Below, in pieces: positions 1-46,748 of a stretch of DNA of 46,748 bases. The stretch's first letter is position 1. Each line of letters starts with the position of its first letter. The notes below the pieces were generated by a model, which was given only the letters and a program-made list of their open reading frames with translations, did no database searches and had not been told where the DNA came from. The DNA comes from Sandaracinaceae bacterium (GTDB lineage Bacteria; Myxococcota_A; Polyangia; Polyangiales; Sandaracinaceae). The DNA lies in assembly GCA_044220955.1 (NCBI GenBank), contig JBGAQA010000050.1, positions 1-46,748 on the forward strand, in the 5' to 3' direction. The position numbers were made by a program, and so were the translations under genes.

Positions 1-815
1 AGTCGCTCGCCTCGCGCGCGTACCTCGCCGTGTACACCTCGCGCACCGGAGAGCGCGGCGCGCTCGTGCGCTTCTTCGCGCAGGGCTTCCCGCGCGCCGT
101 GCGCTCGATGCTGCCCGAGCTCGCGCTCTCGATCGGCGTGTTCGCGCTCGGGATGCTCGTCAGCTACGGCCTGGTCCGCTGGGACGACCCCGAGTGGTAC
201 TTCGCGTTCGTCGACCCGGGCCTCGCGGGCGGGCGCTCGCCCGGCGCGACCACCGAGTACCTGCGCAGCATGCTCTACGACACCGAGCAGGGCGCCGACG
301 GCATGCTCTCGGTCTTCGCGAGCGCGCTCTTCTATCACAACGCCTCGATCGGCCTGACCGCGTTCGCGCTCGGCTTCGCGGCCGGAGTGCCGACCGCCCT
401 GCTCGTGTTCCAGAACGGGCTGATGCTCGGCGCGTTCGTCGCGCTCTACGACGACCATGGCCTCTTGATGCCGCTGCTCGGCTGGCTCCTGCCGCACGGC
501 GTCCCGGAGATCGGCGCCATCCTGCTCTGCGGCGCGGGCGGCCTCGCGATGGGCCGCGCGATGCTCGCGCCGGGCGAGCGCACGACGCGCGCGGCGCTCA
601 CGGACGCCGGCCGGCGCGGCGCCGTGGTCGCCGCGGGCAGCGTGCTCCTGTTCCTGGTCGCCGGCGCGGTCGAGGGCGTGTTCCGGCAGACGGTGACGAA
701 CGACTTCCTCCGCTTCGCGATGGCCGCGTTCAACGCGTCGTGGATCTCGGCCTGGCTGGTCCTGGGCAGCGCGGACCTCCCCGCGTTCCTCGCGCGGGCG
801 AGGCGGCTGCGATGA
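1..815 (+). CDS. Stage II sporulation protein M (SpoIIM/DUF95)-like membrane protein, 5'-truncated by window
   Basis: Frame is open from the window start. Multiple TM segments with the motifs 'LFYHNASIG', 'LLPHGVPEI' and 'VAGAVEG' typical of SpoIIM-family proteins. The stop overlaps the RDD start (ATGA). Confidence 0.85.
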   Translation, partial: SLASRAYLAVYTSRTGERGALVRFFAQGFPRAVRSMLPELALSIGVFALGMLVSYGLVRWDDPEWYFAFVDPGLAGGRSPGATTEYLRSMLYDTEQGADGMLSVFASALFYHNASIGLTAFALGFAAGVPTALLVFQNGLMLGAFVALYDDHGLLMPLLGWLLPHGVPEIGAILLCGAGGLAMGRAMLAPGERTTRAALTDAGRRGAVVAAGSVLLFLVAGAVEGVFRQTVTNDFLRFAMAAFNASWISAWLVLGSADLPAFLARARRLR

Positions 816-1699
816 CCGAGGATCGCGGCGGCGAGCGCTACGTCCACCTCGTGACGCCCGAGGGCGCCGATCTGGTGTTCGCGCTGGCGTCGGTGGGCGA
901 GCGCGCGATCGCGTTCAGCATCGACTTCGTCTTCAGCCAGCTGATCCTGATCCTCTTCGTGCTCATCGGCCTCGCCGCGTCGTTCATCACGGCGAGCGTC
1001 CACGTCTTCGCGATCATGCTGATCGGCGTCTTCGTGATCCGGCAGGGCTACTTCCTCTTCTTCGAGGCGCGGCTGCAGGGCTCGACGCCCGGCAAGCGCT
1101 TCCTGGGCCTGCGCGTCGTGAGCCGCGACGGGGCGCGCCTCTCGATGGAGAGCATCATCGCGCGCAACGTCCTCAGGGACCTCGAGCTCTTCCTGCCAGC
1201 GGCGTTCGCGTCGGCGCCCGACGCGCTGCTCGGTCCCTCGCCCTGGTGGCTCCGCATCCCGGCGACGATCTGGGTCCTCTTGCTGATCGGCATGCCCTTC
1301 TTGGCCCGAGAGCGCACCCGCGCGGGGGACATCGTGGCCGGTACGATCGTCGTCCGTGCGCCCAAGGCCGTGCTCGCGGCCGACGAGGCGGCCGGGCACC
1401 GCGCCAAGATCCGCTTCACCAAGGAGCAGCTCTCGATCTACGGAGAGCACGAGCTCGAGACGCTGGCCGACCTGCTCCGCAAGCTCGACGCCGACAAGGC
1501 GACCGACGAAGATCTGCGGGTGGTGGCCGCGGCGATCGCCCGCCGGATCCGGTACGAGGGCCGCGACCCCGCGCAGCAGCCGACGCTCTTCCTGCGCGCG
1601 TTCTACGCGGAGCAGCGCGCCGAGCTCGAGCGCGAGCTCGTCCTGGGGCGCCGGATCGCCGACAAGACCGAGCGGAGAGGCCCGGGCGCGAGGGCGTGA
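812..1699 (+). CDS. RDD family membrane protein
   Basis: ATG at 812. 'TPEG...LASVGERAIAFSID', 'QGSTPGKRFLGLRVV' and 'RAGDIVAGTIVV' are RDD motifs. Usual partner of SpoIIM. Confidence 0.9.
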   Translation: MTEDRGGERYVHLVTPEGADLVFALASVGERAIAFSIDFVFSQLILILFVLIGLAASFITASVHVFAIMLIGVFVIRQGYFLFFEARLQGSTPGKRFLGLRVVSRDGARLSMESIIARNVLRDLELFLPAAFASAPDALLGPSPWWLRIPATIWVLLLIGMPFLARERTRAGDIVAGTIVVRAPKAVLAADEAAGHRAKIRFTKEQLSIYGEHELETLADLLRKLDADKATDEDLRVVAAAIARRIRYEGRDPAQQPTLFLRAFYAEQRAELERELVLGRRIADKTERRGPGARA

Positions 1700-1764
1700 G
1701 GTGGCGCTCCCGGCGAGTCGCCAGCCTTGACGCTGTCTTCCGCGCGCTCGTACCATCGCCCCCG

Positions 1765-3237
1765 ATGCTTCTTTTTCCCGGTCTGCGGCGCTCCTCGCTC
1801 CTGTGGGCCGTCGTCGCGCTCACCGCTGCCGCGCCGGCCGTGGCCTCGGCCGACGAGGACGCCGACCAGGCGCTCGACCTCATGGACGAGCCCATCTCGT
1901 TCACCGACGTCGTCGACGCCTTCGACGACGACGACATCTGGGACCTGAACCTCTCGGTCGGCTACGAGCGGAACTGGGAGCTCGGACGGATCCAGCGCCA
2001 GGATCCCACGGCGTCCGACGCGCGGATGACCGACCACTGGAACGACGTCTCGAACTACGAGCGCGCCACCAACCTGCTGAACTTCCGCCTCGACGTCGGC
2101 ATCTTCCGGGACCTCGCCGCGTACGCACGCCTGCCGCTGATCCTCTCGGACGACCGCACGCTGAGCGGCGTGGGCACCAACCCCGGGCAGTACACGACCG
2201 ACGGGGTCCCGACCGCGATGGACCCGGGCGGAACGTCCATCTTCAACCCCACGTTCCGCTCTCCGACGCGCTCCGGCATCGACTACTTCGCCGCGGGCCT
2301 GGCCTGGTCGATCACGAACCAGTTCCGCGATCGAACGCTGCCCACCTGGATGGTGATGCTCGAGGGGCAGTTCAACATCGCCAGCCCGCAGCGCGCCTGC
2401 GGCACGCCCGCGGGCGGGATGATGACGTGCGGCAACCCGGCGTCGAACCCGATGAACAACACCGATCCGGGGGTGAGTCGGGGCTTCAACTTCCTGCGCT
2501 TCGAGACGCGCGCCAGCTACCGCTACGAGTCGATCGAGCCCTACGCTGGCCTCGCCTTCCAGATCGGCTGGCCGGGGTACTCGTCGAGCCAGTTCCTGCC
2601 GCAGGGCAACCTGCAGGGCTACATCGATCAGCTCCCGCCCATCCTGGGCCGCTTCACGGTCGGCACCGGGATCGTGCCCTGGGAGGATCGCGAGCACTAC
2701 CAGCGCTTCACCATCGATCTGCGCCTCGTCGGCGACTACGTGAGCGAGGGCCACGACTACTCGCCCATATTCGACGCGCTCGGCAGCTCGCAGAACCCGT
2801 ACCTCGCGACTCCGAACATCGAGGGCGTGCCGCTCAGCCCGAGCGACTCGCGCTGCGCCGACCCCCGCAACGCCGACTACTGCGGCGCCGGGATGACGAG
2901 CGGCCTGGCGACGGTGCCCTTCTACGGCCTGACCGACGTCCAGTCGCACGGCCGCTTCGGCGGAACGATCGCGCTCGAGATGCAGGCGGCGCGCTACATC
3001 CGCTTCGGCGCCAGCGCGGGCTTCCTCGTCTCGCCCCCGTACGGACTGACGATCGCCGACGCGTGCAACCCGAACGTCTCGCAGACGACGGTGAGCGACC
3101 CGCGGCTCATCGGCACCTGCCGTGGCGGCATCATCAACCCGGCGCACCGCCCGGTGATCGATCTTCCCGGTGACCGCTTCCGCATCCAGGGCTGGACGCA
3201 GGTCGACATCAACGTCTGGGTCACCGCGATGTTCTGA
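1765..3237 (+). CDS. Secreted protein, probable outer-membrane beta-barrel
   Basis: Signal peptide (AVASA|DE), alternating amphipathic strands, C-terminal Phe (…VWVTAMF) and Cys-containing loops. Confidence 0.65.
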   Translation: MLLFPGLRRSSLLWAVVALTAAAPAVASADEDADQALDLMDEPISFTDVVDAFDDDDIWDLNLSVGYERNWELGRIQRQDPTASDARMTDHWNDVSNYERATNLLNFRLDVGIFRDLAAYARLPLILSDDRTLSGVGTNPGQYTTDGVPTAMDPGGTSIFNPTFRSPTRSGIDYFAAGLAWSITNQFRDRTLPTWMVMLEGQFNIASPQRACGTPAGGMMTCGNPASNPMNNTDPGVSRGFNFLRFETRASYRYESIEPYAGLAFQIGWPGYSSSQFLPQGNLQGYIDQLPPILGRFTVGTGIVPWEDREHYQRFTIDLRLVGDYVSEGHDYSPIFDALGSSQNPYLATPNIEGVPLSPSDSRCADPRNADYCGAGMTSGLATVPFYGLTDVQSHGRFGGTIALEMQAARYIRFGASAGFLVSPPYGLTIADACNPNVSQTTVSDPRLIGTCRGGIINPAHRPVIDLPGDRFRIQGWTQVDINVWVTAMF

Positions 3238-3295
3238 ACCACGGGAGTGCTCGCCACGCGGGCCCGGAGGGGCGGGCCGAGCCATTCGATGTCGC

Positions 3296-3796
3296 ATGCG
3301 TACTGCGCTGCTCGCTCCCTCGCTCGCCGTCCTCTTCGTGCTGATCAGCGCGTGCTGCTTCATGGGCACGCAGCGGCCGGGCCCCGACGGAGGGGGCAGC
3401 GGGGCGGCGGCTGCTCCGATCCCCGCGCCGACGGCGGGCCACACATGCCATCTCGAGGTGACCGTCGTGTTCCCGGCGACGAAGCTGGACGGCTCGCCCT
3501 GGGACGTCGGCGGCGGGCGTCCGGATCCCTTCCTCGTCTTCCATCAGGATGGTGCGCGCGTCGGTCAGACGGCACGGGTGCAGGACTCGACCAGCGCGCA
3601 CTGGGCGGTCGACGTCGCGTGCGAGCACGCGCACCCGCTGGTGATCGAGGCGATCGACGGCGACGTCTCGCTCGACGACTCGGCCGACACCATCGACCTC
3701 CCAGGGCGCGACCCCGGCGCTCCCGCCGGCGCGGTCCACGTGGACACGTGGGGCACGGGCGGCGTTCACTTCGACGTCACGGTCGACTATCGCTGA
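3296..3796 (+). CDS. Putative lipoprotein with C2-like beta-sandwich domain
   Basis: Hydrophobic N-terminus ending ISAC. 'DGSPWDVGGGRPDPF' and 'AIDGDVSLDD' resemble the Ca-binding loops of bacterial C2 domains. Confidence 0.6.
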   Translation: MRTALLAPSLAVLFVLISACCFMGTQRPGPDGGGSGAAAAPIPAPTAGHTCHLEVTVVFPATKLDGSPWDVGGGRPDPFLVFHQDGARVGQTARVQDSTSAHWAVDVACEHAHPLVIEAIDGDVSLDDSADTIDLPGRDPGAPAGAVHVDTWGTGGVHFDVTVDYR

Positions 3797-3806
3797 CGGG
3801 GCGGCC

Positions 3807-4226
3807 TCAGTCGCTCCGGGTCTCGAGCCGCACGCTGCGTCCGCGCACCGCGAGCGTCGGCGAGCCGTACCCGGTGCCGTGCATCGGATCCGACCAGCGC
3901 AGCGCGCCGTCGCGGGCCACGCACGCGACCTCGCCGCCGAGGGTGACGTAGACGCCGGAGGCGTCGACGAGCATGAGCGGCATCATCGCGCTCGTCAGCG
4001 GCAGCTGCGTCTTCCAGCGCAGGGCGCCCGTCACGGGGTCGAGCGCCATCACGACGTTCGCGCACGCCACGAAGAGGGCGTCCGCCTCCACGTGGAGGCA
4101 GACGTCGCCCGCTTCGTCGAGATCCTTGCGCCAGACGACGCGTCCGGTCGCCTTGTCGAGCGCGAACGCCCGCCCGTTGTAGGCGAGGTAGAGGAGTGTG
4201 TCTTCGGTCGAGGCGCCGCGGTACAT
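3807..4226 (-). CDS. Small PQQ-like beta-propeller repeat protein
   Basis: Three repeats of the form 'A(L)DxxTGxxxW' (ALDKATGRVVW, ALDPVTGALRW, VARDGALRW). Confidence 0.75.
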   Translation of the reverse strand: MYRGASTEDTLLYLAYNGRAFALDKATGRVVWRKDLDEAGDVCLHVEADALFVACANVVMALDPVTGALRWKTQLPLTSAMMPLMLVDASGVYVTLGGEVACVARDGALRWSDPMHGTGYGSPTLAVRGRSVRLETRSD

Positions 4227-4275
4227 GCCGCGAGCGTACGCGCCCTCGGCGGGCCTGTGCTACGAGACGCGTCCC

Positions 4276-6012
<1,737 letters not shown>

Positions 6013-6018
6013 GAGCAC

Positions 6019-6261
6019 GTGGCCAAGAAGCCGAAGCGGATCACCGACGCCGTGGAGCGCGAGCCCCGGCAGGACGTCACCTGGCGCAACGCCGGGCTGC
6101 TGACGGCGTTCGCGCTCCTGCTGGTCGTCTCGATCTTCACGGTCATGGTCCCCGAGCTGACCGACGACGGTGCGGACGAAGAGGCCGACGCGGCAGGGGC
6201 GAGCGCCGCCGCTCCGCCCACGACGGACGCGCCCCCCGTCCCGCCCGCCTCGGCTCCGTGA
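6019..6261 (+). CDS. Small single-TM hypothetical protein
   Basis: GTG start 6 bp after the proS stop. One TM helix, acidic/Pro-rich tail, high GC3. Confidence 0.65.
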   Translation: MAKKPKRITDAVEREPRQDVTWRNAGLLTAFALLLVVSIFTVMVPELTDDGADEEADAAGASAAAPPTTDAPPVPPASAP

Positions 6262-6406
6262 ACTCACGCGCTGCGGGTGAGCAGCCGCACTCGCATGTCT
6301 CGCTCGTGAGGCACCACACGAGTGTCCCGGCGCGCGTGCTTCTATTCTCGCCCCATCGCTCGGACCGGGGGTCTCCGCAGCCGGCGAGTAGGGATTTCAG
6401 AAGCTC

Positions 6407-7816
<1,410 letters not shown>

Positions 7817-7826
7817 GCGCGCGAGG

Positions 7827-7849
7827 GCGGACCGGGAGCCTCGGTCCGC
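7827..7849. terminator. GC hairpin between convergent genes
   Basis: GCGGACCG-7nt-CGGTCCGC. No U-tract. Confidence 0.4.
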
Positions 7850-8314
7850 TCAGCGGCGCGTGAACGTGATCGCGGAGGTGCCGCTCCCGATCGTGAGCAT
7901 GTTTCCGGAGATGGCGTACGTCCCGTTGAGCGGGAACGGCGTGCCGGTCGTCATCCCGTCGTCCGTCGCGTTGGTGCAGCCGCTGCGGACGACGACGCCG
8001 CTCATGGCGGCGTTGGGGCTCAGCGAGAGCGTCATCATCCCGCTCGAGTTGCCGAAGACGTACGTCCCCACGTCCGTCTGGGTCTCGAGGCAGCCGGGCG
8101 TCGTCGACGACGACGAGTCGACCTGCGTGTGGATCAGCGTGTAGCCGAGGTCCGCGCGGAACGTGGCCGTCGCCGTCTGGTTGTCGGTCGACGGATCCGT
8201 GACCTGCGCGAACCAGGTCCCGACCAGGTTGTTGGTCGCCGCGGTCGACGTGGAGCATGCGGCCACGAGGCAGCTGGCGACGAACAGAGTGCGTGCGCGA
8301 AGAGGCGTAGACAT
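7850..8314 (-). CDS. Putative lipoprotein (lipocalin-like beta barrel)
   Basis: Lipobox VAAC, 'LVGTW' motif, 'GTYAISGNMLTI' terminal strands. Confidence 0.65.
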   Translation of the reverse strand: MSTPLRARTLFVASCLVAACSTSTAATNNLVGTWFAQVTDPSTDNQTATATFRADLGYTLIHTQVDSSSSTTPGCLETQTDVGTYVFGNSSGMMTLSLSPNAAMSGVVVRSGCTNATDDGMTTGTPFPLNGTYAISGNMLTIGSGTSAITFTRR

Positions 8315-8413
8315 GGCGCGAGGCTCGCGCGGGTCGCGGCGCCGGTCAAGGATCTGCGTCGATCGCGCCCTGTCCTCGCCGACCCGGATGATCTTGCTCA
8401 ACGCCGCTGCTCG

Positions 8414-8716
8414 CTACGGACGCAGGAACGAGAGGCGCACCGGGTGGAGCTCGGGCCGCATCAGGCCCGACCTCACGGACGGATCGGCCGCGACCAGCGC
8501 GCGCGCCTCCTCGGCGTCGGTCGTACAGAGGATGCCCACCCCGAAGCCGCCCTCGTCGAGGCAGGGGCCCGCGAGCAGGAGCTTCCCCTGTTCGGAGAGC
8601 CCCCTCAGGTAGTCGAAGTGCGTGCCCATGATCTCCATCTCGGCCGGCGTCGCGTCGTTCACGAACGTCGGACGCGGCGGGTGGATCATGAAGAGGTGGT
8701 GCGTGGGAGGTGGCAT
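8414..8716 (-). CDS. YciI family protein
   Basis: 'HFDYL', 'GKLLLAGP', 'EARALVAADPSV'. Confidence 0.85.
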   Translation of the reverse strand: MPPPTHHLFMIHPPRPTFVNDATPAEMEIMGTHFDYLRGLSEQGKLLLAGPCLDEGGFGVGILCTTDAEEARALVAADPSVRSGLMRPELHPVRLSFLRP

Positions 8717-8841
8717 GGGCGCACGTTCTTCGCGTTGCCAGTGGCTGTCAACGGCGGTCCGGCTCGCGTGGGCGCCACCGCGGCTCGCGCCCGTGTGAGA
8801 AAGCGTCCGGCGCGGAGCCGCCGCGCGCGTACGCCGCAGCC

Positions 8842-10152
8842 ATGATGACACGCAGGCTCGCTGGATCGTGGCTCTGGGCATGTCTGCTCGCGTGCGGCTC
8901 GCCGCAGGCGCCGACAGACGCGGGGCACCTCGACGACGTCCTCGTCGTCGCGGACGCCGGGCCCGATGCGGCGCTGCCGCATCCCGGGTCGGGCACGCAC
9001 GAGGTGACGGTGCTCGACACGACGGTCTTTCCGGGCACGCCGCTCGCGGGCGCGAGCGTCGCCTTCGACTACCCCGGCGGCGGCCGTCGCGAGGCCACGA
9101 CCGACGCCACCGGCCGCGTGACGTTCCGCGACGTCGACTGGACCGCGGGCGAGGCGGCCGTGGTCGCCTGGGCGCCCGGCTACGGAGCGTTCGCGTTCGT
9201 GGGCGTCACCGAGGGAGACGCCACGCCTTGCTTCCTCGCGCAGCTCCACCGCACCACGCACCGCGTCTCGGGCAACCTGCTGAACCGGCGCGCGCCCGGG
9301 GACAACGTCTTCGTCTCGGCGTCGAGCGGTGCGTCCTCGTTCGGCGGGCTGGCGGGGACCACCTACGACCTCGAGGTGTATGCCGGCGCGCCGCTCTTCG
9401 TCGTCGCGACCGAGTTCGGCTACTCGTCCTCGGGACGGACCGAGACCGTGACCGACCGCATCTTCGCGGGCACGTCGATCCCCGCGGCGACCGCGGACGT
9501 GACGGCGGACATCGACCTGGGAGCGCCGCTCGCGATCGAGAGCGCGTCCGGTCACGTCGCGATGCCCTCCGGCCTGTCGACGGCCCTCGCGACCGGCGCG
9601 CGGGCCATCCCGAGCGTGACGACGCGCGAGTCCGCCAGGAACCTGCTCCTCGGCGCGTTCCGCTCGACGCGGTACGACGCGGCGAGCGACGGCTTCGACT
9701 ACGTCGTCGACTTCGTGCGCCTGCCGGCCGGACGGACCGACACGGTCGTCACGAACGTGGCGCTCGTGGTCGGGGCGTTCGGCGAGGGGACACAGGTGAC
9801 GCTGCCCGGCTACCCGACGGATGCGCCGGCGCTCGACGGGTTCCTGCCGAGCCCGGTCTACGCGCCCTTCGGCGCCACGCATACCGTGCACGATCCGCTC
9901 GACCTCGACCCGCTGCCCGCGGGAAGCGGCGCGGTGCCCCTCGCCATCTTCGTCGGCGATCCGGGCGTCGTGTACACGATCGCCGGGGCGCGCACCGCGG
10001 TCCGCCGGCTGGTGCCCCCGGTGCTGCCGTCGGCGGCCGACGAGGCCACCGCGCTCGCTGGTCCGCTCGGGCTCCAGATCGCGCTCTGCGTGCCGAACGC
10101 GACCGGCGACTGCGACCGGTTCTCCGCCGGCCCGCTCACCTCCTTGTTCTGA
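8842..10152 (+). CDS. Lipoprotein with carboxypeptidase-regulatory-like domain
   Basis: Lipobox LLAC. 'PLAGASV...TTDATGRVTF' prealbumin-like motif. Confidence 0.65.
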   Translation: MMTRRLAGSWLWACLLACGSPQAPTDAGHLDDVLVVADAGPDAALPHPGSGTHEVTVLDTTVFPGTPLAGASVAFDYPGGGRREATTDATGRVTFRDVDWTAGEAAVVAWAPGYGAFAFVGVTEGDATPCFLAQLHRTTHRVSGNLLNRRAPGDNVFVSASSGASSFGGLAGTTYDLEVYAGAPLFVVATEFGYSSSGRTETVTDRIFAGTSIPAATADVTADIDLGAPLAIESASGHVAMPSGLSTALATGARAIPSVTTRESARNLLLGAFRSTRYDAASDGFDYVVDFVRLPAGRTDTVVTNVALVVGAFGEGTQVTLPGYPTDAPALDGFLPSPVYAPFGATHTVHDPLDLDPLPAGSGAVPLAIFVGDPGVVYTIAGARTAVRRLVPPVLPSAADEATALAGPLGLQIALCVPNATGDCDRFSAGPLTSLF

Positions 10153-10218
10153 TCCGCGCTCGGGCACGACGCGGGCGCGGGTACTCTCCCTGCATATGCC
10201 TCTCGTCCGCGTGGACCG

Positions 10219-10824
10219 ATGACGTCGAAGATCCTGGTGGTGTACTGCCACCCGAACCCCGCGAGCTACTCGCACGCCGTGCTCGAGGCGGTGCGCGCCG
10301 GGCTCGCGCGCGTGGGGAGCGAGGTGCAGGTGGTGGATCTCCACGCCGAGGGCTTCGAGCCGCGCCTGGTGGTCGACGAGCAGCATCGCCGGCGCGACCT
10401 CGACAAGGTGGAGGACACGCGGCGCTATCGCGAGCAGATCGCGTGGTGCGACGCGATGGTCTTCGTCTACCCGGTCTGGTGGGGCGGCTTCCCCGCGATG
10501 CTCAAGGGCTACATCGACCGTACCTTCGTCTCCGGACTGACGTACTCCTTCCAGGGCCGGCCGAAGGACGCCGTGTTTCCCCACGGCCTCATGCGGGGCA
10601 AGGAAGCGCACTTCTTCTACACGCTCGACTCGCCGCCGATCGTCGCGCTCGTCGATCCGGGCTGGCTCTCGAGCTACTTCACGGTGTTTCGCTACTGCGG
10701 CTTCGGTCCGGTGCGCCGGTACTATCTCTCGCGCCTCAAGCTCACGACGCCGGAGGTGCGGGCGCGCTGGCTCGCGCGCGTGGAGGTGTACGCCGGGGCG
10801 ATCGCCGCGCGTCTCGCGCGCTGA
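10219..10824 (+). CDS. NAD(P)H-dependent oxidoreductase, flavodoxin-like (quinone reductase family)
   Basis: 'VYCHPNPASY', 'YPVWWGGFPAMLKGYIDR'. Confidence 0.92.
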   Translation: MTSKILVVYCHPNPASYSHAVLEAVRAGLARVGSEVQVVDLHAEGFEPRLVVDEQHRRRDLDKVEDTRRYREQIAWCDAMVFVYPVWWGGFPAMLKGYIDRTFVSGLTYSFQGRPKDAVFPHGLMRGKEAHFFYTLDSPPIVALVDPGWLSSYFTVFRYCGFGPVRRYYLSRLKLTTPEVRARWLARVEVYAGAIAARLAR

Positions 10825-10837
10825 GCGTCGTGGTAGC

Positions 10838-12859
10838 GTGCCCGACGTGCCCGACGCGCGCGACGAGAGCGCCGTGGAGACGGCTGCGGGGGCGACGCTC
10901 GAGGCGCTCGCGCGCACGCTGCCGATCGCGTCGTTCGATCGGGCGATGAGCGCGACGATCCGCCCAGGCACGCTCGACGCGCGTGGGCTCGCCGCGACGA
11001 CGGCGCCGCTTCGGGTCGAAGGCCTGCCGACCACGCGCGGCGCGACGCCAGCCGCCTCCAGCGCTTCCGCCACGCTGCCCCGCCTCGAGGTGCGCGAGCC
11101 CGACGCCGACAACACGGCCGACCTCGAGCTCCTGAGCCGCCTCGGCGAGGGGGGCATGGGCGTCGTGTGGCTCGCGCGGCAGCGGACCCTCGCGCGCGAG
11201 GTGGCGGTCAAGCGCCTCAAGCACGCGGGCGACGTGGCGGCGGCGACGAGCTCGCTCCTGGCCGAGGCGCGCGCGACCGGCGCGATCGAGCACCCGAGCG
11301 TCGTGCCGGTGCACGCCCTGGGCGCCGACGAGAGCGGCGCGCCGCTGCTCGTGATGAAGCGCATCGAGGGTCACTCGCTCGAGGCCCTCGTGAAGAGCCC
11401 GGAGCATCCCGCGTGGCCCGCGCTCGAGCGGCGTCACGGCGACCGCATCGGCGCGATCGTCGAGATCCTCGCGCGCGTCGCGGACGCGCTCGAGCTCGCG
11501 CATGCGCGCGGCGTGATCCACCGCGACGTGAAGCCGGAGAACGTCATGGTCGGCAGCTTCGGCGAGGTCTACCTCGTCGACTGGGGCATCGCGCTGCGCC
11601 TCGACGCGATGACCGAGGCCGATCGCGGGCTCGCGAGCATCGTCGGCACGCCGTCCTTCATGGCGCCCGAGATGGCCGCCGGGGCGACGCCGCGGCTCGA
11701 CGCGCGCACGGACGTGTACCTGCTGGGCGCGACGCTCCACGCGGCGATCACGGGCCGTCCCAGACACGAGGGCCACACCCTCACCGAGGTGCTGCTCGCC
11801 GCGCTCCTCTCGCGCCCCCGGACCTATCCCACCGAGCTCGAGGAGCTCGGGGAGCTCGCCAACCGCGCGACGAGCGCGGACAAGTCGTCCCGGCCCGCCA
11901 GCGCCGCGGCGTTTCGCGAGGCGCTCGCGGACTTCGTGCGCCACCGCGGCTCGATGCGCCTCGTGCGCGAGGCGGAGGAGCGGCTGGGGGCCCTCGATGG
12001 CGCGGGCCCCGAGCTGCTGGCGTCCGGCGAGGCGACCCGTGCGCTCGCGGAGAGCCGCTTCGCGCTGACCCAGGCGCTTCGCGAGTGGCCCGGCAACGGC
12101 GCGGCGCGCGCGGCCCTCGACCGCACGCTGGATCGGCTGATCGAGGCCGAGCTCCACCGTCGATCGCCCGAGGCCGCCGCCGCGCTCGCGAGGGAGCGCT
12201 CGGGGCCGGACGCGGCGCTCGCCGCGCGTATCGACGCCTCGCGGGCGGCCGTGGCCGAGGCGCGCCGCCTCGAGGAGCGCGCCCGGCGCGAGGAGATCGA
12301 GCGCGACCCGACCAAGACCGCGCGGCAGCGCGCCTGGATCGCGGGGGCGCTGATCGTGCTCACGGTCGTGCTCGTCGCGATGGGGTGGGGCTCGGAGCAG
12401 TCGCACGTGGACGGCGTCCGGGCGATGGGGGAGGTGCTCGTCTACGACGGAGTCTTCCTCGGCAGCGCCATCGCGCTCCTCGCGCTCTTCCGCCGGCGCC
12501 TCTTCTCGAACCGGCTCGGCCGGCAGACGAGCATGGTGATGGTGGCGCTCCTGGCGCTCGGCACGGTCTCCGACGGCGTCTTCTATCTCCGGGACGCCGA
12601 CCCCCGTGACGCGGGGCCGTCCGCGATGCTCACGATGGCGAGCGTGCTCGTCGGCGCGGGCATCGCGATCGATGGGCGCATGCTCGTCGCGGGCGGGTTC
12701 TTCCTCGCGGCGGGCGTCGTGTGTGCGCTCTGGCCCGCGCTGACGATCCCGGCGATCGGCGCCGCCGCCGTGGGCGGCCTGCTCGTCGTCCTCGTGGACG
12801 CCCTGTTCCAGGTGCGCGGGCGAGAGGGCGCTCCCCCGCCCGACGGTGCGTCGGGCTGA
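10838..12859 (+). CDS. Ser/Thr protein kinase with C-terminal TM segments
   Basis: GEGGMG, VAVK, HRDVKPEN, DWG, GTPSFMAPE. About 5 TM helices at the C-terminus. Confidence 0.93.
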   Translation: MPDVPDARDESAVETAAGATLEALARTLPIASFDRAMSATIRPGTLDARGLAATTAPLRVEGLPTTRGATPAASSASATLPRLEVREPDADNTADLELLSRLGEGGMGVVWLARQRTLAREVAVKRLKHAGDVAAATSSLLAEARATGAIEHPSVVPVHALGADESGAPLLVMKRIEGHSLEALVKSPEHPAWPALERRHGDRIGAIVEILARVADALELAHARGVIHRDVKPENVMVGSFGEVYLVDWGIALRLDAMTEADRGLASIVGTPSFMAPEMAAGATPRLDARTDVYLLGATLHAAITGRPRHEGHTLTEVLLAALLSRPRTYPTELEELGELANRATSADKSSRPASAAAFREALADFVRHRGSMRLVREAEERLGALDGAGPELLASGEATRALAESRFALTQALREWPGNGAARAALDRTLDRLIEAELHRRSPEAAAALARERSGPDAALAARIDASRAAVAEARRLEERARREEIERDPTKTARQRAWIAGALIVLTVVLVAMGWGSEQSHVDGVRAMGEVLVYDGVFLGSAIALLALFRRRLFSNRLGRQTSMVMVALLALGTVSDGVFYLRDADPRDAGPSAMLTMASVLVGAGIAIDGRMLVAGGFFLAAGVVCALWPALTIPAIGAAAVGGLLVVLVDALFQVRGREGAPPPDGASG

Positions 12860-12874
12860 CGGCGGCGCGGAGGC

Positions 12875-14278
12875 TCACGCGCCCAGGGACGCCTTTCGCT
12901 CCGGCGCTCCCGCGGGACCCACGCGGTAGCCGTAGCGGTCCATGTACTCGCGGTGCTCGTCGGCGTACTGCTCCGCGTCGATGCCGTACTCCTCGAGCGA
13001 GTAGCGGTGGCGGCCGTACTTCCCCTGGCGGTTCGCGTCCAGGTACGCCCCCATGCGCTGCTCGAACACGGCCGTCACCTCGAGGTCGAAGAACGCGTAG
13101 ATGCGCTTCACCATCGCGATCGGGTCCGCGAAGAGCTCGTCGTACATGCAGTCGAAGATCCGCGCGTCGAGCTCCGGGTGGGCGCGGCGGTGGGCGAGGG
13201 GGCCGGTCAGGCACGCGTCGAGGAAGATCCGCGCGTGCTTCGCGAAGCCCTTCTTGTCGAACGTGCCCTCGCGATCGAAGGCGACGCACCACGACTCGAG
13301 CAGGCGGCACACGGACGGGAGCACGATCAGGGGATTGCGGTGGGTGACCACCATCCGCACGTCGGGGTAGGTCTCGAACACGAGCGGGAAGACCGGCGCG
13401 TAGTTGGGCGCCTTCAGCGTCCAGTGCGAGGGCGCCGGCCGGTAGGCGTCGAGCATCGTGAAGAGGAGGCGCTCGTAGCGGAGCACGGGGCGCTTGTCCT
13501 CGACGGCGAGCAGCGCCCGGGACGCGGTCGCCCCGGCGCCCGGGGCGCCGACCATCGCCATGCCGTGGTGCCCGAGCATGTAGATGAACGACTCCTCGAA
13601 CTCCGTGGCGCCGAGCAGGTGCGACTCGCTGAACTTCTCGATGAACCCCGGGGCCATGCGCTGGAGCGTTCCGATCACGCTGCTGGCCTGCGCGATCCGC
13701 GGATCCGCGAGCGGGTCGGCGTCCGGCCCGAGCGGCGGCAGGGGCGCCTCGAGCTCGTACGTGCGCGGCGAGCGCGAGCGGGGATCCTCGCTCATCAGAC
13801 GCTGGAGCAGCGTGCTGCCCGTGCGCGGCATGCCCGCGATCAGGATGGGCGCGCGCATCTTGCCGTGCGCCTCGATGAACGCACGGTTGTCGGCGTAGTG
13901 CTGGAGCACCCTCGCGCGCACACCGAGCAAGCCGACGACGGACCTGCGGTAGATCGCGCGGCCCACGCCGAGCAGGTATGGGTTGCGATCGAAGCCGCGC
14001 AGCATCGTGCCGACGCACTCGCGCAGACGCGCGAGCTCGTCCGGGGTGCCGGTGAGCGCGTCGTGCGGCGCTGCGGCGTCGAACGCGGCGAGCCCCGGTC
14101 GCTCGAGCGCGAGCATCCACGGGGCCGCGCCGCCCCCGAGCGCGTTCAGCCACTCGAGCGGCCGGAGCCAGGGGGAGTAGCGCACGTGGTTCGGCGGAAA
14201 GCGGCCCGGCTCGGCGCGCTCCGCGGGCGTGCCCTCGTGCTCGTAGTACTCGTCCGGCGACATCGAAGGCTGCGACAT
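12875..14278 (-). CDS. Sulfotransferase family protein
   Basis: PAPS-binding 'GMPRTGSTLL', 'WTLKAP', 'THRNP', and 'HRYSLEEYG' C-terminus. ATG at 14278. Confidence 0.9.
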   Translation of the reverse strand: MSQPSMSPDEYYEHEGTPAERAEPGRFPPNHVRYSPWLRPLEWLNALGGGAAPWMLALERPGLAAFDAAAPHDALTGTPDELARLRECVGTMLRGFDRNPYLLGVGRAIYRRSVVGLLGVRARVLQHYADNRAFIEAHGKMRAPILIAGMPRTGSTLLQRLMSEDPRSRSPRTYELEAPLPPLGPDADPLADPRIAQASSVIGTLQRMAPGFIEKFSESHLLGATEFEESFIYMLGHHGMAMVGAPGAGATASRALLAVEDKRPVLRYERLLFTMLDAYRPAPSHWTLKAPNYAPVFPLVFETYPDVRMVVTHRNPLIVLPSVCRLLESWCVAFDREGTFDKKGFAKHARIFLDACLTGPLAHRRAHPELDARIFDCMYDELFADPIAMVKRIYAFFDLEVTAVFEQRMGAYLDANRQGKYGRHRYSLEEYGIDAEQYADEHREYMDRYGYRVGPAGAPERKASLGA

Positions 14279-14355
14279 CGGGCCGCGAGTGCTTTGTATG
14301 CAAGGCTCGGGAGGGAAGACAAGGGGCACGGCGCCGACCGGCGGCGGCGCGCGTC

Positions 14356-14377
14356 CGCGTTGACCCGGGTCAACGCG
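14356..14377. promoter_or_regulatory. Perfect 22-bp palindrome in divergent intergenic region
   Basis: CGCGTTGACCC|GGGTCAACGCG between the sulfotransferase and the FHA-sigma54 activator. Confidence 0.5.
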
Positions 14378-14524
14378 AGCCTCGAGTCGCGGACGGAGGC
14401 CCGCGGGGCGCGCCGTGTATGATGCCCGCGCTGCTCGTCGGGCATCGCCGCCGCGCGCGGTCCCGGCGGTGGCCGCGCGATCCCGATCCGGCCGTCCTGC
14501 CTTCCGCGTAAGCTCTCGGGCGGG

Positions 14525-15877
14525 ATGGCGCTCGATCCCGACCTCGAGACCGGCACCTGGGTCACGCGCGTCGCGACCGGCGAGGACGTCGCGCGGGTGC
14601 GCGCCTGCCGCCTGGAGGTGATCGCCGGCCCCGACGCGGGGCTGGTCGTGCGCATCGCCGCCTCGCGCGTCCGCATCGGCCGCGGCCCCGTCGACGTCGC
14701 GCTCGAGGACAAGAAGGTGTCGGCCGTCCATGCCGAGATCGAGCTCGAGCCGCGCGGCTACCGGCTGCGCGATCTGGGCTCGAGCAACGGCACCTTCGTC
14801 GGGCAGGTGCGGATCGTCGACGGCTACCTCACCTCGGGGGCGGTGATCACCGTGGGCGACGACCAGATCCGCTTCGTGGCCGAGGCGGCGTCGGTGGAGG
14901 TGCCGCTCCACGACGACGCGGGGCTGGCGGGGATGCTCGGCAAGAGCGCAGCGATGCGCCGCCTCTTCGCCGAGATCGATCGCGTCGCGGCCACGGACGC
15001 GACCGTGCTGGTGACGGGCGAGACGGGCACGGGCAAGGAGTGCGTCGCCGATGCGCTGCACCAGCTCTCCGCGCGCTCGGGTGGGCCCTTCGTCGTGCTC
15101 GACTGCGGCGCCGTCCCGGCGCAGCTCTTCGAGTCGCAGCTCTTCGGGCACGAGGCGGGCGCGTTCACGGACGCGCGTCGCGCCTCGCCCGGCGTGTTCG
15201 AGCAGGCCGAGGGCGGGACGGTGTTCCTCGACGAGATCGGCGAGCTGCCGCTCGACCTGCAGACACGCCTGCTCCGGGTGGTCGAGACGCGCACCGTGCG
15301 GCGCCTCGGGGGCCGGGAGAGCAAGGCGCTCGACGTGCGCGTCGTCGCCGCCACCAACCGCGACCTCGCGGCCGAGGTCAACCGCGGCACGTTCCGGAGC
15401 GATCTCTACTATCGCCTCTCGGTGGTGGAGCTGAGCGTGCCGCCGCTGCGCGAGCGCCTCGAGGACGTCGAGCCACTCGCTCTGCACTTCCTGTCCACGA
15501 TCGCGCCCGGCGGGACGGCCGCGCTGCCCGAGGGGTTCCTCGCCTGGGCGCGCGCGCACCCCTGGCCCGGCAACGTGCGACAGCTCCGCAACGCCGTGGA
15601 GCGGGCAGTGACGCTCGGGTCCTTCGCCCCGCAGCCGCGACCCACCGGCTCGCCCGCCGGGCCGACGATCGATCTCTCGGTGCCGTTCCGCGACGCCAAG
15701 CAGCGGCTCGTCGACGACTTCGATCGCGCCTACATCGGCGCCCTGCTGGCGCGGCACGCGGGCAACGTCTCGGCCGCCGCGCGCGCGGCCGGGATCGACC
15801 GGATGTCGATCTACAAGGCGATGGCGCGCCTCGGTCTCGGCGCGGCGGGGCAGGGCGACGACCACGACGGCCGATGA
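14525..15877 (+). CDS. FHA-domain sigma54-dependent transcriptional activator (Fis HTH)
   Basis: FHA (GR...VSAVHA...DLGSSNGT), Walker A GETGTGKE, GAFTDA loop, FLDEIGE, WPGNVRQL, and a C-terminal HTH. Confidence 0.93.
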   Translation: MALDPDLETGTWVTRVATGEDVARVRACRLEVIAGPDAGLVVRIAASRVRIGRGPVDVALEDKKVSAVHAEIELEPRGYRLRDLGSSNGTFVGQVRIVDGYLTSGAVITVGDDQIRFVAEAASVEVPLHDDAGLAGMLGKSAAMRRLFAEIDRVAATDATVLVTGETGTGKECVADALHQLSARSGGPFVVLDCGAVPAQLFESQLFGHEAGAFTDARRASPGVFEQAEGGTVFLDEIGELPLDLQTRLLRVVETRTVRRLGGRESKALDVRVVAATNRDLAAEVNRGTFRSDLYYRLSVVELSVPPLRERLEDVEPLALHFLSTIAPGGTAALPEGFLAWARAHPWPGNVRQLRNAVERAVTLGSFAPQPRPTGSPAGPTIDLSVPFRDAKQRLVDDFDRAYIGALLARHAGNVSAAARAAGIDRMSIYKAMARLGLGAAGQGDDHDGR

Positions 15878-18267
15878 GCGTGCGCGCGGACGCGGCCGCC
15901 GCCGGCTCGGTGATCGATCCGCGCGGGGCCTGGGTGGTGGCTGCGCTGGGCTGCGTCGTCGGGCTGGCTGTCGTCGTGCTCCTCGGTCGCGAGGCCCCGC
16001 CTCGCGACGCGGCGCTCGCGGGCCTGGGCGCCGACGCCCTGGTCTTCGGCGCGCTCGCGCTCCGCGCCCGCCCAGGGCTCGACGCCCGCCCGCTCGACGC
16101 CGCGCTCCTGGTCGTGGCCGCCGTCCTGCTCGCGCCGCTCGCGTGGTTGTTCGGCCCGAGCGCGGGGGTCATCGCGGCTCCCGTCGCGCTCGCGCTCCTG
16201 GTGGTGGGGCTGCTCGCCGGGCGCGGGATCGGCGAGCGGACCGCGCGCGCCGTCGCGCTCGCGCTCGCGGGGGGGCCGCTCGCGGTGCTCGTGCTGGTGG
16301 TGGCGCGCGTCCTTCCGGATCTCTCGCTCACACGCGTGCTCATCCCCGGCCACCCGGACTGGCAGCACGTCGCCGCACACCTCGCCGCGCAGATGGTGTT
16401 CCTCGTCGCGTTCGTCGCCGGCGGCGCCCTGCGAGAGCGCTACGCGGAGGTCGAGGCCGAGCTCGAGCGAACGGTGCGCCAGGCGCCCGTGCGCGCCGCG
16501 CTGCTCGACGAGGCGCGCGCGGAGTACCGCCGCGCGCTCCGCGTGGGCCGCGCGAACCTGCCCGCGGAGCGGGTGGTGCGCGCCAGCGAGCCCCCGCCGC
16601 CCGACCCGGACGAGCCGTCGACTCGCGCCCAGCCCGCGCCGCCGGCCGCCCCCGCGGCGGCCCCGGCGTCCGCGACGCTGCGAACGACGGCGCTCTTCCG
16701 CGAGGCGTTTCGCGGAAAGATGCACGGGCAGCACCGGGCGGTGCTGGCGCTCTGCGCGTTCGGGGCGGGCATCCTCCTGGTCATCGCGCGCAATCGCGTG
16801 CCCCTGCTCGTCGCGCTCGCGTCGATGGGCGCGATCGCCGGCCTCTCGCTCCTCGGCCGCCACCTCGCGCGCACGCGCGGCGAGGACGCCGCGCACTGGC
16901 CCTGGGCGCTGATCGCCGCGCTGAGCGTGGGCCCGGCGTACTCGTTCGGGATGCACTCGGCGTTCGCGTGCGTCGTGGCCGCGCTCCTCTTCGTCGGGAG
17001 CTCGTTCCGCGCGGCGTCGGGGGCGCACGTCTCGCGGCGCCTCCCGGTGCTCGCGGCCGTCGTGCTCGCGCACGGGGGCCTCTTCGTCGCCATCGCGACG
17101 GGTCGGGTTCCGGACGCCGGGAACGTGCCCGTGCTCGCGGCTGGTCACGCGCCGTTCGAGCCGGTGGTCCTGCACGCGATGCTGCAGGGCTCGTACGTGA
17201 TCGCGTTCGCCGCCGGGTGGATGGTCGACGCGCGACACGACCGTCTCGCGCGCGAGGCGACGCGTGCCGCCTCCCTCGCCGCGCGCGAGGAGAGCCAGCT
17301 CGCCCGCGCCGACGCCGAGATCGTCCGCGTGCTCTCCGGCGCCGGCGCGGGTCTGTTCACCGGCGAGCGCATCGGTCCGTACGAGCTCGGCAGGCTGATC
17401 GCCAGCGGCGCGGTCGGTGACGTGTACGAGGCTGCTCGCGCGGGTGACGCGGGTGACGCGGGTAGGGTCGCGATCAAGCTCGTGCGACGGGAGCGGGCGA
17501 CCGACCCCCTCGCGCTCGAGCTGCTCACGCGGGAGGCCGCGGCGCTCGGCCGGATCCGCAGCCCCTTCGTGGCCCGCATCCTCGAGGCGGGCGCGGATCG
17601 CGACCTGCCCTACGTGGCGATGGAGCTCATCGAGGGGCCCTCGCTCGCGGCGGTGCTGCGCGCGCGTCGGCGACTCCCGCTCGAGGAGCTGCGCCGGCTC
17701 GTGCGCGACCTCTCGCGAGGCCTCGCGGACGTGCACGACGCGGGGCTGCTCCATCGAGACGTCAAGCCGCACAACGTGATGCTCACGGCCACCCCGGAGG
17801 GCGAACGCTGGAAGCTCGTCGACTTCGGCCTCGCCGGCGCGGCGGGCCGCGGCGCGGTGAGCGGCGGGACGCCGGCGTACATGGCGCCCGAGCAGGCGCT
17901 CGGCGAGCGGGTCGACCCGCGCGCCGACCTCTACTCGCTCGGCCTCGTCGTCTACCGTGCGCTCACCGGGCGGCCGGCGTTCCTCGGGAGCGATCGCGAG
18001 GCCATCGCGCGCGCCGCGCGCGCGTCCGCGCCGCCGGATCCCGCGGGCGTCGTGCCCGTGCCGTCGGACCTGCGCGACGCGCTCCGCCTCGCCCTGGCCG
18101 CGTCACCCTCGGAGCGCTTCTCGACGCCGCGCGAGCTGGCGGCCGCCTTCGAGGCGGCCTTCGAGGGGCGGCTCCCCGACAAGCAGCGCAGCCGCGCGCG
18201 GGCGCTGCCCTGGGCGAGCGCCGATGCCGGCCCGCCGGGCGTCGAGGGGAGTGCGGACCACGGGTAG
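15874..18267 (+). CDS. Membrane Ser/Thr protein kinase with duplicated N-terminal TM module
   Basis: ATGA overlap with the activator. Two TM blocks, then a kinase with VAIK, HRDVKPHN, DFG and GTPAYMAPE. Confidence 0.88.
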   Translation: MSVRADAAAAGSVIDPRGAWVVAALGCVVGLAVVVLLGREAPPRDAALAGLGADALVFGALALRARPGLDARPLDAALLVVAAVLLAPLAWLFGPSAGVIAAPVALALLVVGLLAGRGIGERTARAVALALAGGPLAVLVLVVARVLPDLSLTRVLIPGHPDWQHVAAHLAAQMVFLVAFVAGGALRERYAEVEAELERTVRQAPVRAALLDEARAEYRRALRVGRANLPAERVVRASEPPPPDPDEPSTRAQPAPPAAPAAAPASATLRTTALFREAFRGKMHGQHRAVLALCAFGAGILLVIARNRVPLLVALASMGAIAGLSLLGRHLARTRGEDAAHWPWALIAALSVGPAYSFGMHSAFACVVAALLFVGSSFRAASGAHVSRRLPVLAAVVLAHGGLFVAIATGRVPDAGNVPVLAAGHAPFEPVVLHAMLQGSYVIAFAAGWMVDARHDRLAREATRAASLAAREESQLARADAEIVRVLSGAGAGLFTGERIGPYELGRLIASGAVGDVYEAARAGDAGDAGRVAIKLVRRERATDPLALELLTREAAALGRIRSPFVARILEAGADRDLPYVAMELIEGPSLAAVLRARRRLPLEELRRLVRDLSRGLADVHDAGLLHRDVKPHNVMLTATPEGERWKLVDFGLAGAAGRGAVSGGTPAYMAPEQALGERVDPRADLYSLGLVVYRALTGRPAFLGSDREAIARAARASAPPDPAGVVPVPSDLRDALRLALAASPSERFSTPRELAAAFEAAFEGRLPDKQRSRARALPWASADAGPPGVEGSADHG

Positions 18268-18297
18268 CAGTCCCGGTCGCGCCTGCTACCCGTGGTC
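18256..18297. repeat. 15-bp inverted repeat at the end of the kinase gene
   Basis: GACCACGGGTAGCAG-12nt-CTGCTACCCGTGGTC. Confidence 0.7.
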
Positions 18298-18379
18298 GGC
18301 AGTCCGCCCGCGAGACCCGCGAATTCCGCGCGTTTCCGGCGCGCACGCCGCTTGCTGGGCTGCCCGCCCGGAGGTCGCC

Positions 18380-19597
18380 GTGCGGTCCAAGAGCTTGCTT
18401 GCCTCGGTGCTGGGTTGTCTCGTCGGATCGGGCTGCTCGGGCGGCGCGCCGCTGCAGCTCGACGCGGCGGTCGCGGGGGACGCGGCCCGTCCCGGAGCGC
18501 CCGATGCGTGGAGCGCCGCGCAGGACGCGGGCGCGTCCAGGCTCGATGCCGCCTCACCGCCGGCCGACGACGCCGCGGCGGCGAGCGACGACGCGGCCCT
18601 GCCCGCCCGCGACGTGCGCTGCGGCGACCCCGCCCCGCCGGGCGCGTCGCTGCCGCCCCCGCTGCCCGCCTATTCGGCCGGCAGCTGCCCCGCGATCGCG
18701 GCCGGGCGCAACGCCTTCACCTCGGGGGGCGTCACGCGCGAGTTCCTCGTCGTCGTACCGACGGACTACGACCCAGCGGTCGAGCGCCTGCCGGTGGTCT
18801 TCATGTGGCACTACCTCGGCGGGAGCGCGGACTCGATGCTCACGCACGGGCAGGCGCAAGAGAGCGCCGACGCGCTCCGGTTCATCGCGGTGATCCCCGA
18901 GAAGCTCGGCGACCTCGCGATCGAGCTCCCGCTCGTGGGGACCTTCGATCCGGCGTGGCCCTACCTCGAGAGCGCGAGCGACGCGCGCGTGCAGCAGGAG
19001 CTGACGTTCTTCGACGACATGCTCGCGTGCGTGGCGGGCGCGTTCGCCATCGACGAGAGCTGCATCTCCACGGTCGGCGTGAGCGCCGGGGCGCTCTGGA
19101 CCTCGCAGCTCCTGCAGCATCGCAGCGAGCGGCTCGCGAGCGCGATCGTGATGTCGGGCGGGATCGGCCCGGCGACGAGCGGGCTCGGAGCCGGGCTCGG
19201 GCTCGAGGTGCGAGGCTTCACGGGCGTGACCCACCGCATGCCCATCCTGCTCGGCTGGGGCGGGCCGCGCGATCAGTGCGGCCTGGCCTTCCAGCGCGCC
19301 TCGCTCAACCTCGAGTCGCACCTCGAGGGCCACTTCGTCGAGGAGTGCGTCCACAACTGCGGTCACACCGTGCCGCCGGTCGACGCCGCCGCGGGCCTGA
19401 GCGTGCTCTGGAGCTTCGCGCTCGATCATCCCTACTGGCTTCGCGACGGCGAGTCTCCCTACCTCGCGCGGGGCAGGCCCAGCGGGACGCCGGACTGGTG
19501 CGGGCTCGGCGTGGGCAGCGCCACGCCTCGCGTCGGCGAGTGCATGCCCATCGAGGGCGCGGGCGGACTCTCGTCCTGCCCCGTGCCGGCGCTCTGA
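18380..19597 (+). CDS. Lipoprotein alpha/beta-hydrolase (PHB-depolymerase/esterase-like)
   Basis: GGAGG RBS then GTG, lipobox GSGC, 'LPVVFMWH', nucleophile elbow GVSAG, and 'HNCGH'. Confidence 0.8.
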   Translation: MRSKSLLASVLGCLVGSGCSGGAPLQLDAAVAGDAARPGAPDAWSAAQDAGASRLDAASPPADDAAAASDDAALPARDVRCGDPAPPGASLPPPLPAYSAGSCPAIAAGRNAFTSGGVTREFLVVVPTDYDPAVERLPVVFMWHYLGGSADSMLTHGQAQESADALRFIAVIPEKLGDLAIELPLVGTFDPAWPYLESASDARVQQELTFFDDMLACVAGAFAIDESCISTVGVSAGALWTSQLLQHRSERLASAIVMSGGIGPATSGLGAGLGLEVRGFTGVTHRMPILLGWGGPRDQCGLAFQRASLNLESHLEGHFVEECVHNCGHTVPPVDAAAGLSVLWSFALDHPYWLRDGESPYLARGRPSGTPDWCGLGVGSATPRVGECMPIEGAGGLSSCPVPAL

Positions 19598-19625
19598 CCT
19601 CGTAAAATGAAGTGAGAGGACGATC

Positions 19626-21455
19626 ATGAAGCACCTCGCGTTCGCCGTACTGGCTCTCTCGGCTCTCGGCCTCGTCTCGTCGTGCACCGTGGCGCGCGGG
19701 CACGTGGACTCCGACGCGGGCCCGTCGGGAGGCGACACCGGCCGCGGCGACACAGGCGGGTCGGGCGCGTGCACGGTGGGCTTCACGCGCTGCACCGCGG
19801 ACCGCTTCGAGCGCTGCAGCGCCGGCGTGTGGACGATGGAGGCGACGTGCGCCGCGGACCAGGCCTGTCATCCCCAGCGTGGCTGCGTGTCAGGGGATGC
19901 ATGCACGCTCGCCGAGATCGAGCGCTCGAGCGTCGGCTGCGTGTACATGGCCGTCGATCTGCCCCAGCCGCGCGTCTCGTCGTGGCCGCTCGTCGTCGGG
20001 CACCCGTGGAGCGCGCAGTTCGGCGTCGCGATCTCGAACCCCTGGCCCGACGCCGCGACCATCCGCGTGACCCAGAACGACGCCGCGGCGGGGACGGGCG
20101 TGAGCGAGACGCTGGTGACCGAGGTCGTCATCGCGGGGAACACCGTGTCCGTCATCCCGCTGCCGTCGCGCGAGGTCTCGGGGCTCGACTCGAACACGGG
20201 ACCGCCGAGCCGCTCGGGCGTGACGAACCGAGCCTACCGGATCGAGAGCTCGCTCCCGGTCGTGGCCTACCAGTTCAACCCGCTCGCGAACGCCGGGATC
20301 TACTCCGACGACGCCTCGCTGCTCGTCCCGGTGCACTCGCTCGACGAGAGCTACGTCGCCATCGGCTGGCCCGGCCGCGGCGCAGACGGCCCCGCGGGCG
20401 TGCCGGCGGACAACCGCTCGTTCCTCACGATCGTCGCGCCCTTCGACGGGACGCGCGTGCGCATCACCCCGAGCACCGACGTCCAGGCCGGCGACGGCGT
20501 GCCGGCGCTCGCCGCGGGCGAGTCGTTCGAGGTGCTGCTCAACCAGTACGGTGTGCTGAACGTGCAGGGCGCCGACGTGCGCACGTCCGGCCCGACCGAC
20601 TTCACGGGCACGCACATCGAGGCCGACCTGCCGATCTCGGTCTTCAGCGGCGTCGAGGCGATCAACATCTCCGAGCCTGGCCAGGGCCGCTGCTGCGCGG
20701 ACCACCTCGAGGAGCAGCTCCTGCCGCGCTCGTCGCTCGGGCCCGACTACGTCGCGGTGCGCAGCCGGCCGCGCCGTCCGTCGAGCGTCGGCTCGCCCGA
20801 GGAGGACTACTTCAAGGTCCTCGCGCTCGTCGACGGGACCACCGTGACCACGTCGCTCCCGGGCGCCGACGCCTCGTTCACGCTCGGGCGTGGAGAGCAG
20901 CGCCTGATCTTCACGCCGGAGAGCTTCGTGCTCACGGCCAGCCACCCGGTCGTGGTCGCGCAGTTCCTGCTGAGCGGCGAGGCCATCCACCCGCCCGTCG
21001 TCGATCCGTTCACGCACGAGACGACCGACCCGGGCGAGCAGATCGGCGATCCCTCGTTCATGACGCTGCCGCCCGTCGCGCAGTTCCGGACCGAGTACCG
21101 CTTCCTCGTGCCCGACGGCTACGAGAACGACTACGCGCTCATCGCCGCGCCCGCGGGGACCGAGATCCGCATCGACGGCGCCGTCGCGTCGTGCACGCGC
21201 GCGAGCGTCGGGGAGCTCGCGGGGACCGCCTACGAGGCCCTGCACTGCTCGCTCGGTGACGGTGCGCACCACGCCGAGGCCGACGCGCCCTTCGGCCTCG
21301 TGGTCGAGGGCTGGGGCTCGGGCGTCGTGTCCTACGGCTACACGGGCGGTATGGACTTCGAGCCGATCAACCTCGGCTGCGTCGAGGACACGGAGTGTCC
21401 CGGTGGCGAGTTCTGCTCCGGCGGGCTCTGCGCGCCCGTCATCGAGGTGTTCTGA
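19626..21455 (+). CDS. Lipoprotein with IgGFc-binding-protein N-terminal domain
   Basis: Lipobox VSSC. 'VVAYQFNPL', 'SDDASLLVP', 'ADHLEEQLLP', 'GDPSF..LPPVAQF' and 'SYGYTGG'. Confidence 0.88.
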   Translation: MKHLAFAVLALSALGLVSSCTVARGHVDSDAGPSGGDTGRGDTGGSGACTVGFTRCTADRFERCSAGVWTMEATCAADQACHPQRGCVSGDACTLAEIERSSVGCVYMAVDLPQPRVSSWPLVVGHPWSAQFGVAISNPWPDAATIRVTQNDAAAGTGVSETLVTEVVIAGNTVSVIPLPSREVSGLDSNTGPPSRSGVTNRAYRIESSLPVVAYQFNPLANAGIYSDDASLLVPVHSLDESYVAIGWPGRGADGPAGVPADNRSFLTIVAPFDGTRVRITPSTDVQAGDGVPALAAGESFEVLLNQYGVLNVQGADVRTSGPTDFTGTHIEADLPISVFSGVEAINISEPGQGRCCADHLEEQLLPRSSLGPDYVAVRSRPRRPSSVGSPEEDYFKVLALVDGTTVTTSLPGADASFTLGRGEQRLIFTPESFVLTASHPVVVAQFLLSGEAIHPPVVDPFTHETTDPGEQIGDPSFMTLPPVAQFRTEYRFLVPDGYENDYALIAAPAGTEIRIDGAVASCTRASVGELAGTAYEALHCSLGDGAHHAEADAPFGLVVEGWGSGVVSYGYTGGMDFEPINLGCVEDTECPGGEFCSGGLCAPVIEVF

Positions 21456-21685
21456 GCTTGCAGGGGCCCGGAGCGGGCCCCTCGCCGCACCGGCGGAGCC
21501 GGATGCGTCTCACCCCTCGCTCCGACTCGTCGCTTCGCTCCCCGCGAGGCACACCGCTCGTCGCGCGCGGCCGCCGGATCGTGCCCGAGGCCGTCGTCGA
21601 TCTTGGGACAGCCTTTGAGATCCAGGCGCCCCGCGCTCGGCGGCCGCCCGTTGCGGCGCGGCGCGATTCGCGTCACGTTCGGGCC

Positions 21686-22231
21686 ATGGGGGCTCGGGGG
21701 TATCCCGTCGTCGTGGCGCTCGCGTGCGTCCTGGGCTGCACGCCCGGCACGGGTACGCCGCCGTCGGACGCTGGCCCCGACGCGTACGTGCCCCCGGGCG
21801 TGAATCCGCCCGCGCCTCCCCGCGCCCGCGCGCTCCCTGCCGACGTCGCCGGCGGCATCGGGACCTCCCCGTCCGGGCTCCCGGTGCTCCTCGAGACACC
21901 GCCGGGCCCGGACGGATATCCCGTGGAGCTCGTCTACGACGAGCGCCAGGACGATCCGATCGCTCGCTGGGGCCAGTGCCTCGGCCGCGTCGTGGCCTGC
22001 TACGACGCGAACCCCGGCGTGCCCGTGGCGCCTTGCCTCGCGCTCGTCGCGCGCTGCGACACGAGCGCGGGCGGCGACGGGTGCTGTCCCACCCGGTGCT
22101 TCGACGACTTCGACGCGCAGATCGCGAGCGGCACGGCCGAGTCGGACGCGGTCCTCGACGTGTTCTTCGGGGGCGATTGTGTCGAGGGCTTCGCGGCCCA
22201 GCGCGACGCGGCGGGCGTGGGGCCCCCGTGA
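21686..22231 (+). CDS. Cys-rich lipoprotein
   Basis: Lipobox VLGC, 8 Cys in the C-terminal domain. The stop overlaps the next start (GTGA). Confidence 0.7.
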   Translation: MGARGYPVVVALACVLGCTPGTGTPPSDAGPDAYVPPGVNPPAPPRARALPADVAGGIGTSPSGLPVLLETPPGPDGYPVELVYDERQDDPIARWGQCLGRVVACYDANPGVPVAPCLALVARCDTSAGGDGCCPTRCFDDFDAQIASGTAESDAVLDVFFGGDCVEGFAAQRDAAGVGPP

Positions 22232-24729
22232 GGGCTCTGCGCCCGCTGATGGTGCTCGCGCTCGGCGCCGCGCTCGCGGTGCCGGCCCACACGCGCGCGT
22301 GGGAGTCGGAGTGCCGCCCAGGCGACGGAGCGAGCTACACGGGCGGCCGCGCCACCGGCTTCGACGCGAGCATCTGCGCGGGCTTCGACGCGAGCCATCC
22401 GTTCTGCGCGCCGGGGACGGACTTCGCGCGCGGCGCGCAGATCGGCGAGCACGGCCACATCGCGAACGAGGCGCTCAACGTGGCCGGGCTCTCGGGCTAC
22501 GCCGGCGCCACGTTCGACCTCTCGTACTGGGGCACCACCGCGACGGTGTCGGCGGGCGATCCGGCGCGCCCTTCGGCGACGGTGCCCTCGATCGCACCGG
22601 CTCGCGTCGGTGCGATGTCCCACCGCGTCACGCGCCCGGTCACGATGGCCGGCTTCGCGCAGCTCGCCGACGGCAGCCACTCGGTGTCGGACTACCTGTT
22701 CGGCAACGAGCACTGCGTCGTGTCGGGCCTGCCGCGCCGAGATGCCGTGGGCAACCGCGCCTGCCACACGTTCGGCATCCACATGGGCCTGGTGAACTCG
22801 ACGCACTTCCTCCCGCAGGCGCGCGAGGTGTACCGCCGCTATCACCGCACCGCGGCCGATCTGATGATGCGCTGCGCCGACCTCGCGACGCGACTCGGCA
22901 CCAGCGCCCATCCGTGGGTGATCGCCCACCGCACCGAGATCACGCGGAGCTGCGAGCGCGAGGCGATGGCGGTCGAGACCTTCGCGTCGCACTTCCTCGC
23001 CGACGCGTGGTCGTCCGGGCACATGTGGGAGCGCTGGGGCGCGCCCGACGGGCCGGCCGACGAGCTGGGCCGGCTGGACCTCGCGACGGTCGCGATCGTG
23101 TCGGGCTTCATCCACGGGTTCCGCTCGGTCATCCGCGAGCACTCCGTTCCGTTCAGCGAGCACGACCGCCTCTGCATGCCGGGACCTGGCGGAGACGACG
23201 ACGCGGACGCCGTCCGCTGGCGCCAGCCCGCGCAGATGGCCGCCGAGGGCGGCGGAGACCTCTATCTCCTCGCATGCAACGCGTACGAGCGGGACGCGCG
23301 GCACGCGGTGGCATCCGGCATGGGCCACCAGCGGCAGCTCAACCGGATGCGCGCGTGCATCGCGCACGGCATGGGCGAGATCTACGATCTCGGGCCGCAC
23401 ACGCTCGGCCCGCGCGCGGGGAACGAGCGCGTGGTGGACTCCGGCGTGAACGCCGCCGAGGGCGACGAGTGCTGGACGGCGCGCGTCACCAACCACTCGC
23501 TCCGGATGGGCCTGAGCGGCACGTTCGACCTCGCGGATCCGAGCTTCGTGACCTTCCTCGCGATCGAGAAGGGCGTCTCGGAGACGGGCGCCGCGAGCGC
23601 CATCACGGACGCGCAGCTCGACCAGCGCGGCGATCGCATGCGCATCGAGGTCGCTCGGATCGGGGCCCGCATCGCCATGCGCGACTCCGAGACGGATCAC
23701 CTGACGGCGACCGACATGGCGACGCTCGGCGAGTCGATGCTGCAGTCGCTGATGGGCATCGGGCGCAACTCGACCTACGCGTCCGAGATCGCCGAGCTCG
23801 GCTACCTCGACGCGCACGACGTCACGTCGTGGCACGACCTCGCCGGCACGGCTCCTTGCACCGTCGACGCCGACTGCGCGCAGGGCGAGCTCTGCGATCC
23901 GACCGCCGGCCCCGGCGTGACGCGCGCCTGCGTCCGTCAGGAGGTCGCGTTCCTGCGGGAGTTCCGGTCGGGGGAGATCGCCCGGGCGTGCTCCGACGAG
24001 ACGGCGGCCGATCTGGACGCGGCGCGCGCTCTCTGCCGCACCGTCGGTGGCGAGGCCTGCGACGCCTGCACCGAGGTGCTGCTGCCGCACCTGCGCAACG
24101 GATGCGACGAGCAGTCGTGGCTCTCGGTCGACGGCACGACGCACCCCGAGTACGCGAGCGTCTGCGACGAGCTGCGGCGCGTCGGGGCGATCACGGTCAC
24201 GCCCGTCGGCGTCTACGACCGCTACCACGTCGGGGACGTCACGGACGCGGAGCGCGCCGCGCGCGGGCTCTGCGTCACGCCGCCGCCGCCGCCGCCGACC
24301 ACCCCGCCCACGTGGGACCCGCCGGGCACCGCGACGCCGCCCGTCTCGACCCTCGTCGACACGATCGGCAGCTACTTCGAGAACCACGCGTGGTGCGGGC
24401 CCGTCACCGACTACGTGACCTGGCACCAGCACCACGAACCGTACGCCGGCCCGCCGCACACGCACACGTTCCTGTTCGAGACCGCGGTGCTCCTCGACCT
24501 GCCGATGTCGGTGCCCTTCGATCACTTCGTCTTCGAGCGCCTCGCGAGCTGCGCGCCCGGCGCGGCGGTGGCGTCGGCCGGCGTGCCGGTGGACTCGAGC
24601 GGCGATGGGACGCCGGACGCGCTCCAGATCGACTGGACGCCTCCGATCGCCGGTGAAGACATCTGCCTGCGACTGCGCGATACGATGGATCTGGACGTCA
24701 CGGGGTGGCGCCTCCGGATCCTGCCGTGA
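22228..24729 (+). CDS. Large secreted Cys-rich protein with putative Zn phospholipase C/P1-nuclease-like domain
   Basis: Signal peptide TRA|W giving a mature N-terminal Trp, followed by 'GEHGHI', 'NSTHF', 'ASHFLADAWSSGH' and 'EHD'. Confidence 0.6.
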   Translation: MRALRPLMVLALGAALAVPAHTRAWESECRPGDGASYTGGRATGFDASICAGFDASHPFCAPGTDFARGAQIGEHGHIANEALNVAGLSGYAGATFDLSYWGTTATVSAGDPARPSATVPSIAPARVGAMSHRVTRPVTMAGFAQLADGSHSVSDYLFGNEHCVVSGLPRRDAVGNRACHTFGIHMGLVNSTHFLPQAREVYRRYHRTAADLMMRCADLATRLGTSAHPWVIAHRTEITRSCEREAMAVETFASHFLADAWSSGHMWERWGAPDGPADELGRLDLATVAIVSGFIHGFRSVIREHSVPFSEHDRLCMPGPGGDDDADAVRWRQPAQMAAEGGGDLYLLACNAYERDARHAVASGMGHQRQLNRMRACIAHGMGEIYDLGPHTLGPRAGNERVVDSGVNAAEGDECWTARVTNHSLRMGLSGTFDLADPSFVTFLAIEKGVSETGAASAITDAQLDQRGDRMRIEVARIGARIAMRDSETDHLTATDMATLGESMLQSLMGIGRNSTYASEIAELGYLDAHDVTSWHDLAGTAPCTVDADCAQGELCDPTAGPGVTRACVRQEVAFLREFRSGEIARACSDETAADLDAARALCRTVGGEACDACTEVLLPHLRNGCDEQSWLSVDGTTHPEYASVCDELRRVGAITVTPVGVYDRYHVGDVTDAERAARGLCVTPPPPPPTTPPTWDPPGTATPPVSTLVDTIGSYFENHAWCGPVTDYVTWHQHHEPYAGPPHTHTFLFETAVLLDLPMSVPFDHFVFERLASCAPGAAVASAGVPVDSSGDGTPDALQIDWTPPIAGEDICLRLRDTMDLDVTGWRLRILP

Positions 24730-24751
24730 GAACCAACGAGGGAGGACGACG

Positions 24752-25225
24752 ATGGACGGGACGAAGATCGCGATGGTGGTGTGCGTGGGAGTCGGGCTGG
24801 CGCTGGCGTCGGGAGCGGCCGGGTGCGGCACCCCCGCGGTGCCCGTGAACGACCACGACGTCGTCGCCAGCGTCGACGTCGAGTGGTCGAACCTCGGCGG
24901 GGCGCACCACTACGGCGAGTCGTCCTGTCCGCAGAACGTGGGCTCGATCCTGCTCACGAACACCGGCACCGTCGCGACGTCGGTCGACGTGACGGAGACG
25001 GCGTCGCAGCTCCACCTGCTGCGGGTGGCGTCGAGCGGCAGCGCGAGCCCGTTCACGGGGCCGGTCACCCTCGCGCCGGGCGAGTCGATCGAGCTGCGTG
25101 TCGAGTTCGACTGCACGATGACCGTCGACATCGCGACGAACATCCACGTCACGGCCACGCCGACGGGCGGGACGGCGGACTCGCTCGACATTCCGTTCAT
25201 GCTCGACATCCAGGGCGCGCCCTGA
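24752..25225 (+). CDS. Lipoprotein with Ig-like domain
   Basis: GGAGG RBS, lipobox AAGC, 'LTNTG...TLAPGES..L.V.F' Ig-fold motif. Confidence 0.75.
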   Translation: MDGTKIAMVVCVGVGLALASGAAGCGTPAVPVNDHDVVASVDVEWSNLGGAHHYGESSCPQNVGSILLTNTGTVATSVDVTETASQLHLLRVASSGSASPFTGPVTLAPGESIELRVEFDCTMTVDIATNIHVTATPTGGTADSLDIPFMLDIQGAP

Positions 25226-25284
25226 TCGAGCGCTCCGGGCATCGCCCGCGACGACCCGGACGCGGGGGGGCCGATCGACGACCG

Positions 25285-26478
25285 CACGTCGCGCCGAGGT
25301 CACTCGCCGCGCTCGTGCTCACCCTCGTCGGCTGTGCGAGCTGTCCGCCGCCGCCGGGCGCCGTCGACACGGCGGCGGCGCCCGCGGCCATCGACGTCGA
25401 CTCCGTCGATCGAGACCGGCTCGTCCACGTCCGGCTCGAGGCGGTCGGGGGGACGCTGTGGGTCCACACCGACGCCGATCCCGACGCGGCGGAGATCGGC
25501 GACGGCGAGGAGCCGCCGTGCCCGGAGCCGTGGGAGTGGGAGTCGCGCCAGCACGCCACGTGGGAGGCGGGCGTCACGGTGCTGCCGGCGCGGGCGGAGG
25601 CGGCCTCCGACGACGGCACGCCTGGCGGCTGGATGGGCATGGCGCTCCCGCTGGGCGACGGACGTGCGGTCGCGGTGCGCTCGTGGACGGTCGGCTGGGG
25701 CAGACGCGCGATCGGCGAGCGTGACGACGAGCTCGTCGCCATCACCTTCCCGGACGTCACGGTGCGCCCGCTCTACGCGCCCGGTGGACGGCTCCGGCTG
25801 ATGGGCGTGGTGTCGGGCCACCCCCTCCTGCTCGTCTCCTCGCGCGACGGCGCGCACCGCGTCGCCGCGGTCGACGCGAGCGGTCGCGAGATCGCGCGTA
25901 CGGAGGCGGTCGTCCCGCCCGAGGAGGTCCTGGAGTCGACCGCGATGCCGGCGACCGAGGTGGGCGACGCCGTGCCGGTGGACGCCACGACGATCGCGTT
26001 CGCCTGCACGCCGGCGCGCGAGGTCTGCACGGTGTCGTTCGACGGGAGGGCGTTGGCGCTGGCGCGCACCGGCGTCGTGCTCGGCGCACAGGACGCGCTC
26101 GTGGTCGCGGACGGTGTCAGCCACGTCGCGCGAGGCGCATCGTGCACGCCGCTGCTCGCGGGCGGGCCGAGCGCTCGATGCGAGGATCTCCCGCTCGAGG
26201 ACGGCCCCGGCCTCTCCGTGGACGGTGTCCTGGCCGACGACCTCGAGTGCGACGTGCTCGCGAGCCTCGCCCGGGACTCGGTCGCCATCGACCCGCGCGA
26301 GCCGGAGACCGACGCCGACGTCGCCGCGCGCTCGCGCGCCGGCGTCGTCGCCGCGCTCGTGAGCGAGGTAGCAGCCCGGCGCCGCGAGCGCGCAGAGCAC
26401 CGCGAGGCTCGCGCTCGGCGCGCGGATGCGCGAAGGGATCGTCAGCACCGGGTCCCGCAAGGGCCGCGGCAGCAGTGA
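25285..26478 (+). pseudogene. Lipoprotein-like ORF without a clear start and with an atypical C-terminal end
   Basis: Signal-like 'SLAALVLTLVGC' and high-GC3 body. No suitable upstream in-frame start (first GTG at 25315 lies inside the signal). The tail reads like antisense sequence. Confidence 0.4.
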
Positions 26479-26900
26479 CCCGCCGCGCAGTCGGCGTTCG
26501 TGCCGCGCGGTTCGCCCATCAGCCCGCAGCGCGGCAGCGAGCGGTCGGGGCGGACGCGAGCACGAAGACGAGCTCGCGCACGTTCGCCCCGGCGCCTCGA
26601 GGGGTGCATGCGAGCGTCGCGGAGAGCGCAGGCCGGTCGGCGGTGTTCGCGTCGTAGAGCGTGCGGGCGCCCACCTGCGTGGAGTCGTCCGGCGCGCCGG
26701 TCGCGGCGAGGGCCTGCGTCATGTGCGCGAGCGCTGCCGGATCCCCGTCTGCCGCGAGCATCCACGCGAAGCGGTGGTGGCGGCGAACTCCGGCATCGAC
26801 GAGAGCGTCGGCGCTGGGATCCTGGCGCAGTCGGGCGCCTGGGGGCGGCGCGGGGGGGCGCGGTGAGGGCGACGAGCAGCACCAGCACGGCCCGGGTCAC
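26442..26900 (-). pseudogene. Frameshifted secreted Cys-rich protein (or sequence errors)
   Basis: The signal peptide, 'QAPDCARIP..', 'FAWMLAADG..' and 'NADCAAGHCC..C' segments lie in different frames. Confidence 0.45.
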
Positions 26901-27037
26901 CGCGGCAGGATACGCGATCAGCGGGCGGCGCGAGCGGGCACGGTGCGGGCTCGGGTGCGCTCGGCGTGCGGCGCGCGCGAAGCCTCGGAGCGCGACGAGG
27001 CGTGTGTGCTTGACTGCTCCGATGCACTCCCCGGAGG

Positions 27038-28801
27038 ATGACGCGCATGCGTCGGACGCCAGCCCATGGCTCGAGCGTGCGCTCCCACGCTGCCGTGCTC
27101 GTGGCTGCGGTCAGCGTCGCGTGCGGCGGCGCGCCCGAGCCTGCGCCGATGGAGCCCGTGGTCGTGCCAGCGCCGCAGGCGACGGCGCCGGCCTGGGGTG
27201 AGGCGGTGGAGATCGCGGCGGTGCGCGGCGTGCCGGTCGAGGGTCCGCTCGACTGCACCTCCGAGGGTGTGTGCTGGCTCCACCCCCGACCCCGTCCGCT
27301 GCGCCTCCACGTCGCGGGCACCGGGCCGGGCGCCGTGTTTCTCTTCGGCGAGCAGATCCGACGCTTCGACGGACGCGGCTGGCATCGACTCGAGGGCTGC
27401 CCCGTCGCGGTCGACGCGATGTGGGCGGGGGCGGCGGATGACGTCTTCTTCGCGGATCTCCTCGGCGAAGACGACGACGGGTACCGGCCGGCCACGATCT
27501 GTCACTACGACGGAGTGGCCCTGACGACGATGACCCTCCCCGCGGACGCGCCGCTCGTCGCGCTCTGGGGCACCGGGTCGAGCGACGTGTGGGCCGTCGG
27601 CGGGAGCGATCACGCCGAGGAGGAGGACGACGACGGCCCCTGGCTCGTGGCGTGGCACTACGACGGGGCCCGCTGGCGGGCGGTCACCCTCCCGGCGCGC
27701 ACGCGGGGCCTGCAGGTCGTCGACGTGTGGGGCGCGAGCGGCGACGTCATGCTCATGACCGACGCGGGTGATCTCCTGCGCTGGGACGGGCGTCGCATGC
27801 GGCTCGTCGCCCGCGAGAGCGAGTCCGACCCGATCGTCGACGCGCGAGCCGCGAGCCGTCCCACGCTGGACGAGCAACGTCAGTCGCGCTGGGCCAGCGC
27901 CCCCGACGACGTCTACGAGATCGACGCGCGGGGGGCCGCCCGGCACTTCGACGGAACGACCTGGACGCCCGTCGCAGGCGTCGAGGCGCTCTTCGGGGGC
28001 GAGGTGCGTGCGCTCAGCGCCGCGAGCACGAGCGACGTCGCCATCTTGGGACACGACGCGGGCGGGTCGTGGCTGGGCCGCTTCGACGGAGCGCGATGGA
28101 CGCGCTACGAGCTCGGCGCGGGCACCGAGGCGCGCGCGCTCGTCCGGCTCGGCGACGGATCGCTCGTGGCCGTCGGAGATGGCCTGTGGCGCGTGGACGG
28201 TGAGCGCTGGCAGCACGACGCGGGCCCGACGGGGATCACCGACGCGTGGCCGTCCGGCGGCGCGCTCCACGCGCTCGACGCCGACGGTGTCGTACGGCTC
28301 TCGCCGGGGGGAGCGGTCGAGCGCGTCGCGCCCGCGCCGGGCATGCACCACGGGTGCGAGACTCGCGACGGTCGCACCCACCTGGTCGGTCGGCGCGGAG
28401 AGGCCGCCGGCACGGTGGTCACGCTGACCGGCGCGGACGCGGTCGAGGACGCCAGCCCCGCGGCGCTGCGTCGGATCTTCTGCGTGGGCGACGATCGCTA
28501 TCGCATCGGCGCGCGCGGGCTCGAGCTAGCCGGTGTGGACGCGTGGCGGAGCGTCGACCTCGGGCTCCCGCGGGGCGCCCGCGCACCGCGCGACTTCTCC
28601 TCGCTCGGGAGCGCCGATCTCGTGGTCGCGGGTGACTTCGGGGTCGTGCGCATCACCGACGGCGTGCGCTCGCAACTCGCGATCGGGGCGATCGATCGCG
28701 TCGCACTCGCAGCGGACGGCACGCTCGTCGCAGCCCGCGGCGGCAGCACGATCGCGCTGTACGTCGTGCCGGCGAGTCGGGAGCCCCCTCACGATCGCTG
28801 A
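27038..28801 (+). CDS. Lipoprotein with beta-propeller (WGxxxxDVWAVG/xxDGxxW) repeats
   Basis: Lipobox SVAC, repeated 'LWGTGSSDVWAVG' and 'HYDGARW' units. Exact start uncertain. Confidence 0.75.
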   Translation: MTRMRRTPAHGSSVRSHAAVLVAAVSVACGGAPEPAPMEPVVVPAPQATAPAWGEAVEIAAVRGVPVEGPLDCTSEGVCWLHPRPRPLRLHVAGTGPGAVFLFGEQIRRFDGRGWHRLEGCPVAVDAMWAGAADDVFFADLLGEDDDGYRPATICHYDGVALTTMTLPADAPLVALWGTGSSDVWAVGGSDHAEEEDDDGPWLVAWHYDGARWRAVTLPARTRGLQVVDVWGASGDVMLMTDAGDLLRWDGRRMRLVARESESDPIVDARAASRPTLDEQRQSRWASAPDDVYEIDARGAARHFDGTTWTPVAGVEALFGGEVRALSAASTSDVAILGHDAGGSWLGRFDGARWTRYELGAGTEARALVRLGDGSLVAVGDGLWRVDGERWQHDAGPTGITDAWPSGGALHALDADGVVRLSPGGAVERVAPAPGMHHGCETRDGRTHLVGRRGEAAGTVVTLTGADAVEDASPAALRRIFCVGDDRYRIGARGLELAGVDAWRSVDLGLPRGARAPRDFSSLGSADLVVAGDFGVVRITDGVRSQLAIGAIDRVALAADGTLVAARGGSTIALYVVPASREPPHDR

Positions 28802-28855
28802 CGCGGGGCGCGGCAGCGCGAGCTCCAAGGCGCGCGCGCACCGAGGTCGGGAGCG

Positions 28856-30241
28856 CTACTCGGCCAGCTCCCCCGTCGCATGCGCGAGCCGCGCCCGGGC
28901 CAGGTGCGCCGCGAGCCTCGCGCGCAGGTCCGCCAGTCGCGCCTCGGTGGCGCGGCCATCGGCCAGCAGCAGGTCGTTGAACGTCGACTCTCCTGCGCTC
29001 AGCGCGGCGGTCTGCGCGCGGTACGCCTCCTCCGCGGCCTCGGCGCTCGCGCGCGCCGCCTCCATCGAGCGCTGCGAGGCCCGCAGCTCGGCCACGGCCT
29101 GCCGGATCTCGAGGCGGACGCCGTCCTCGGCGAGGTGCATCTGATCCTCCGCCGCCTCGATCTGCGCCGAGAGCTCGTCCGCGCGGAACACCGCCGTCGC
29201 CGTGTCGCTCGGCGACCAGGTGAGCACCGCGCCGAGCTCCCACGCCGGGTTCCACGTCTGGCTCGGAGGCACCATCCGCGGGTTGGGGTTCGATTCCTCG
29301 GCATAGCCGTAGAGACCGACGTGCGGGAAGCCGGTCGCGAGCGTGCCGTCGCGTGCGCGCGACGTCGCCGCGATCGCCTCGCGCGCCGCGCGCAGTTCGG
29401 GGCGCCGATCGAGCGCCGCCTGCTCGAGCGCGTCGAGCGCCCCGGGCGCCGCGGGGGCCTCGCGCGGGATCGCGCCGGCGACCTCCCAGCGCGTGTCCGG
29501 CGGCGTGCCGAGCAGGATCGAGAGCGCGGCGCCGCTCACCTCGACCGCCGACTGCGCGCGCGCGAGCGCCTCCTCGGCCTGCGCGACGCGCGCTTCGGCG
29601 GCTGCGCGATCGGCCGGGCCCAGGATGCCTGCGTCGGCGAAGCGCACGATCTGATCCCGAAGCGAGGCGGCCTGGTCGCGCCCGCTCGCCGCGACCGCGG
29701 CGACGCCGCGCGCCTCGACGTAGCGGAAGAAGGTCTCGATCGCGGTCAGGGCGACGTCCGAGCGCGCCGCTTCGATCCTCAGGCGCTCGGAGCGCAGGCG
29801 CCCCTCGGCCCCCTCCATCGCCGGGAGCGCCGCGAAGATCATGTCCGAGACCGGCACCGTGAGCCTCGCGGTGAACGCGCCCTGGTCGCGCGGGATGTGG
29901 ATCGCGATGCTCGTGCCGGCCGGGCCGGCGAACTGCCCGTCGGGGAACCCGTCGACGTGTGCGTAGCGCGCGCCGAGGTCGAGGCGGGGCACCAGCGCCA
30001 TCGTGGCCGCATGGAGACTGGCCTCCGCCGCGGCCGCGGTCGATCGCGCGACGTCGACGCGCGGTGAGCGCGCGACCGCGAGCTCGGCGGCGCGCCCGGG
30101 CGTGAGCGCCTCCGTCCCCTCGGCGAGCGCGGCGTCGAGATCGAAGCGCGCCGGTGCCGGCGCTGCCTCCTGTGCGGAAGCGAGCCCCGGCGCGGCGAGC
30201 GCGAGGAGCAGTGCGAGGGGGCAGAGCGACGATCGACTCAT
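28856..30241 (-). CDS. TolC-family outer-membrane efflux protein
   Basis: Signal peptide, helical OEP repeats, 'RRPEL', 'AGESTFNDLL.A'. Last gene of the ABC operon. Confidence 0.9.
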   Translation of the reverse strand: MSRSSLCPLALLLALAAPGLASAQEAAPAPARFDLDAALAEGTEALTPGRAAELAVARSPRVDVARSTAAAAEASLHAATMALVPRLDLGARYAHVDGFPDGQFAGPAGTSIAIHIPRDQGAFTARLTVPVSDMIFAALPAMEGAEGRLRSERLRIEAARSDVALTAIETFFRYVEARGVAAVAASGRDQAASLRDQIVRFADAGILGPADRAAAEARVAQAEEALARAQSAVEVSGAALSILLGTPPDTRWEVAGAIPREAPAAPGALDALEQAALDRRPELRAAREAIAATSRARDGTLATGFPHVGLYGYAEESNPNPRMVPPSQTWNPAWELGAVLTWSPSDTATAVFRADELSAQIEAAEDQMHLAEDGVRLEIRQAVAELRASQRSMEAARASAEAAEEAYRAQTAALSAGESTFNDLLLADGRATEARLADLRARLAAHLARARLAHATGELAE

Positions 30242-30247
30242 GACGGT

Positions 30248-31393
30248 TTACTCCACGGTCTTGCGGAAGCGCAGCGAGGCGACGGTCGCGAGCGCGACGC
30301 CGAAGCACGCGAGCACGACGAGCTGTGGCAGGACGTCCTCGAGCGTCGCGCCCCGCACGAGCACCGCGCGCAGCACGTCCGTGTAGTGGCGCAGCGGGTT
30401 CACGAGCGTCAGCGGTTGCAGCCACGCGGGCATGCTCCGGATGGGCGTCGTGATCCCGGAGAGCAGCGCGGCAGGCATCATGAAGAAGAACCCGCCCATG
30501 AAGGCCTGCTGCTGCGTCGCGCTGATCGTCGAGATCAAGAGGCCCATGCTCAGCGTGCTCAGCAGGTAGAGCAGCGTCGCGCCCGTGAGGAGCACGAAGC
30601 TCCCCCGCAGCGGGACGTCGAAGACGTACGCGCCGACCACCATCGCGAGCAGGAAGTCGAACAGGCCGATGACCGCGAAGGGCAGCATCTTGCCCACGAG
30701 CAGGACCGCGGGCTGCACGGGCGTCACCAGGATCTGCTCGAGCGTTCCCGTCTCGCGCTCTCGAGCGAGGCCCATCGACATCACGATGGTCGTGATGATG
30801 AGCAGCAGCATCGACGCGATCCCGGGCACCATCGAGACCGCCGTCTCGAGGTGCGGGTTGTAGAGCACGCGCGGGCGCAGCTCGACGCCGGGGATCCGCA
30901 GGGCGGTCGCGGCGGCCCCCATGCGCGCGACGCGGGCCTCCACGACGTCGATCGACGCCTCGGCGAAGAAGCGGGTCACCGCTGCGCCGGCGACGGCGCT
31001 GCGGTTCGGGTCCGAGCCGTCGACCACGACCTGGACCGCCGCCGCCCGCCCGCTCGCGCTCCTCGCGAGATCACGGGAGAAGCCCCCCGGGACGATGACG
31101 GCGGCGGCCGCGTGGCCGAGGACGATCTCGTTCGTCGCTTCCTCCGCGCTCTCGCCGTCGCCGATGCGCTCGAGCGTTCCGTCGGCGAAGAGTCTCCGGA
31201 GGTGTGCGCGCGACGCGGGCGTGCGGTCGAGGTCGACCACGACCGTGGGGACGTGGTCGACGTCGAGGTTCGCCGCGTTGCCGAAGATGAAGAGCTGGAT
31301 GACCGGGACGACGAGGAGCATCGCGACCATGCGCTTGTCGCGCACCGTCTGGCGGATCTCCTTCGACATCACGGCGAGCAGGGCGGCCAGCAT
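30248..31393 (-). CDS. ABC-2 type permease (YbhR-like)
   Basis: 'KEIRQTVRD', 'ARERETGTLEQILVTP', 'NPLRHY'. Confidence 0.92.
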   Translation of the reverse strand: MLAALLAVMSKEIRQTVRDKRMVAMLLVVPVIQLFIFGNAANLDVDHVPTVVVDLDRTPASRAHLRRLFADGTLERIGDGESAEEATNEIVLGHAAAAVIVPGGFSRDLARSASGRAAAVQVVVDGSDPNRSAVAGAAVTRFFAEASIDVVEARVARMGAAATALRIPGVELRPRVLYNPHLETAVSMVPGIASMLLLIITTIVMSMGLARERETGTLEQILVTPVQPAVLLVGKMLPFAVIGLFDFLLAMVVGAYVFDVPLRGSFVLLTGATLLYLLSTLSMGLLISTISATQQQAFMGGFFFMMPAALLSGITTPIRSMPAWLQPLTLVNPLRHYTDVLRAVLVRGATLEDVLPQLVVLACFGVALATVASLRFRKTVE

Positions 31394-32517
31394 CAGGCGA
31401 GCTCCCGCGTGAAGCGTCGCGTACCGACGAAGAACATGACGACCGCGAAGACCGCCAGCGCGATCAGGTCGGTGTAGATCTCGGGGAATCCGTTGCCGCG
31501 GAGCAGGATCCCCCGGAGCGCGTGGATGAAGTAGCGCGCGGGCACGACGTTGCTCAGCACCCGGAGCGGAAGCGGCATGTTCTCGATCGGGAAGATGAAC
31601 CCGCTGAGCAGCATCGAGGGGAGCATCGAAGACATCGTCGCCATCTGCGTCGCGACCATCTGGTTCTTGGCGACGATGGAGATGACGAGCCCCTGCCCGA
31701 GCATGCCGAAGAGGAAGAGCATCGCGGCTGCGGCGAGCGCGAGCGGGTCCCCGCGCACCGGCACGTCGAAGACCCAGTTGCCGGCGGTGAGGACCAGCAG
31801 GGCCGCGAGCACGCCCAGGGCGAAGTAGGGCAGGAGCTTGCCCACCATGATCTCGGTCGTGCCGACCGGCGTGACGAAGAGCTGCTGCATGGACCCGCGC
31901 TCGTACTCGCGCGCCATCGTCAGCGCCGTGAGCAGCACGCACACGATCGCCAGCACGTACGCCACGAGCCCGGGCACCAGGTAGAGGGCCGAGCGGGACC
32001 CCGGGTTGAACCAGGTCGAGACGCGGGCGTCGTAGGGCGGCAGGACGCGCCCGCCGCGGGCCGCGACCGCCGCGGCCGCGCTGTGTCGGAGCACGGCGTC
32101 GGTCTTGCCGATGATCTGCGTCGCCGTGTTCGCCTCGACTCCGTCGACGAGGATCTGGACCGACTCGTGCTCGCCGCGCGCGAGGCCGTCGCCGAACCCG
32201 TGCGGGATGAGCAGCACGGCCGCCGCGGTGCGCGTCTCGAAGAGCGTGTCCGCGCGCTCGGGCGTCAGGCCCTCGCTCTCGACCCGCTCGAACTCGCCCG
32301 ATGCGAACATGTGCTCGGCGAGCTCGCGGCTCGTCGTCGACCGGTCGTCGTCGATCACCGCGACGGGCAGATGATCCATGTCGAAGCTCACGCCGAACCC
32401 GAAGAGGATGAGCAGCACCACCGGCATGCCGAGCGCGAGGTAGAGCGAGCGCGGGTCGCGCACGACGTGCAGCACCTCCTTGCGCGCGATGGCGACGATC
32501 CGGCGCGGCGAGATCAC
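31393..32517 (-). CDS. ABC-2 type permease (YbhS-like)
   Basis: 'KEVLHVVRDP', 'AREYERGSMQQLFVTP', 'LSGFIFPIENMP'. Confidence 0.92.
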   Translation of the reverse strand: MISPRRIVAIARKEVLHVVRDPRSLYLALGMPVVLLILFGFGVSFDMDHLPVAVIDDDRSTTSRELAEHMFASGEFERVESEGLTPERADTLFETRTAAAVLLIPHGFGDGLARGEHESVQILVDGVEANTATQIIGKTDAVLRHSAAAAVAARGGRVLPPYDARVSTWFNPGSRSALYLVPGLVAYVLAIVCVLLTALTMAREYERGSMQQLFVTPVGTTEIMVGKLLPYFALGVLAALLVLTAGNWVFDVPVRGDPLALAAAAMLFLFGMLGQGLVISIVAKNQMVATQMATMSSMLPSMLLSGFIFPIENMPLPLRVLSNVVPARYFIHALRGILLRGNGFPEIYTDLIALAVFAVVMFFVGTRRFTRELA

Positions 32518-33497
32518 GGCGAAGCCTCCGCGCCCCGGATCGCGTTCTCGACGCCCGCGTCGGCCGCGGCGAGGAAGACGTCCTCGAGCGTCGGCTCGAC
32601 CGTCTCCACGAGGGAGACCCGCGCGCCGGCGCCCGCGCAGAGCTTCGCGAGCATCCCCTCGTCCGCGCGCTCAGGCTCGATCCTCACGTGCAGGCCCGTG
32701 CCGAACCCCTGCGCCGCGATGACGCCGGTCTGCTCGCGGAGCACCGGAAGCGCCCTGAGGACTCCCTCGCCCTCGATCCGGATCATGCGGCCCGGGACCA
32801 GCGTCCGCTTCAGCTCGGCGGGGGTGTCGAGCGCGACGAGCTTGCCGGCCACCATGAGGCCGATGCGCGCGCAGTACTCGGCCTCGTCCATGTAGTGCGT
32901 GGTGACGAACACGGTGGTGCCACCGCTCGCGAGCCTGCGGATGAGGCGCCAGAAGTCGCGGCGCGACGCCGGGTCGACGCCGGCGGTCGGCTCGTCGAGG
33001 AAGACGATGGCCGGCCGGTGCAGGAGCGCACTGCCGAGCGCCAGCCGCTGACGCAGGCCACCCGGCAGGGCGCCCGTCATCTCGTCCTTGAGCTCGACCA
33101 TCGAGACCTCGTCGAGGACGCGGTCGATCCGCGCGCGCAGCTCCCGGCCCATCGCGCCGTAGATCCCGCCGAAGAACTCGAGGTTCTGCTGCACCGTCAG
33201 GTCGAGGTAGAGCGAGAACTTCTGCGACATGTAGCCGATCGACTTCTTCACGAGGTCGGGCCGCTTGCCCACGTCGTGGCCGGCGACGATCGCCACGCCG
33301 CTGCTCGGGCGAAGCAGCCCGCAGAGCATCCGGATGGTCGTGGACTTGCCCGCGCCGTTGGCGCCCAGGTACCCGAAGATCTCGCCCCTCTCGACGTGGA
33401 ACGAGACGTCGCTCACGGCCTTGAAGCCGCCGAACGTCTTCACCAGGCGCGAGACCTCGATGCTGTGCTCGCTCGCGCTCGCGGGCTCTGTGCTCAT
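32514..33497 (-). CDS. ABC transporter ATP-binding protein
   Basis: GANGAGKST, LPGG signature, FLDEPTAGVDP, TTHYMDEAE. Confidence 0.95.
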   Translation of the reverse strand: MSTEPASASEHSIEVSRLVKTFGGFKAVSDVSFHVERGEIFGYLGANGAGKSTTIRMLCGLLRPSSGVAIVAGHDVGKRPDLVKKSIGYMSQKFSLYLDLTVQQNLEFFGGIYGAMGRELRARIDRVLDEVSMVELKDEMTGALPGGLRQRLALGSALLHRPAIVFLDEPTAGVDPASRRDFWRLIRRLASGGTTVFVTTHYMDEAEYCARIGLMVAGKLVALDTPAELKRTLVPGRMIRIEGEGVLRALPVLREQTGVIAAQGFGTGLHVRIEPERADEGMLAKLCAGAGARVSLVETVEPTLEDVFLAAADAGVENAIRGAEASP

Positions 33498-34453
33498 GCT
33501 GCCCGCCTCGCCGCGTGCGTGGCCGCCGCGATCTCGAAGAGGAAGAGGTCTTCGAAGTCGGGCGGGGACGGCACCAGGCGCGCTCCCAGCGCGGCGATCT
33601 TGGCCGACACGCTCGCCTCACCCCCGGGCGCGATCACCACGCGGAGCTTCGCGCCGGCGGGCGAGGCCGCGACGATCTCGGGGAGTGCCGAGACCAGGGC
33701 GTGGAGCGCCTCGCGGTCGCCCCCCTCGATCTCGGCGGCCGATCCGGCGAAGTCCCGCACGAGCGCGCCCGGCGCGCCCTCCCGCAGCACGTGGCCGGAG
33801 TGAACGAGCGCGACGCGGTGACAGCGCGCGGCCTCGTCCATGTAGGGAGTCGAGACCACGACGCACATCCCCTGCGCGACGAACTCGTAGATCAGCTCCC
33901 AGAGCTCGCGTCGGCTCACGGGGTCGACGCCGTTGGTCGGCTCGTCGAGCAGGAGCACCTCGGGCTGGTGCAGCAAGGCGCAGCTCAGCGCGAGCTTCTT
34001 GTACATCCCGCCCGAGAGCTGCGAGGCGCGGCGCGAGAGGAACGCGCCCAGGCGCGTGATGTCGAGCAGGCGAGTCCGGCGCGTGTCGTAGTCCTGCTTC
34101 GACAGGCCGTAGAGCTGCCGGAAGAAGTCGAGGTTCTCCTGGATGGACAGGTCCCCGTAGAGGCTGTGCTCTTGCGGTACGAGGCCCAGCGACTCGCGCA
34201 CCTTGGCGCTCGCCTTCCCGAACGGATCGACGCCGAGCACGCGCACGGTGCCCGAGGTCGGACGTACGAGGCCCGCGAGCATCCGCAGGGTCGTCGTCTT
34301 GCCTGCGCCGTCCGGGCCGACGAGGCCGTAGAGCTCACCTCGCGGGATGGAGAACGAGATGCCGCGCACGGCCTCGTTCTTCCCGAAGTGGCGCACCAAC
34401 GCATCCGCCACGAGCGCCGTCTCTGCGGCGCCTCCGCTGGATGGACCGCTCAC
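33494..34453 (-). CDS. ABC transporter ATP-binding protein
   Basis: GPDGAGKTT, LSGG, LLDEPTNGVDP, STPYMDEA (YbhF first-half-like). Confidence 0.95.
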   Translation of the reverse strand: MSGPSSGGAAETALVADALVRHFGKNEAVRGISFSIPRGELYGLVGPDGAGKTTTLRMLAGLVRPTSGTVRVLGVDPFGKASAKVRESLGLVPQEHSLYGDLSIQENLDFFRQLYGLSKQDYDTRRTRLLDITRLGAFLSRRASQLSGGMYKKLALSCALLHQPEVLLLDEPTNGVDPVSRRELWELIYEFVAQGMCVVVSTPYMDEAARCHRVALVHSGHVLREGAPGALVRDFAGSAAEIEGGDREALHALVSALPEIVAASPAGAKLRVVIAPGGEASVSAKIAALGARLVPSPPDFEDLFLFEIAAATHAARRAA

Positions 34454-35529
34454 CGGGCCGGCTCCAGCGTGACCTGGACCGGCATCCCAGGGCGCAGAAG
34501 CCGCTCTGGGTTCGGGATGTGCACCTCGATCGGATACACGAGCCGGTCACGGTCGGTGCGAGTCTGCACCGTGCGCGGGGTGAACTCCGCCTCGTTCGCG
34601 ACCGTGTCGACGGTCCCGTCGAACGCACGGCCTGGCCACGCGTCGGCGACCACGTGCGCGACGCCGCCGATCGTGGCGGCCGAGAGCTCGGCGTTCGGCA
34701 GGTAGAACGTCGCGCTCAGCTCGGTCAGGTCGACCACGCGCACCAGCGACGTGCCGGGGCCGACGACCTCGCCGACCTCGTAGAGCACCTCGTCGACGGT
34801 GCCGTCGTGCGAGGCGAGCACGCGGCACTCGTCGACGCCGAGCTGCGCGATCCGGCGGACCGCCTGCACCGCGGCGAGCGTGCGCTCGGCGGCCTCGAGC
34901 GCCGCCTGCGCGCCCTCGGCCTGCGCCGACGACACGGACGCCTGCGCGCTGGTGACGGACGCCTGCGCGCGCGAGGCGCGGCGCTGTGCGTCCGCCGCTT
35001 CCTGTTGGTGGCGCAGCGCATCGAGGCTGTCCTGGGCGGTGTCTCGTCGCTGCGCGGGGGCGTACTCGCCGAGCGCGCCGATGCGCGCGAGCTCGCGCTC
35101 GGCCGTGGCCTCGTGCGTGGACAGTACGGCCGCCTGGGCGTCGGCCGCGCCGGTGAGCGCGCGCGCCGCGCCGCCCGAGCGCCTCGCGACCTGGATCGCC
35201 GCGCGGGCCGCCTCGAGCTGGGCACGCGCCGCCCCGACCTGCGCCTCGGCGACCGAGATGCGCGCGTCCGCTTCGTCGAGGTGTGCCTGCGGCTCCGCGC
35301 AGTCGAGCTCGACGACGAGATCCCCCGCGTGCACCTCCTGGCCCTCCCGCACGGCGATGCTCCGGATGCGCCCGCCGATGCGCGAGCCGAGGTCGTAGCT
35401 GGTGCCCTCGACGACGCCGGAGCCGCCCGAGGGGCCCGCCTCCGACGCGCGCTGCGCCGAGATGCGGGCATAGAGGGCGAAGATCAGCAAGCCGGAGAGG
35501 ACGGCCGCGAGGAGGAGGGGGCGCTGCAT
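34450..35529 (-). CDS. HlyD/YbhG-family periplasmic adaptor
   Basis: N-terminal TM, lipoyl half-motifs, coiled coil, 'AEFTPRTVQT..DR..LVY', 'LRPGMP'. Confidence 0.92.
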   Translation of the reverse strand: MQRPLLLAAVLSGLLIFALYARISAQRASEAGPSGGSGVVEGTSYDLGSRIGGRIRSIAVREGQEVHAGDLVVELDCAEPQAHLDEADARISVAEAQVGAARAQLEAARAAIQVARRSGGAARALTGAADAQAAVLSTHEATAERELARIGALGEYAPAQRRDTAQDSLDALRHQQEAADAQRRASRAQASVTSAQASVSSAQAEGAQAALEAAERTLAAVQAVRRIAQLGVDECRVLASHDGTVDEVLYEVGEVVGPGTSLVRVVDLTELSATFYLPNAELSAATIGGVAHVVADAWPGRAFDGTVDTVANEAEFTPRTVQTRTDRDRLVYPIEVHIPNPERLLRPGMPVQVTLEPAR

Positions 35530-35542
35530 GCCGCGCCGTGTC

Positions 35543-35557
35543 GCAACGCGCGTGCCG
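35543..35557 (-). promoter_or_regulatory. sigma54 (-24/-12) promoter for the ABC exporter operon
   Basis: Minus strand CGGCACGcgcgTTGC matches YGGCACG-N4-TTGC, 13 bp from the ATG at 35529. Confidence 0.75.
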
Positions 35558-35709
35558 CCGGGATCGGCGTGGTTTCGAGGGCATCGGCTCGCCGCGCCGT
35601 TCGGCTCTCCGGACGCCCCGTCCGGACGTCCGTCCGCGAGCGTACGCACGGAGAGAAACGCGCCCGCGAAAACCGTGCGCGCAGCCGCGCAGGCATTGCG
35701 CCGAGGGCC

Positions 35710-35725
35710 CGGCCCGGGCTTTGCT
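35710..35725 (+). promoter_or_regulatory. Putative sigma54 promoter for the two-component operon
   Basis: CGGCCCGggctTTGCT has correct GG-N10-GC spacing directly upstream of the kinase start. Confidence 0.5.
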
Positions 35726-35733
35726 CCTCGCCG

Positions 35734-37071
35734 ATGACCGTGCCTGCATCGTCCCACCGCCGTGCGGCGTTCGAGGTGCTCGTCCGCGAGCGTGTCCTGA
35801 GGACGATGATCCGGATCCGCGTCGGCGGGGTCCTCGTCATCGCGTCGCTCACCGCGCTCTTGGGGTGGTACGAGCCGACCCGCGCGCGCATTCTCGCGTT
35901 CGCCGTGGGCCTCGGGGTGGTGGCCACCCTGGCGTTCGTCGAGCTCGCGCGCACGGGCGCCGCGATGACCGAGCGCCGCCTGGCCGTGAACGTCTGGCTG
36001 ACGGGGCTCGGCCAGGCCTTCGTGGTGCTGGGGACCGGGGGGCTCGCGAGCCCCTTCATCGCCGCGCAGCTGCTCTTCGCCATCATCGCCGCGGTCTTCG
36101 TCCCGCCGGCGCTCTCGCTGGCCGTGCTCGCCTTCGTCTTCATCCCCGCGGTCTGGCTCTACGCATACCTGCAGGCCACCGACCTGGTCCCAGGCCTCGT
36201 CCCGCACGCATACGCCGGCGTGTTCGTCGAGAGCGGAACGCCGGGAGACGGTCCCTGGCTCTGCGCGGCGCTCTACACCATCATGCTGGTCGGGGGATCC
36301 ACCCTGGGTCGGTTCCTGCGCCGCACGATGCACGACCTCGTCGAGCAGCAGGCCGAGGACCGCGAGCGCGCGCTCGAGACCCACGCCGAGCAGAGCCGGA
36401 CACTCAGCGCGCTCTCGTCGGAGATCGCGCACGAGCTGAAGAACCCGCTCGCGAGCGTGAAGGGCCTCGGCGCGCTCGTGCAGAAGGACGTGACCGGCCA
36501 GGTCGCCGAGCGGGTCGCCGTGATGCGACGCGAGGTCGATCGGATGCAGTCCGTGCTGGACGAGTTCCTCGCGTACTCGCGCCCGCTCGTGCCCCTCGAG
36601 GCGCGCGAGACGGACCTGGTCGAGCTCGTCCGGGACGTCATCGAGATGCACGAGGGCGTCGCGCTCGAGCGCGGCGTGACGCTCACGGTCGAGGGCGCGG
36701 CGCCCGGGCAGCGCTGCGATCCCCGCAAGCTCCGCGCGGTCATCGTGAACCTCGTTCAGAACGCGCTCGACGCGAGCCGCCCCGGAGGCGAGGTGCGCGT
36801 CGAGGTCACGCAGAGCTCGGGCGGCACCGAGGTGCGCGTGCTCGACCGCGGGGCCGGCATCGACCCGAACGTCGCGGGGCGACTGTTCACGGTCGGCGCG
36901 ACGACCAAGCCGAGGGGCAACGGGATCGGCCTACCGCTCTCGCGCGGGCTCGTTCGACAGCACGGCGGCGACCTGGTGCTGGAGAAGCGCGAGGGCGGAG
37001 GCGCGGTGGCCCGCATCACGCTCCCGAGGATCCTGCCCGACGCGGTGACGAGCGAAGGAGCGGCGGCATGA
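35734..37071 (+). CDS. Membrane sensor histidine kinase
   Basis: About 6 TM, H-box 'IAHELKNPL', N-box 'NLVQNALDA', 'DRGAGI', 'TTKPRGNGIGL'. Confidence 0.95.
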   Translation: MTVPASSHRRAAFEVLVRERVLRTMIRIRVGGVLVIASLTALLGWYEPTRARILAFAVGLGVVATLAFVELARTGAAMTERRLAVNVWLTGLGQAFVVLGTGGLASPFIAAQLLFAIIAAVFVPPALSLAVLAFVFIPAVWLYAYLQATDLVPGLVPHAYAGVFVESGTPGDGPWLCAALYTIMLVGGSTLGRFLRRTMHDLVEQQAEDRERALETHAEQSRTLSALSSEIAHELKNPLASVKGLGALVQKDVTGQVAERVAVMRREVDRMQSVLDEFLAYSRPLVPLEARETDLVELVRDVIEMHEGVALERGVTLTVEGAAPGQRCDPRKLRAVIVNLVQNALDASRPGGEVRVEVTQSSGGTEVRVLDRGAGIDPNVAGRLFTVGATTKPRGNGIGLPLSRGLVRQHGGDLVLEKREGGGAVARITLPRILPDAVTSEGAAA

Positions 37072-38402
37072 GCACACCGCTCACGGCCCTGGTCGTCGAC
37101 GACGACGCCTCCGTCCGCTACACGCTGCGCGCGTACCTCGAGGACGCCGGCTTCGACGTGCACGAGGCGGACGACGGCGTCGCAGGGCTCGAGCGCATCG
37201 ACGAGCTCGCGCCCGCCCTGGTGGTGACCGATCTGCGGATGCCGCGCCTCGACGGGATGGGCCTGCTCGAGAAGGTCCGATCGCGGACGGGCCCCAAGCC
37301 CCTGGTGGTCATGCTCACGGCACAAGGGAGCGAGCGGCACGCGGTCGACGCGATGAAGCTCGGCGCCTTCGACTACTTCAAGAAGCCCTTCGAGCCCGAC
37401 ACGCTGCGGCAGGCGATCGAGCGCGCCAAGCGTGTCGCCGAGCTCTCGGCGGACAAGGAGCGAGCAGAGGCGGAGCGCAACCTCGGGCGCAGCCTCGTGT
37501 TCGAGTCGGCCGCGATGAGCAGGCTCGCGCTGCTGGTGCAGCGTGTCGCTCCGCGCGACGTCACGGTCCTCATCACGGGCGAGAGCGGCACGGGCAAGGA
37601 GCGCGTCGCCGAGGCGATCGTCCGCGCGAGCACGCGCGCACACAAGCCCTTCGTTCGCTTCAACTGCGCCGCCATCACGCCCGACCTCGCGGAGGCGGAG
37701 CTCTTCGGGCACGCCAAGGGCGCGTTCACGGGTGCCCACCGCGCGCGGATCGGGCTCTTCCGGGAGGCGCACGGCGGCACGCTCCTGCTCGACGAGATCG
37801 GTGAGATGGATGCGCGAACGCAGGCGAAGCTGCTGCGCGTGCTGCAGGAGGGCGAGGTGCGGCCCGTGGGCGAGGAGCGCCCGGTGCCGGTCGACGTCCG
37901 GATCCTCGCCGCGACGCACCGCAACCTCGCCGAGCTCGTGGAGAAGGGCGCGTTCCGCGAGGATCTGCTCTATCGCCTCAAGGTCGTGCAGCTCGCGGTG
38001 CCGCCGCTCCGCGAGAGGCCGGAGGACATCACGGTCCTCTTCGAGCACTTCTTCGCCCGCGCCACCTCTCGCTTCGGCACCGGCCCACTGAGCGTTCCAT
38101 CGAGCGTGCTTCCGCGCCTGAGCGCGCACCGCTGGCCCGGGAACGTCCGCGAGCTCGAGAACGCGGTGGAGAGCGTGGTCGCTCTCTCGAGCGAGGGCAC
38201 GATCGACCCGGAGCTGCTCCCCGGCCCGACGATGTCCGAGGCGCCGAGCCTCGGGCTCAAGGAGCGCATGGACGCCTACGAGCGCGGGATCCTGGTGCAG
38301 ACGCTCCGCGAGTGCGGGCAGAACCGCACCGAGGCCGCGCGACGCCTCGCGATCGGCCGCGCGACGCTCCACGAGAAGCTGCACAAGCACGCGCTCGAGT
38401 AG
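37068..38402 (+). CDS. NtrC-family sigma54-dependent response regulator
   Basis: Receiver (VVDDD, TDLRMP), GESGTGKE, GAFTGA, WPGNVRELEN, Fis HTH. Confidence 0.96.
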   Translation: MSTPLTALVVDDDASVRYTLRAYLEDAGFDVHEADDGVAGLERIDELAPALVVTDLRMPRLDGMGLLEKVRSRTGPKPLVVMLTAQGSERHAVDAMKLGAFDYFKKPFEPDTLRQAIERAKRVAELSADKERAEAERNLGRSLVFESAAMSRLALLVQRVAPRDVTVLITGESGTGKERVAEAIVRASTRAHKPFVRFNCAAITPDLAEAELFGHAKGAFTGAHRARIGLFREAHGGTLLLDEIGEMDARTQAKLLRVLQEGEVRPVGEERPVPVDVRILAATHRNLAELVEKGAFREDLLYRLKVVQLAVPPLRERPEDITVLFEHFFARATSRFGTGPLSVPSSVLPRLSAHRWPGNVRELENAVESVVALSSEGTIDPELLPGPTMSEAPSLGLKERMDAYERGILVQTLRECGQNRTEAARRLAIGRATLHEKLHKHALE

Positions 38403-38524
38403 GCGGGCTGCGCACCGCCGGGCCCGCGCCGGCCGGGTCGCGCGGGATGCTCGCCGATCTGGCCCACCACGGGCCGCGTCGATGGCCCATGGCGCGGACG
38501 CAGTGCCTCGCGCACCCTCGCGTC

Positions 38525-39202
38525 GTGACGACGCCCACGATCGCGCTCTTCGACATCGACGGCACGCTCCTGAGCTGCGGTGGTGCAGGGCGGGCGGCCA
38601 TGCAGAGGGCGTTCCTCGAGCACCTCGGCCGCGCCGACGTCGGCAGCTTCCCCTACGGCGGCATGACCGACCGCGCGATCGCGCGCGCCGCGACGCGCGC
38701 CGCCGGGCACGACGACGACGACGCGACGCTCGACGGCGTGCTCGGGAGCTACCTCGCCCACCTCGAGGCCGAGCTCGCGCGCGCGGAGCGCTTCCGCGTC
38801 CTGCCCGGCGTCCACGCGCTGCTCGACGCGCTCGAAGCGCACCCGCACGTCGCCGTCGGCCTCGGCACCGGCAACCTCGCCCGCGGCGCGCGTCTCAAGC
38901 TCGCGCGCGGCGGCATCCACGAGCGCTTCGCGTTCGGCGGCTACGGCAGCGATGACGAAGATCGCGCGGCGCTGCTGGCTGCGGGAGTCGAGCGTGGCGC
39001 CCGGTGTCTCGGCGTCGGGCTCGCGGCGGCGCGCGTCGTGGTGATCGGCGACACGCCGCGCGACATCGCGGCCGGGCGTGCGGTCGGAGCCTCGGTGATC
39101 GCGGTGGCCACGGGCGGGTTCGACCCGTCGGCGCTCGCCGAGGCCGATCTCGTGGTCGAGAAGCTCGACGACGCCCGCGTCCTGCCGCGAATCACGGGCT
39201 GA
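38525..39202 (+). CDS. HAD-superfamily hydrolase
   Basis: LFDIDGTL, TGN, IGDTPRD motifs. Confidence 0.9.
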   Translation: MTTPTIALFDIDGTLLSCGGAGRAAMQRAFLEHLGRADVGSFPYGGMTDRAIARAATRAAGHDDDDATLDGVLGSYLAHLEAELARAERFRVLPGVHALLDALEAHPHVAVGLGTGNLARGARLKLARGGIHERFAFGGYGSDDEDRAALLAAGVERGARCLGVGLAAARVVVIGDTPRDIAAGRAVGASVIAVATGGFDPSALAEADLVVEKLDDARVLPRITG

Positions 39203-40694
39203 CCACGGCGTCCCGGCGGGCCCGCGCAGCGGCGGGGGCGAACAGCACGATGGCGTCGAAAGGCGCCGCGCCGCCCTCCGCGGGTGGGACGGAGGCCGCC
39301 GAGAGCGCCTCGGTCGCGCAGCGTCCGGACGCGCCGGTCGTGGTGATCGAGACCAGCCGTCCCGACTCGCTGACCGTCGCATGGACGCCGAGGACCTGGA
39401 CCCGAGGCGGCATGCACGCCGCGAGCGCATCGGCGGAGACCGCGCGGCGTACCGCGTGCTCGTCGACGGACCCGTCGTCGGACGTCGGGTCCACCTGCGT
39501 CGCCGCGACCTGCGTGCGCAGCGGCGCGGGGTCGTCTGGGAGGGGCGCCGCGAGGTGTGCCTGCGCGGCCGCTCGAAGCGCGGGGTCACGCGCGCTCGCT
39601 GCGCTCGCCGCCGCGATTCTCGCCAGCGCCGGGCCCACCCACGCGGCGGCGTCGGCGACGTCGAGCGCGAGCGTCTCCGATGGGCGCTGCGACAGCAGGC
39701 GCTGGCCGAGGGTCACCCCCGAGAGGCACGTCGCCAGCCGCGCGGCGAGGTCGCTCGTCGCGGGCGGTGCGCCACACTGCCCGAGGCGCGCCACCGCGAC
39801 GAGCTGCGCGCGGTCGAGGAACCCCGCGTCGCAGGCGACGTGGCGCGCGCGGCAGCGAGAGGCCGACGCCAGAGCGTGCTCCACGAGCGCGTCCTCTTCC
39901 TCCGCGAGGCGGTAGATCTCCGCCTCCAGGACGTCGACGTCCTCGGTGAGCGCGTCGGGCCAGCGAGCGCGAATCGCCGCGCCGAGCTCCCGCCCGTGCT
40001 CGACCATCCCCGTCCCCGAGATCAGGCGCATCCAGCGGAGAGCCATCTCCCTGGACCAGGCTGCGTCCGGCAGCAGCGCGAGGCGCGCGGGCACGAAGCC
40101 GGGGTCCTCGAGGCCGTCGGCGTCCGCGTCCACGTCGGCGAGCATCAGCGCGAAGTGCGACGCGACGGCCTCCCGCAGCGCGGCGGCCGGGCGCGCCTCG
40201 AGGAGCTCCGCGTACAGGGTGCTCGCCGCCGCGTAGTCCAGCTGCCGCTGCGCCGATCGCGCGGCGCGGTAGAGCGCGACGGGACGCAGCGCGGTGACCC
40301 GGGCGAGCGCGGTGTAGAGGCGCTGCGCGTGCGCCAAGCCCTGCGCCGACCCGAGGTCGTAGAGCGCACCTGCCGGCGCGAGCAGCTCGGCCGTCGCGGA
40401 GCACCGGTCGAGCCCGCTGGGCCCGAGCGCGGACACGGCGGTCTGCACGTCGGGGCAGGCGCCGCCCGCGGCGGGCGTGCCGCCGCAGGCTCGGAGCAGC
40501 GTCGCCCCCGGGCAGGCGTCGGCGGGGGTCACGACCCAGTCCTCGATCGTGCGGGGTCGGGCGTAGTCCGTGTAGCCATCCACGAGGATCACACGAGGTC
40601 CCTGGGCGGCGGCATTCGCTGTCGTGAGCGCTGCGACCGCGCTCAGCGCGATCAGCGTGGCCGAGGCGGGCGGGCGCGTTCTTCCGGTCTTCAC
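39192..40694 (-). CDS. Secreted helical (TPR-like) hypothetical protein
   Basis: Signal peptide ANAAA|Q, Ala-rich helices, TonB-C/GltJ-like tail 'VSESGR...RCATEAL'. Start may be 40709. Confidence 0.55.
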   Translation of the reverse strand: MKTGRTRPPASATLIALSAVAALTTANAAAQGPRVILVDGYTDYARPRTIEDWVVTPADACPGATLLRACGGTPAAGGACPDVQTAVSALGPSGLDRCSATAELLAPAGALYDLGSAQGLAHAQRLYTALARVTALRPVALYRAARSAQRQLDYAAASTLYAELLEARPAAALREAVASHFALMLADVDADADGLEDPGFVPARLALLPDAAWSREMALRWMRLISGTGMVEHGRELGAAIRARWPDALTEDVDVLEAEIYRLAEEEDALVEHALASASRCRARHVACDAGFLDRAQLVAVARLGQCGAPPATSDLAARLATCLSGVTLGQRLLSQRPSETLALDVADAAAWVGPALARIAAASAASARDPALRAAAQAHLAAPLPDDPAPLRTQVAATQVDPTSDDGSVDEHAVRRAVSADALAACMPPRVQVLGVHATVSESGRLVSITTTGASGRCATEALSAASVPPAEGGAAPFDAIVLFAPAAARARRDAVVSP

Positions 40695-40742
40695 GCGCGG
40701 AGCGTACACGCTCGCCCTCCACCACGGCGCGCGATGCCGGTG

Positions 40743-41651
40743 TCAGCGCGCGAAGACGCTCGCCAGCGCTGGACCGAGCTCCGGGTACCGGAACGCGTAG
40801 CCGGTCGCGAGCGCGCGCGCGGGCACGACGCGGCGGCTCGCGAGCAGCTCGACCGCGAAGTCGCCGGTCGCGGCGCGGATGGCGAAGGCCGGCGCCGGCA
40901 TGAACGAGGGGCGCCGCATCGCGCGCCCGAGCGCACGCGCGTGATCGACCTGCCGCACGGGCTCCGGCGCCGTCGCGTTGATCGGCCCGTCGAGGTCGCC
41001 TCGGTCGAGCGCGAACGAGAGGATGCCCACCGCGTCCTCGAGGTGGATCCACGACCACCACTGCTGCCCGTCGCCGAGCGGTCCGCCGAAGCCCATCGCG
41101 AAGAGCGGGCGCATCGCCGCCAGGGCGCCTCCGTCACCCATCACGAGGCCCAGCCGCGTCGTCGCGACGCGCAGGCCGAGCGGGCGCGCCGCGTTCGCTG
41201 CAGCCTCCCACTTCACGCACACGCTCGAGAGGAAGTCGCCGCCCGCGCCGCTCGTCTCGTCGAGGATCTCGTCGCCACGATCGCCGTAGAAGCCGATCGC
41301 GCTCGCCGAGACCAGCGTGCGTGGGCGCTCGCCCGCAGGCATGGCGCCCATCGCGGCGACGATCGCCGCGGTCCCGCTCACGCGGCTCTGCTCGATCGCG
41401 GCCTTCTTCTTCGCGCTCCAGCGCCCCGACACCGGCTCGCCCGCGAGGTTCACGATCGCGCCGACGCCCTCGAGCGCGCGGGGATCGATCGTCCGGACGA
41501 AGGCGCTCGCAGCGGGGAGCGCCTGCTTGGCCCGCTCCGGGCTGCGCGAGTACACCACGACGCGATCGCCGCGGGCCGCGAGCGCGCCGACCAGGGCGCT
41601 GCCGACGAACCCCGTGGCGCCGGTGACGAGGACGGTTCGAGGCGTGGCCAC
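40743..41651 (-). CDS. TIGR01777-type NAD-dependent epimerase-family oxidoreductase (YfcH-like)
   Basis: TGATGFVG, VNLAGE, SASAIGFYG, 'GDGQQWWSWIH', 'GYAFRYP'. Confidence 0.92.
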   Translation of the reverse strand: MATPRTVLVTGATGFVGSALVGALAARGDRVVVYSRSPERAKQALPAASAFVRTIDPRALEGVGAIVNLAGEPVSGRWSAKKKAAIEQSRVSGTAAIVAAMGAMPAGERPRTLVSASAIGFYGDRGDEILDETSGAGGDFLSSVCVKWEAAANAARPLGLRVATTRLGLVMGDGGALAAMRPLFAMGFGGPLGDGQQWWSWIHLEDAVGILSFALDRGDLDGPINATAPEPVRQVDHARALGRAMRRPSFMPAPAFAIRAATGDFAVELLASRRVVPARALATGYAFRYPELGPALASVFAR

Positions 41652-41709
41652 CGCGGGTCCATCTGGGGCGCCTTTCCTCGCGCGTCAACCGGAGTACGAT
41701 GGCCGCCTC

Positions 41710-42366
41710 ATGCAGTTCTTCTCCGTGGGCCAGCAGGCCGAGGGCTTCATCGCGATCGGTCAGGAAGCGACGGGCGTCATCGCGATCGGGCAGATGGCGA
41801 CCGGCGTGATCGCGATCGGGCAGCTCGCCCGGGGTGTCTTCACCGTCGGCATGCTCTCGGTCGGGATCGTCAGCGTCGGGATGCTCTCCCTCGGCCTGGT
41901 GCACTGCGTCTCCATGCTGGGTGCGGGCGGGCGCGGCACGGGCGGCGTGCTGCCGCTCTGTCCGAAGCTGCCGCTGCCCGTGCAGCTGCCCGAGCTCACG
42001 CCGCGCGATCAGCTCGAGGCGGGCCGCGCATCCGGCTGGATCCGCGTCCAGGTCCAGCGCGCCGCCGCGGGGGTCGCGCTCGTCGCCGACGGTCGGCCGC
42101 TGGCCGTCCGGCTGGGGCCCTCGATGCTCTCGGCCGCGGCGCAGGCGATGGTGGCCGGGGGCGCGGCGCTCGCGCACGTCGTCCCCGCGGGGCAGGGCGC
42201 CGAGGTCACGCGGATGATGCGCGTGCCCACGGCCTCGTGGCGCAACCCGCAGTACCTCGGCGTCTGCGCGCTGCAGCTCGGCGGCCTCGCGATCGCGTCT
42301 GCCGCGTACTTCTGGTTCGGGCTGACTCCGGTCGTCGACGGCGTCCTCGCGCTCACCAAGGAGTGA
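41710..42366 (+). CDS. Membrane protein with N-terminal Gly-rich 10-aa repeats
   Basis: GFIAIGQEAT/GVIAIGQMAT/GVIAIGQLAR repeats and a C-terminal TM. Confidence 0.75.
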   Translation: MQFFSVGQQAEGFIAIGQEATGVIAIGQMATGVIAIGQLARGVFTVGMLSVGIVSVGMLSLGLVHCVSMLGAGGRGTGGVLPLCPKLPLPVQLPELTPRDQLEAGRASGWIRVQVQRAAAGVALVADGRPLAVRLGPSMLSAAAQAMVAGGAALAHVVPAGQGAEVTRMMRVPTASWRNPQYLGVCALQLGGLAIASAAYFWFGLTPVVDGVLALTKE

Positions 42367-43067
42367 AGCCCGTGGCAGACCGCGCGCGCATCGTGCTGGT
42401 CCGGCACGGTCAGGCATCGGCCCTGGGCGACTACGATCGGCTCTCGGACCTCGGTCGTGAGCAGTCCCGCCTGCTCGGAGCGCACTTCGAGCGCTTCGGC
42501 CTCGCGCCCGATCGCGTGCTGGTCGGTCCGCGACGGCGACACGCCGAGACGCACGCCGAGGTCCGCGCGCCGTCGTGGAGCGAGCCGGAGGAGGTCCCCG
42601 AGCTCGACGAGCACCATGCGGTGCAGCTCCTCGTGGCGCTCGGGCCGGCGCTCGCTGCGCGAGACGACGAGCTCGGCCGCGTGGCCCGCGAGGCCTTCGG
42701 CGGCGATCACGGCTCGATGCGGAAGGCGATGACCCGCGTCTTCGCGGCGATCATCCCGGCGTGGGCGCGCGGCGAGGTCACCCACCCGGACGTCGAGCCC
42801 TTCGAGGCGTTTCGCGCGCGCGTCCGGCGCTTCGTCGATCGCATGCGGCAGAGCGAGGGCACCAGCGTCGCCTTCACGTCGGGCGGGGCCATCTCGGCGA
42901 TCGTCGCGGAGGCGCACGGGCTCTCGGTGGAGCAGCTGCTCGACGTGATGTGGCACGTGCGCAACGCGTCGATCACCGAGCTCGTGGTGCGCGACGGGCG
43001 CCTCTCGATCGCGAGCATGAACGCGACGCCGCACCTCGGAGAGCCGCGCCTCGTCACCGGCGTGTGA
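42363..43067 (+). CDS. Histidine phosphatase family protein
   Basis: RHGQ motif, 'YDRLSDLG..Q', 'FTSGG', 'N.TPHL'. Confidence 0.9.
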   Translation: MKPVADRARIVLVRHGQASALGDYDRLSDLGREQSRLLGAHFERFGLAPDRVLVGPRRRHAETHAEVRAPSWSEPEEVPELDEHHAVQLLVALGPALAARDDELGRVAREAFGGDHGSMRKAMTRVFAAIIPAWARGEVTHPDVEPFEAFRARVRRFVDRMRQSEGTSVAFTSGGAISAIVAEAHGLSVEQLLDVMWHVRNASITELVVRDGRLSIASMNATPHLGEPRLVTGV

Positions 43068-43079
43068 GCGGCGCGCCCG

Positions 43080-44099
43080 TCACGGCCGGCGGTCGTGGGG
43101 ATCTCTCGCGAGCGCCTCGGCGACCTCGAGCGCGGCGTACGTCAGCACGGCGTCGGCCCCGGCACGCTTGAAGCCGACGAGCGACTCCACGATCACGCGC
43201 GGCCAGTCGAGCCACCCGCGCTCGGCGCTCGCGCGCAGCATCGAGTACTCGCCGGACACCTGGTACACGAGGGTCGGCAGGCCGAACGCCTCCTTCACGC
43301 GCCACACCAGATCGAGGTAGGGCATCCCCGGCTTGATCATCACCATGTCGGCGCCCTCGGCGACGTCGAGCGCGACCTCCCGAAGCGCCTCGTCGCCGTT
43401 GGCGGGATCCATCTGGTAGGTGCGCTTGTCCCCCTGCCCGAGCGCGGTCTTGCTGCCGACGGCCTCGCGGAAGGGACCGTAGAACGCCGAGGCGTACTTC
43501 GCCGCGTACGAGAGGATGCGGACGCGCTCGTGGCCGGCCGCGTCGAGGGCTGCCCGCACCGCGCCGACCCGTCCGTCCATCATGTCGGAGGGCGCGATGA
43601 CGTCGCAGCCGGCCTTCGCCTGCACGACCGCCTGGCGGCAGAGGACGGCCACGGTCTCGTCGTTGACGACGTACCCGCCACGCACGAGCCCGTCCTGGCC
43701 GTGCGAGGTGAAGGGGTCGAGCGCGACGTCGCAGATCACGCCCAGGCCGGGGCAGGCCTTCTTCACCTCGCGCACGGCACGGCAGACGAGGTTGTCATCG
43801 TCCGTGGCGAGCTCGCCGTCGGGCGTCTTGAGCGAAGGATCGATCACCGGGAACACGGCGACGGCCGGGATGCCCGCGGCCTCGGCGGCGCGCGCGTGCT
43901 CGACGAGGTGGGCGAGCGAGAGGCGGCTCACCCCGGGCATCGAGGCGATCGCCTCGTCGGCCGCGCCCTCCTTCACGAAGAGAGGCCAGATCAAGTCGGA
44001 GGGCGTGAGCACGTGCTCGCGCGAGAGCCGGCGGCTCCACCCATCGCGCCGCATCCGGCGCATCCGGGTCGTCGGAAACGAACCGAGCCAGCTCTTCAT
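43080..44099 (-). CDS. hemB: Porphobilinogen synthase (Asp-rich, non-Zn type)
   Basis: DVALDPFTSHGQDG, APSDMMDGRV, YASAFYGPFR, MIKPG, YQVSGEY. Confidence 0.98.
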   Translation of the reverse strand: MKSWLGSFPTTRMRRMRRDGWSRRLSREHVLTPSDLIWPLFVKEGAADEAIASMPGVSRLSLAHLVEHARAAEAAGIPAVAVFPVIDPSLKTPDGELATDDDNLVCRAVREVKKACPGLGVICDVALDPFTSHGQDGLVRGGYVVNDETVAVLCRQAVVQAKAGCDVIAPSDMMDGRVGAVRAALDAAGHERVRILSYAAKYASAFYGPFREAVGSKTALGQGDKRTYQMDPANGDEALREVALDVAEGADMVMIKPGMPYLDLVWRVKEAFGLPTLVYQVSGEYSMLRASAERGWLDWPRVIVESLVGFKRAGADAVLTYAALEVAEALARDPHDRRP

Positions 44100-44803
44100 C
44101 GCGAGCCTCCGTCTTCGGGAAGGGGATCGAAGGGAAGGGTGCCGAATTCGTCGAGCAGCACGCGGACCACGTCGCGCTGCATCTCGATCCGGCGCGGCTC
44201 CGGGAAGCCCATCCAGGTCTCGACGCAGATCCCGACGCAGCCGGTCGCCTCGACGATCACCTCGGTCGACGACGTGGCGACCGGGTAGTAGTGAGCCGCC
44301 CAGCGCTCGTCGTCGGAGCGGCGGAGCGCGTTCATGCGCTCGACGGCGCGCGCGACGACGGGGGGCATCGGCTCGACGCCGTAGACGAGCGTCTGGCCGA
44401 ACGAGGGCACGACGGCGGGATCGAAGCGCTTGGTCGACTCGTGCAGCGTGCAGACGAGCGCGGGACGCTCGTCGAGCACGAGATCCATGAACGTCCGGGC
44501 CAGGCGCCGCTCACGCTCGGGGGCGCGCGCGTCGCCCGGGAAGCAGCGGTTGAGATCGAGCCCGCCCGGGGCCGCTCGCTGGCGCGCACGATACGCGGGC
44601 GCGTTCATCACGGGTACGACGAGGAGGCGCCCGCGCGCGGGCACGAGGCCCTCCTCGAGAAGCTCCGAGAGCGCATGGACGCCCGCGACCTCGTCCCCGT
44701 GGATGCCGGCCTGCATCAGCACGGTGGGGCCGGGCTCGCCGGCCTCGAGCACGTGGAGCGCGACGGTCGGCGTGAGCCAGTGGGTGCCCGCGGAGCGCGT
44801 CAT
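44096..44803 (-). CDS. Succinylglutamate desuccinylase/aspartoacylase (M14-like) family protein
   Basis: AGIHGDE, DLNRCFPG, TLHES, terminal 'VET'. Start may be 44854. Confidence 0.85.
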   Translation of the reverse strand: MTRSAGTHWLTPTVALHVLEAGEPGPTVLMQAGIHGDEVAGVHALSELLEEGLVPARGRLLVVPVMNAPAYRARQRAAPGGLDLNRCFPGDARAPERERRLARTFMDLVLDERPALVCTLHESTKRFDPAVVPSFGQTLVYGVEPMPPVVARAVERMNALRRSDDERWAAHYYPVATSSTEVIVEATGCVGICVETWMGFPEPRRIEMQRDVVRVLLDEFGTLPFDPLPEDGGSR

Positions 44804-44862
44804 CGGCGGCGATGGTAGCCGTGTCGGCTTGCGCGCGCCCGTCCTCGTCGTCATGCCGGGGG

Positions 44863-45336
44863 ATGGCCGCCCCGCCCTCCAAGATCTCGCTCGCGACGCT
44901 CGCCGGCGGCGTCGAGGTGGGGAGCGCGCCGTCGATCGACGCAGCGCGCGAGGCGATGGGTGGGCGCGTCTGTACCGAGCGCGGCGCGGGCGCGGCCGTG
45001 ATCGTGGCGATGAAGCGCGGGGCCGACGCGCGCGGCGTCGTCGTGTGCGTGTCCGGCCCCTCCCGCGACGTGTGGATCGGCGAGGGCCGCTTCGTCCGTA
45101 CGACCGTCGACCGGCTCGCGGCGCTGGCGGAACCGGGTCCGGAGCTCGACGCGGTCGCCGACGATGCACGCCGCTTCGCCGCGCTGCGCGAGGGCCAGCC
45201 GGTGCGGGCACTGCGGCGCGACGGCACGGGTCTGGCCGGGGTGCTGCTCGAGAAGTGCCGCTACGGCGCCCTGGTCGGTCAGGGCAGCGTGGTGATCGCG
45301 GTCAGCTTCCGGAAGGTGATCGCGGCGCCTTCGTAG
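44863..45336 (+). CDS. Hypothetical protein with possible tandem SH3-like domains
   Basis: High GC3 ORF. 'GQPVRAL...AGVLLEKCRYGALV' resembles an SH3-like barrel. Confidence 0.6.
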   Translation: MAAPPSKISLATLAGGVEVGSAPSIDAAREAMGGRVCTERGAGAAVIVAMKRGADARGVVVCVSGPSRDVWIGEGRFVRTTVDRLAALAEPGPELDAVADDARRFAALREGQPVRALRRDGTGLAGVLLEKCRYGALVGQGSVVIAVSFRKVIAAPS

Positions 45337-45432
45337 CGAGGGCGAGAGCGAGAGCGAGAGCGAGAGCGAGAGCGAGAGCGAGGTCGAGGTCGAGGTCGAG
45401 AGCGAGGTCGAGGGCGAGGGTGAGGGCGAGGA
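45337..45432. repeat. Hexamer tandem array (CGAGAG/CGAGGT/CGAGGG), 16 units
   Basis: Directly read. Begins immediately after the TAG at 45336. Confidence 0.95.
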
Positions 45433-45455
45433 TCCGAGCTCCGAGGTCGCATCGG

Positions 45456-45688
45456 GGTGTGCGCTCTGCTCGGGGATCCTCATCTTGCCCGCGGGCTTGT
45501 CGCGTTCAACCCCGGCACTTCGTGCCGCCGGTGCTCGCTTCCTCCGCGACCGCATTCGCGGTCGCTCCGTGCAGCTCCGCTCCGGGAGGTTCTGCATTTG
45601 CAGAACCTCGGGTTGAGCGCGCCTGCGACCCGCGGGGGGTGGGGCTGCGCCCCGAGCAGGTCGGGGCACCAGCACGGAGAAGAAGCTC
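45456..45688 (+). ncRNA. Candidate structured leader element, copy 1
   Basis: Nested stems 45466-74/45651-59 and 45501-12/45610-21, with internal hairpins. Architecture is shared with copy 2. Confidence 0.55.
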
Positions 45689-46003
45689 ATGCTCGACATC
45701 TACATCGTCTCGATTCAGCTCTGCCGCGACGTGCGCGTGATCGGTGAACGCGTTGGCCGGCACGACCGGAACTTGCTCGACCAGCTACGGAGGGCCGCCA
45801 GCAGCGTGCCGCTCAACCTGGCGGAGAGCGACGGCGTCCAGGGCGGGAACCGTCGGCAGCGGCGCCTGACCGCGCTCGGCTCGGCGCGCGAGGTCGGCGC
45901 CTGTCTCGACGTGGCCGAGGCGCTCGGGTACGGGAGCGTGGACGTCGGCGTGAGGCACCGGCTCGACCACGTCATCGGTGTGCTCGTGAAGCTGACGCGG
46001 TAG
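45689..46003 (+). CDS. Four helix bundle protein (23S rRNA IVP/bAvd-like)
   Basis: 'L.DQLRRAASSVPLNLAE', 'ALGSARE...CLDVA.ALGY'. GGAGA RBS. 104 aa. Confidence 0.92.
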   Translation: MLDIYIVSIQLCRDVRVIGERVGRHDRNLLDQLRRAASSVPLNLAESDGVQGGNRRQRRLTALGSAREVGACLDVAEALGYGSVDVGVRHRLDHVIGVLVKLTR

Positions 46004-46010
46004 GAGAGCC

Positions 46011-46043
46011 ACGAGGCCCGCGGTTCATCGCCGCGGGCCTCGT
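46011..46043. terminator. 13-bp hairpin between the convergent four-helix-bundle genes
   Basis: ACGAGGCCCGCGG-TTCATCG-CCGCGGGCCTCGT. No U-tract. Confidence 0.6.
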
Positions 46044-46048
46044 CCAGC

Positions 46049-46363
46049 TCAGTGCAGCCGGTTCAGCGTCCGCGCGATGCGGTCGAGCGTGTCGATCATC
46101 CGCGCGTCCGCCGTGATGTGCCCGAGCGCATCCGCGGTCTCGATGCAGGCGCGGACCTCGTTGGCGCTGCCCATCGCCGTCTGGAACCTCATCCGCGCGT
46201 TTCCGTTCTTGCGCCCCTCGCCCTCGGCGATGTTGAGCGTGATGCTGGTGAGCGCTCGCCGCGTCTGCCGAGCCAGGTCGGCGTCCTGCTTGGCAATCGC
46301 ATCGAGCGTGGTCCGCATCTCGCGAATCATCTGGAGCGAGTCGGTGTAGATCTTCAGTGCCAC
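46049..46363 (-). CDS. Four helix bundle protein (23S rRNA IVP/bAvd-like)
   Basis: 'LARQTRRALTSITLNIAEG', 'RF.TAMGSANE...C'. GTG at 46363 gives 104 aa, colinear with the other copy. Confidence 0.92.
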   Translation of the reverse strand: MALKIYTDSLQMIREMRTTLDAIAKQDADLARQTRRALTSITLNIAEGEGRKNGNARMRFQTAMGSANEVRACIETADALGHITADARMIDTLDRIARTLNRLH

Positions 46364-46670
46364 GTTGTCCGTTCCGTTCTGCCCGTTCGGGGGCACCACC
46401 CCACCGCCGTCGCGCGGAGCGGCAGTCCACCCTCGCCTCGACACGGCCTATAGCCAACTGGCTATAGGCCTGGTCGAGAGCGACCGCCCGGAGCAGCGCG
46501 GAGCCGCGCGCAGCCGCTGTTTGGCGAGCACGGCGAGCACTGCGAGGACGGCGAGCCCGAAGGGCTCGGGGTGGAGTGCCGCGAGCACGACGGCACACTG
46601 CCCATCCCCCGAACGAGCCCCGTGCTCCTGACGTCATCCAAGGCGAATCCCCGAAGGGGAGAGCCGTGGT
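46364..46670 (-). ncRNA. Candidate structured leader element, copy 2
   Basis: Nested stems 46381-93/46606-18 and 46426-32/46569-75, palindrome 46445-70, and a cUUCGg hairpin 46648-60. Confidence 0.55.
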
Positions 46671-46675
46671 CAGAG

Positions 46676-46748
46676 CGAGGTCGAGGTCGAGGTCGAGGTC
46701 GAGGTCGAGGTCGAGGTCGAGGTCGAGGTCGAGGTCGAGGTCGAGGTC
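46676..46748. repeat. (CGAGGT)12+ tandem array running off the window end
   Basis: Directly read, perfect units. Confidence 0.97.

Follow-up and report, generated by a model that had tools for sequence, protein, structure and literature searches.

The leaders of two convergent four-helix-bundle genes at the end of a Sandaracinaceae contig probably each constitute, judging from sequence and predicted pairing, a fold-back single-stranded DNA (ssDNA) promoter that drives the adjacent gene within a repeat-flanked, mobile-looking cassette. The cassette occupies the right end of the window, by which we mean the whole stretch of 46,748 nucleotides that was analyzed, and its features are collected in Table 1.

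Table 1. Features of the Cassette and Its Left Flank, in Window Positions, with Promoter Boxes Given as Putative Assignments
Feature	Position	Strand	Evidence or remark
Gene taken to be porphobilinogen synthase (hemB)-like	43080-44099	-	
Gene taken to be succinylglutamate desuccinylase/aspartoacylase-like	44096-44803	-	
Left hexamer microsatellite, units NNCGAG	45337-45431		sequence; directly follows the stop codon of the gene at 44812-45336
Conserved cassette end motif, copy-1 side	45432-45463	+	matches on contigs C241, C282, C13, and C120 of the source genome
Copy 1 fold-back element, candidate ssDNA promoter aimed at gene 1	45464-45663	-	formed by the minus strand
Copy 1 putative -10 box CAAGAT, -11A and -7T in bubble	45482-45487	-	columns invariant or nearly so in structure-blind alignment
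Copy 1 putative -35 box TTGAAC	45504-45509	-	paired with 45612-45617; inner stem of the sequence-only reading
Copy 1 mini-hairpin, C-GAA-G triloop (TTC on the sense strand)	45514-45526	-	sequence; triloop census
Copy 1 putative template arm: C-rich strand opposite the -10 bubble, then downstream duplex	45637-45659	-	pairing profile
Gene 1, four-helix-bundle protein, 104 aa	45689-46003	+	PF05635, TIGR02436
GC-rich hairpin common to both convergent genes	46013-46041		sequence; recurs on C159, C5, C28, C53, and C36
Gene 2, four-helix-bundle protein, about 104 aa, GTG start	46049-46363	-	41% identical to protein 1
Copy 2 fold-back element, candidate ssDNA promoter aimed at gene 2	46381-46620	+	formed by the plus strand
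Copy 2 mini-hairpin, C-GAA-G triloop	46553-46567	+	sequence; triloop census
Copy 2 putative -35 box TGGAGT	46572-46577	+	paired with arm at about 46424-46429
Copy 2 putative -10 box CACACT, in bubble	46594-46599	+	sequence
End hairpin, copy-2 side, C-GAA-G loop, G-A mismatches	46642-46665	+	C247, C159, C5, C117
Right hexamer microsatellite	46673-46748		sequence; reaches the contig end

The repeating unit comprises a hexamer repeat, a leader, a gene, and a terminator, and often occurs as a convergent pair. The GC-rich hairpin between the two genes is a probable bidirectional terminator, which is not scored by a standard terminator scan because it has no U-tract; the standard promoter/terminator scan of the window returned 0 sites. 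Gene 2 starts with GTG here and with ATG in sister copies. The end hairpin on the copy-2 side is found in the source genome at cassette ends only.

The Leaders Contain a Covarying Structured Element

The sequence-only reading had described the two upstream regions as copies of a conserved, covarying structured element. All of the stretches that it quoted with coordinates (10/10) read as it had stated, and the outer stem, inner stem, TTC hairpin, and long hairpin were reproduced in sense-strand folds of both copies. The folds are stronger than those of shuffled sequences (z -6.7 for copy 1 and -8.6 for copy 2; 0/200 shuffles as good), and the two leaders are identical at 137 of 239 aligned columns.

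For a wider comparison, 127 gene matches, from fetched loci and 15 contigs of the source genome, yielded 110 with a usable, distinct upstream region. Leaders were chosen by stem pairing alone, blind to the -10 region, which retained 64 of the 110, 33 of them non-redundant and drawn from 17 genomes; the leaders are related to each other, and the counts given below do not come from independent lineages. In a structure-blind MAFFT alignment of 34 leaders, the proposed covariation was borne out, with changes on both sides in 20 of the 24 pairs tested, which comprise 18 RNAalifold pairs (16 of them with changes on both sides) and six inner-stem pairs added by hand. Pairing cells amount to 83.7% in this alignment, versus 60.8% when shuffled and 30%-45% with partners slid, and the covariation score of these 34 mutually related leaders was reached by 0/500 shuffles.

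The outer arms are conserved, while the interior consists of a variable set of branches, and leaders differ freely in the length of the inner branches and of the long hairpin. A GTGCTCG motif is general (27/33 non-redundant leaders), as is the G-run in the 3' arm that the sequence-only reading had listed (28/33). The 16-mer that it listed as another part of the element is a local feature, present in 2/33. The element had not been recognized as a described family, and searching Rfam with an E cutoff of 1 gave nothing in either leader; the window holds two chance snoRNA matches to Rfam, both outside the leaders.

The expected recurrence upstream of homologs was found, the element preceding PF05635 genes in Sandaracinus-like myxobacteria. 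A covariance model of the leader recovered copy 1 and five leaders outside the training set at E <0.001, missed copy 2 of the window with default filters, and gave no match at the two Y1-transposase loci or the three reverse-transcriptase (RT) loci searched. A genome-wide pattern scan of the source genome gave 30 matches, compared with 9 in a reversed-sequence control; the top 8 of the 30 all precede four-helix-bundle genes and the remainder score near background, so that by this one pattern scan in one genome the element occurs only before four-helix-bundle genes. The element is thus real and covarying, and it travels with the four-helix-bundle gene.

Other leader types also precede PF05635 genes. 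A second class, in genomes G028, G150, and G184 (loci L019, L083-L086, L152, L154, and L185-L190), has different conserved words and a similar stem-bubble-stem shape, and may suit another sigma factor. A third class, in G032 and G084 (L087-L089, L149, and L195), is one long near-perfect hairpin that includes the ribosome-binding site and sits directly after the hexamer repeat.

Strand Asymmetries of the Element

Covariation is blind to strand, and strand asymmetries were therefore examined instead. GNA triloops closed by at least four pairs number 54 on the antisense strand versus 6 on the sense strand, against a genomic background of 432 versus 484. According to PMC13037366, only GNA triloops form extra-stable DNA mini-hairpins, the RNA counterpart being far less stable. 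A recurring internal loop is GA opposite GNA on the antisense strand (24/33 leaders). The TTC loops singled out in the sequence-only reading would on this assignment be GAA DNA triloops on the antisense strand, its GGTGGGG would be the strand facing a -10 bubble, and the conserved unpaired letters can be read as parts of -35 and -10 boxes on the opposite strand.

Other counts divide between the strands. One spacer pair, a conserved A-C on the antisense strand that is U-G on the sense strand (24/34 leaders), favors the sense strand. Isolated mismatches on the antisense strand comprise 42 A-C/C-A versus 16 G-T/T-G; without the conserved spacer pair and the bubble, a hand count on an arm-to-arm alignment gives 5 versus 16, which favors the antisense strand. 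The wobble tally is about even in a MAFFT-based table. Minimum free energy favors the sense strand in 20/33 leaders with DNA parameters and in 26/33 with RNA parameters, and the DNA fold of the copy 1 antisense strand leaves the outer stem unclosed. In the single RNA run, which consists of contigs only, the pieces listed lie on the 3' end of gene 1, on the upstream gene, and on the repeat; the leaders have no depth in it, a result that bears on transcription neither way.

Promoter-Like Geometry on the Antisense Strand

Read on the antisense strand, the inner stem of the sequence-only reading is a paired TTGAC-like word, a candidate -35 box. In 29/33 non-redundant leaders, the paired -35 pentamer is followed at 18-20 nt by the motif A-N-N-N-T, as compared with 0/33 after the equivalent word on the other arm and 105/2424 background windows; 5/1500 random genomic pieces passed the structure filter, none of them with A-N-N-N-T. 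The four leaders without the motif retain a comparable box, with a slight displacement or without the T. Among held-out leaders from 22 other genomes of the phylum, 15/51 pass the filter and 14 of these 15 have the -10 box, with 11 of the 14 coming from a single genome; the 36/51 that fail include box-bearing near misses and many other leader types.

When leaders are aligned on the A as -11, pairing is 72%-100% at most positions from -37 to -12 (the exceptions being -29, -22, and -19), 7% at -11, low to mixed across the bubble, and 83%-100% at +1 to +5; the strand facing the -10 bubble is C-rich (198/304 bases). In sigma70 initiation, the -35 and -12 elements are read as duplex and positions -11 to -7 as single-stranded non-template DNA, -11A and -7T being most important and the bubble spanning -11 to +3 (PMC2613000). 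The break at -11 and the re-pairing near +1 are, by analogy, like those of an RNA-polymerase open complex. Among the template bases, those at -33 and -31 are contacted by sigma region 4 (PMC2613000). The arm in the template position has C at -33 in 64/64 leaders and G at -31 in 57/64, whereas the box-bearing arm keeps its own consensus at these positions in 50/64 and 51/64. The -35 conservation on the box arm is partly built in, since the anchor forced T at -35 and picked stems near a TTGAC-like word. Better conservation of the template arm than of the box arm is expected if sigma reads a folded hybrid and not ordinary double-stranded DNA (dsDNA). The template arm runs into the gene, which begins 27-99 nt after the predicted start.

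The box-bearing arm could also be read without folding. In dsDNA this antisense arm is a colinear -35/spacer/-10, and could be an ordinary outward-facing promoter from which antisense RNA would run across the end motif and hexamer repeat, with the stems having some other purpose. Such a promoter could supply repeat-bearing RNA, fitting the link between gene count and repeat load described below, and it is compatible with a fold-back ssDNA promoter. It gives no reason, however, for the partner arm to keep sigma-read template bases better than the promoter arm does, nor for unpairing exactly from -11, and the -10 boxes, both of which match the E. coli consensus at 3/6 positions in the window, are weak for melting dsDNA. 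We consider it quite unlikely as the explanation of the element.

If the element acted as RNA, the sense strand would be a structured leader arising by read-through or from a promoter further upstream, and would either bind the pentamer of the four-helix-bundle protein or control the translation of that protein, much as the RNA of a diversity-generating retroelement (DGR) does with Avd. The strong sense-strand folds, the conserved U-G pair, and the folding energies fit this account, as do the co-directional orientation of gene 1 and the upstream gene and the Avd-like protein fold, given that Avd works on DGR RNA (PMC6182149). It leaves unexplained the A and T at promoter spacing from a TTGAC-like stem, the opening of the bubble at -11, the template-arm conservation at -33/-31, and the 54:6 GNA asymmetry, and it has neither an Rfam match nor, in more than 4/33 leaders, a promoter-like -35/-10 site in the sense direction (29/33 in the antisense direction). 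It therefore seems unlikely to us. The sequence-only reading had allowed for either a structured RNA acting on or with the protein or a folded ssDNA; the evidence supports the folded ssDNA of a mobile-looking unit, and the sense RNA is the weaker reading.

Proposed Mechanism

In the fold-back promoter reading, the strand antisense to the gene, when unpaired, would fold back. Its distal arm would carry the -35 box and, after a spacer of 15-17 nt, a -10 box left unpaired in the non-template role; its proximal arm would serve as the template and lead on to the ribosome-binding site and then the gene. This pre-melted mimic of an open complex would be bound by host RNA polymerase with the primary sigma, yielding a short mRNA for the four-helix-bundle protein, with transcription of copy 1 predicted to start approximately 40 nt upstream of its ATG; second-strand synthesis could be primed by this RNA as well. 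The gene would be off in dsDNA because the boxes then face away from it, and in a convergent pair either single strand could express one gene. The proposal yields predictions about the timing of gene expression and the site of transcription initiation, offers a reason for the convergent pairs, and makes a long-unexplained family testable. A chromosomal, multicopy ssDNA promoter imitating the open complex between -11 and +1 would extend such promoters to a new setting and provide a natural ssDNA-triggered switch.

Comparison with Known Systems

The closest parallels are the Frpo/ssi elements, in which folding of the transferred strand restores -35 and -10 boxes and which are active in ssDNA and off in dsDNA (PMC9849209, PMC11541004). 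Three classes of ssDNA promoter have been distinguished, with starts mapped by 5' RACE in pESBL and with classes 2 and 3 conserved in F (PMC12672017); the ssi literature, including Masai and Arai 1997, is cited in these papers (PMC9849209, PMC11541004, PMC12672017), in the main texts of which ssDNA promoters are described for conjugative elements only. As in Frpo/ssi, the template strand of the cassette is predicted to fold into a stem-loop that rebuilds -35 and -10 boxes before the driven gene. The cassette boxes are weak relative to the E. coli consensus. The leader of the F plasmid antirestriction gene, which we identify from gene annotation and position as the klcA class 2 ssDNA promoter of PMC12672017, folds with its -35 box paired, 15 nt of spacer, a small -10 bubble, and duplex downstream. 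In contrast, the cassette is chromosomal and multicopy and lies outside any plasmid leading region, with chromosomal genes as neighbors; its bubble is larger and C-rich, and it has GNA-capped branches and GA/GNA internal loops. Its predicted promoter activity would drive one PF05635 gene, often as part of a convergent pair between hexamer repeats. The leader covariance model gave no match in F 54000-67000 (13 kb) at E up to 1. With a common layout, a different sequence, and a chromosomal setting, the element would work like Frpo without being a member of the described classes. A literature search of main texts, mostly open ones, found no description of the leader or the cassette.

The hairpin promoters of the phage N4 virion RNA polymerase likewise carry GNA-triloop hairpins on a single-stranded promoter, but are read by the phage's own T7-like polymerase (PMC13037366), whereas the cassette signature is of sigma70 type. 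GNA mini-hairpins also occur at the priming sites of phage G4 and ssiA (PMC13037366), and some relatives have palindromic repeats close by, as might be seen if the element were a single-strand origin or a REP-like signal serving a different enzyme (primase, PriA, or an HUH nuclease) with an incidental likeness to a promoter. The spacing and strand logic are those of sigma, however; in the source-genome pattern scan the element was found only before PF05635 genes, the covariance model had no match at the two Y1 or three RT loci searched, and PF01797 counts do not track gene counts (rho 0.09). We regard such a signal as very improbable.

REP/RAYT and IS200/IS605 systems have dispersed hairpins of ssDNA type that are intergenic and often in terminator positions. 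The cassette hairpins share these properties, but the cassette unit has no transposase, and two complete genomes that have 10 and 14 PF05635 genes yielded no PF01797. RAYT/Y1 was rejected as a partner of the cassette: no Y1 transposase was found in 5/17 cassette-rich genomes, the leader model misses the two Y1 loci, and the PF01797 counts are uncorrelated with those of the genes, as given above. At locus L047 (G012:C49:285265-286673), a Y1 transposase gene lies approximately 700 nt from a four-helix-bundle gene and is probably an insertion beside the cassette.

With respect to DGRs, the window protein has the fold of small chains of DGR complexes and is mildly basic; the cassette differs in having no adjacent RT, template repeat, or variable repeat, the RT loci being on other contigs. 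By sequence, three of the four RTs of the source genome (on C290, C263, C167, and C111) resemble those of group II introns, and the remaining one appears retron-like and has a long N-terminal extension; no cassette adjoins any of the four. An RT partner was not supported, since no RT was found in three genomes with 7-11 PF05635 genes (81%-97% complete).

The Four-Helix-Bundle Proteins

The family assignment of the proteins was confirmed by Pfam PF05635 and NCBIfam TIGR02436 matches above cut-off. The predicted structure (pLDDT 96) is a four-helix bundle, for which the closest structures are Xcc0516 (PDB 2gsc, TM-score 0.89) and BT_0352 (PDB 2rld). The Avd-like fold that the sequence-only reading had given for the family is also seen, in that the model matches, more weakly, small chains of DGR complexes (8ube_D, TM 0.74, 8% identity, E 0.53). 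Avd, which is homologous to PF05635 (PMC10053308), is a positively charged pentameric barrel (PMC6182149), and a pentameric barrel is known for both Xcc0516 and Avd (PMC6182149, PMC10053308). The window proteins are mildly basic, with net charges of +4 and +2, and 98/109 cassette proteins are net positive. A nucleic-acid-binding role would fit the proposed mechanism, with the protein binding the exposed single strand.

The nearest named relatives are from Sandaracinus and Polyangium. A search of a genome contig collection returned 2 loci, and protein 2 had no match in a plasmid collection (72,556 records) or a phage collection. The copies evolve under purifying selection, with dN/dS of 0.15-0.22 among four copies of gene 1 and 0.14-0.20 among four copies of gene 2 (0.14-0.22 in 12/12 pairs). 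The window proteins pass the family profile cut-offs and have the four-helix fold, but in contrast to the PF05635 ORFs of 23S rRNA intervening sequences, their genes are not in an rRNA gene and have their own leader, terminator, and repeat flanks; no rRNA match was found in window positions 40000-46748, and the cassette flanks are protein-coding.

Copy Number, Empty Sites, and Hexamer Repeats

Four-helix-bundle protein matches number 21 in the source genome and 1-32 in each of 26/41 related genomes, and convergent pairs, complete or damaged, are present on six contigs of the source genome. At the site of the C5 copy, the flanking genes lie 15-211 nt apart, with no cassette or hexamer tract, in 4/5 congeners, and are separated in the fifth. 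Neither a cassette nor a hexamer tract follows the ortholog of the gene to the left of the window cassette in 3/3 congeners examined, and the right flank of the C282 copy is empty in 4/4 congeners examined. The unit is thus mobile-looking, being multicopy and missing at orthologous sites in congeners, although the empty sites may alternatively reflect loss in the congeners. The sequence-only reading had suggested that the folded element might itself be the end of a mobile unit, which did not hold: the short end motifs, which are conserved and run into the hexamer tracts, and the tracts themselves lie outside the element. Neither a target duplication nor a mobilizing enzyme was identified for the cassette.

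In DNA runs, summed depth is about 100-460 over the cassette versus about 20-135 in most flank bins (run X1), and joints deleting parts of the cassette are present; no circle junction of the cassette is among the DNA-run rows listed. In G005, the gene after the left-flank ortholog shares 84% identity with the neighbor of a cassette remnant on C117; C117 is therefore probably the right flank of the window cassette or an allele. In this remnant (G000 C117:3546-3810) and in L136, part of gene 1 is joined to the copy-2 end hairpin, and metagenome contigs show internal deletions similar to that of the C117 remnant.

The PF05635 gene count is correlated with the genome-wide load of CG period-6 microsatellites (Spearman 0.79 across 41 genomes, kin not independent). 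Four or more genes are present in every one of the 16 genomes that reach 200 pattern windows, and the 15 genomes without genes have at most 135 pattern windows; two gene-rich genomes have <50. In the source genome (G000), 13/180 hexamer tracts touch a cassette. The tie between gene count and repeat load gives a handle on the origin of the hexamer repeats. A scheme that would extend the fold-back promoter to this tie makes the cassette a transposase-free mobile element with an ssDNA phase, in which polymerase would fire from the fold-back promoter on the released strand, make an Avd-like pentamer, prime the second strand, and seed or expand the hexamer microsatellites that these genomes contain by the hundred. 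We offer this tentatively and think it somewhat doubtful; if true, the PF05635 family would gain a function, and the abundance of intergenic hexamer repeats in some myxobacterial genomes would be explained.

Exposure on the lagging strand was rejected as a trigger, as it predicts head-on genes, and a hand count of the 13 closest genes in two complete genomes, with oriC assumed at dnaA, gave 10 co-directional and 3 head-on. Neither this count, nor the plasmid and phage collections, nor the Y1 searches pointed to a source of ssDNA for the proposed promoter, which counts against that reading. At the empty C5 site of two congeners (L115 and L116), one or two copies of a different short hairpin repeat with CTNCG-type motifs are present, which suggests a hotspot for small ssDNA-type elements. 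The pairs of the source genome are convergent; divergent cassette pairs with one common central hexamer tract occur at L008 and L067 (G010) and at L010 (G011). Heptamer as well as hexamer repeats flank some cassettes, as in the upstream regions of L009 and L017.
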